From assembly GCA_013239625.1 (NCBI GenBank), contig MU053520.1, forward strand, positions 62,001-126,000: a DNA stretch of 64,000 nucleotides. Direction: 5' to 3'. Positions within the stretch are counted from its first letter, which is position 1, and each line of letters begins with the position of its first letter. Of the stretch, positions 1 to 64,000 are shown piece by piece. Source of the stretch: Lama guanicoe (Eukaryota). Made by a program: the position numbers and the translations under genes. Below the pieces are notes generated by a model, which did not search any database, was not told where the DNA came from, and saw only the letters and a program-made list of their open reading frames with translations.

Positions 1-1789
1 CTTAATGGTGACACAGCACTCACCCTTAGCCACTGTGCACTGTGCACTGTGCTGATACACAGAGCCCAGAATTGGATGACAGATCTTTGCCTGCCTGGTA
101 CAAATCTGCACTGTTCAATGAACTATATACCTTCTGGCTGATGGGGGCACAGTGGCTGGAAGTTCCTGAGACCTCACTACCAGAGGAGCTTGTAGGGAGC
201 ATGTGTCAGCTGCACCCTATCCTATGGGAGTATGGTCGATTCAGCTACCTTGAAGTCCAAGAATATCGCAGGTACAACACATATAATGTCCACTTCTATG
301 CTTCCTTTGCCCTTATGCTCTGGCCCAAACTTGAGCTCAGTCTGCAATATGACATGGCTCTGGCCACTCTCAGTGAGGACCTGACACAGCAATGGTACCT
401 GATGAGTGGGATAATGGCACCTGTGAAAAGGAGGAACATCATCCCCCATGACATTGGGGACACAGATGATGAACCATGGCTCCGGGTCAATGTATATGTG
501 GTCCATGATACTGCAGACAGGAAAAACCTAAACCTGAACTTTGTGTTGCAGCTTTATCAGGACTACTGCCTGATGGGTGACCAGAGCTTCCTGAGGGACA
601 TGTGGCCTGTGAATCTGGCCGTGATGGAATCTGAAATGAAGTTTGACAAGGACCAAGATGGACTAATTGAGAATGGAGGCTATGCAGACCAAACCTATGA
701 TGGATGGGTCACCACAGTCCCCAGTGCTTACTGTGGAGGATGGTGACTGGCAGCTGTGGCTGTGATGGTCTGGATGGCTGCTCTATGTGGGGCACCAGAT
801 GTCCAGGATAAGTTTTCTTCTATCCTTAACCAGGGCCAAAAAGCCTCTGAAAGACCACTGTGGATTGGCCGCTATTACAATTATGACTGCAACTCTCAGC
901 CTCAGTCCTTTAACATCATGTCTGACCAGTGTGCTGGCCAGTATTTCCTGAGGGCCAGTGGCCTAGGAGGAGACAGTGAGTTATTTTTTACCCAATACAT
1001 GGTCCAAGTTCTTCAAACTATCTTTGAGTTCAATGTCCAGGCCTTTGCAGAAGGGGCCATGGGGGCTATGAATGGGTGCAGCCCCATGGTGTTCCTGATA
1101 GATCCAGTGTCCAGTCTGAAGAAGTCTGAGTGGGTGTGGTCTATGGGCTGGCAGCCATCATCATCCAAGAGGGTCTAACCTGGGAGGGCTTCTAGACAGC
1201 CAAAGGCTGCTACTGTACTGTGTTGGAGCACCTGAGCCTGGCTTTCCAGACTCCTGAGGCATACTGCCAGCAGTGGATGTACCACTCACTGGCTTACATG
1301 CAGCCACAGAGCATCTGGGCCATTCAGCTGGCCCTACAGCAGCACCAGTATATAAAGGCCTCTAGGCCAAAAGCCAAACAGGGCACAGGACTAAGTGTGG
1401 GGCCCAAACTTGGACCAAAGGGAACCATGGCAAACCCATGGTGAACCCTCTGAACTGTGGAAAGGAGGTGCTAACAGCCCAGCCTCCAGGCTAGCATTTC
1501 CTCCTCCACCACCCCTACCCCACCCAGTCTCCTGCAGCCCTGAGCCACCAGAACAATCATGCCTTCCCTTCTCCCCACCCAAACACACCAGCAAAGATGG
1601 GTTGAGGGTGCCCCAAGCATGAGAATCACTTCTATCTTTCTTTCTTCACCCCATCCCCTCACTGAATGAATGCTCAAGGAGTTCCAGGTCCATTCACCCT
1701 GTGATTTATTCTCCCAGGCCCATTCATGATGTAGCAGACATACATGGATACAAATAAAAGACCCAGAAAACCAAAAAAAAAAAAAAAAA
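1..1789 (+). pseudogene. GBA2: Processed pseudogene of non-lysosomal glucosylceramidase (GH116 family), 3' portion; continues upstream of the window
   Basis: ORFs 42-746, 756-1178 and 1220-1444 translate to consecutive GBA2 C-terminal segments ([65 protein letters not shown]) with no introns. Premature TGA at 744-746, frameshift near 1077, further stops at ~1127 and ~1192. 3'UTR has AATAAA at 1753-1758 and an A17 tail at 1773-1789. Confidence 0.95.
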
Positions 1790-1794
1790 GAGTC

Positions 1795-2645
1795 CACAAA
1801 TGATAAATGCGGGAGAGGGTGTGGAGAAAAGGGAACCTTCCTACACTGCTGGTGGGAATGTATTTTGGTACAGCCATTATGGAAACCAGTATGGATATTC
1901 CTCAAAAGACTAAGCATAGACTTACCATATCATCCAGCAATCCCACTTCTGGATATATATCTGGAGGGAACTCTAATACAAAAAGATTCATGCACCCCAA
2001 TGTTCATAGCAGCATTATTTACAATACCCAAGACGTGGAAGCAACCTAAATGTCCAATGACAGATAACTGGGTAAAGAAGTTTTGGCATATTTATACAAT
2101 AGAATACTACTCTGCCATAAAAAAGAATAAAATAATGCCATATGTGGACCTAGAGATCACCATTGTGAGTGAAGTAAGCCTGAACAAGAAAGAGAAATAC
2201 CATATGGTATCACTCATATATGGAATCTAGAAGGAGAAGGAGAAAGAGGACGAGGAAAAGGAGGAAAGAGGGCACTAATGAACTCATTTACAAAATAGAA
2301 ACAGACTGGCAGACATAGTAAACAATCTTATGGTTAGTGGGGAATGAGGATGTGAACAGATAAATTTGGGAGTTCAAGATTTGCAAATGTTAGCCGCTGT
2401 ATATAAAAATAGATTTTTAAAAAAGTTTCTTCTGTATAGCACAGGGAACTATATTCAGTATCTTGTAATAACCTTTAAAGAAAACAAAATATGAAAATAA
2501 ATATGTCTGTATATGCATGAATGGGACATTGTGCTGTACCCCAGAAATTGGCACTTTGTAATTAATGTACTTCAATTTAAAAAATGTACATTAATATTCA
2601 TCAAAGAAAAGAAATAAAAATAAAATTTACTTGCAAATGAAAAAA
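1795..2645 (+). mobile_element. 5'-truncated LINE-1 (ORF2 C-terminus + 3'UTR) inserted at the end of the pseudogene poly(A)
   Basis: ORF 1865-2230 gives the L1 ORF2 C-terminus (CTPMFIAALFTIPKTWKQPKCP). 3'UTR is shared with the copies at 38.0 and 41.1-44.5 kb. Flanked by direct repeat aaaaaagagtc (1784-1794, 2640-2650). Confidence 0.93.
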
Positions 2646-2849
2646 GAGTCAAATTCTTCTGAATACACATCAATTTTTGTACTTTTTCACCCTCTCAATA
2701 TTTTTATAAAAATGTATACAATTATTCTCCCTGTAAATTATTTCTTTTTATTTAATCACATTTAAAAAGTGCTTATTTATATCTAGGATTTTTTTCTGAG
2801 GGATTCAGAAATGCTAACACGTTTTAGCTCCGTGTGAGTTAGGTACTTC

Positions 2850-2980
2850 TATTATCCTTGGTATTTAGATGAGGAAACTCAAGCACAGTATTAGGCACAG
2901 TGTGTCTAAACTCACAGCTATAAATCTGGGTTTCAGCCCCTAGGGCTTTGGCTCCAGAATCCACACTGTCAACCACAACA
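2850..2980 (-). mobile_element. MIR SINE fragment
   Basis: MIR core motif 'agatgaggaaactcaagcacag...cacagcta'. Confidence 0.6.
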
Positions 2981-3390
2981 ATATCCTTCCTCTCTACCCT
3001 TGACAATACTGTAGTCTCAGTAGTAACAAATGTTGATTGAAGAAAGTGGAGTTTAGCAGATAATGCTTATGTTATACAAGGTAGACATGGCCATGTAATT
3101 GCTCTGATCAATGAAATGTGAACAGAACTGGAAAATGTCACTTCTAGGCATAAATATTTAAGAACTTCTATTCAATTCTACACTATCATTACTCTTCATG
3201 ATGATCTTGGAAACATGTGTTGATTGGAAGTACCATAAGATCCAAGTAGCTCATAATACTGAACTCGGACCTAGTGTACAATTGCCTTGGAAAGCTGCTC
3301 AGTAGAATTTATATGAGCAAGATATGAATATTTGGGGTCTTAAGCCACTGAAATTGTGGAGTTATTTCTTCTTGTGGCATAATATAGCTT

Positions 3391-3598
3391 AGTGATTCTC
3401 CACCAGGAGTTATTTTGACATACAGGGAATATCTGGCAGTGGCTAGAGGTAGTTTTAATTGCCACAGATGGGGAGAGGGTTAAAACTGACATGTAATGGG
3501 CAAAAGCCAGGGATGCTGCCAAGGATTCTACATTGCACAGTACAGAACCCACAACAAATAATTATCTTGTCCGAATAGTTCTGGGACTGAGAAACTTT
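3391..3598. mobile_element. MER20-like hAT DNA transposon
   Basis: 'gccagggatgctgcc...cattgcacagtacagaacccacaacaaataattatc...tgagaaac' matches the recalled MER20 consensus. A second fragment lies at ~4640-4730. Confidence 0.7.
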
Positions 3599-4299
3599 GA
3601 TATAGCTGACTCTAATCATGTTATTGCTTCAAAATAAGCATGGTACTGTGTGAAGCAGTTACAATAAACTCAGCTCTGATAGTCAGTCACACTAGAATAA
3701 AATTTTACCTTAAGCTATACATTCCATTTTTCTTCAATAGGTGGCAACCAAGTGCAAATTACCCACATAATTTCCATAAAAATTTATGTCATAAATCATT
3801 TTGCATTTCAGAAAAATTCCTGCATATGTGCTTTCCACTCATACTCTTCTGAATTTGTTTTTAAAAATATTCTTATAAGAACTTACACAAATTCAAATTA
3901 CCAGTCACTAGCACAAATATTCTAGGTTAAATAAACTTGGAAGCCATGGGGGACAGATACATTTTCCTCTTGTGACTGACTCTTTGATCGTAATTAGGCA
4001 TGTAAATTGTCTGTGCTGGAAAAATTAAATTTTTAAAGGGAGCTAGCCAATGCTTTCTGGCACCTAGGGTTTGGTTTGTTCTTGTTTCCAGTGTTTTTGA
4101 AAAAGTTTCTTAATGCCTGAATTATGGAAGGTAATGGCTCACTGAAAAATAGAATCTAGCCACTCTCTGTGAGAGTAACCTGAAGGAAGCATTTTTGATT
4201 TAGCACCTATTGAATTATATCTACAGGACTGCTGTGAAACTTTGCTTCTATTTCTTAGAAGTTAAAGTTCCAGGATATTCATGAATCAAGAAAAGGACT

Positions 4300-4520
4300 T
4301 GATATGCTTTTCTGTTGAGGGCCAGGTAATAAATATTTTAGGTTCTTTGGATTGCACAGATTCGGCTGAAAATATTGAAATCTGTTATTTTAGTGCAAAG
4401 GCAGCCAAAGAAAAGTGGTAAGCTAATGGCCGTGGATGACATCCAATACAACTTTATATACAAAATATGTGGTAGTCTAGATTTGATCTGAGTGGTCATT
4501 TGCTGACTTGTATTCTAGAG
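4300..4520. mobile_element. MER58A-like hAT DNA transposon
   Basis: 'ttttctgttgagggccaggtaataaatattttagg...ggcagcca...ccaatacaactttat' resembles MER58A. Confidence 0.65.
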
Positions 4521-4744
4521 GATACTATCATCCTAGTGGTAACCATCAGTCTAGACTTCTTGACCACCACCAAGTCAAGGCAGAATATGTGAAAATAAAC
4601 GAACAAATATTCATCTAGTTTCTATTATTTGTCAGGAACTGAGCCAGGGGTGCTATTAACCATCCTGCAGTGCATAGGCAGAGGACTCCATAACAAAGGA
4701 ATATCTGGGCCAAAATGTCAATATTGCTGAGGATGTGCCCCTAC

Positions 4745-4912
4745 TACTTGCTAGAGAATGTGGTCCCAAATCTGGCAGCATCAGTATCAACTAAAAGTGT
4801 GTTAAAAATGGAGAATCTCAGGCTCCACCCAAGACCTCCTGAATCAGCATGTACAATTTAGCAAGACCCCATAGATGAATGTCTACACACATTGAAGTTT
4901 GATACACACTGG
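4745..4912. mobile_element. MER5A-like DNA transposon
   Basis: 'gcagcatcagtatca...gagaatctcaggctccacccaagacctcctgaatcag...gaagtttga'. Confidence 0.7.
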
Positions 4913-7900
4913 TCCAACCTAGCATAAGTAGTACAAACCCCTTCAATATAGTAACATTATTAGGAAAATGAGCATCAGAATGGTTAAAAATTTGCTCACT
5001 TGGTAAAGGTTTGAGAAAGAACTTGAAGCCATCTTTCTAATTCAGAGGATACATTCTATCTGCTGTACCAAATTACCTCTGTGACCAATATCTAAAAAAC
5101 AAAACATAATTGTCTTTTAATCACTGAAATTTTCACTACTGTTAAAGTAGTATATACCTGAGATTACTTGCATAATTTTATATATGTATTCAGTAACTTT
5201 GCATATATAAATAAACACCTACCATATGTGTCATTACATATTTCTATAAAGAGAAATGACAAAACTTGTTTTCATAGGGAAAACACCCTTGATATTTCAG
5301 AAGTCAATTATCATTTGTATAATGACTGTATAACCTTAAGTACTGATGATTACAAAGAAGTGGAAAGATCAAAGTTAGAGTTAGACAGATTCAAATTCAA
5401 ATCCTAACTTAGTGGCACTGATCAATTTGTTTAACTCCTCTGAGTTGGGCTACTCATCATACAGTATTAGTATAAAGACACAATTAGAGAATGGTGATCA
5501 GATATTTCTTTAAGAATGTTCTCATGTGGACTGAATTGCCTTCTCCTGGTGGAAAATAATGATTTTAAAGACTCAACTCATAGTAAAGTAGCAACTTTTT
5601 TTAAAAAGATAGCTCTCTACCTGTCCCTTCCCCCAGCCAGTCCTGTCCAGGGGAAAGTACAATGTGGAACCCTTATGTCTAAGAGATGACTTTGCTGTGC
5701 AAGAGTTTTTAATATCACCATCTATCTTACAACAGTACTTGACACACTGAGACACAGTTCACAATGACACAAGATACGGTATGGAGAACAGGCATTAAGG
5801 GAACTTTTATAAAGCCAGCATTAACAAAAAGAAAAGGCAAATCATTTTTTGTATCCCTGTATAGCTGGAGAGATAAATTCTAGAACCAGAGTATTCTGTT
5901 GGTCATGCTGTGCATTGTCTCAGGAAGGGGAGAAATTTTGCTTCTATGTAGCTCATTGTTCTCATGGAACAAGTGTGAAGGCAACTTTGTCACTGAAGGA
6001 AAAACCTGGCTACTAGGGCATCAGCAGTCTGAGTTTAGATGCAAGCTTTTTGCAAGAACTGTATAGTAAAGCCAGCCTTCCAAATTCAGGAGACCTCTAA
6101 GCCTGGAGAATATTGAAGCTCCTTCAGCCAGAGCAAGTCCTATGAGAAGTTCAGTACAATTATGGCCCCCTCCAGCCAGATGGGTGGGGGTGTTCAGATC
6201 CCTGATACTTCATTGCCTAGGAGCTCCATGTTAGTTACCAAAGGTAATTTAGTGAATTAAATTTGTTGCATCACAGACATAATTTCAAGCAACAGATGCA
6301 TAGCATCTACATCAATATTGTTGGACAAGATATCTTCCAAAATCTTACAACAACACCAAATAAGCAAGTATTTCTTTCACTGCCACACACAGTTCTTTAG
6401 GCTGTCTATGTACAAGAGGTTATAATCCGAACAAGTGCCACTTATGAATCCACTCAGTTACTACCATTCACTTCTTTAGAAAAATATAGTGACGTAGTGT
6501 TTATTTACTTGTTCATTCATTTATAAACCAAATATCTTCCCAAATGTTTGCGATGTCATGCACAAAATTATGCGCTGGGGGTACAAAGGTAGACAAAACA
6601 TCTCTGATTATGAAGTAAAAAAAAATTAGCATGCATGGCATATATATCTGGAGATCAAGTGTAACATGTATTAAAATAAAGTATTGTTTAAAAATCAGTA
6701 GACCTTAGACCCCATCGAAGAACATAAGCATTAGTATACATTAAATTTTTATAGCATATTTGGCTATTTAAATTAAGTTTTGGTTGTATATGGTGAACTT
6801 AAAAGTAGATAGAACAACATCTACCTATTTGGTGCCCTTTCCATTCACCTCTTCTAAGAATGCATAATATATACTGTCTATACTTTTTGTTAAATAAATC
6901 ATAAATACTTTGACCAATGAGTATGCTTTCAGTAATGCCATATTTTCAGTTAGTTTTCAGTTTTATATTACCAGGATTCTATTAATATATACAATACACA
7001 CACACACACATAAGTTACTGGCAGAATAAATGCTACCATTACTTAAGTGTCAATAATTAATTCAATTGTCCACCAAACAAAACTATTATCAGTTGTCCCA
7101 TTCTCTATTTTAGAGACCTAATTGGAAGCCCTTCAGTTTCATATTACAGTCAGTAGCATGTTGACTGAGTGAGGCCATATATTCCATATGGAACATCAGG
7201 GAACACTCAGTTCTGTTGAAATCAGGACCCTATAGTTTAAGCTCAAAGTACTTCTTTGGTTGAAAAAAAACATTCCATTTATTAAAACATAAGTTTAAAA
7301 AAATAATTCTTTGCACATGTGTCTCAAACACAGTGAAGGAGATAAGCGGTCCTCATTTAAAAGTCACACTCTTTTTATATTTATATCTTTTATTCCTGGT
7401 GCCTCTTTCTTCATGACTTCCCCCTAAAATAGTCTTAACTAGCTCTAGGCCACATGTATCTTATCTTTCTATTGCTCCCCCCTCCTTTTTTTTGTTTTTT
7501 GTTACTGTACTATACATTTATTTCCCTTTTGCTCCTTTCTCAATTTTTTTCTCTCCATTTAAAAGGAAAATAAAAGATAAATTTAGTAATGATAGAAAAG
7601 GTCTGGATGGGAGTGGGAAGCGAGGGAAGGATAAAGGAGGTAAATTTGATCCTAGTCTGGATGTCAGAGGAAGAAAGACTGGGGTCACTCATATGAATAT
7701 TACTGGTCCATAACAAAACATGTATTTTTTAAGACTTTTAGAAATGTTTTCATTTGACTAAGGATTTTAGAAATAACATTGAGCAAATGTTTGGTAGAAT
7801 TTAAAATTTACAAGTCTGGCTGAATTACTAATAACATACTGTACATTTGTCTCAGTTCACTGCCAGTGTGTTTGAAATTTTCCCAGTTCAAATTAAATGA

Positions 7901-8365
7901 TTATTACTCTGACTTCAGATATCATCAGACTTTCTACCACACATGCCTCAGGGTATTTATTTAGATGAGGAAAAAAACCTGCAAGATGGAGCAAGGAATA
8001 ACTACATAACAGGTTTGCCTTGAGACACAATGCAAAAATGTTCTGGTCACCAGGGTAGGCTGGACTGAATCAGCCTCAGAGGGTCATCATTCCTAAAACC
8101 TGGCAAACTGGTTACTTACTCTCCAGTGTATAAAACCATTTCAGTGGCCTAGGACTATCATGATTTCATTGAACATGCAGTAGTTTATCACTGAGTAATG
8201 TTTATATTTAGCTGAAAAATCTCTGTGAAACTTAGTCCGCAGCTCTACTAGTAGACATATACACACACAGACACTTACATTCTGGGTTCACAAGATTGTC
8301 CAGGCTTGGAACCATATTCTATGAAAAGCAATCCCTTTTTCCTTTCTATGTCTAGTGATAGTCTT

Positions 8366-10747
8366 TTTTAATTTTATTTTATTTTATTGAGTTACAGTCA
8401 GTTTACAATGTTGTGTCAACTTTCAGTGTAGAGCACAATTTTTGTTATACATGAACATACATATATTCATTGTCGCATACTTTTTCATTGTGAGCTACCA
8501 CAAGATCTTGTATACATTTCCCTGTGATATACAGTATAATTTTGTTTATCTATTCTACATATGACTGTCAGTATTTACAAATTTCAAACTCCCAGTCTGC
8601 CCCTTCTCACCCCCATCCCCCTGATAACCACATTTGTATTCTATGTTTATGAGTCTGTTTCTGTTTTGTATTTACGTTCATCTCTTTTTCTTTTCTTTCT
8701 TTCTTGTTTTTGTTTGTTTGTTTGTTTTAGATTCCACATATGAATGATATTTTTCTTTCTCTTTCTGATTTACTTCAATTAGAAAAACATTCTCCAGGGA
8801 CATCCATGTTGCTGCAAATGGTGTTACATTGTCACTTTTATGGCTGAATAGTATTCCATTGTATAAATATATCACTTCTTCTTTATCCAGTCATCTGTTG
8901 ATGGACATTTAGGCTGCTTCCATGTCTTGGCTATTGTATATAGTGATGCTATGAATATTGGGGTTCAGGTGTCATCCTGAAGTAGGGTTCCTTCCAGATA
9001 TATGCCCAGGAGTGGGATTACTAGGTCATATTTTAAGTCTATTCCTAGTCTTTTGAGGAATCTCCATATTGTTTTCCACAGTGGCTGCACCAAACTGCAT
9101 TCCCACCAGCAGTGTAGGAGGGTTCTCTTATCTCCACAGCTTCTCCAGCATTTGTCATTTGTGTATTTTTGAATAATGGCCATTATGACTGGTGTGAGAT
9201 GATACCTCATTATAGTTTTACTTTGCATTTCTATGATAATTAGTGATATTGAGCATTTTTTCATGTGCCTATTGATCATTTGTATTTCTTTCTTAGAGAA
9301 TTGCTTGTTTTGATCTTCTGCTCATTTTTGGATTAGGTTGTTTGTTTTTTCTTATTAAGCTGTGTAAGCTTCTTATATATTCTGGAGATCAAGCCTTTGT
9401 CAGTTTCATCTTTTGCAAAAAATTTCTTCCATTACATATGTTGTCATTTTGTTTTGTTTATGGTTTCCTTTGCTGTGCAGAAGCTTGTAAGTTTAATTAG
9501 GTCCCATTTGTTTATTCTGGAATTTATTTCTATTGCTTGGGTATACTGCCTTAGGATAATATTTTGGGGATGTATGTGAGATAATGTTTTGCCTATTTTT
9601 TCTTCTTGGAGGCTTATTGTTTCTTGTCTTATGTTTAAGTCTTTGATCAATTTTGAGTTTATTTTTGTGTATGATGTAAGGAACTGTTCTACCTTCATTG
9701 ATTTACATGCTGCTGCCCAGTTTTCCCAACACCATTTGCTGAAGAGACTGTCCTTAATCCATTGTATGTTCTTGCCTCCTTTGTTGAAGATTAGTTGACC
9801 AAGTGTTTGTGGGTTCATTTCTGTCCTCTCTATTCTGTTCCATATGTCTGTTTTTGTACCAATATCATTCTGTTTTGATTACTGTATCTCTGTAGTATTG
9901 TCTAAAGTCTGGGAGAATTATTCCTCCAGCGTCTTTCTTTTTTGTCTAGGTCTTTTGTGATTCCATATACATTTTAATATGACTTGTTCTAGTTCTGTGA
10001 AATATGTCTTGGGTAATTTGATAGGGATTGCATTAAATCCATAGATTGCCTTGGGCAGTGTGACCATTTTAACAATACTGATTCTTCCAATCCAGGAGCA
10101 TGGGATATCCTTCCATTTTTTAGTCTCCTTTAATTTATTTCATCAATGGTTTAAGTTTTCCATGTATAAGTCTTTCACCTCCTTGGTTAGATTTATTCCT
10201 AGGTATTTTATTACTTTGGGTGCTATTTTAAAGGGGATTGTTTCTTTACTTTCTTTTCCTGCTGATACATTGTTAATGTAAAGAAATGCAACTGATTTTT
10301 GTACATTAATCTTGTAACCTACAATCTTACTGAATTCTTTGCTTAGTTCTAGTAGTTTTGTGTGGACCTTTTAGGGTTTCTCATGTATAGTATCATGTTG
10401 TTGGCATATAGTGACAATTTTACCTCTTCTTTTCCAGTTGGATCCCTTTTATTTCTCTCTGTTGCCTGATTGTTGTGGCTAGGACTTCCAAGACTATGTT
10501 GAATAGGAGTGGTAAGAGTGGACAGCCTTGTCTTGTCCCTGGTTTTAGTGGGACGGTTTAGAGTTTTTCACCATTAAGTACTATGCTGGCTGTAGGTTTG
10601 TCATATATAGCTTTCACTATGTTGAGATGTTCCCTCTATACCCATTTTGTTGAGTTTTTATCATAAATGGGTGTTGAATTTTATCAAATGCTTTTCCTGC
10701 ATCTGTTGAGATGATCATATGTTTTTTGTCCTTTCTCTTTTTGATCC
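8366..10747 (-). mobile_element. 5'-truncated LINE-1 (~2.4 kb, RT to 3'UTR) with exact 10-bp TSD
   Basis: Minus-strand ORFs give L1 ORF2 motifs (SLFSKWCWENW, MRYHLTP, PFAATWM). Poly(T) at the left end. TSD tgatagtctt at 8356-8365 and 10748-10757. 3' end matches the full-length copy at 23.9-24.16 kb. Confidence 0.95.
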
Positions 10748-13177
10748 TGATAGTCTTGATAAAGATCTTCCTTCTTTCAATCCAGAATCTACCATATTAC
10801 TTTGTGTTGGGCTATATAATACCATATTTTTTGTTGTATGAAATAGCCCGCATGTTTATCTGTCACTCTTATCTTAAATTCTCAATATTAATCCATCTTT
10901 GAATTATTTAGAATTACCTAAATTTCTTGGGCAACAGTAGGCACTTTATAAATGCTGATTGAATTGAGCAGAACTGAGTTACAGAGAAGAGTTCATGGAC
11001 ACTTTTTATTCCATAGTGACTAATAAAAAATAGAAATATGTTTTTATTCTTTCCACAGTTCATAGACTTTGTGGAGGAGCAGGTACATATGCTATATACT
11101 ATAATCGAAGTGACAAGCAGTGTAATAAAGATTGAACCTATAAACAATGTTCGCTGAGCTCAGAGAGTAGAAAATTATTCACATTGGAAAATAGAAGACA
11201 TAAGAATGTTTTATGATGAAAAGAACATTTGAAATGGGCCTTGAAGTTCCAGGTGACTTTTGTCAGGCTAAGAGGGCTGGCAGTGGAGGTGGGATGCATT
11301 GAAAGAGAGTGTTTGATCTAAGAGTTGATTTGAAGGGCATGAACACATTAGTGAATGTACTATGAGAAGATAATAAGGATCTCAGTGTGCTTCTGTTTGA
11401 ATTGAATGAAATGATCCACAATGAAGATGCTTCACAGCAACTGGGACAGAACAGGGGTTTGTAATTTTTGAATGAGTCTATGTGTTAAATCACAAGTTTT
11501 GCTTTCTTCCCCCAACACTCCTCTTCCCTATCCTGGCTGTAAATTCTCAATATTTAATGAAGGACCAGTGATGTTCCCTATATAACTAGCTTTTAAAAAC
11601 CTGTCAAGTTGAATCCTTATAAAACCAGAAAAGGCATGACAAATCACAAAGGCTTCTCTTAAATAACACAAGGTTTGAAGAACAGGATTGAATTGAAATA
11701 TAACACCTACTTAAAAACTAAAGCATTGAAACATCTGGAATTTCAGCAAAAAGAAAGTCAGTTATGTAACCAAAAATAAATTTAAAAATAAGACATATTT
11801 GGGGAGAAAAGTTTGATTAGTATGTATCTGTTGACCCTAAAGAAGCTTTTATTTTTCAGGCTAGATACTTTAATTGTATTATTTAAATGTCTCTAATAAG
11901 AGAAAATTTATTTTAGTCTTTAGCTTCTTAACCTCTGAAATTTAAAGGATAAAACATATTGAAGTTTAGGGACAGGGCATTCTTGTTCAGGTGTTTTATT
12001 TACCATATGTTAATTCCTGTGCATTGCTCAGTTTTACTGAGATAATTAAATACTCAGTGAAGAAAGCAACTTAGTATAGTTATCTCAGACCCTTATCATC
12101 TAAAATTATACATTAGAATGAAAATATTATGCAGCTAATAGCATCACTTAGCTTTCTTAATTCTGATGCCTTTAAAGGCCCAGGGTATATGCTGTAGTAG
12201 AGTTCATCTCTTTTCAGTCAGTTTGCATTATTCTACTCAGTATCCTGGGAAAATAAAGTGCCTTTTCTATGTGAATTTAAATGCACACTCAGGATAGAAA
12301 ATTGCATGTGTATTCTGTGCAAATAAATAGCACCCTGCAATTCAGTACATTCCTGTTACTATGCTCCCCACATAAGTACAAACATTCATTTTATTTTAAA
12401 AATGTCCCTCCATAAATGGCTTTTTTTTTAACTGTAGTGTAGACACAGGCAAGAACTGAATAAAAAGATTTCTCCACGAAGCATTCTTTATTTCAAGGCA
12501 GTAAGGTATACAGACAGTTTTTCTTTTTTTCAAACAAGTTGACTTATGAGATTTTCCTTTTTATTCCAGGTCCATGAACCTCATGGAAATACTTTGCTTG
12601 GTGCACAGAAAAATTCTGATTTCATGCTTGAAAGAATATTATCAAATATTTATAAACAAGTATAGTTATTCTTGCTATATGTGCACAGGTCATTAACACA
12701 CATGCACACACTTTTACTCCTCACACATCCTGACTTAGCAGATGAATGCTGTTTCACATGAATTATCCCACAGGACATCTTTTTGTGCAATAAATAAGCT
12801 TTTCAACCAGCTCCTTTCAAATTAAAGATAAATATTTAGTTTATAATTACAAGTACACCTCCCAAAAATAAAATAAAATAGAATAAAATAGAAAAAAATT
12901 AAAATCAATTTACATTATAAAGTGCATTGTACCTGTCAGGTATTTTCTAATTAATCACTTCAATGTAGTCACCTGGTTAAAAACTAATTAATGAGAGGGC
13001 AAGGCTGTTTCAAGTTTACGCATGACTGAAACATAACAAGCTCAATCATTGATGAAATAAATGGTCGATAATATTAGAAAATTTTGATGTTTGAATAAGA
13101 CTAAAGGTATCAAAAATATTTCAATATGTATACATACAATTTATGCTATTGTCCCCTACTCACATCCTCTAGGTCAT

Positions 13178-13360
13178 CAGTTCTTAAAATTCAGTCTTGA
13201 GACCCCAGCCTAAGTACCAGGTAGGAACTTATGAAAATGCAAGTCCTTGGACTCCACCACAGACCTACTGAATGAGAAGCTCTGAGTGTAGGGCCCAGCC
13301 ATCTGTACTATAATTCCTTCATATAGTTCTGAGGTACTCCAAAATTTTAGAGACCACTGA
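13178..13360. mobile_element. MER5A-like DNA transposon
   Basis: 'cagttcttaaa...gaaaatgcaagtccttggactccaccacagacctactgaatgagaagctctg...ttagagaccactg'. Confidence 0.7.
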
Positions 13361-14944
13361 ATATAGTTCCCATACAAAGCAATCATTCAGAGAACTTTCT
13401 GTAATCACCTCTTTGACAATTACTTGAATGTAAATCCCTGTTTAGAATCTGTCTTGAGGGCAAACCAGATTAAGACAATTAACATACATTATGTCAAAAC
13501 ACACACAATCTAGTGCTAACAACATGATCTCACTACAGACATTGCTTTGAATTAAAATACATTTTAACATGTCTATTTTCTTTACTTGAATAAGCAATGA
13601 GTCTTTTAAGGGCAGAAGATAGCAGGTGTAGTAATATCTCCTGGGCCTAGAGAAGTGTCTGGCAAATAATAGTTGTTCAAGGAATATTGTGAAATAAATG
13701 TATAAATGGATGAAATTGATGATTTTAAAAATATTTGTATTAATATTGATGATGTTAAGTATATCAAAGGTTATAGCTGAATCAACAAATGCTTAGATTT
13801 GCTAGCAAACAGCTATAGAAACCCCAAGTTAGTTAGGTAGAACCTAATAAGAAACATATATAATCATAGTGCCATTTAAGATTATGTAACCTATTTCTGA
13901 GAATTTATAGTGAACTGTGTGTGTAGAAGGACACTTGTTATCTGGTTTCAAGTTATGCATTGCTGTGTTTGAAAGGTAATGCTGTTTTGTATTCATACTG
14001 GAACATTTGTTGCTATAAATATAAATGTTTGAAGTATCTATAAAGTTATTTTTCATATAGGAACTGAGATTTCAAGGTTAGAATACATTATTCCCATAGA
14101 GAGAAGACATAAATGAAAATATTGTCGAACTTCCAGTGTGGATGAAGGTCATAACAATATTGCTGTGTCAAATAGAGAAGAAAAAGAAAAAAGAAAGTAT
14201 TTTGTCTAAATGGGAATGTGCCTATTGTGAGAAACTATTTATTTCTGCCATACATTGTATGTGGCATGACTACATTTGCTATCTACTAGTTTTTAATTTT
14301 GTAACTTTAAATGGGTACAGTAATTTATAGCTTGTGTTCACAATATCTCTTAGAGAGTTATATCTTAAAAAGAAAATTATTATTATCTATATTTCTTCTC
14401 TCACATCAATTTTTCCTTGGTATCAACATCAAAGGGAAATATGTGGGCAGTAGAATTATCATATTAATATTTTCCAGTAATACTGTATATTGAGTTTGAA
14501 ATAGACTAGAGAACTTATTAAGCAATTAATTACAGAGCTCCACCAAATATATATTTTATGAATATAAAATAAATTGAAGCAATTCTTTCTAGTGAAACTA
14601 GAGAAGGTACAAGTTTCATTTATTCTAAAGATAATATCCTAGACCATGATCTGGAGTTCTTTTATGAACAATAAAGAAGCCAATTAAATTTCCTATTTGA
14701 GGGTGGGTTAAATTTAATTTCCCACTCATTTTTCTGTGTCTCCAACTGTTTTGCACTTTTGCATCATCTTTCATCCTTCCTTTTTTCTTTTTACTTATCT
14801 TTCTTGCACCCTTGTTAGAATGCATGTCTATCTATTGCTTGAAGTGCTCTTCATTGTCATTCCAACTGCAGAGAGGTTTTCATCTTATCCTAGATCCTGG
14901 AAATGATCTTGCCCTTGTTTCAACAACTATATGGAACCTATTAT

Positions 14945-15132
14945 GAGAGTACAGCTTTAACATTTTCACCATAACAACAACAGCAAACTGGTAGTTATGT
15001 GAGGTAAAAAAGTGTTAAATAACCTTGTTGTGGTAAAAATTTCTTAATACAAACATATATCAAATGGCCACATTGTACACTTTAAACTTACAATGTTATA
15101 CATGAATGATATCCCTATAAATATGGAAAAAG
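14945..15132 (+). mobile_element. Old L1M 3' end fragment
   Basis: 'ttatgtgaggt...taaccttgttgtggtaa...cacattgtacactttaaacttacaatgttat...ggaaaaa' resembles L1MA/MB 3' termini. Confidence 0.6.
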
Positions 15133-16574
15133 TTACACTTTTAAAAACAACAAAAAGCTATAGAATTCCAGTCTCCCATTTCCTTTTTTGGTGATTCCTC
15201 TAACCAAGATTAGAATATCCTGATTATATTTATTTTCTGTGATAACCATAGCATATGATTCTATGATACTTCATAAATACTAAATAAAAAAGAAAAAATT
15301 CTCTTAAATTCAGGGTGAAAGCTGAATCACTTCAATAACAGAATTCTGTGGTAGAGATTTTTGCAAAGAGAAAAAAAGCAGGTAGCAATTTTCTTAACTT
15401 CTCACTTACTGGCTCTGTTTTTTTTTTTTTTTCCATTGGAGAGTATCTGGAATTCTTTGGTTTGTCAACTGGAGGGTTGAGATTTTCCAACTTAGCATTT
15501 GATATACAAGGTCATAATTTGAGTCCAAAACTGAGCTGTTAAGTTTTGAGGTGATGCATACACTGAATTATTATTATTTTTTCCTTCAACACAGAACCAG
15601 TGAAGAAACTTATACCAAAAGTTTACAGTTAAGCAAAACAAAACTTATCCAGTTCTAGAAAAGAAATGCTGTGGGAAAAACACTTCCCCATTGGTGGAGT
15701 TACTGAAAATTAAAAACAAAGATCTTCCATGTGCAGTTGGTGTGTTTTTTTTTTCTTTGCCAAAAAAAAATTTTTAAAAAAGCTATCAAGTCACTAAACT
15801 GAGTAAAAGAACAAATAAGACAATGAAATATGTGGCAGACTTACAAAACACTTTTGGAATCTGGAGGTCATAAATGTTAAGGGGAATATCAAAATGGTAA
15901 GAAAATAAATCTCAGATGACTGGCAGATCAGTTTAATAAAGCAGCAGAGAATGAATCAATGTTTAACAATTTAATCACCAGTTAATGAAACTTCTGATGA
16001 AGAGTCACAATTACTTTAAGTAATGTAGCAGGCATGTCATTCAGAGCAGTGGGGATAGATATCAAAAATCAGACTAAAAGTGTCTCCACTAACTACAAAG
16101 AAATAAACAGGGAGATGATGCATTGTGAAAGGGCTTGGACTCTATAGAGATTTCTATAATAATTCATTGTCCATGGTATGATATTATTGTTGTTTTATTC
16201 TGTTTTGTTTTCTTTCAACCCTTCTTCTGGTGAAGATATCGATAGAGTACAAGGTTTTCACTTGAGCTCTCTGCTAAAAAGGGAGGCCTTTGGGCTTTAT
16301 TATTTTTTTATTATCTTTGTGAGTGTGACCAGTCTCTGGAGGAAGCAAAAAGGGCTACAACAAATAATTTTATTCAGGTTATATCTAAAATGAATTTCTG
16401 AATAACTTATTAGGAAATAAGCAGATATTACTGTGCTTTAGTTTGTTAATCTGTCTTTTAACTCTTATAAACTTCTTTATAGAACTGGAGGGTAAACCTC
16501 TCTCTATATATAAAGTGTTGGATGACTTAAACAAATCAAGTAAAGCAGATCAGATTAGGTAGAACTAAATGTCC

Positions 16575-16707
16575 ACTTAAAACTGCAGAAAACACAAACA
16601 TGTGGAGGCTAAACAATATGCTACTGAGCAACTAATCAGTCACTGAAGAAATCAAAGAAGAAATCAAATACCTGGAGATAAATGTAAGGTGAAACATAAG
16701 GATCCAA
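16575..16707 (+). mobile_element. Older L1 ORF2 fragment, host of the full-length L1
   Basis: 'aaacatgtggaggctaaacaatatgctact...gaagaaatcaaagaagaaatcaaatacctggag' is L1 ORF2 sequence. It appears to resume briefly at ~24177-24215. Confidence 0.7.
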
Positions 16708-17950
16708 GAAAGGCCAAGATGGCAGAGTAGAAGAACTCTTGTAACTCACCCTCTCCCACAAATGCACCAAGACTCACATCCACGAACCCACTCAGCTAAC
16801 CAGAGCACCTGTGGAACTCCGACAGAACATCGCCCTCTTCAAAGACAAAGATGCCAGAATTCTGGCAGGAGAAAAGGAAAAAAGAAAGAAGAAAAGGCAA
16901 AACAGTGTGGGACTGGTCCCACGGGGAGGGAGCAGCAAAGGAGGACTAGCGCTTGTTCACTAGGTCTCCACCTCTCCAATGGAGAGGCCAGCAGGAAGGA
17001 GGGGGTGCGTCCAAGGCTTGGATCTGTACAGAGTACCCCTTGACCAACAGAACTAAGTTAAATGGGCACAGAGGGTCCCCATGACACCCAGCCTGAGATG
17101 TGAGCCGGCAGCTGGGGGGAAGGGACAGGCTGCCTGAGCCAGGCGGAGGACTGGGGTGGCTACACTGAGAAAGCCCTGGGGGTTGTTGCGCACCATGGAT
17201 GAGTGAGTACAAAGGGCAGAACAACCTGGCCCCTCCATAAAACAACACAGCTGATGTGCTCTGGGGGGAAGGGTGACATATCCCCATCTCTGAAAACCCA
17301 CAGAAGATTTTCCTATGAAAAGAGGTGGGGATCATTCACAGCCACCATATCCTCTGGCACTTAGCACTCAAGCAGGGGCGGGGTCAAAATCTGAATCCCA
17401 GCCTAAGGGTTTAACAGCCTGAAAGGCCAGATAGAGACTTGTTTATAGCCTGAGACAGATGAGATCCTTCTGCCCTGGTCCCTCAGAGAACTCGCCTGCC
17501 AAGACAAACAAGGAGCTGAGATTTTGCACAGAGCAGGAGTGGGGCTGTTCTGCAGTCTTCCCTGAGCCTGCCTACAGGGTGCAGACTGTGGTGGAGTAGG
17601 CAGCTACAAGGAGCAATGGAGCCACCAGAGCCAGGAGAGGGCGGGTGGCCACCCGCCTTCTAGGCAGGAAGGCAGCACCTGACTGCAGTGCTGGGAGGAG
17701 GTGCTATCCACCCTCCTATATGGCCAATCTGCAGCATCTGACTGTGAAATCCTGAGAAGGAATGACCTGCCTGCCCACAGTGAAGGAGAGCAGCATTTGA
17801 CCTCAGGGGTGGGAGGGGGTGTGATCTGCTTGTCTGCAGGCACTGGAAGCAGCACAGATTACAGCGCCAATGGAGGGCCTCTGGAATTACCAAGCTGAGT
17901 TCATGAAACAGGGCAAAGACAGGAAAACTTCTCATTAAGAGAGCACAGTC
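16708..17950 (+). promoter_or_regulatory. L1 internal Pol II promoter region (GC-rich 5'UTR) with YY1-type motif
   Basis: CAAGATGGC at 16715-16723 at the element 5' end, GC box ggggcgggg at ~17374, and a sharp rise in GC over the flank. Confidence 0.65.
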
Positions 17951-17999
17951 TCAGGAGAACACTACCAACACCTGCTTTTTTTTTTAAATGTGTTTTTAC

Positions 18000-18690
18000 C
18001 TGTTCTATTTTCTATAGCCTTTTTAATTTTTACTTTTTAAACAGTTCTGTATGCTTCCAGTTTTAACCCCTTTAAATGTTTTCTTCTAAAATATTTTTGT
18101 TATTATTATTTTAAAAATTCAACCTCATTTCATTTTTATTTCCCTTGGTTTTGATCTCCTGTTATTGATTATACACAGGTTGCATTTTTTTCTATTTTCC
18201 CCTTTTTTAAAGGTTTTTAAAAGACATCTCAACCTGATTGCTATTCTGCTTAAACTTGATCTTCAATTATTAATTAGACACTGTTTCAAACCTTTTTATC
18301 TCGCTTCTTTTAAAATCTTTTAGTTTATCTTTTTTTAATCTGTTCTATTTTCTATTACCTTTTCAATTTCTAATTCCTAAACAATAGTATATGCCTCTAC
18401 TTTTAATTCCAATTAATTTTTTTATTAAAGTATTTTTATTATTATCTTTAAAAATCCACTTGAATTCATTTTCATTTCTTTTGGTTTTGATCTCCTGTAA
18501 TTGATTATACACAGGTTTCAAATATTGTTTTTGATCTTCCTTCCTTTTTTTTTAAGGGTTTTTAAAAAGACGTTGCAACTTGATTGCTACTCTGATTCAA
18601 ATTGCTCTTCTATAATTCCCATACAGTTCTCAAACCTTTTTTCTCCCTTCTTTTACAATTTTATTTCTCTCTTTCTCTCTCTTTTTTAAG
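18000..18690 (+). repeat. Two diverged tandem ~340-bp T-rich units in the L1 5'UTR
   Basis: 'ctgttctattttctat' starts at 18000 and 18340. 'ttggttttgatctcctgt.attgattatacacaggtt' recurs at ~18145 and ~18481. Confidence 0.85.
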
Positions 18691-18787
18691 TTTTATTCCT
18701 ACATAGGCACTAGATAGATAAATACGTAAGCTCATTAAAGACCACAATAGATAACTGATACTCCTTAAGCCACAGTGCCAGAGATAT

Positions 18788-19670
18788 ATGAGTAAGATGA
18801 AGAAGCAGAGGAATCACTCCCAATTAAAAGAGCAATTGTCTGAAAAACAATGAATGAAATAGACATTGATAGCCCACTAGATCAAGATTTCAAAAAGGAG
18901 TGGTCAAAGTACTGAAGGAACTAATAGAGATAGTGTTTAGAGATATAAAATATGTCAAAATGAAATTGAAGCTATAAAGAGCCAAGTAGAATTGGTAAAC
19001 TCACTGGCTGAGATGAAAACTGATCTAAAGGCTGTACAAAACAGACTAGATAATGCAGAGGAATGAATAAGTGACCTAGAAGACAGAAAAACAAAATGCA
19101 CCCAATCAGAACAGCTAAGGGAAAAACAAATAGAATCTAATGAAAGCAACATAAGGGACCTATGGGATAATATAAAGCATGCCAATATTCACATAATAGG
19201 GATTCCAGAAGGGGAAGAAAGATCAAAGGTGATTGAAAAGGTATTGGAAGAAATCATGACTGAAAACTTCCCAAACTTAAAGAAGGAATAAAATATCCAA
19301 GAACAGGAAGCTCAGAGGTTCACAAAAAGAAAGAACCCAAACAGAGCCACACAAAGACATAATCAAGAAGGCAAGAGTCAAGGATAAAGAAATTATCCTA
19401 AAGGCAGCAAGAGAAAATCAAAGAGAGCTACAAGGGGACCCCCATAAGACTGTCAGGAGGTTTCTCTACACAAACACTAAAGGCCAGAAGTGAGTGACAA
19501 GATATATTCAAAGTCCTGAATGAAAAGAATGATGCAGCTTAGGATACTTTATCCAGCAAGACTATTCTTTAAGATAGAAGGAGAGAGAAAGACTTTCACA
19601 GACAATCAAAAACTAAAAGTTTAGCAACACTAAACACATGCAAAAAGAAATATTGGAAGGTCTACTTTAA
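18788..19670 (+). pseudogene. Disrupted L1 ORF1
   Basis: ATG at 18788 (MSKMKKQRNHSQLKEQ), then ORF1 motifs (DLWDNIKHANIHIIGIPEGEE, ENFPNL, ILYPARL) broken by stops and frameshifts. Confidence 0.85.
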
Positions 19671-20079
19671 ATAGAAAACAAGCAGGATGCTACAGAAATG
19701 AGGACCTCACAACTGGAAAGGTGATAATTCATGAATTACAAACAAAATAAACACAAAATTGGAAAAGAAGACATCTAAATCATTAAGAGTGGGAGAGAGT
19801 AGCAAGAAAATATAGAGTATTTTTTTCTTTGTTTTAAATTTGTTTTCTGTTCTCAGTCAGATGTGTTTGAGGTTATATTACTATCAGTTTAATAAAAAAC
19901 AGTTATAGTAATGGGCTAATAGACTTACAAATAAAAGGTAACTATAAGCCAAAAACTTACAAGGGAGTCACAAAAACTAAATGAAATCCTTGATAATACA
20001 AAGGAAAATTACCAAACCACAAAAGGAAGAAGAAAGGAACAAAGAGGATATACCAAATCAACTGAAAAATAAATTCAAA

Positions 20080-23000
20080 ATGGCAATAAGCACACAACTA
20101 TCATTAATTACTGTAAATGTTAATGGACTAAGTGCTCCAGTCAAAACACATAGAGTGGCAGACTGGGTAATAAAGCAAGAACCTTCAATATGCTGCATAC
20201 AAGAGACCCATTTTAGGGAGAAGAACACACATAGATTGAGAGTGAAAGGATGGAAAAGGATATTCCATGCAAATGGAAAAGCCAAAAAAGCAGGTGTTGC
20301 AGTACTGATTTCAGACAAAATAGGCTTTAAAACAAAGGCCATAAAGAAAGATAAAGAACATTTTTATAATGATTAAAGGAAGAATACAAGATGAGGATAT
20401 TACAATCGTTAATATATATGCACCCAATATAGGAGCACCTAAGTACATAAAACAATTACTAACAGAGATAAAGAGGGATATTGACGGGAATACAATCATA
20501 GTTGGAGATTTTAACACCACATTAACACCACAAGACAGATCTTCTAGACAGAAAATAAATAAAGCAACAGAGAAATTAAATGATACAATAGAAAAATTAG
20601 ATTTGGTGGAAATTATCAGAGCATTACACCCCCAAAAATAGGATAAACATTCTTTTCAAGTGCACATGGAACATTTTCTAGGATTGATCATGTACTTGGG
20701 CACAAAAGAAATCTCAACAATTTTTAAGAAGATAGAAATTATCTCAAACATCTTTACTGACCATAATGCCATGAAGCTAGAAATCAACTACACAGAAACA
20801 AAGGAGAACAAAATGAAAGTATGTAGATTCAGCAACATAGTATTAAAAAAAAAGGGGGTCAGTGATGGAATCAAAGTTTAAATTAAAACATATTTTGAGA
20901 CAAATGAAAATGAAAGCACAACCACACAAAATTTATGGACACAACAAAGGCAGTGGTAAGAGGGAAGTTTATGGCAATACAGGCCTTCTTCAAAAAAGAA
21001 TACTCTCAAATAAACAATCTAAACCATCAGCTAAAAGAATTAGAAAAAGAAGAGCAAAAAAACCCACAAAAGGCAGCAGAAGGAAGGAAATAACAATGAT
21101 TAGGGAGGAAATAAATAAAATACAGACTAAAAAACAAAATAGAAAATAAATCAATCAAACCAAAAGCTGTTTTTTTGAAAAGGTAAATAAAATCTACAAA
21201 CCTCTGGCCAAACTCACAAAGAAGAAAAAAGAGAGAGCACAAATTACCAAAATAAGAAAGGAAAACAGAGAAATTACAACAAATAAAATACAAATACAGA
21301 ATATCATATAAGAATATTATGAAAACTATATGGAACCAAAATGGATAACCTAGAGGAGATGGACAAATTTCTGGAAACATACAGCCAACCAAAACTGAAC
21401 CAAGAAGAAACTGACTACTTGAAGAAACCAATCACTAGAAATGAAACTGGACTAGCAATTAAAAAAAACCTCCTGTCCTGTAAAAGTCCAGGACAAGATG
21501 GCTTCACCAGGAATTATACCAAACATAACAAGAAGAACTCATACCAGTCTTTCTCAAACTCTTCCAGAAGATTGAAAAGAAGGGGATACTCCCAAACTCA
21601 TTCTATGATGCCACCATCACCCTGATATCAAAACCAGGCAAAGACACTACCAAAGAAGAGAATTAAAGGCCAGTATTACTGATGAACATAGATGCAAACA
21701 TCCTCACCAAAATATTAGCAAATAGAATCCAACAACACATGAAAAAAGTTTTTACATCATAACCAATGTGGTTTATCCCAGGGACACAAGGGTGATTCAA
21801 CATACAGAAATCAATCAATGTAATACATCACATCAACAAGAGAAAGGACAAAAACCACATGATCGTCTCAATCGATGCAGAAAAAGCATTTTATAAAATT
21901 CAACACCCATTTATGATAAAAACTCTCACCAAGAGGGAATATATCTCAACCTAACAAAAGCTATATATGACAAACCTATAGCCAGCATAATACTAAACAG
22001 TGAAAAACTCAAAAGCTTCCAACTAAAATCTGGGACAAGACAAGGCTGCCCACTATCACCACTCCTATTCAACATAGTCCTGGAAGTCCTAGCCACAGCA
22101 ATCAGGCAAGAGAGAGAAATAAAAGGGATCCAAATTGGAAAAGAAGAGGTAAAAGTGTCACTATATGCTGATGACAAGTTAGTATGTATAGAAAACCCTA
22201 AAAGGTTCACACAAAAACTAGTAGAGCTGATCGAAGAACTCAGCAAGGTAGCTAGTTACAAGATTAATGTACAAAAATCAGTTGCATTTCTTTAAACTAA
22301 TGATAAATCAACAGAAAAAGAAAGTAAAGAAACAATCCCCTTTAAAATAGCACCCAAAGTAATAAAATATCTAGGAATAAATCTAACCAAGGTGGTGAAA
22401 AAAATTATACACAGAAAACCATAAACCATTGATGAAGGAAATTAAAGAAGACTTTAAAAAATGGAAAGATATCCCATGCTCCTGAATTGTAAGAATCAGT
22501 ATTGTTAAAATGGTCACACTGCCCAAGGCAATCTACAGATCTAATACATTCCCTATCAAATTATTATGGAAATATTTCACAGAACTAGAACAAATCATAA
22601 TAAAATTTATATGGAACCATAAAAGACCTAGAATTGCCAGAGCATTACTGAAGAGAAAGAAAGAGGCTGGAGGAATAACTCTCTCAGACCTCAGACAATA
22701 CTTTAGAGCTACAGTAATCAAAACAGCATGGTATTGGTACAAAAACAGACATACGGACCAATGAAACAGAATAGAGAGCCCAGAAATGAATCCACAAACA
22801 GTTGGTCAACTAAACTTCAACAAAGGAGGCAAGAATATACAATGGAATAAAGACAGTCTCTTCAGCAAATGGTGTTGGGAAAACTGGACAGCAGCACATC
22901 AATCAATGAAGCTAAAACACTTCCTTACACCATACACAAAACTAAACTCAAAATGGATCAAAGACTTAAACATAAGACAAGATACAATAAACCTCCTAGA

Positions 23001-23899
23001 AGAAAATGTAGGCAAAACATTACCTGATATACATCTCAAAAATGTCCTAGGACAGTCTACTCAAGCAATAGAAATAAAAGCAAGAATAAAAAAATGGGAC
23101 CCAATGAAATTTACAAGCTTCTGCACAGCAAAGGAAACCATAAGTAGAACAAAAAGACAACCGGAATGGGAAAAAATTTTTGCAAATGAAACCAACAAAG
23201 GCTTGATCTCCAGAATATATAAGCAGGTCATACAACTTAGTAAGAAAAAAGCAAAGAACCCAATCCAAAAATGGGCAGATGACCTAAACAAGCAATTCAC
23301 CAAAGAAGAAATATAAATGATCAATAGACTCCAGAAAAAAATGTTCAATATCACCAATTATCAGAGAAATGCAAATCAAAGGTACAATGAGGTATCACCT
23401 CACACCATTCAGTATGGCCATCATTCAAAAAACCATAAATGACAAATGCTAGAGAGGCTGTGGAGAAAAGAGAACCTTCCTACACTGCTGGTGGGAATGC
23501 AGTTTGGTGCAGCCACTGTGGAAAACATTATGGAGATGCCAGAAAAGACTAGGAAAAGACTAACCATATGACCCCAGAATCCCACTCCTGGGACTATAAC
23601 CAGAAGGAACCCTACTTCAAAATGTCACCTGCACCCCAATGTTCATAGCAGCACTATTTACAATAGCCAAGACATGGAAGAAGCCTAAATGTCCATCAAC
23701 AGATGAGTGGATAAAGAAGTTGTATATTTATACAATGGAATACAATTCAGCCACAAAAACCAACAACATGATGCCATTGGCAGCAACATGGATGTTCCTG
23801 AAGAATGTCATTCTAAGTGAAGTAAGTCAGAAAGAGAAAGGAAAATACCATATGAATTCGCTCATATGTGGAATCTTAAAAAAAAAAATTACAAAATAG
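20080..23899 (+). pseudogene. Disrupted L1 ORF2 (endonuclease/reverse transcriptase)
   Basis: Fragments NVNGL...CCIQETH, NIYAPN...IIVGDFNT, LFSKWCWENW and MFIAALFTIAKTW lie in shifting frames. Confidence 0.92.
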
Positions 23900-25257
23900 A
23901 AACAGACTCATAGACATAGAATAGAAACTTCTGGTTGCCAAGGGGGCATGGGATGGGAAAAGACTGACTGTGATTTCAAAATGTAGAATAGATAAACAAG
24001 ATTATACTGTATAGCACAGGGAAATATATACAAGATCTTATGGTAGGTCACAGGGGAAAAAATGTGACAATGAATATTTATATATATGTTCATATCTAAC
24101 TGAAAAATTGTGCTCTTCACTTTAATTTGATACAACATTGTAAAATGATTATAACTCATTAAAAAATGTCTAAAAAATCCAAAATTATTGTTTACAGCAG
24201 AGGAGTTTCAAGAGTTTAATACCTCCTATTTCTATGAGACTTCTGTGACCATGAATTAAAATTTGTTTATTTTTCTTCTGTTGATCTGTCTTGTATCTAT
24301 TTTATTATTAGTCCAGCTGGTAGTACTCAAGAAGTCTATGCGTGGGAGTGGAATTTTCCCCATCTCCAATACAACGACAAAGTAATTGTCTGGATAGTAA
24401 GTTCTTAAAGTTATTCACTATTTAACTATCTTTTACTGATATTTTTCTCTTGTAAACAGTAAAAAGTAAAGTCTGTGAAGTATGAAAAATGCCAAAAGGA
24501 CTGCAAGTGCCTGGAAAGATCTCCAATTACATGAAATGTGAACAAGCCTATTTATGAATAAATTCCATGCTTAAAAATATCTTGATTGCTTAATTACATT
24601 TATTGTTCAGGAAATACTTAATTTGTTCCTACTTTTTATTAATATAAGACATATAACAAATATTGGAGATAGCCAGTTTTCCCACAATGAATAGATATAA
24701 TTCTACCCCAAAGTCAATGAACCCAAAGTTTTAATTAGTTTGTACAGTCTGATCTTGAAAAAGTTGCAATTTTCATTAGTGTTTTGGACATTTTCAAAAT
24801 TTCTTAAAACCATGTATACAATTATTATGCTGTAAGAAATTAGAGTCTAAGTTGCCTCCAGCAATAAAGAGATCGCTGGACCCCAGAGAACAATTGATAA
24901 GTAACCATAGTTGCAAAACTGTGAAGCCCAACAAAAATTAGCCTTAATTAGGCTTTTATCGAATTACAGAATACAACTTATTTTCCTAATAAACAGAGCA
25001 CATTTTCATAGGTTTGGTAATTTATTGTTCTACTTACCTTTTAGTTTTTTCAATTTTATTTTATTAAGCTATGATATTTTTATTCTCCAAAATAATAGTT
25101 TCCTTTTCTAAGGTACATCCCCAGAAGCAATTACTACCTTAATTAGCTTTGACTCGTTAATCTCTCCCTCTTCCATTTTGCTACCAAGTGGAGATGTACT
25201 CCCACCCACTTGTATAGCATAATACAAATATCACAATAAATTTATGTTGATTTCTTC

Positions 25258-25905
25258 ACCTTACTTTTTGAATTAAAATAATAGACTTTATTTTTAGAGA
25301 TTTTAGCAAAATATATTGCAAGGTATAGAAATTTCCCATATAATCACTGCCCCCCTCACATGTATTTCTTCTCCCATTATCAACATTCCCCACCATAGTG
25401 GTGTATCTGTTACAATTGATAAATCTACATTGAGACATCATTATCAGTCAATGTCCATAGTTTATATTAGGGGGTCACTCTTGGTGTAGTGCATTCTATG
25501 AATTTGAACAAATTTATATTGACAAGTATCCTCTATTGCCCTATCTTAAAAAATAGTTTTATGGCTCTAAAAATTCGCTATGGTCCACCTACACTTACCT
25601 CTCCTCCTCGTAGCTCATGGCAACTACTCATCCTTTTTGTTGTCTCCATATTTTTGCCTTTTCCAGAATGTCATATAATTACAATTATAATTATACACTT
25701 TGTAGCTTTTACAGATTGACTATTTCACTTAGTACTATGCATTTAAGTTTCTTCCATAACATTACATGACTTGATACCTTTTTTAAACTGTTGAATGATA
25801 TTCCATAGTTTGGATTTACCAGTTTCCCCATTCTCATAGTGAAGGTTATTTTGGTTACTTCAAAATTTGTCAATTATGGATAAAGCTGATAAAAGCATAT
25901 ATGTG
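25258..25905 (-). mobile_element. L1MC-type 3' end
   Basis: 'tagactttatttttagag...cattccccaccatagtggt...ccttttccagaatgtcatata' is the same family as, but far more diverged from, the arms at 32.3-32.7 and 35.7-36.1 kb. Confidence 0.75.
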
Positions 25906-25919
25906 CAGGATTATTTAGA

Positions 25920-26715
25920 TGACTAAAATGTATAGATTTTGTCTTTGTCTTTGTTTCTAGATCACAGCCCCCAAAAGATGGGAGCATCTTTTGTGATAGT
26001 ATTTGGTCTCTTGTCCTCAATTCCTCAAAATGCTTCAAAGCCATAAAGGTGAAATGGGTGTCTTGTTATTCATAAGAAGCACCCTTCAACCACAAGTAAA
26101 TTTATGTTAATGTGGTGGCTTTATGAAAACTCTTAAAGATGAGGGATTAGTTGCCAGAGAAATAAACCACAAATACAGGGTTGAACTTTCAGTCCCACTC
26201 TGATTCCTGGGCAGGGAGAGTGGCTGGAAATTGAGTCAATCACCAATAGCCAATTATTTAATCAATAATGCCTATGTAACAAAACCTCCATTAAAAAATC
26301 CAAAGTAGGGGGTTTGGAGAGTTTCCAGGTTGGGAAACTAGAAGGCTTCCATATACCACCATGTTATGTGGGCCTCAAACTCCATGAGGACAGAATCTCC
26401 TTTGTTCTTTTCATCTGGCTATTGGTTTGTATTCTTTAGCATATATTTTTTGTTACAAACCAGTCACTAATGGGTTTCCTGATTTCTGTGACCCACTCTA
26501 GCAAATTAATCGAACACAAGGAGGGGTCATGGGACCCTCCAATTGTTAGCCAGTTGGTTAGCTTGTTATTGGCATCTAAAGTATAGGATAGTCTTGTGGG
26601 ACTGAGCTCTTAACCAGTGAAATCTGATGCTTTCTCTTGATAGGTAGTCAGAATTGAATTGAATTGAATTGTAGGACATCCAGCTGGGATAAGAGAATTG
26701 CTTGGTGTAAATCAT
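25920..26715 (+). mobile_element. MER21-like LTR
   Basis: 'ggctggaaattgagtcaatcaccaatagccaattatttaatcaataatgcctatgtaacaaaacctcc...ggagagtttccaggttgg' matches the recalled MER21 core. Followed by (CA)n. Confidence 0.7.
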
Positions 26716-26769
26716 ACACACACACACACACACACACACATTCAAAATTGGGGTACAGATCATTTGTAG

Positions 26770-29050
26770 CATTATATGATATTTCTATATTTCTTTTTTG
26801 AGGAATATCCATACTGTTTTCCATACAATAATCACAAAAATTTACATTTCCATTAATGAAGCACAAGAGTTCTTTTTCACCACTTCTTAGCCAACACTTA
26901 TCTCTTTTCTACTTTATAGTAGCTATTCTAAAAGGTAAGACGTGATAGATATCATATTATGGTTTTGATTTGCATTTTGTTGATGATTAGTGATGTTTAG
27001 CAATTTTTCAAATCTGGGCAATTTGTATGTAGTCTTTGGAAAAAATGGCTATTCAATTCCTCTGGCATCTTAAAAACAGATTATTTTATTTGCATTTGAG
27101 TTATATGAGTTCCATATATATTTTAGATATTAAACCCTTAACAGGTACATTCTTTTCAAACATTTTTCTCCCATTCATGGCTTGTCTTTTAAGTTTTTGG
27201 TTGTATCTTTGTATCTTTGTGTAGGAGATTATATATATGTATATATATCTTCCCTTATTTATTCTTCTTTTTGTTAATTTTCCTTTTGGTGCCATATCCA
27301 AAAGAATCATTGGCAATACTGAAGTCAAAAAACTTTCTCCCTCTTTTATTTTAGTTTCATAGTTTCATGTCATGTTTTAGTATTTAATCCAATGCAAGTT
27401 TATTTTTGAGTGGTATAAGGTAGGGCTTTAATTTTATTCTTCTATATGTAATTATCCAGCTTTGTCTACAGCATTTATTGAACAGACTATTCTTTCCCCA
27501 TTGAATAAACTTGGTTCCAATGTCAAATATTACTTGATCATATATGAGAGCTTATTTCTGAGCTCTCCATTCTGTTCCATTGGTCTATGTGGCCTGTACC
27601 ACAATATTTAAAATACTATTGTTTTTAAATATTGTTTGAAAGAAAGTGTGATGCCTTTAGTTTTGTCCTTCTTCATGATTGTCTTTGCTATTCAGGGTTT
27701 TTTGTGGTTCCATCTCAATTTTAGGATTTTTTTTCCTGTTTCTGTGAAAAATGCCATTGGAATTTTTGGTAAAGGATTCACTGAATCTATAGAAGACTTT
27801 GGGTAGTATGAACAATTTAAAAACATCATTTTTTCCAGTCCATGAACACAAGATATCTTTCCATTTATTTGTGTTTTTTCAGATAATTGACTGTTAGTGT
27901 ATATAAATACAGCTGATTTTGTACACTGATTTTTAATCCTGCAATTTTAACATTTGTTTATTAATACTAACTGTTTTTTTGGTGGAATATTTAAGATTTT
28001 TATATATGAGATGACATCATCTGCAAACAAAGACAATTTTAATTCTTTCTTTCCAATTCAGGTGCCTTTTCTTTATTTTCCTTCCATTGTTCTGGCTAGA
28101 AATTTGCTTCCTTATAGTTACCCTATGTGACTTTAGTATCGAGATAACAATGGCCTTATAAAATGAGTTTGGGAATGTTCACTCCTCTTTATTTTTTTTA
28201 AGTTTGAGAAGAATTGGTGTTAATTCTTTTTTAATTTTTTGATAGAATTCACCAGTGAAGATATCTGGTCCTGGACTTCTTTTTGTTGGGAGATCTGTAA
28301 TTATGATTAAATCTCTTTAGTCATTATTAATGTTCAGATTTTGTTTATTTGCCTGTTTCTACATGGTTTAGTCTTCGTCAATTGTATAAATTCCAGGAAT
28401 TTATCCATTTCTTCTAGATTAACTAATTTGTTTGTGTATAACTATGCATAGTAGACTCTTATGACCATTGTAGTTCTGTGGTATTATTGTAATGCCTGTT
28501 CTTTCATTTTTGATTTTATTTATTTGAGTCTTCCCTCTCTCTTTTTTAATTATAAAGTTTTGTCAATTAAAAAAAATATTTTCAATAAAACCAGATCTTG
28601 GTTTTTTTAATCTTTTCTATTGTTTTCTGGTCACTTACTTATTTCTGCTGTGGTCTTTTTTTAAAATTTATTTTCTTCTGCTAAATTTGTGCTTAGTTTG
28701 TTACTGTTTTTTTGTTTGTTTGTTTTTTGGTCCCTTATGATGAAAAGTTAAGTTGTTAATTTGAGATCTTGTTTCTTGATGTAGACATTTATTGTGATAA
28801 ACTTCTCTTACAACTGCTTTTACTACATCCTACCAGTTTTGTTATGTTGAGCTTCCATTGTCATTTCTTTCAAGATATGCTTTAATTTCTCTTTTTTTTT
28901 TCTTTTACTTAGAAGTGTGTTTCTTTTGTTCTGGAGTGTGTTATTTAATTTTCACATGTTTGGTCTTTTCCAGTTTACTTTCTATGACTGATTTCTAGTC
29001 TTACATAACTGTGCTCAGAAAATGTACTTGGTACAATTTCAACCTTATTA
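26770..29050 (-). mobile_element. Old L1M ORF2 segment (resumes ~30700-30890)
   Basis: Degenerate minus-strand ORF2 sequence (ORF 27657-27851 CSW.G...LPK..YRF). Interrupted by the twin-primed L1. Confidence 0.8.
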
Positions 29051-29067
29051 AAATTTCTGAGTTATTT

Positions 29068-30676
29068 TGTGTGTATATGCCACATCTTCTTTATTCATTC
29101 ATCTGTTGATGGACCCTTGGGTTGCTTTCATATCTTAGCTATTGTAAATAATACTACTGTGAACATTAGGATGCATGCATCTCTTCTGTTTAGTTTTCTT
29201 TTTTTTTCAGATATGTACCCAGGAGTGGAGTTGCTGGATCATATTGTTGTTTTATTTTTAGTTTTCTGAAAAATCTCCATACAATTTTCCACATTGGCTA
29301 GACCAATTTATATTCCCACCAACAGTGTGTGAGAGGTTCCTTTTCTCTACATCCTCATCAACATTTGTTATTTGTTTACTTTTTGATAACAGCCATTTAG
29401 ACAGATGGGAGATGATATTTCATTGTAGTTTTGATTTGCATTTGCCTGATGGTTAGTGATGTTGAGCATCTTTTCAAGTGCCTATTGGACATTTGCATGT
29501 CCTCTTTGGGAAAAAATAGTCTATTCATATCTTCTGCTCATTTATTATTATTATTATTTTTTATTTTGTTGTATGAGATGGCTTATATATTTTGAATATT
29601 AACCTCTTATCAGTCATACCACTTGCAAATAATTTCTCCTATTCAGTGTTGTCTTTTCATTCTATTAATGGTCTTCTTTTCTGTGCTAAAGCTTTTAAGT
29701 TTAATTAAACCCCATTTGTTTATTTTTGCCTTTATTTCCTATGCTTTAGGAAAAAGATAATATATACAGCTATAATTAATGTCAAAGAATAGTCTGCCTA
29801 TTTTGTCTTCTAGGAGTTTTATAGTTCCTGTTCTTACATTTAGGCTTTTAATCCACATTAAATATTTTTATTTTTGTATATAGTATTAAAGAATATTATA
29901 ATATCATTCTTTTACACATAGCTGTTCAGTTTTCCAGCACCACTTATTGCAGAGACTGTCTTTTTTCCACTGTATATTCTTGCTTCCTTTGTCAAACATT
30001 AGTTGACTGTGGGTGTGTGGGTTTATTTCTGGGCTCTCTATCCTGTTCCATTGATCTGTCTTTTTTTGTGTCAGTTTTATACTGTTTTGATTACTATAGC
30101 TTTGTAGGAAAATTCAAAATTAGGAAGTATGATTCCTCCAGCTCTGTTCTTCTTTCTCAAGATTGTTTTGACTATTCAGGGTCTTTGTATTTCCATATAA
30201 TTTTTTTAAATTGTAATTCTCTGAAAAATGTCATGGAATATTACTTAGCTATAAAAAAAGAATAAAGATTTTGCCATTTGCAACAACATGGATGGACTTG
30301 GAGGGTCTTTTGCTAAGTGAAGTAAGTCAGACAGAGGCAGATAAATACTGTATGATATCACTTATATGTGAATTCTAAAAATACAATGAATTGTGAAGAG
30401 AACCAGAAAGAATCAAACTCAAAGATATAGAGAACAAACTAGCAGTTACTAGTGGGAATAGGGATGTGGGACAGGATGATAAAAGGGTAGAGGAAAAGAG
30501 GTACAACCTATTTAGTATAAAATTAGCAACAAGGATATATTGCATCATGTAGGAAATATAGGTAATATTTTATAATAACCACAAATAGAGTACAACATTT
30601 ACAAATTTTAAATTGCTATTTGTACACCTGTAGCTTATGTAATATTATACATCAACTATACTTCAATTAAAAAAAT
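29068..30676 (+). mobile_element. 5'-inverted (twin-primed) LINE-1
   Basis: Minus-oriented ORF2 at 29068-30232 joins a plus-oriented ORF2 end, 3'UTR and A tail at 30233-30676. The two pieces are contiguous in L1 order. Degenerate TSD. Confidence 0.88.
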
Positions 30677-30889
30677 TAGGCTGAGTTGTTAAAAAAATAG
30701 AAGATGATAATATCTATCTGGAGAATATTTTGTTTTGTGTGCCTTTGAATGTTCATTCTGCCTGTGTTGAAAGGAATGTTCTGTTTATGACTGTTAGCTC
30801 AATTTGATCTAAAGTATAGTTCAAGTCCAACATTTCCTCACTGCTTTTCTGTCTTGATGATTTATTCATTATTGAAAGTGAGTTATTGT

Positions 30890-31578
30890 GAGGCAGAAGA
30901 ATTGATCAGTGAGCTAAAGACAGATTAGTGGAAATAACTACATGAGAACAGATAAAAGGAAAAAAATTAAAAAGGAATGAGGATAGTTTACAAAAACTCT
31001 GAGACAACATGAAGCACTGTAATATTCACATTATAGGGGTCCCAGAAAGAGAAGAGAGAGAGAAAGGACTGAGAAAATTTTTGGAGAGATAATAACCAAA
31101 CAATTCCCCAATTTGGGAAAGGAGATAGTCACCCAAGTTCTGGAAGTGCAGAGAGTACCACACAGAATCAACCCAAAAAGGAACACATCAAGGCACATAG
31201 TCATCAAATTCGCAACAATTAAGGATAAGGAGAAAATACTAAAATGAGCAATAGGATAGCAATGAATAATATACAAGGGAACTCCCATAAGGTTATCAGC
31301 TGATTTTTCACCAGAAACTCTACAGGCCAGAAAGGACTGGCACAATATATTTAAAGTGATGAAAGAGGGAAACTTACAACCAAGAATACTCTATCCAGCA
31401 AGGCTCTCATTCAGGCTTGATGGAGAAATCAAAAGCTTCACAGATAAACAAAAGCTAAAAGATTTCAGCACCACCAAACCAGCTTTACAACAAATGTTAA
31501 AGGAATTTCTCTTTTCATCAAGCCATAAGAAAAGAACAAAAAGAAGAAAAAGATAAAAAAGAGAGTGAGACCTACAAA
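30890..31578 (+). mobile_element. L1 ORF1 fragment, followed by a minus-strand ORF2 fragment (31579-31860)
   Basis: ORF 31356-31556 LQPRILYPARLSFR..GEIKSFTDKQKL...KPALQQMLK, and minus ORF starting CSWIGRINNIKMATLP. Confidence 0.85.
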
Positions 31579-31865
31579 AGATTGCTTTGGATGTTTGGGG
31601 TCTTTTGTGGTCCCTTAGAAATATTGGAATTGTTTGTTTTAGTTCTATGAGGAGTGTCATGAGTGTTTTGATGGGGGTTGCTTTGGATCTGTGGGTCACA
31701 TTGGGTAGTGTGGCCATTTTGATATTATTGATTCTTCCAATCCAAGAGCACAAGATATATTTCCATTTCTTTATGTCATTTTGGTTTTCAGAGTATAAGT
31801 AATCTCCTTGTTATGTTCATTTCTAGGTATTTTGTTGTTTTTATTGTAATGGAAATGTTTGCGCC

Positions 31866-32723
31866 AGTTATAAAATTCTGGTTTTTGAAGTGAAAAAAAA
31901 AAAGTGAATGAAGGGCCACAAATGGCAAAATATCCTTCTTTTTAAAGAGTGAGTTGTATTCCATTTTATATATATATATATATATAATCTCCATTATCTA
32001 TTCAACTATTGATGTGCACTTAGGATGCTTCCATATCTTGGCAATTATAAATAATGTTGCTGTTAATATTAGGGTGTGTGTATCTTTTTGAGTTAATACT
32101 TATTTGTGGTTGGCTTTATTCCTTTGATAACTATGTAAATTGAAAAAGCTAAAGCTCTAAACATTCTTAGAAACAATGAACAGTACATATTTGTAAATTA
32201 AAAAATATATATGTGCAATAAATAAATGATCAAGCCATGAAGCACATAGAAGAAACGTAAAAGACATATTACTAAATGAAAGAAGCCAGTCTGAAAAGGC
32301 TACAAACTGTACAATTCCAACTAAGTGACATTCTGGAAAAAGCACAGCTACAGAAACAACAAAAAGATCATGGTTTCCAGTCATCTGGGGAGAGAGAAGG
32401 AGGAATGAATATATGGAGCACAAGAGATTTTTAGGGCAATGGAATTATTCTGTATGATACTATAGTGGTGGCTGCATGTCATTATGCATTTGTCAAAACC
32501 CATAGAATGTACATCAAGAATAAATCCTAATGTAAACTATGGTCTTTTATAATAATGTGCCCATGTTGGTTCATCGATTGTACCAAATATGCCACACTGA
32601 TGAGGGATGTTGAGGGTAGGGGAGTACATATGTGTGGGTGGGGAGGGCTATGTGTGAACTCTCTGTATTTTCTGCTCAATTCTGTTGTGAGCCTGAAACT
32701 GCTCTAAAAGAATAAAGTCTATT
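31866..32723 (+). repeat. Left arm of ~0.85-kb inverted duplication (composite of unique sequence, L1 ORF2 fragment and L1MC 3' end)
   Basis: Reverse-complement match to 35678-36487 across several unrelated sequence junctions. Confidence 0.92.
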
Positions 32724-32739
32724 TTTTTTTAAAAGTGAG

Positions 32740-33220
32740 GTATTGAAGTAGGAGAAATTATGAGCTGAAATTATCTCTCTTGGCCCTGAACTTTGCCAAC
32801 TTGGGGAAGGGTTGATGTGGGTAAAGCAAAAAATTTCTTCTATCTCCAATGCATCCAAACTCATATTTTTTTGTTCCAACAGTGTACTGGATTTCTCCAT
32901 TGGAAACCTGAACTTCTAGATAGACTTTCATGTGTGAGTGATTGTCCGAGACAGGGTTCTCCAGGGTCTCCTGGATCATGGCTGAGAAGAACTGGAGCTA
33001 GTTCATGGACCACTTCAGGGTCAACAGCCAAGATCAAGGTCAGCAAACCTAATACTCAATGTGCAAGTGGGCAAGGCTCCTCCTGGGTCCTATGGCATAT
33101 GGTGCTGGATCCCATAGTTCCCTCAAGGCACTTTAGTCTGTAAATAGATGCTAAAATTTTGTTATTTGGAAGGGGGCAAGAACATGCCTTATTCAGCCAT
33201 ATATTTGATGTCACCTCTCT
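32740..33220 (-). mobile_element. Probable 5'UTR of an old L1M element
   Basis: Ends 'tattcagccatatatttgatgtcac', resembling the reverse complement of old L1M 5' termini (gtgacatc...atggc). Confidence 0.5.
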
Positions 33221-33929
33221 TTCTCAGTTCTTTTGTTTTATTCATCAGAGTTGTGTTTTCTTCATAGGTCGTGTACATATTTTATTCGAGTTTCACCTGA
33301 ATATTACATTTTCAAGAATGCTAATGCAAATGATATTGTGTTTTAATTTCAAATTCCAGTTATTCTTTGTTGACATATATGAAAGCAATCGGCTTATGGA
33401 TAGTAACCTTGTTTCCTGCAACCTTGCTATAACAGCTTAATAGTTCCAGGATGTTTTTGTTGATTCTTTTTAATTTTATTTACAATAGTCAAAGTCAACT
33501 CTGAGGAAAGACAATTCTATTCCTTCCTTCCCAACCTGAATAGCTTTTATTTTCTATCTTATTGTTACAATGACTTCCAGTATGGTGTTGGAAAGGAGTG
33601 GTTAGAGGGAATATTTTTCCTTGTTCCTGGTCATAGATGAGTATCTCAAAATTACCTAGTGAGAAATATAAGAAATACAGAGTCCACTTTACATCTCAAA
33701 ACTCTCCTGAAGAACAAAAAGGAAGATTTTAAGACATGAAGAGAGGGATTATATCCTTATAAGGAAAAGTTTAATAGTACAGAGTTATGAGTTATCCCCA
33801 AATTCATTTAAAAATCTATCAGCGTTACTTCTTTTTTGGTATTAAGAAATTATTTTAAATTTTGTCATAAGAATAAACATGAGCTTTCCTCAATACAATT
33901 ATCCAAGATAATCATTAGAAATGATTTTG

Positions 33930-34260
33930 ATTCATTTATTCTGCTTAACAAAATACCATAGACTGAATGTCTTATAAATAGTAGAAAATTATTTCTCACA
34001 GTTTTATAGGCAGGGGAGTCTAAGATCAAGGGCTGGTAGATTTGATGTCTGGTGAAGAACCACCTCCTAGATAATTGTCTTCTAACAGTGTCCTCACATG
34101 GTGGAAGCAGCAGCGTAAATGCACTAATTGCATTCATGAGGACTCCACCTTTATGACAAAATCACCTCCTTAAAAGACCCATGTCCTAAAACCATCAGCT
34201 TAGGAGTTAGGATTTCAACATATAATTCTTGGGGGAACACAAACATTGAGACCATAGCAC
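33930..34260. mobile_element. MLT1 (MaLR) LTR
   Basis: 'aacaaaataccatagactg...ttatttctcacagtt...aagatcaagg...tcctcacatggtggaag...acacaaacattgagaccatagca'. Confidence 0.8.
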
Positions 34261-35224
34261 AAATGTAATTAAAATGTGTTACTGTTGGAGTACACAGGAA
34301 AAGGAAAAGGTGGCCCCAGAGATGGCATGAAATGTAAGACTAACTCCCTGACAGAGAGCCTAACACTAGTAATTCACATTTATAATTTTCACATCCCCGT
34401 TACAAATACTTTGAATTCAGTGGATAAGAAATACTAGCAAATCACAGGAGAATGAAAAAAACTCTAGGACAGTGTTCACATCAGAGTGCCTCTGTTTTAC
34501 ACACATTTGCCTTAAGCCATAGCTTTTTTTTTAACCTAACTTGTTGTCCTTTGCTGCTTATCAAATCAACAAAGATAAATCAACATACACATTGCCATTT
34601 TCCCTTCAACTTCTCTTTAGTTCTTTAGGTCTAAAAATGTGGGAAAGAGAGGGATGGAGAGATGAAGGAGTAATAGAGCTTCTATTTAACAACCCAGGAG
34701 CTAATATTTAATGTCATCCTAACTTAAGTGTCCTTTAATTTAAAAACAAAATCATCATCATTATCATAAAAGAGACAATTGTAAGGGAAAAGTTGAAGAA
34801 ATTAATTAGACATTTGTAACTAAAAATCAATACTATTAACATAGTTAACATAGCTGATTACTGATGTAACTCTCTCTCTAAGACTCTAAAGGACAATAAT
34901 AAATTAGAAAACACCATAAAGAGAGAACAAAGAGTAAAAAATACAACAGAATGCTAGAGATACAGTCTTAACCATGGGCCTGATTTGGGCTGTCTTGCTG
35001 GGATCCTGAAAAGCCTTTAAAAAAAGAAACTGCTCATTACTCTTTGGGGTAATTTGTGCTGGTTTTTGAGACTCTCAAGGCTCCCAAGTCATTTATCAAA
35101 TTGATATTTGTTTTCTACTGTCATTTTAATAAGTATGTGTGCCTGTTGGGGCTACAAATATATACATATATACATTTCTGGAAGACAACAGTTATTGTTT
35201 CTCTTTATAGACTAAGAAAATCAA

Positions 35225-36580
35225 GACACAATAGTCAAAAATTGGAAGTAACATAAGTGCCTATCAACAGAGAAGTAAATTAAAAATGTTGTATATATAT
35301 GTATATACACACATATATAAATAATAAATATATAAATATATTCATAAATTTTCTTTCCTTTTTTCTTTTTCTTTCCTTAAAAAAGGAAGGAAATTCTGAC
35401 AAATGCTGCAACATGGATGAAGCTTGACAATATTATGCTAAGCAAAATAAACCAGTCACAAAAGGACAGTTGCTGTAAGAGACCACTTATGTGGGGTACC
35501 TTGAGTATTCAGACTTATAGAGACAGAAGGGAAATGGTGGTTGCTAGGGACTAAGGGGAGGTGGAAATGAAAAGTTAGTGATTAGTGGATACAAAATTTT
35601 AGTTGAAGAAGTTACTAAAGTTTTGAAGTTGGGTGATAGTGATGGTTGCATAACAATGTGATGGTTCTTTTTTTTTTAATAGACTTTATTCTTTTAGAGC
35701 AGTTTCAGGCTCACAACAGAATTGAACAGAAAATACAGAGAGTTCACACATAGCCCTCCCCACCCACACATATGTACTCCCCTACCCTCAACTTCCCTCA
35801 TCAGTGTGGCATATTTGGTACAATTGATGAATCAACATGGGTACATTATCATCAATCAAGTCCATAATATACATTAGAGTTCACTCTTAATGTTGTACAT
35901 TCTATGGGTTTTAACAAATTCATAATGACATGCAGCCACCACTATAGTGTCATACAAATAATTCCATTGCCCTTAAAATCCCTTGTGCTTCATTTATTCA
36001 TTCCTCCCTCCCTCCTTCTATCCAAACCCCTGGAAACCATGATCTTTTTGTTGTTTCTGTAGCTGTGCTTTTTCCAGAATGTCATTTGGTTGGAATCACA
36101 CAGTTTGTAGCCTTTTCAGACTGGCTTCTTTCATTTAGTAATAAGTCTTTTAAGTTTCTTCTATATCTGAACATTTAGAGTTTTAGCTTTTTAAACTTAC
36201 ATAGTTATCAAAGGAATAAAGCCAGCCACAATATAAGAATTAACTCAAAAAGATGCATACACCCTGCTATTAACAGCAACATTATTTATAATTGCCAAGA
36301 TATGGAAGCATCCTAAGTGCACATCAATAGTTGAATATATAATGGAGATGCAGTATATATATATATATAGATAGATAGATAGATAGATATATAATGGAAT
36401 ACAACTCACCCATAAAAAAGAAGGATTTTTGCCTTTTGCAGCCCTTCATTTACTTTTTTTTTCAGTTCAAAAACCAAAACTTTAACTATCTCTGACAGTT
36501 ATAAAATGTGAAGGTTCTTAATACACTTAAAATGGTTAAAATGGTAAATTTTATGTTATATATATTTTATAACACTTGAA
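35225..36580 (+). mobile_element. L1MA/MB-type 3' end, split by the inserted inverted copy
   Basis: 'gcaacatggatgaagcttga...gatggttgcataacaatgtga' (to 35669) resumes 'tacacttaaaatggttaaaatggtaaattttatgttat' after 36519. Confidence 0.8.
35670..36504 (-). mobile_element. Right arm: retroposed-looking copy of 31866-32723 with poly(A) and 15-bp TSD
   Basis: T10 run at 35668-35677. TSD aatgtgatggttctt (35655-35669) / aatgtgaaggttctt (36505-36519). Confidence 0.8.
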
Positions 36581-38019
36581 GAAATTAGTAGATATGAATC
36601 TCAGTTCACAGACTGTGACATACAAGAAATTTAATTCTATTTCAAGACCTAATTGAACTAAGGTGGCAAAAAAAATTGTCTCAAATACTTAATCTTACCA
36701 GCCCCTTTCCCTCCTTTGGTTCAAGTTTCCCAGGAGAGGAAGCTCACATAGAATCAAGTGTTTTAGGATGTGAGGACCTACCTTGTCTTCAACAGCTCTA
36801 TCAGGTCAATGTCTGCTGAGATATCTCTTAATCAAGGACCATGCATTTTCCAATTAAGTAGTCTCTTTTTTCACATATAAAACTGGCTTAAAAGAATCTC
36901 TGTGAGTCTGGTATATCTGAGGTCTTGTTGACTACCTAGAGAAGACTCAGGGCCCACAAGCAGGTCCTAAACCCTCTCAGCTCTTAAGTTCCTTAAATGT
37001 CTCTAGGTTCTTGCTCCCTCTCTTAGGCTTATGAAACTCTCATTATCTCTTCTCCATTTTTTATCCTTTTCCAATTCTCAAAAAATCCTTTATCTTTTAA
37101 TCTAAATAGTACTGGGAATAGTTTTGTGGAAAGGTCTGTTTTTTCCCTTTTGTTTTCTCCAAACATTTGTGTAGTCTCTGGTCCCTAAATGTTAAACATT
37201 TAGAAGTTAAAAATTAGAGTCTATCAGCCTTTTTTATGGTTTATAGTGTTATAATCCATTTCCAAGATAAAGAGTGAGAGGAATGGAAATGTTTGAAGGA
37301 GAGAGAATGGGAGAAATAACTAACATATAAGTAATATTCAACTACACAAAACAATCCAGTAATATTGAGTAATTTTTGCATTTTTAAATGCAAAGTAACC
37401 ATTCCAAACTGTCCAAAAGTTCAGAGCTGCAGAAGTCTTCATGCTGTACTTAAAGACTAAGGTGCCTTGCGTACCAGAAATCATTCTTCTCTTGCTCATT
37501 CTCTTTCCCTTTCTTCTCTCTGCACTTCTCCAATTTCTTTGGCTTTCTATCCCTTGCAGGCACTGTGCAAAATGTATTTTAAAAAGTAATTTTAAAAGGT
37601 TAGACATTCTAACAAAAACTGTAATATGCTTCTTTGGAAAAATAATGCAAAAACTCATTTTCTATAGTAGATGGCCCACATATAACACAGGTGGAACATA
37701 TATGAGTGAAGTATTGAGCCAGAATTTTATAATATTAAAAACTTCCAAGATTTTTTTCAGGTGAAATGAATAGCTTCATTTTACAGAAAAGGAAACAATG
37801 ACTCTGAAATTAAATGTGTTTGATAACTTTATTTCAGCCATTCAGCTATTCTGGTGACATCTTATTCCAGTGCAGAACTTTCTGTCCTCAAATCTCATAC
37901 TCCTGAGGAAATTCTGTGTTTCCATTCACTAACACTCACAATTTCATAAATCTGTTTAACATTTAATGCCTCTGAAATCATTTAAAAAATTTCTCCAGGC
38001 CCACAGCTATCAAATCTAA

Positions 38020-38592
38020 CTGCTGGTGGGAATGTAATTTGAGACAGCCATTAAGGAAAACAGTATGGAGATTCCTCAGAAAACTAAGAACAGACTTAAC
38101 AGATGATCCAACAATCCCAATTCTGCGTATATATCCAGAGGGAACTCTAATTCAAAAAGATAAATTCACCCCAGTATTCAGAGCAGCATTATATATAACA
38201 GCCAAGACATGGAAACAACCTAAATGTCCATTGACAGTTGACTGGATAAAGAAGTTGTGGTATATTTATACAATGGGATACTACTCAGCCACAAAAAATG
38301 AATAAAATAATGCTATTTGCAGCAACATGAAAGGACCTAGAGATCATCATTTTAAGTGAAATATTCCAGAAAGAGAAAATTGGGGAGTTTGAGATTTGCA
38401 AATGTTAGCCCCTATATATAAAAATAGATTTTAAAAAAGCTTCTTCTGTATAGCCCAGGGAACTATGTAAAATAACCTGTAATAACCTTTAATGAAAAAG
38501 GATATGAAAATGAACATATGTATGTATATGCATGACTGGGACATTGTGCTATATACCAGAAATTGAAAAAAAATTTCTTTTAAATTAAAAAA
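38020..38592 (+). mobile_element. 5'-truncated L1 3' end with internal 3'UTR deletion
   Basis: ORF 38039-38305 is ORF2 C-terminus. 3'UTR is like the 1.8 kb and 44 kb copies but jumps at ~38378. Confidence 0.9.
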
Positions 38593-40101
38593 ATATATAT
38601 CTAATAACCATGACAAAGTCTCCTGATGGCCTCCAGAACAGGTGATTTTTCACAGGGAGATAACTTACTGCTTTTCTCACAGCTCTGCCATCCATAGAGT
38701 GGTTTCTAGGTCTCTATTATGGATTCTTCCTTCAAGTGAGTTGGGTTTCATGTTCTATTCAAGGGTGTGTGTGTGTATTTACATGGTTTGTAGGGATCGG
38801 TTGGCAAACAGAAAGGATGTAGACTGACAATTGGCAGACAGTCAAGACCAATAACTAAAACTGGATAATCTGACATCAAACAAACCTCACTTGCCATGTT
38901 TTGCTTTTACATTTCTGATATTGCTACTAAGTATGCTGTTTTCAGAATTCTGTTGACTTCCTTATGTCATTTTGCTCTAAATTAAAATATATGGGGAAAA
39001 ATGAGAAACCATTTTGTCACAAGTTGAATTGTTGATGTTTTCTTCCTTTGACAAGCCCTGACTTGTTTTCTAGCACTATCACATATGTTCTAGTATATTT
39101 TTCTGTGTTTTGTCTTACTTGAAATGAGCTATAATATTTTACATCATGGCATTGATTTTCTTTTTAAAAGGATTCTCTATTCCATTATACTTCCTGATCA
39201 ATTTATATCATTTTGCATGAGAAGTTTTATTTTTCTTACTACAAAGAATGTTTTTATTTTGCATTAGTCAATATGCCATTTGCAAAATATTAAATTATAT
39301 CCCCAAAGTTTATTTTGAAAAGTGTTAGTTTGCTTTAAAAAAAAGTCAGGCCACTTAACAATTTCAATTTCTTTTTTTGATGTGTGTTTTTGCTTATTTA
39401 TTGACCACATATTTGTTATACCAGAACTCATAGGCAGTGCTGAAGTTAAAATCATAATAATCATTATAATTAAAGAGAAATTTAAAATAATGATATTATT
39501 ATAACAATGTATATTAAGTTGTCACCAAATGCTAGACAGTATGCAAAAGGGCTTTATGACTTTTTAAGTAATAATAATAAACATTCATTGAATGTTTATG
39601 CCCTGAGAAATTTCAATGTGGTTTGTATAAAGAGCATATATCATTCTCAGAAACATTCTATGATGTAGGTACTGCAATTACTCCCATATTCCAATGAGAA
39701 GCTAAGACAAAGAGGAATCTAAGAGACTTGATCACAGATAGTAAGTGGTAGAGGTGGGACTCTAAGTCTCTTAATTACTACAGTATTTTTGAAGGTATTG
39801 CTGTTATTGTCATTGTATATTTTGCTTTGCTATCTAGAAAGCAAATAAAAGATGAAAGTCCTCCAAAGGAATGCACTTAAATTCCCATTTGCCTACAAAA
39901 TTTACTTAGAAATTTATTTAGAAAGTTTAATCCCTCTTTCACAGCATCACCTTTCCTAGTTATGACAGAAAAAGCCTCTAGACCTTTTAGTGTGCTGCCT
40001 CCAAACTCACAGCTGTTTTAAAATATTACAGCCACCAGTTTTTGGATACATTGCTGTACTAAAGGACTCAAACAGGAGTAAGAGGCTCAGTTTGTACCCA
40101 T

Positions 40102-40152
40102 ATTTTTACATTTATTTTAATTGAGTTATAGTCAGTTTACAATGTTGTGTCA
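40102..40152 (-). mobile_element. Ultra-short L1 3' terminal insertion
   Basis: 'attgagttatagtcagtttacaatgttgtgtca' matches 8386-8418. T-rich tail. TSD tgtacccat at 40093-40101 and 40153-40161. Confidence 0.85.
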
Positions 40153-40809
40153 TGTACCCATTTTCCCCCTAATTTTGCCTTCATGTGTTAATTACTTTGT
40201 AACAACACATACTTTTACAAATTCTTTCTGCCCTATAACTTAGATTTGATACTAGGTTCTATTATAATGATTATGACTTTGTCACCTGTCATATGAAACT
40301 TTTTATATTTTTAAATTATCCTTGAAATAGTTCTTTCTGGCATCTTTCAAATCCTATTAGACAATTAATTTATGATAGGAAATCTTCATCTCTTTCACCA
40401 TTTTCCTTCAGTCTTTCTCAGAGTAGGAACTCAGTAAATGTTTGTTGAAATGAATTAAAAGAAATTGACCCCCAGTGATAGTAAATGGCTCACAAAATTA
40501 CTATCAAATATTCTTTAAAGTGTACTTTAGTCTAGAAGTTTGAGGATCTAGGCAGATAGTTGAGAAATTTAGTTCTATATATATTTATTCAAGATTTTTA
40601 CCATGTCTTTCTTTTTTCTTAGATGTACTCCCAATACATTTGGTTAAATTTACATATAATAAAATGTGCATATCATAAGTGCAAAATTCACTAAGCTCAT
40701 TCAAAACTAGCAAGTACAAATAAACTATGATAGTATTTCATTAGTGCACAAGAAGCATCTGAATAGATTTGTGAAGAAAATTATTTTAATGAATATACTA
40801 CTGTTATGT

Positions 40810-41095
40810 GCTGTATGGACTGAATTGTTCCCCTCAAAATTTATGTGTTGATATTACTCCCAGTATCTCAGAATGTGACCATAGTTGGAAATAGGGTCAT
40901 TGCAGAAATGATTAGTTAAGAACACAGAAATAAAGCCATGTTAAGATTGGAAGTTATACTGTTATACTGGAGTTATACTGATTGGAGTTATAAAGCCCAG
41001 GAGAAAGACTTGAACATATTCTTCTCTGGTGCCTTCATTTAGAAAATGGCCCTGCTGACATCTTGATCTCAGTATTTTAGATTTCAGGGCTGAGA
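40810..41095. mobile_element. MLT1 (MaLR) LTR fragment
   Basis: 'tgtatggactgaattgttcccctcaaaatttatgtgttga...cccagtatctcagaatgtgacc...ggccctgctgacatcttgatctcag'. Confidence 0.75.
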
Positions 41096-41806
41096 CAAGA
41101 AGATAGAAATTATTTCAAGCATCTTTTCTGACCATAATGCTATGAAACTAGAAATCAACCCCAGAAAAGCAAAAGAGGAATAAAAGGACATTATGGAGAT
41201 TAAACAACATGCTACTAAAAAAGCAATAGGTTAATGATGAAATCAAAGAAGAAATAAAAAAAATACTTTGAAACAAATAACAATAAAAACACAGCCACAC
41301 AAAACCTATGGGATGCAGCAAAAGCAGTCCTATGAGGGAAGTGCATAGTGATATAGGCCTTCCCCTCAAAACAAGAACAATCTCAAGGAAACAACCTAAT
41401 CTGCCACCTAAAAGTATTAGAAAAAGAGAAGCAAAGAAAACTTAAATTTATCAGAAGGATTAAAATCAGGGAAGAAATAAAATAGAGATAAAAAATAGAA
41501 AAAAAATCAATTAAACCAAGAGTTTTTTTTTTTTTAAGAGAAAACAAAATTATCACACCTCTGGCCAGGCTCACCAAGAAACAAAGAGGAAGAACACAAA
41601 TAAAATAAGAAATGAAAATGGAGAAATTACAACCAATACCACAGAAGTACAAAAAACCATGAGAATACTATGAGCAACCATATGAGAACAAATTAGACAA
41701 CCTAGAAGAAATGGACAAGTTTCTGGAAACATGCAGTCCACAAAAACTGAATGAAGAATATGCCACTTGAACAGACCAGTTGGTACAAATGAAATAGAAT
41801 CAGCAA

Positions 41807-41841
<35 letters not shown>

Positions 41842-44500
41842 ACCCAAAAAACTCCCTACAAATAAAACCCCAAGATCAAATGTCTTCACTGGGGAATTAT
41901 ACTAAACATTCAAAGAACTCATACCAATCCTTCTCAAACTCTTCCAAAAGACTGAAACGGAGGGAGTACTCCCAAACTCATTCTATGAAGCCATTATATC
42001 AAAACCAGGCAAATATACAATCAGAGAAGAAAATTACAGGCCAATGTTATTGATGAACATAGATGCAAAAGTCCTCAACAAAATATTAGTGGACAGATAT
42101 AGCATAGCATATAAAATATATAGCAATAGCATATAAGAAAAGATGATACACCATGATCGAGTTGGTTCATCCCAGGGACACAAGGAAGTTTCAACATACA
42201 GAAATCAATCAGTGTGACACACCACATCAACAAGAGAAAGGACAAAAACCACATGATCATCTCAATAGATGCAGAAAAAGCATTGGATAACATTTAATAA
42301 CGATTTATTATAAAAACTCTTATCAAGGTGGGTATAGAGAGAACATATTTCAACACAGTAAAAACTATTAATGACAAACCCACAGCCAGCATAATACTCA
42401 ATGGTGAAACACTAAAGCCTTCCCACTAAAATCTGGAACAAGACAAGGATGCCCACCCTCACCATTTTTATTCAGCAAAGTCTTGGAAGTCCTAGCCACA
42501 GCACCCAGGCTAGAAAAAGAAATAAAAGGGATCCAAATTGGAGAGATGTAAAATTGTCACTTTATGCAGATGACATGATACTATGTATAGAAAACCCTAA
42601 AAGCCCCAGACAAAAAATACTAGAGATGGTAAAAGTATTTGGCAAGATAGCAGGATACAAGATTAACATACAGAAATCAGTGTATTTCTTTATACTAACA
42701 ATGAATTAACAGGAAAAGAAAGTATAGAAACAATTCCTTTTAAAATTCAATCCAAAACAATAAAATACTTAGGAATAAATCTGAACAAGGATGTGAAATA
42801 TTTATACATTGAAACTTATACAAAATAAATACTTATACAAAATATTGATTAAGGAAATTAAAGCTGACTTAACAAAATGGAAACACATCCCATGCTTTTG
42901 GATTGGAAAAATCAATATTGTTAAAATGGCCATATTGTCCAAGGCAATCTACAGATTTAATGTAATTCCTATCAAATTACCCGGGACATTTTTAACAGAA
43001 CTAGAACAAATAATACTAAAATTTATATGGAATCACAAAAGACCCACACTTGCCAAAACAATGTTGAAGAAAATGAATGAAACTGAAGGAATAACCTTCT
43101 CAGACTTCAGATAATACCACAGAGCTACAGTAATCAAAACAGTGTGATATTGGCATAAAAACAAATACATGGATCAATGGCACACAATAAAGAGCCCAAA
43201 AATAAACCCACAGACTTACAGTTTTTGACAAAGGAGGCAAGAACGTACAATGGAGAAAAGACAGTCTCTTCAGCAAGTAGTGTTGGGTAGAAAAAAACAT
43301 AGGCAAAATATGCTCTGACATAAATCTTAGCAAAGTTTTCCTATGGCAGTCTAACCAGGCAATAGAAATAGAACAAAAAATTAACAAATGGGACCAAATT
43401 AAATTTATAAGCTTTTTCACCACAAAGGAAACCATAAGCAAAACAAAATGACAACTTACAGAATGGGAGAAAATATTTGTAAAAGATGAGACTGACAAGG
43501 GCTTAATTTCCAGAATATATAAACAGCTCATACAAGTTAATAATAAAAAACAAACAAAGAAACAACCTAGTCCAAAAATGGGTAGAAGACATATACAAGC
43601 AATTCTCCAAGGAAGACATACAAGCTGCCAATAAGCCCATGAAAAAATGCTCTATATCGCTGATTATCAGAGAAATGCAAATCAAAACTACAATGAGGTA
43701 TCACCTAACACCAGCCAGAATGGCCATCATTCAAAAGTTCACAAATGATAAATGCTGGAGAGGGTGTGGATTGAAAAAAAAAAATCTCCTACATTGCTGG
43801 TGGAAATGTAGTTTTATGCAGCCATTATGGAAAACAGTATGGAGATTCCTCAAAAGACTAAAAATATATTTATCATATAATCCAGCAACCCCAGCCTTGG
43901 GCGTATATCCAGAGGGAACTTTAATTTGAAAAGATATATTCACCCCAGTGTTCATAGCAGCACTATATACAATAGCCAAGATATGGCAGTAGCCTAAAGG
44001 TCCTTTGAAAGATGACTGGATAAACAAGTTGTGGTATATTTATACAATGGAATACTACTTAATGATAAAAAGAAATAAAATATTGCAACATAGATCGACC
44101 TAGAAATCATCATTCTAAGTGAAGTAAACCAGAAGAAGAAAGAAAATACCATATGATATCACTCATCTGTGGAATTAAAAAAAAAAGTACACTTTGATCT
44201 CATATACAAAACAGAAACAGACTCACAGACATAGTAAACAATATTATGGTTACTGCAGGAAAGGAGATAGGAAGGGAAAAATTGGGGAGTTTGAGGTTTG
44301 CAAATGTTAGCCACTATATATAAAAACAGTTTAATAAAAACAAGTTTTTTTTTTGTATAGCACAGGGAACTATATTCAATATCTTGTAATAACCTTTAAT
44401 GAAAAAGAATATATGTATGTATATGCATGACTGGGACATTATTCTGTACACCAGAGATTGACCTATTGTAACTGACTGTAATTAATTTTTTTAAAAAATA
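41096..44500 (+). mobile_element. 5'-truncated LINE-1 (~3.4 kb of ORF2 + 3'UTR)
   Basis: [27 protein letters not shown] and [11 protein letters not shown] motifs. (AATA)n at ~41806-41841. Internal deletion at ~43288. Confidence 0.93.
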
Positions 44501-44516
44501 AGAAATATGAAAAAAA

Positions 44517-45350
44517 ATCATTGAGCTAGAAGAAAAAGTGGAAATCACTACAGTAGAACAGAAAAATATAAAATAAAATAAAAATAATGAAAACAAATGA
44601 AGATGGTTTAAGAAACCTCTGGGACAATATAAAGCACACAACATTCACATTATAGGGATCCCAAAAGGAGAAGAAACAGGAAAGTCCCAAGAAAATATTT
44701 GAAGAGATAATAGCTGAAAACTTCCCTAATGTGGGGAAGGAAACAGTCACCCAAATCTAGGAAGCGCAGAGAGTCCCATGCAGGATTACATCCAAGAGGA
44801 GCACACCATAACATATAGTTATTAAAATTTCAAAGATTAAAGATAAAGAAATAATATTAAAAACATCAAAAGAAAAGAAACAAATAACATACAAGAGAAC
44901 TCCCATAAGGTTATCAGTTGATTTTTCAGCAGAACCCCTGCAGGACAGAAGGGAGTGGCATGATACATTTAAAGTGATGAAAGAAAAACCCACAACTAAG
45001 CATATTATGTCCAGAAAGGCTCTTGTTCAGATTTGTTGGAGAAATCAAAAGCTTTATAGACAAGCAAAAGATAAAAGAATTTAGCACTACCACACCAGCT
45101 TTACTATAAATGCTAAAGGAACTTCTCTAAGCAGAGAAGAAAAGGCCACAACTAGAAAAAATCAAACAAAAAAATTCACTAGTAAAGACAAATGTATAGT
45201 AAAGGTAGGAAATCCTTCTTATACAATTTAATAGGAAGGGTATAAGGCAATAGTAGTAAAATTTTCTATCCACAATCAGCAGTTAAGAGATACACAAAAT
45301 AAATGTAAATATGATATCAAATCCAGTTATTGTGAAGGTAGTACAGATGG
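44517..45350 (+). mobile_element. Older L1 ORF1 and inter-ORF fragment
   Basis: 'ctctgggacaatataaagcac...cattatagggatccc...gaaaacttccctaat...ggttatcagttgatttttcagcagaa', similar to 30890-31560. Confidence 0.85.
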
Positions 45351-45424
45351 ATAGTTTTTTGCCAATATTTGTGGAAGAGACTTTTAAGATTTTTCATTGG
45401 CCTATTTTTCAAAATAGACCCTTC

Positions 45425-45428
45425 CTTT

Positions 45429-45512
<84 letters not shown>

Positions 45513-45528
45513 TTTCTTTCTTTCTTTC
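45425..45528. repeat. (TTTC)n microsatellite
   Basis: Direct inspection. Confidence 0.97.
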
Positions 45529-45539
45529 TGATAAGGATT

Positions 45540-47250
45540 ACCTTGGTTTCTGGAGAAGACCAGGGTAATGACTTACATCTCAAAAGGCATAGAGAAAGAC
45601 GTTCTACCAAGAAGGACTTTTGTTTTCAAAATCCTGATCTTTTACAATACCTGCAAACATTTTGAGATGAATAGGGGAGTTTTCAAGATCAGTAAAAAAG
45701 ATAGGTGGGCTTCAAATTGTTTCCAGAACCACATTTCTGTTTTCATAAAGACTAGATTTGTAAGACAACTACAGTTTGTTTGTTTTATTTTTATTCCTCA
45801 AAGAATTCCATTGCAACCTGAATAATATCAAGAAACTTCCCCACCCATCCAACTACATTATTTTCAATTTGCCTTTTTATATTAGGAAGATCTTCAACTA
45901 AGATGGAAATCAAAAGTTTCCCATTTTAGATTTAGAATTACATGTCTTTGAATATGTTTTAGCAAATACTCTCAGAAAGGTTTCAGAATGTTTTTAATTT
46001 CTCTTGGGTTCATAGTTTCACTTTTAGCTTAGATTAAAAAAGGTTCCTATCAGGTTTGACTATCAGTTTCCAATTTGGCCAACTTCTGGCCATGGAACTA
46101 CTTTACAGAAAATCCTTTCAAATATTTTGTCAATTTTCAGCTAGGACAAACAGTAAATATTTATGTAAACAGTATATCCTGGCAGTATTGAACAACCCCA
46201 TGAATGCACAAGGTGTCCCCAAAAAGGGTGCAAAAAATACTACCCCCTAGGTCCAGGGCAACTCCTAAAGATAAACCAAAAGAAAGAAAAACTTAGGTAA
46301 TTCTTCTGAGGGTTGGCAACAGTGGTAGGAATCTAGCCACAAATTGACTCTATTTCACACTTCTGTACAGCCATATCTAGCCACAAATGCACAAATAGGG
46401 TGCACCCCACATTTCTCTCTGGCCATATTTTGGGGGCTCACAACATGACAGTTGTCAAGCCAAGTTATCAGGACTCTAAATGAGACAAAGAAGAAGACAA
46501 CAGCTGTCCCTGGGAGAGAAAGGATGGACAAGCAGTGGGGACCTGAAAGCAAATTCACAAGTCATGATTCAATGACCCAGTTCTTACAAATGATTTCCGC
46601 CTGACAATATACATTTTGAAAGGAAGGGGCAACATGAAATTTTACCTTCCTTTCTTAACTAGGAACCATAGGAAAAAGATCTGAGAGAGCTGACTTTGTT
46701 AAGAATTCTCACCCTTTGCTGACTTCTGCCATTTTTCTCAGAATCTTGTCTGAAGGCTCAAGAGTGAGTGAGGTATCCCAGTGTGTCTCATCCTGTTCAC
46801 CAAAAGACTTTAAGTAGAATAAATAATTTTCTCTCTACCCTTTACGATGAGTATTTGGCTGAGACCCCTTTTACTCTAAGGGGATAAACATTCCTAGGAT
46901 CAAATTTCTCCACTGTGTCCACTGTAACTTAAAATTATCTTTTCTAACTTTAGTCTGCTTTTTTAGTCTTAAAACAAAATTTTATCTGAGGCTTCACACT
47001 GGATTCAGTCCGAGTTAAGTTAGACCCAGCCCAGCTCTGGCAAATTTCCAGACTCAGTCCAGGGGGAAAAAAAAAAAAGCTTAAATAAAATCTGAAATCT
47101 CATCATGTGAAATCTGAGGGCTGGGATCTAAGAGTGACTCACTATCTCTAGAGGCAGCGAGAAAGTAGCAAGTTCAAGGAGCTTAGCAGGTACCTACATC
47201 TGATTGCTTTTTGCTTCTGGGGTCCCCCTTTGTTTCCTCTTCTAAAAACA
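45540..47250 (-). mobile_element. Probable degenerate ERV internal/leader sequence
   Basis: Abuts the LTR at 47254. PBS-like 'ttttggtgaacagga' on the minus strand at ~46791-46805. No recognisable retroviral ORF. Confidence 0.4.
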
Positions 47251-47253
47251 GAG

Positions 47254-47637
47254 CTGTGAAAAGATAAACTGAGGCATATTAAAATTGTAAGAGTTTACTT
47301 GAGTGAAAATTAGTTTGAATCATGCAACATTTAATCTAGCAGATAAAAATCAGGCCTGAGGAGCTGTACCAAATAAAAGACTCATAGTCAGAAGGAAGTA
47401 GGACTGAGAAAGTTATATTAGGGAAAAGGTAGATTGGTTATTGCAAGGTTACTTTCCTTTATGGATGGCAAGGGTCTATCAGACAGATTACTTAGCTAGT
47501 GTGTTCAGGCCATTCCTGACTGATTGGTTTAACATTCCATCTCTGGGAGAGGCAAAACTGCAATCAAGTTTCAGTTTGGTGACATGGGGCTTAGCCTAAG
47601 TGACTCCACTTTGGGCCTGTTATCTTGTTTTTAACAA
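47254..47637 (-). mobile_element. ERV1-class (MER41-like) LTR
   Basis: TGT...ACA termini. Minus strand begins tgttaaaaacaagataacaggcccaaagtggagtcactt and ends atgcctcagtttatcttttcaca, with CCAAT boxes. Confidence 0.7.
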
Positions 47638-48852
47638 TGGAGAAGCTTGCATTTTTAGTATACCGGTGAAGTATGGATTTCCTGACATTATGTACAGCAT
47701 TATATCTTTCTGGGTTTAACCCACATTCAAGTTTAACTTCTAAAAATACACCACTGACATTCATCATGAGCAAAACATCTCTGCAACCTCAGGGCTTGTT
47801 ACAATGCCTGGCGAAGTAGGGAAGCTGTAAATATTGAATTTCAGGGCTCAGTGGGCTTTTTTGTAAAGTCATTTGTGCCCATATTTTTTAAGTCAAATTT
47901 ATTTTGAAGTAAATTTGACATTTGATAAGATATACCAAGAAGCAAGCAACAAGTCTAGGTAGACTGGCCAACACATTTGGGCCTCACTGCATTAGCTTTC
48001 AGAATCAGAATATAAGTAAGAGTCTCAGAAATGTCTTTGTAAATGTGTAAATCTCAAGTAAAGATGAGCTACATGCAGATCTCCCCACTTCTACTGGTCT
48101 ATAACTATGAGCTCTGCCCTTGAAGGCAGACAACTGATACTCTGATTGCTCTTCAAATTAAAATACTCACCTGCTGTTTTCAAATGTTTTTTCTCTTTTG
48201 CCCTGCTATTGAACAAACATTGATTTCTAGCTCTTTTTTTTTAATAAGCAACAACATACCATGGATATTAGATACATCTTTCTTGCTCAGTAAAGAATTT
48301 AAGTTAGAGGTATATTAAAAGAAAGGAAGAGAGAGTGTGTGTGTGTAATTCCTGCACAGTCTGTTGATAGATTCCTACTATGAAAGTAATAAATCTGATA
48401 TAACAGATGGGACAGATTTAACTCACTAATTATTAGTATGTAGCTTACTACACATGAAAGTACTGTGGAAGGTAGTTATGACAGGATTACAGATAAAAGC
48501 AATTGGGCAAATAGACATATCAAAGATGGCTGATCATATCTGTGCTTAGAAAGCAGCACTGAACTCTTCTTTTGGATGAAGATTAGTATTTTAACAGGAA
48601 ATGAGTTAAAGGAAGGGGAAATAAACTTTACTTGACTATAGAAAACAATAGAGCAGATCCTACATGCTGAACACTGAGTGACCCATATATTAAATGGTCT
48701 ATTACTAATAACTATTTTAAAATATGTGTTTCACTTGAATTGTTTGTGAATTATACATGTTTATTTATTTTTAACTACTCCTTACATTCGACTTTGGAAA
48801 TAAATGTATGGAAAGAGAATAAAAGGAGAGGGAGAAGAGAGAAGGTGAGAGA

Positions 48853-48912
48853 GATTGATTGATTGATTGATTGACTGATTGACTGGTTGGTTGGTTGGTT
48901 GATTGGTTGATG
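48853..48912. repeat. Compound (GATT)n/(GGTT)n microsatellite
   Basis: Direct inspection. Confidence 0.9.
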
Positions 48913-49159
48913 ATTAAGGGAAAGACTCACAGTATCTCCAAATTTTCTGAATTTATTTAATACTTCTTGATTCGTTCATCAACTCAATGATACTTTAGAT
49001 CGATGACATATCTATTGGTTTATACCTTGTACTCTTCCCTTAGCATTGATTATAGTCTTTCTGTCTAAGAAACTAAGTTTATAGGTATACAGATATGAAT
49101 AAACTGTTACAGGAGTAAATTCATTCATGATTACTGTCACATACCAAAAATATGTGTCC

Positions 49160-49688
49160 ATAGTTAAAGCGAAAAAAAAATCATACTGGGCAAAATCAGT
49201 AGACAGAAGTTGATTTTATTCCAATATTGTTGCCAGCAAAAGGGGAGAGAATACAGATCAAATCTATATACCCAGAAATACCCAGCTCCAGAGGTCATAG
49301 GTCAACTGTGTTTGCTAACTGGCCTTACCCAAATTAATGAATTTTTCTTATTTTTCTTCATATCTTAATGACCAGAAGTAGTTTTATAACTTTGAGTAAA
49401 TTAAGCTCTTACCTTTTCACAGAAAAAACTGGGAGATAGGGACACTAACTTCCTTGATGATTACATTTCAAAGAAAAGGTTCCCAGGCCCTAGAGAAGTT
49501 ACTGGTATGTAAAACTGGAAACAAGCTTTCTAAAATGATTTATATCTCTAAGGGATAGATAAAGGATTTTCAATCACAAGTTTCTAAAATAAGAGCTCTA
49601 AGAAAGGGAAGGTCAGAAACTTAGAGTCAGGAAGATTGTCTTCTAAAGTTTAGTCAAACTGAGGAAAATATCAAGGCCTTCTTGGTCA
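49160..49688 (-). mobile_element. Probable ERV1-class LTR
   Basis: Minus strand begins tgaccaagaaggccttgatattttcctcagtttgactaaacttt, with AATAAA near the far end (ttttatt at ~49214). Confidence 0.5.
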
Positions 49689-50280
49689 TCATAAGGCCAC
49701 CTAACATTGATTCCAAAACATCAATATTCTGTTTGATCCAAAACACAACCTGAGGTATGGTTTGAATGTATCAAAATCCAAATTGACTAAATCAACTGGT
49801 TGCCTTGGAATATAGTAGCACAGCCAGTGACAAACACATAATCTTGCAAAGATAAGTGAAATAAGAGACAAGCAGAAAGAAATAACATTTGCTGAGATTT
49901 TTTTTTTCCTGTTTCAGCCCTTTAACTGTGTGCTGTTCATGCTTTAACATTAACCCTGGGACATTGGTGATTATGTCTTGTCTATTTAACAGATACAGAA
50001 AGTGAGGCTCAATAATGTGGCCTGTCTAATATCTCAAAATAGACTAGTTGGAAAGAGCTGGCATTTGGGCTTAAGTGTGACTAGTTTCCAAAGACTATAA
50101 GCAAAGCATTCAAGATGACTACCCTCTAAAATCACAGAGTGTGGTGTGAAAAAATGGACAGTTTCAATTGAGTAGAAGTTGACAAAATCTTGGGCATGAG
50201 GATAAGAGAAGAGAAACTTGTCCTCTGGCTCTTTTGAATGGTAAGGATAAAGTGGGAGAAAAGGGGCAGGGCACAACCAT

Positions 50281-50834
50281 TGAAGGAATGACACAGCCAC
50301 TGAGGGCAGGACAAACTGGTTAGAACCAAGATGGTGGAAGATTTGACTTCCAGTAGACCTTGAGCCTCATGGGTGCCATGACAATTCCCAGGCTGACCAT
50401 AAAAGGTCACGAAGTGGGCAGGGGGCATTCCCTAGAAACCCTGGCCCATTTCTTAAAGTAATTGGAATAATCCTCCTGCTCATTAGCATATGAAACTACT
50501 GAGCCCATAAAACCTAACAAATCTGCACCTCATGGTTGCTCTCACTCTGTTGTGCTCACCTTCTGAGACAGCCTGCACTCTGTCTATGGAGGATGTATCT
50601 GCTTTAACTTTAAACACCCTACACCCCTTGGCTTCTCTCCCTCTCACCTTTCTGAGATGGCCCACATTCTGCCTATGGAGTGTTTATCTCCTAAGCTGTT
50701 TCCTCTTCTGAGTGAGACAGACTGCTCTCTGTCTATGGAATGTGTATCTCACTAAGTGAACTTACTTTCATTTTACCATGCCTTGCTCTTGAATTCTTTC
50801 CTATGTGAGGCAAGAACCTATTTCCCCCCTAACA
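50281..50834 (+). mobile_element. Solo ERV LTR with internal short repeats
   Basis: caagatgg motif, TATA-like cataaaa, three '(ct)ctgtctatgga..tgtatct' units, and a 3' end 'tgaattctttcct...aagaacc...ccccctaaca'. Confidence 0.65.
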
Positions 50835-52669
50835 GGGAAAGCTAGTATTTCTTTTCTATCTCACAGTAAATTCTTCTAGATGATTCAGTTTTCCCTGTCT
50901 CTACCATATCTGAACAAGAAAGATGAATACTGTAAAGAGAAAAAATAAATTCATATATTGTTGTATTCCAGAAACCTTGACAAGAGGATTTCACATTAAT
51001 GGATTGTGCTCAGTGAAATTCCTGAACAGTTGGGTATGCACAGATCAGGTGACCCTCTAGGAGGAAACCAGGCCATTGAGAAGTCTTTGCAAATGGAGAT
51101 ACTGTTAGTCGGGGCATCTGACTGAAAATAGAATGGTTTTAATGCCCCAGGGATACGGTTTTCAGGAGGATTATTTCCTTCCTTCCTTCCTTCCATCTCC
51201 CCTTCCTTTCTTCCCTCTTTCATACGGGGCAGCAGTGTACACAATTATGAATTCTCAGCCTTCTACTTTGCCATCAGTGAATGTCGTGGCTCCACATTAT
51301 CAGACTCTGGAGAAGAAGCAGAAACTTCAGTCCAGTATTACATTGTCCTGGATTTTCAGGATTTATACTGATATTTTATTGTTTTCATTTGTTTATTGTG
51401 TTTGTTTTTATCTAAAAGTTTACTATTATCTAACTATCATTTATTTATCTACAGACAAAAATTTCAAAAATACCATAGAAAGAGTAACTAAACTTCTAAC
51501 ATGCTATATAATATTGCAAATGACTTTTTTTGCCTTAAACATAAATATCTTAAAAGTGCTTTTAGGGAAATATAAATTAGTAGAGAAAAACATTTAAATC
51601 ATAAGTGTACCAACCAACAGGCTGTCATGAAGTCAGTAACTCCTGTAAACACCACTCAGGCCAAGAATCAGCATCTCAGATGCCCTACCATGTGCTCTTT
51701 CAACAGAACCTCTGCATTGGATGCAGTAGAAACCCATATCTCCTATATCCAATCAGAGCTTCAGTTACTGTGGAGGCCAGTCTTGTTTTGGCTCAACTTT
51801 ACTCCTGGAGTGTAAACTTCAGAACACTTAACCCAATGTCCTGAGTGTGTGTGTAGTGGGGGTGGGGAAGGGGGGTTGCTGAACTCCAATTTCATCTCCT
51901 GGGCCTCATGGGCTTGTCCAAAATTCTGCTCAACTTCTCAGCTCTTCAGCTGCCTCTTCCATAATGTGCAGATGCTCTTGCCCTAGGGCAAATGTAACCC
52001 CAAATGCTAAGTTTATATTTCCGGGTTTCCTGCTCTCCAGGATCTTGATCCATTTGTTCCTCCTTGTCTTATTATCATGTTGTTGTTTTTGAGCAGAGTT
52101 TTTAAATTCAAATTTTCTACTTGTTTTCAGTGGGTGAGTGGGTCCATATTACTTATTTTACTATTATTGGCAGCAGCTCTCCATCTCACAGATATTTATG
52201 CCACTCTCACAACACTGTTAGACAGTAGAATAGGGTATCTGTGTGTGCATGTGCCAACAAAAAGTAGGTTTAAAAATGTTTAGCAATTTTCCTGACATTA
52301 CATCCCCAGTAAATGTCTATTTTATTGCTCTATGTACCTGATTTTAATTTGCCTATGAAATGGGCATTTAAGAGTTTGAAAAAGCACTTCTATTTACTTT
52401 CATAGGGAAATCTACATCTTAACATAGCTCTTCAGAACTTTATAAATAAAATCTCTTGGAATATGACCAGGATATTATAAACCATTACTTAACTTTTGTC
52501 TCTGTAACACTGATTTAGTTTCAGTAGAGCCTTAAATTATTGTTGGTTTTCAAGCATCCTTTAATTGAATTGGGATTATGGCATCCTAGAGCAAATAAAA
52601 CATTTTTATATTTGATTATTTCCCTCAAAAAGACTCAAATCAGTTTATTGTTTAAAATAATGAGCTCTT

Positions 52670-52880
52670 GAGCAGGAACACCTGTATTCAATCCTGACTC
52701 TGCTACTTGCTTTGGGACTTTGCACAAGTTAACCTCACCTTTGTGAGACTCAGTTTCCTCAGGGGTGCAATAAGACCAGTGATAGTTCCTATGACATGGA
52801 AGTGTTGTGAGATTAAATAAATGCCCTGAAACATTGGCAGTGTTCTTGGTACATATTCACTACTTAGTAAATATTTGTTA
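52670..52880 (+). mobile_element. MIR SINE
   Basis: 'ttcaatcctgactctgctacttgc...ctcagtttcctc...gtgagattaaataa...tagtaaat'. Confidence 0.75.
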
Positions 52881-53649
52881 TTGTTTAAACTTTCTAGTAT
52901 ATTGAAATCAGCGTTAGTTATATTATGTTGATATCTTGAGGTTATCATATTTTCTATTTTTTTTAAGACTGATTAAGGTCAATCTTTTTATAAACCAAGA
53001 TGTATCAAGATTGATTCTTTAGACTGTCTCTCATCAATTTAAAAACATAATTGAAATCTAAGCAGTCTTTAAAGTTAATGTCTTTGCACTTACATAGCTA
53101 TTTGAGTTCTCCTGGAAAAGTAAGGATTGCCCAACAAAAACCTGAAGGGATTTCATTTTAAGTTACCCGTGGCACAGATGGGAACGTTTCATGCAACAAA
53201 TATGCTTTTATAGAAAAATCTATGCTTACACTTCATTGCCATCTCTTGCAAGGCTGAAAGGGAAAATCTCTTTTTTGTTTTGGTAATATGTGTGTGGGCA
53301 GGGTCTGCTTTAACTCCCCTCTACTCTACATAGCCCTATACATGTCTTTGATGTCCCCCAAGTACACATGAAGAAGCAGAATAGAACTCATTGGAAAACT
53401 TAGGGCCTTGTTTGGTCCACTCCTTCAACCACATAACTCTTCATCCTAACAGACAGAAAGGAGCCCCGGCCCTCTGGGGAATTTGATTCACTTTCCTCTT
53501 TCTTTCTCAATGCTGAAATGCAATACTCATGCACTATCATACACTTTATCTCCCTCACTGCTTCTCAGTTTCCGCAGACCCATTCTGTTATTAGTAACAA
53601 TCTACATGAACTCTATTTTCAAGCACAGATAAAATAGTGACAATAGCAC

Positions 53650-53890
53650 AGCCTAGTGGAAGAGAATGAAAGATGCAGAGTCAAAGGCTGGCTGCAATCT
53701 TGATCTAGCCTTCACTAGTTGTGTGACACTGGGGATGTTGATTTATTTCTCTAACATTCAGATTTATCATCTAGATAAATATGACAAGTAATTGAAACTA
53801 CACTCTAGAGTTTACGTGAGCATTAGATGAGATAAATCATATAAGACACTTAGCACAGAGCATGGAAACTGTAAAATCTCAACAAAGGTA
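53650..53890 (+). mobile_element. MIR SINE
   Basis: 'agcctagtggaagag...cactagttgtgtgac...gagcattagatgagataa...acacttagcacagagcatgg'. Confidence 0.7.
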
Positions 53891-55194
53891 AGTATTGTAA
53901 TTTGAAGTCCCAGTCTGATGTATCAGGAGGTAAACCTTTCTAGATTTGAGCTCTAATCACATTATTTTTCTCATTTTTCACATCTGTTAAATTAAAATGA
54001 GAAAACCCACAGCTTAGGATTGTTATGTGAAACATTTAGTCCAATACCCAAGAATCGTAAAAGTCACAGGGTTAGGAATGGAAAACATAAGACATTCAAT
54101 ATTTTTTTCTTTGGCTATGACCTTAATAAATCTGACTTACATTATCCTTTCAGAGATATAATTAATTTTATCTTGTGGTAACACTGGAATTAAAGTCCTC
54201 CTAGTAAAGTTGTTTCTTAATATTCAATAACTAAATTTGAAAATTATTCTTCTTTGGAGTGCAAGAAAGCTGAGAATTACTACTTAGGCCCCAGCCTAAG
54301 AAATTTAACAGAGACTCCCAGTGGGGACAGAGGTAGTTTATGAAACTTCATGTGCTCTTCTCAATTGAACTGGCTTTATAATTGGCTCCAAAATCAATTT
54401 TCACTTAGTAGTGGTTTGGCATTTCATATTTGCTGTTAAAACTGTGAAAAAGCAGTTAAGAAGAAAAGCACATGACTTTTAGGAATTGTTTTTGGCCACA
54501 TCAAAAGCACAATGGAAGCTAAATGTTAGACATTGTGACTGTTAAAATGATGCAATGCTTTGAAGAAATACAAGGGACTGGGGTAGATTCACTTCTAGGT
54601 GGCATGGGTGTCTACTGGCAGCCCTAATAGATATTGATTTTTTCCTTGCATTTATTTTCTTCCATTTCTCAGCATTTAAATCCACAACATAATCTCTTGT
54701 TTTTTTACCTTAAGAACCTTGAGGCAAAGGAGGGAGAGGGTTTTAAAAAGAAAAAAAAAATCCTTAGGTTTTCAAGATATAGTAGGTTGGACTTATCTTT
54801 CAAAATTTCCTTCCCACTCTGGACTTTTGTATCACAAAATATATGTTCCAACACACTCCTCTAAAGCAAAAAAAAAAAAAAAAAAAGAAAAAATATCCAC
54901 TCTTCTTTCAGAAAAAGAGATAATCTGTTCACATATTTATGTGGAAGATTGTTTTAATTTTAGCAATTCTGCAACCTAGTAGTGTCATGGTTTGTGTGCT
55001 AGGTCTGAATATAACAGATGCCTTTTAGACCACAGGGAGTATGGGAAGCTGGAGGGAATTCCATAGCAACAGTAACTAAAGCTCAGATCATAAAAACCAT
55101 TCCCCAGGACATCTTTATTCATATGTAGACAGGCTCCATCCTGATTGGCTGATGAAAAATATACAAAAACTTTACCAATACAAACATTTTGAAT

Positions 55195-55428
55195 AAACAT
55201 ATATACATATAATAGACATATATATGATGTATGTACAATCTACATATTTGTATTAGTAAATTTTTCTGCACTTTTTATACATATAAATTACTTTGTATAA
55301 ATATATATAATGTATAAAGTACTTCTGTATATATATGTAAACACACATATGCATATATATATATATGTCTGTATGTGTGTGTGTATGTGTATATATATAT
55401 ATACATACACACATATATATATATATAG
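55195..55428. repeat. TA/TG/CA low-complexity tract
   Basis: Direct inspection. Confidence 0.85.
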
Positions 55429-57817
55429 TCTTTAGTGGAGGAATTGTAAAAATTTGCTTCTTTCATATTTTTAAATCTGCTTTCTTATCTTTCTTTCCTT
55501 TTCATTCAAGCAGATAAATTTGTGACTGAGGCAAGCAAAAATCCATCTCACAAAACATTTGGGGTCTTTAAGCACAAGCTTAAGTAAACAAAGGCATAGT
55601 TTTTTGTTTGTTTGTTTGTTTTTTGAAAACAGAGTTAATTCCTTATATTATGTAACTAGAAAACCTTATATAGTGTCTGATACTCAGTAGATGCTAATTC
55701 TTATCAATGAATGAATAAATGAGTAGATGAATGAAAATGATCTTGAAAGAATTGTTGGATCTGGGTGTCTGCTCTTCATTACTCTGCATTTTTAGGCATA
55801 TAAACACACTTTGTTTTCTGCTTCTGTGGAGAACTCTTATGTGCAGCTCTGCATTCCAAAGTTCATGGCTAGTTGGCTTTTTGTGATGTAGTCTAACTGC
55901 AAGCCAAACAGCATGAACATTTCAATAAGGACATATCAAACAACTCATGAACACCATAAAGGGAAATGTGTTTCATGGCTTTTGGTCTACCAGTAGTTTT
56001 ATTTTTCTGCAGACTATGCTGACAACTCATTCCTGACTGGACAGTAGATGGAATTTATTAGAGCTAAAATGTGCTTTGTTTAAATTTTATGCCAATGTAT
56101 TTCTCCAAGTGTTCATAGTGGATCATGATCTTGAGAACCAAACAGGGTTAAATATAAATAACAAGTTTGTCACCATATTTTTCAAAAATTTAAATCACAA
56201 AACTTGCATCTTATAAACAAAATGTTATTGAGTTAAATAAGAGAAAACCATTGCAATGGAAATATCAATCAAAAGCTTTGCCTGAGGCAATTCCATTGTA
56301 TATCATTCTAAAATTTGTTTAGCAAATATATTTAGGGATGTCTAATATAAACTACTAATGTAGTGAATAAACAAGAAGAGTCTCAGATATACTGAACTGT
56401 AAAGTAAAATCTCAGCCTCATTTTTAACACCATGTATAAATGACTTTAAAGTCCTGAGACTCTCTCTGAATAGAGCACAGAGGAAAATAGTCTCACAAAT
56501 TCACACACATAATTAGTACACAGCAAGACCACAAGAGATTACTGGGTCATTGCTGAGAACAACACATTGGTCTACATTGTTTCAAGCTTGCTGGAAGGGG
56601 TCATATCATAACACATGATAAAACATAATAGGAAGCCTGGTGCTTTCAGCATTTTAATTTTAATCTTTATAAAATTATGCAAATTGAGAATCAATATGCT
56701 CATGAATTTTCTGATGAGAAAACAGAGGTTCCGAGAGCTTCATTAGCTTGCCTGCTGTGACATAGGTGCGCACCTGCATAGTCAGCAGTCAAGCAGTCAG
56801 ATGCAGCAATTATGAATTCTTCTTTGAAGTTTTTTATCCTAAGCCATACAAACCTTGACTGTGGGAAGATACTATAGTGTTCCCTTTGGAAAAACATAGA
56901 ATGATTAATCATAGTATTTGAATTCATTTGTAGAAGTGTTGTCTTGGATCTTTGAATGGGAAGCTAGAGACCTAACAGCCGAATTCCCAAAATGAGCCTT
57001 TCTGCCCAGTAGCTGCTTTCAGAACTCTCCTTCTGTTTACTTAGGGAAGGCACTTAGTATATTTGCTGACTGTTCTTTGTAAGTGAGGACATTTAACAAG
57101 GAAATAATGGCCTCATGGGTAAAAAATCATAAAATGAAATACTCTAAGGCATGTACGTTTTACCATATTAAATTAAAAACACACCATCTACTACAATCCC
57201 TCAGTAAACAAAGAGGAAAGCAAGCAAAAAGAATGCTAAGCAAATATTTTTATTAAGAAAATAACTTTTATTGATTGCATAATATTCATAAAATTAATAA
57301 ATGCTTAGTGCATACATTTGCATAATAAAGAACATAACACAAAATTGCATGAAACTCAGCCAAAACACTAGCTAGAGATAAGCATTATTTTAACTTTACT
57401 AAAGCCTTTAAACAATTTTCAAAAATCAGAAATTATACTATATATGCTCTTTTGTAATGTTTTTAATTATGAGTATAAATTGAGATTTTTCTTTTTATTG
57501 TATATTCTTCTAAAGAATTACTTTTGCCTACAAAAGTATTATATGTATAATGTAATTTAACCAGTTCCATATTATTAGCCTTTGTGATGACTAACACTTT
57601 TTTAAATTTCATGAAATTAAGACTGTGATAAACAATTTCTTACATAAATCATAGAAGTGGAATTCTTTTTCAAAAATATCAAAGTATCTTTTGAAAGAAT
57701 TGTGACATTTTATCAAATACATACTACCTTCCAAACCCTCTAAACCAATGACTGTTGCATGTGTATTAGTATGTTCACCTGAATCCTTTCCAGTACTAGA
57801 TATTTTTATTAAAATAA

Positions 57818-58012
57818 AAGATGACAACTAAAAATTCTACCTAATGTCTGAATACTTTACTTTTGAGAAGATGACAACTAAAAATTCTACCTAATGTCTG
57901 AATACTTTACTTTTGAGAAGATGACAACTAAAAATTCTACCTAATGTCTGAATACTTTACTTTTGAGAAGATGACAACTAAAAATTCTACCTAATGTCTG
58001 AATACTTTACTT
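57818..58012 (+). repeat. Perfect 50-bp minisatellite, 3.9 copies
   Basis: Unit aagatgacaactaaaaattctacctaatgtctgaatactttacttttgag starts at 57818, 57868, 57918 and 57968 (last copy 45 bp). No mismatches. Confidence 0.98.
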
Positions 58013-60549
58013 AACATTGAACTTTATTATTTTTACATTTGTATACATTTGTATATATGTGTGTATGGATACACTTTTTGTTTTTTTTTTGGCCATTTAA
58101 AAATTTCTCCTTTGAATTTTTTTTTCTTAACAGAAATGTTTATCTTTTTATACTGATTCAAAGAGCTATGTATATATTAGAACTAACACTCCTTGGATTG
58201 TAATTATATTGCAGGTATTTTCTCCAACTTTTTTTTTTTCATTTTCCTTGGCTTTTTATGTACTAATGCATGGTTTCCTCCCTTGCTTTAAATCTCAAAA
58301 AGTTTCTTCTTTAACTATGATACAGAAACACAGATGAACACAGAACTATGCAGAGAAGCAGAAAAATATTGCAATATGCTAGTGTCTATATTATTAATCT
58401 AAAGTTGTCCATAACATTCCCTCATTATTATTTTAATGCCTATAAAATCTACAGTGATACCACTTCTTTTATTTCCATAACTGCTAACTTACACTTCTCT
58501 CTATTTTGCTTTTTCCTGATCAGACTGACTTTGGGATTTCATCAATGTTATTGATCTTATCAAAGAATTGGCTTTGGTTTCAAAAGCAAGCACTAGGTTT
58601 CAAAAAACATTAATGCATAATAATATATGTAATACAATGCTAAAACAAACCCAACTGCACCAACCAAAGTAATAGCACAGCTCTGTAAAAATTACTTGGG
58701 TTTGTTTTTAAAAGAAATAATTGACTGACAAAATCAAGATTTTTAGGTAGTAGTGTGTATAGTGTTTTGTTTTGTTTTGTTTTGTTTTAAGAGGCTGCAT
58801 TTAGTGAAGGCATGGGAGAAAAGTTTGGGATAAAAATATCTGAAGAGTTCAGGATAAGAATATTTGAGCTATAAAGATGCTTTTAATTTATCATTTTGTG
58901 GATCATTCAGGTATAATAATAATTTCAAAAGACATTCACAGAAAGCTTAGCTATCTCTATTCTTTGAAAAAAATCATTAAATTAGTGTAACTTCCAATAA
59001 TCATTAAAAAGATTCTATGAAAGAATTTAGATTATAGTTTCCTTAAAAAGTAATAATAACAAGAGAAAATGTCACAGATTGCCAAAGTGTAAATTAGGAC
59101 AATTCCTTTGAAATGAACATTTGGCAGTATGTGATTCAAACCAGTATTAATGTCTTGATCTGTCAATTCTCAGTCTGGGAAACTTTCCTGAGGAAATAAA
59201 CTGTAATGAAGAAAAATCTTTATGCCCAAAAATATGTTTACTGTAGCAATATTGTTTTTCAATTGTAAAAATTCAGAGACAGTTCTTTGCTCCACAATAT
59301 GGTAATAGTTAAATTAATTGGCTCATCCAGTCATTTGAGTATATTTTAATCACTGAAATGTTTACAAAGACTATGTAATGATTTTGAAAATGCTTATGAA
59401 ATAATGTTAAGTAATTTAAGAAGGATTATACACAGTCAATTATAATTCTTAATAAGCAAATGCAAATGAGAAGGATCCAGAAAGTCAATATGTTAATGGT
59501 ATTCAACTTTGAAGGAGAATCAAATGGTAGAAAACAAACATTAGTTATGGAATGGAGACTAGAATTTAAATTAGTCGGCATGTCTTATCTGTGACTCACT
59601 ATGTTATACTTAACTTACTTATGTAAGGTACATGATATCTCCTTTCCTTACTTTCTTCAGCTTTGTGAAAGGAAAGATAATATCAGTATTATATCATAAG
59701 TAATTGTTTTATTAAATGAGTTATTATATATAAAACATTTAGAACAATGCTCAAAACAAACACTCTTCAGATACTAGTTATAACTTGGATCATGGATAAT
59801 GTATATTTCTATATTATATTTTCAGTAATATATTTACATATAATAGAATCACAAAAAATAAACAACTAGCACAGACTTACTTATCAAATATTTCTGCATT
59901 TTATTTTCCATTTTCAAATCAGTGTGTGTGATGGAAAACTAGAGAATTTCACTTTCTAAATTTAGCTCCAATGGCAAGAGGATTTACAAATTTTATGTTC
60001 AACCTGACAGAATTGCTGAATGCTTCCTTCTTTACTTGTGTGGTATATTTGCTTTTTCCACCAGCAACCGCTACATTACCAGGCAAAAGGGAATAAAACT
60101 TTTATAGATTTGCTTATGCCAATTATTCTCCTGGTTTGTAAACATTGAAACAATATTGAAAAAAACTAGGAAATCAAACTCAAATTGTTTGGGTTCCGTA
60201 CATTTGACTCCATGATTTGTAAAATATTTACTAATTTTGAGAGCAGTTTTACTTATGGAGTGAAATGCACATAATCCAAAAATTTCCTTTGCTTACAATA
60301 TGCATTTTAAAATGAATAGGCCAGAAAATTATGAAATTTAGAAATGGTCATACATGGACAGCTTATATGTGATAGATATAAGAAATTCTTTCAAAAGCCT
60401 GGGAATATGGTGCCCATTTAGCTATAATGAATGTTTACTGATTGATCATTCCCCTCCAATTTACATTTCTACTGTTAACATTACTTAATACTCTCACAAA
60501 AACCATCAACTATGTTCATGTGAAAGTCTTCAACTTTTAAGGAGGATAT

Positions 60550-61070
60550 TCCTAAGAACAATTTTAATTGCAAATGGGGAAAAAAAGCAACTCAAACTGA
60601 CTTAAACAGAAAAGGAATCTATTGGCTTAAGGTAGCTTAAAATTGAAGAATTAGTTTTGATTTCAACCACACCTGAATCCAGGGTCTCAAACAATCCATC
60701 AATCACTATGAAATTCTTTTGCAGTTTTGCTACACATTTCTAAGTCCTGTGTCTACAGGCTGGTTACCTTCATGTGGTCACAAGATAGCTCTTAGCAGTT
60801 TATGCTGACATTCTATTTGCTTCAGCTCCAGGGAACAAAAGCTTATTTTTCCAAATATTTACAGCTTCATCTTATTTGCTGTAATAGATCTTGCTTAGGT
60901 CACACGCCTATTGCTAAAAAATCATTATAAACAAGATTGTAGGGAATATACTGAATAGACAGATTTAGGGCACTAGCCAAACCTGGAGATGAAAGATGTC
61001 CAACTAATACAAAATATAAGGACAGAGAGTAGGTAAGCTGCACATGAAAATTAGGGTGTGGTTACAAAGA
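60550..61070. mobile_element. Old MLT1-like LTR
   Basis: 'ttgcaaatg...aactcaaactgacttaaacagaaaaggaatctattggct...tgaatccagggtctcaaac...caagatagct'. Confidence 0.5.
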
Positions 61071-64000
61071 AGCAGTAATGAATGAAGAGGTATGTTAAAA
61101 TATTAAAATGCTCTGTAGTAAGATATTAAATTATATGTGCACATTATCTTTGCATGTATGTATATATATATATATTTTTCTCTACATAGGTAGGTAGATA
61201 GATAAATGATATATACATATGTTTGTACATATATTGATTGGACTGAACTTGTTAATTAGGATACAGCTGCATTTTTTTCCCAATCAGTGACTTTAGACAT
61301 ATACTGTTGAATCTTTTTCCTGTCTATCAGCATTTTGGGGGGAATCTCGTAATTCTCTAGTCATTTTCAAATCTAAGAATAGTCTCATTTATATATTTTA
61401 AAATCCAATCTAAATTATACTAAATCACCACATCCATTTTTCATCCATTTCAATAATCTTTCCATCCCCTCAGCTCAGGCCTAAGGCTTGGTGATCTGCA
61501 ATGAGAAAGTAAGTTGAGATTTGATCTTTTCTGACTCTACTTCTTTCCATCCCCTGTTTCTAGTTTCACTAGCATTGGAGAGATGAGGAGAGGCAAGTGA
61601 AGAGATAGGATTAAAGATACATTTAGTTGGCAGACACTACTTAGCCATCATGATTTTTGTTAATCTCATTGACTATTCCATAGGGTCCTGAAGGAGTCTT
61701 TAGAGATCTCACCCCCATTCATACTGCATCTGTCCCTAATAGGAGGGGCATTTCCACTTGATCTATTTTATCTCTCACATAACCAACACCCACCTTCTTG
61801 CACACTGGGGGATCATCTCTAGTGTCTCTCTGATGGAGTTACTTTACTTTGTCAAGCAATTGTCTTATAGGGGTCCTCTTTAAGAGATCTCAGTTACTTC
61901 CTCAGTATCTCCCTGGTCTATGGAAAATATTGTACATCCCTGCTTTGCCAAAAGATCATGGCGGTTTGCTACCACTGCTCTCCTCCCTCTGTGTCTTACT
62001 TCACCATGTATCTACTCCAGCCAGCCTCCAGGCTTCAGCCTTCTCTGGGTAAGAAGCAGCTGCCTCATGTACCACTCTGCCCCAGAATTTCTCCAAATCT
62101 GGGAGACATATGTTACTTCATCCCAGGATCTCACTCACTAATCTGTGCTTCATTCCCTTAGTGTCACGAGAGCTTCCAGTGGTCCATTTTCAGAACAAGT
62201 GGGTGGTTTGTTGCTTGCAATCATTACCATCACTATAAATGTTTCTTTGGGCACCCACTGTCTTGGAAAAGATAGACTTTCACCTATCCATTTTCCTGCT
62301 TGAATGAATTTCTCTCCAAATTCTCATTTTCTCTTTTACCGTATGAGTAAATGATGTGACCAGTGATTAAAAGGCTGCTTTTATTCTATTCTAGTAAATC
62401 TTTCCTGGATGTGTCTAGCCTATTTATTTAAAAGTGGGGAGGAGGGTAGAATTTATTTTTTGTTGTTTTCAGCTTGGGGGCTTCAGAAGAAATCTGAAAT
62501 AGTAGGAAAAGTATTATTTCACATCATGATAATTATATGATACATTTCACATACATTAACACCCAGGAAAAACCAAAGATTTTCTTGTACGGACTTATCA
62601 CAATAGAGTGCTTTGAAGGCAAACACTGTTAGCCATTTCTATAGATGAGAATATGAGTCAGAGAGCATTACTGCTTTGTCCAAGCTCTCTCACTGGCCAA
62701 AAGCCTTGGTCGTCCCCATTTCTAACGTGTGTTTTCCCCATTGAAATACTTTCAATATCTTCTATGCATTAATTTAATTGTAGGGTATGAGCAATTCTAT
62801 AATTGTTTTTGTTTCTAACAACTTATTCTTTAAATGATTTCGTGTCTGCTTTGTGTTTTTGTGTGTGTGTGTGTCTGTTTATGAACTTAATTTACTTTGA
62901 GTTACTGTTTATTCTACTGTTTGGAAAACTGTGACTAAAGTCACAGTACACTTAGTGTATGTCTAATGGGGATTCTGCAGAAAATCATTCACTTATTTTG
63001 TAACTAAAATTTAAATCTAATCTTGAGTGGTTCTTATATTTTCAATCAGACTCAGTTCATAATGGTGATACGTGAAGAACTCCATGACAAAAAGAGACAA
63101 GCTTTGCCTGCTCCCAGCCTGGATGGAGCCAAGGGAGAAAACTATTGCCTGTACCAAACAAATTATGCTTTTCTATTTTAAAGAAAGAGCAGCTGGGAAC
63201 TACCTCACCCAACATAATACAGAACAGAACCCCATCTTAACCCTTTCACTCAGAAATCTGTACACAGTGCCCCAAAGTCAGCAGAGGCCAGGGATACCAG
63301 GCATGTTGACACTCTTGTCAGGCTGCAGTGTCAGTGTGCCCGGGGTTGACGCGATATCCCCAGGGAAATCTTTAATTTAAAAGGGTGATACAAAATCTGC
63401 TGTCACAGCAAAGATCTGTCAGTCACAGGCACAGCCACAAACTACAACTTGCATCCCCAGTCACCTGGAATTTCAGATATTGCTATGTATCCACACCATG
63501 TATAGCCCTTTTCACTATAACCGTTAAGGGAGCAATTGTCAAGTAGAAGTGAGGGATTCTAAATTTCCTCCTTTTTTCCCCCTTTGGTCTAAAGTATTCA
63601 TTATACACAAACTAAGAAATCCACTACTGACTGCTTTCTACCACTGGCTTTTCATCGGGGCCTGCACTACAATTTTTGTTAGTGTGCTTCTCTGGCAGGC
63701 TTCCTTCTTCTCAGTGATCTTTGGAACTGTTCTATACAAGGATCACTGTTTTCTCTGCTGGAGAGGTATGTGGCTCTGTGAGAAACACTGGAAAATGTTA
63801 GACATTAACTGTGTCCTCTGAGCCATGGACAGATATAAACAATACTTTAATTGTACTAATAACGATTAGAATAAGAGGGAATTCAATGTTAAGAAGGAAA
63901 AAAGCAGGGAATGGGTGGTTACACACGTATGGTATAGGTTGGCGACAAAGGAAGGAAATGTAGAAAATATGTGGACAGGACTTACCACTGTGTTTCCATC

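What the first reader, a model, noticed from the sequence alone, without database searches (positions are those of the whole stretch)
31866..36519. Composite non-coding segment apparently retro-copied 3 kb from its source, forming an inverted repeat
Seen: 31866-32723 and 35678-36487 are reverse complements across a patchwork of unique sequence, an L1 ORF2 piece with a TA run, more unique sequence and an L1MC 3' end. The junctions are shared, so these are not independent TE insertions. The right copy interrupts an L1MA/MB 3' end, has a 15-bp TSD (35655-35669 / 36505-36519, one mismatch) and a TTCTT/AA nick site. Its A tail begins 7 nt after the AATAAA (32711-32716 in the left copy), where the left copy has a T run instead. 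Established: TSD, poly(A) and a TTTT/AA-like site are hallmarks of L1 target-primed reverse transcription. Inference: an RNA ending at this old L1MC poly(A) signal was reverse-transcribed and inserted next to its own locus. Alternatively, both copies belong to an undescribed non-autonomous composite retroposon.
Basis: partly seen in the sequence, partly recalled or inferred. Interest (0 to 1): 0.72.

Follow-up and report, generated by a model that had tools for sequence, protein, structure and literature searches.

The report
L1-made copy beside its likely source
An 0.8-kb patchwork of old repeat fragments was pasted into this mammal's genome by the LINE-1 copying machinery and sits, reversed, only 3 kb from a second copy that is probably its template, although such copies normally land far from their source; which copy came first is not proven.

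Summary
The inverted pair is real: 31,865-32,723 and 35,678-36,487 share all junctions and differ at 55 of 763 aligned columns, too many for a mis-assembly. The right copy has clear L1 insertion marks: a 15-bp TSD, a TCTT/AA nick site and an 8-A tail. The left copy has no TSD, so it is the natural template.

Direction is not proven. The left copy starts 4 nt from the broken end of another L1 piece, as a filler insertion would. The tail begins only 7 nt after AATAAA. No genome was held, so copy number and empty sites remain untested.

Odds: local RNA retrocopy about 0.42; distant source feeding both copies 0.25; L1-nicked but DNA-templated local copy 0.18; dispersed family 0.08. It works like a class 1 templated insertion but lies next to its template. 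The scan had no look-alike DNA; one unchecked note describes a local template switch in a shark.

The parts
31865..32723 (+). Left copy of the unit, the probable template; no TSD of its own
   Evidence: TSD search score 7, reached by 1221 of 2000 shuffles
31865..31876 (+). 5' 12-mer of the left copy, repeated in the same strand at 36,496-36,507
   Evidence: only two occurrences in the window; 0 of 1238 real tiles and 2 of 5000 shuffles give a match this long
31918..32100 (-). Antisense fragment of an L1 ORF2 end / 3' UTR start inside the unit
   Evidence: 70% to positions 7059-6898 of the window's full-length L1
32101..32218 (.). Unassigned middle piece; its last part belongs to the 75-nt stretch that the right copy lacks
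   Evidence: no significant match to six in-window L1 references (11-90 of 100 shuffles as good); hits only the right arm
32219..32723 (+). Old L1M 3' end (L1MC-type, label recalled) with AATAAA at 32,711-32,716
   Evidence: 67% to the independent copy at 25,785-25,350; motif position
31578..31860 (-). Antisense L1 ORF2 fragment that ends 4 nt before the left copy begins
   Evidence: 3 of 4 reference alignments end at 31,860; the fourth scored only 13
32724..32741 (+). T-run, A4 and following 7-mer behind the left copy: either the native L1M terminus or recipient flank
   Evidence: 1 of 1499 A-run followers matches, the one behind the other L1MC-type copy; local-alignment nulls 174 of 3458 and 15 of 231
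35655..35669 (+). TSD copy next to the tail; first-strand nick site TCTT/AA
35670..35677 (-). 8-A tail of the right copy (T8 on +), 7 nt after the AATAAA
35678..36487 (-). Right copy, forward (first-strand) segment; lacks 75 nt of the left copy
36488..36495 (.). 8-nt loop between forward segment and inverted tip; no source found in the window
36496..36507 (+). Inverted tip: 9 nt plus 3 nt shared with the TSD (microhomology)
36505..36519 (+). Second TSD copy (14 of 15 identical)
35228..36580 (+). Host L1M 3' end interrupted by the right copy (L1MA/MB-type, label recalled)
   Evidence: 35,228-35,300 and 35,380-35,502 match the window's L1 3' region; continuity across the insert rests on recall, since no in-window reference covered it

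Best explanation
One L1-mediated insertion. L1 endonuclease nicked TCTT/AA at 35,669 inside an old L1M 3' end. The T-rich end primed on the A tail of an RNA from the neighbouring left locus that ended at the old L1MC-type AATAAA, and ORF2p copied about 850 nt. The second target end primed near the RNA's 5' end through 3 nt of microhomology and made a short inverted tip (or the cDNA end folded back on itself), and repair left a 15-bp TSD. The result is a dead 0.8-kb inverted repeat with a 3-kb spacer. Shown in the sequence: shared junctions, TSD, nick site, tail, inverted tip, no TSD on the left copy. Inferred: that the template was RNA, that it came from the left copy, and that nearness reflects capture of a transcript close to its own locus rather than luck.
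For: TSD of 15 bp, in the 14-16 bp peak for L1 insertions (PMC2912911). Nick site one base off TTTT/AA. Inverted tip with 3-nt microhomology; about 70% of 5'-inverted L1s have 2-5 nt, and a short internal duplication at the inversion is a known twin-priming outcome (17% of inversions, median 22 bp; 10.1101/2024.08.27.596794). The copied unit stops just after an AATAAA, which an RNA template explains. The left copy has no TSD, and it keeps 75 nt that the right lacks; the match to the independent L1MC-type copy reaches 17-27 nt into that stretch. Weakly, the likeness between the left copy and that independent copy may continue past the copied unit (1 of 1499 A-run followers), which would make the left the native site.
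Against: The left copy starts 4 nt from the broken end of an unrelated L1 ORF2 piece; a randomly truncated cDNA should not know that boundary. The 8-nt loop at the right copy's 5' end does not match the sequence upstream of the left copy or any donor in the window. The tail starts 7 nt after AATAAA, against 10-30 nt in class 1 templated insertions, and is only 8 A. The inverted tip is far shorter than typical internally primed segments (median 0.54 kb). Uniform insertion would land within 3 kb with probability about 3e-6 (genome size assumed 2.1 Gb), and human retrogenes show no tendency to lie near parents (PMC8793726). The post-tail likeness is post hoc and not significant by alignment score (174 of 3458 tiles; 15 of 231); the 75-nt stretch alone is not significantly like the outgroup copy (360 of 2000). 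Derived changes do not give a direction (19 left, 13 right, 6 unpolarised; p 0.38). No transcript was shown.
Confidence: 0.42

Rival explanations
1. Distant source, two local products. An RNA from a third locus was inserted at the right site by ordinary L1 retrotransposition. The left copy is a second copy of the same cDNA, or an early DNA-level inverted duplicate, used as filler at a nearby break, joined through TT microhomology to a T-run.
For: It explains why both ends of the left copy coincide with the ends of the insert, why it abuts a broken L1 piece, why it has no TSD, the T-run in place of a tail, and the unmatched loop. Local inversions and inverted duplications at ORF2p-cut sites are reported in cells (PMC11702581 passages), and inverted duplications are a common human variant class (277 events, median 284 bp; PMC12350158 passages).
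Against: It needs two events or one complex event and an unseen third locus. The right copy's 75-nt loss must then be later than the copying. The weak post-tail likeness of the left copy to an independent L1MC-type copy points to a native left site.
Confidence: 0.25
2. L1-started, DNA-templated local copy. ORF2p nicked and primed at the right site, but the T-rich end switched to the A-run at the end of the nearby left copy and copied DNA (strand-annealing type templated insertion), closing with a snap-back. No RNA from this locus is needed.
For: It explains nearness directly and keeps the TSD and nick site. Templated insertions of neighbouring DNA in L1 events are known (22 cases), and insertions holding templated genomic DNA were seen after L1 induction. 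An unchecked note describes a similar switch over 1.1 kb in a shark (e1-7858584). No splice or other RNA-only mark was found.
Against: The reported templates are typically under 250 bp and within 15 bp of the site, not 850 bp at 3 kb. The left copy's T9 run is not reproduced in the right copy. The 5' coincidence with the L1 break stays unexplained.
Confidence: 0.18
3. Both copies are independent members of an undescribed non-autonomous composite retroposon with a fixed 5' end.
For: Both copies begin within 1 nt of each other, as full-length copies of one RNA would.
Against: The left copy has no TSD or A tail. Only two copies occur in 64 kb, so adjacency would need a high copy number. Passages of a camelid repeat survey hold no 'composite' or 'L1M' family (0 hits, PMC8605555). 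No Rfam match in 32,001-36,300. The scan has no look-alikes.
Confidence: 0.08
4. Orphan 3' transduction: a read-through transcript of the full-length L1 at 16,720-24,175 (+ strand) ran to the AATAAA at 32,711 and was inserted 5'-truncated. This is a variant of the best explanation that names the promoter.
For: The L1 lies 7.7 kb upstream in the right orientation; orphan transductions are a known class (48 in PMC12350158).
Against: Ten other AATAAA and 13 ATTAAA lie between. That L1 is 75-82% identical to the window's other L1 copies, so it may predate an event with 7.6% divergence. It does not explain local landing.
Confidence: 0.04

Closest known systems
Class 1 templated sequence insertions (TSIPs; Onozawa and Aplan 2016, PMC5110952; parts 1-2 of 4 read)
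   Same: Non-genic patchwork template, TSD, L1 endonuclease-type site, AATAAA followed by an A tail.
   Different: TSIP donors are described as distant; here the probable donor is 3 kb away. Signal-to-tail distance is 7 nt, not 10-30; tail is 8 A, not 10-40; the event is old (7.6% divergence) and not known to be polymorphic.
Twin-primed 5'-inverted L1 and mRNA retrocopies (Kojima 2010, PMC2912911, part 1 and passages; bioRxiv 10.1101/2024.08.27.596794, section 4 part 1)
   Same: Inverted 5' segment from the same template, 3-nt microhomology with the TSD, short internal duplication, 15-bp TSD.
   Different: The inverted part is only 9-12 nt plus an unassigned 8-nt loop, so a cDNA fold-back fits equally.
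Templated insertions and local rearrangements at L1 insertion sites (passage; PMC11702581 passages)
   Same: TPRT hallmarks combined with a duplicated piece of nearby genomic DNA.
   Different: Reported templates are mostly under 250 bp and within 15 bp, and accompany L1 sequence from the active element; here 850 bp at 3 kb with no young L1 sequence.
RNA-templated double-strand-break repair in cis (Jalan et al. 2025, PMC12065846, passages)
   Same: A locus's own transcript is written back into DNA at that locus.
   Different: That pathway is L1-independent and leaves whole-intron deletions; here there is an extra inverted copy with TSD, tail and L1 nick site.
Retrocopy-parent spatial co-localisation (PMC10733166, passages)
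   Same: Suggests that insertion is partly biased towards the parent's nuclear neighbourhood.
   Different: That study analysed interchromosomal pairs at 250-kb resolution and excluded same-chromosome insertions from its polymorphic set; it does not address kilobase-scale landing.

Membership tests
Class 1 TSIP / L1 trans-mobilised retrocopy | TSD of at least 5 bp | tested here: met
   15 bp, 14 identical; 1 of 2000 shuffles
Class 1 TSIP / L1 trans-mobilised retrocopy | Insertion at a 5'-TTTT/A-like site | tested here: met
   TCTT/AA, one mismatch
Class 1 TSIP / L1 trans-mobilised retrocopy | Untemplated tail of 10-40 A | tested here: inconclusive
   8 A beyond the TSD, 10 with the two inside it; old tails shrink; left copy has T9-A4
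Class 1 TSIP / L1 trans-mobilised retrocopy | AATAAA 10-30 nt upstream of the tail | tested here: not met
   7 nt
Class 1 TSIP / L1 trans-mobilised retrocopy | Donor at a distant locus | not testable with these tools
   No genome held; the only known paralogue is 3 kb away
Twin-primed 5'-inverted insertion | Inverted segment from the same template next to the 5' TSD with microhomology | tested here: met
   12-mer at 31,865 and 36,496, last 3 nt inside the TSD
Twin-primed 5'-inverted insertion | Inverted segment fully templated up to the inversion junction | tested here: inconclusive
   8-nt loop has no source in the window
Orphan L1 3' transduction | Full-length L1 upstream in the same orientation | tested here: met
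   16,720-24,175, 7.7 kb upstream
Orphan L1 3' transduction | Transcript can reach the transduced end from the L1 | tested here: inconclusive
   10 AATAAA and 13 ATTAAA in between; activity at the time unknown
Non-autonomous composite retroposon family | Each copy has its own TSD and A tail | tested here: not met
   Left copy has neither
Non-autonomous composite retroposon family | Many dispersed copies | not testable with these tools
   Two copies in 64 kb; no genome held
RNA-templated DSB repair (L1-independent) | Scarless repair or whole-intron deletion at the transcribed site, no TSD | tested here: not met
   Extra copy with TSD and tail; the 75-nt gap has no GT-AG ends

The most novel reading that the evidence does not exclude
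L1 ORF2p can capture a non-coding transcript while it is still near its own locus and insert it within kilobases of the template. Such local retrocopies would form an overlooked class of short inverted or direct repeats, filtered out of retrocopy screens as tandem or segmental duplications, and this locus would be a germline fossil of it.
Probability: 0.25. Interest if true: 0.7.

Novelty: new variant of a known kind. Interest (0 to 1): 0.4.

Why it matters
The standard L1 cycle sends RNA through the cytoplasm, so retrocopies should land without regard to their source (established knowledge; retrogene data agree). A copy with full L1 hallmarks 3 kb from its template has odds of about 3e-6 under uniform insertion. 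If it is the product of local capture, it points to a nuclear route for trans-mobilisation and to a way of making inverted repeats, and it suggests a simple genome-wide screen. As it stands it is one dead event in repeat-rich DNA with no sign of function, and two less surprising explanations remain open.

Tried and rejected
Mis-assembly: rejected by 7.2% mismatch and several indels between the arms. Independent TE insertions: rejected by shared junctions. TSD around the left copy: none (1221 of 2000 shuffles as good). A decayed TSD of the L1MC-type element inside the unit: not significant (254 and 770 of 2000). Middle piece as an L1 ORF2 fragment: no match to six references. Left 3' flank as a known in-window L1 piece: none of three references (24-99 of 100). 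Splice acceptor at the unit's 5' end with the loop as an upstream exon end: no + strand GT donor within two mismatches upstream, and the pyrimidine tract is average (52% of 1974 sites as good). The 75-nt gap as an intron: no GT-AG ends. Stable hairpin at the right 5' junction: -0.9 kcal/mol, z 0.75. Direction from derived changes: 19 vs 13, p 0.38. Staggered-break inversion of the spacer: disfavoured because the insert is flanked by direct repeats in a host element of one orientation (host continuity recalled). Rfam: 0 matches in 32,001-36,300. Whole genome not held. Copy number, junction-spanning contigs and empty sites from public runs remain unmeasured. Paper searches for a described local retrocopy: 0 papers, 1 irrelevant paper, nothing on the point in the listings; the library lacks most subscription journals. 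PMC11727581 (part 1 of 7) and PMC11195612 (passages) gave nothing on distance to source. No supplements were opened; the supplementary note on transductions and pseudogenes of 10.1101/2024.08.27.596794 is closed and may bear on local events.
Full report
Setting. The window is AT-rich mammalian DNA dense in L1. Unchecked notes on other pieces of the same genome call it alpaca-type or camelid; the young L1 3' ends look camelid to me (recalled). No whole genome was held. Of 24 public runs listed, 14 hold 0.68-0.75 of the sampled words of 31,700-36,700; they carry five organism labels and eight study codes. So the region exists in several related organisms, but that share does not show that each has both arms.

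Observation. The two arms align end to end in opposite orientation. Over 31,878-32,723 there are 708 matches and 55 mismatches (K2P 7.6%), several small indels, and a 75-nt stretch missing from the right copy. The unit is a patchwork: about 50 nt of A/T-rich sequence, an antisense L1 ORF2-end fragment, an unassigned middle piece, and an old L1M 3' end that has a 67-68% relative at 25,258-25,785. The junctions are shared and the non-L1 pieces have no other good match in the window. One copy therefore derives from the other or both from a third. At 5e-9 per site per year (rate from a passage of PMC8605555) the split is about 8 million years old; at recalled rates of 1-2e-9 it is about 19-38.

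The right copy is an L1 insertion. It has a 15-bp TSD found nowhere else in the window, a TCTT/AA nick site and an 8-A tail. New here: the first 12 nt of the left copy recur at 36,496-36,507 on the same strand, that is inverted relative to the rest of the insert, and their last 3 nt are the first 3 nt of the TSD copy. No real tile of the window (0 of 1238) and 2 of 5000 shuffles give a match this long. This is the anatomy of twin priming with a short internal duplication (PMC2912911; 10.1101/2024.08.27.596794), though the inverted part is unusually short and a cDNA fold-back would look the same. An 8-nt loop between the tip and the forward segment has no source in the window. I put about 0.9 on L1 involvement.

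What was the template? The left copy has no TSD, keeps 75 nt that the right lacks, and ends at an AATAAA, which favours it as the source. One post hoc test hints that its likeness to the independent L1MC-type copy continues behind the copied unit (1 of 1499 A-run followers), but alignment-score nulls give 5-6% (174 of 3458; 15 of 231). Against this, the left copy begins 4 nt after the broken end of an antisense L1 ORF2 piece, so both of its ends coincide with the ends of the insert and with breaks in the flanking repeats, as expected of a filler insertion. The tail starts 7 nt after the signal, short of the 10-30 nt of class 1 templated insertions (PMC5110952). Polarising substitutions with the outgroup copy gives no direction (19 vs 13, p 0.38). 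No RNA-only mark such as splicing was found.

Weighing. A retrocopy landing within 3 kb of its source has probability about 3e-6 under uniform insertion, and human and fly retrogenes fit a uniform null (PMC8793726), with only a modest bias towards nuclear neighbours (PMC10733166). A local template therefore implies either rare luck or a local route: capture of a transcript near its locus, or a switch to nearby DNA as in templated insertions. My odds: local RNA retrocopy 0.42, distant source with two local products 0.25, L1-started DNA-templated copy 0.18, dispersed family 0.08, read-through from the upstream L1 0.04, other 0.03. These are judgements, not computed values.

After the event. Mismatches are unevenly spread (clustering p 0.03, 0.05 and 0.22 by three measures). 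The inner 147 columns have 2 mismatches against 53 in 616 elsewhere (Fisher p 0.001, boundary chosen after seeing the data). This may be gene conversion between the arms and would make the age an underestimate.

Comparison and novelty. It works like a class 1 templated insertion or orphan retrocopy with a 5' inversion. It fails two marks of that class as defined (signal distance not met; distant donor untested and probably not met), so I file it as a variant, not a plain member. It is not L1-independent RNA-templated repair (PMC12065846 passages). My searches found no paper describing a germline retrocopy within kilobases of its source, within a library that lacks most subscription journals. 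The scan has no look-alike DNA and no note with these words; one unchecked note reports a local template switch by a Penelope element in a shark.

Verdict. Copy number and orthologous empty sites, the two decisive tests, remain open. Interest 0.4.

Noticed in passing
window 1-1,789: Broken, intron-less coding stretch matching glycosyl-hydrolase family 116 (Pfam PF04685, E 2.5e-65 and 1.5e-28) with an A tail near 1,773-1,789: a processed pseudogene, GBA2-like by recall.
   Followed up: partly
window 16,720-24,175 (+): Full-length decayed L1 with 5' UTR, ORF1 and ORF2 remains; used as in-window reference.
   Followed up: partly
window 29,082-30,690: 5'-inverted L1: antisense part covers L1 positions 7004-5883 and the sense part resumes at 7016, a textbook twin-priming structure.
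   Followed up: no
window 57,818-58,012: Perfect tandem array, 50-bp unit, 3.9 copies, 100% matches: a recent expansion or an assembly feature.
   Followed up: no
window 32,577-32,723 and 35,678-35,824: Inner ends of the two arms are much more alike than the rest (2 of 147 vs 53 of 616 mismatches); possible arm-to-arm gene conversion.
   Followed up: partly
window 32,735-33,636: Spacer begins with what looks like an antisense L1M 5' UTR (recalled) and an antisense old ORF2 piece (33,285-33,607, 58% to the in-window L1); their relation to 31,578-31,860 is unresolved.
   Followed up: partly
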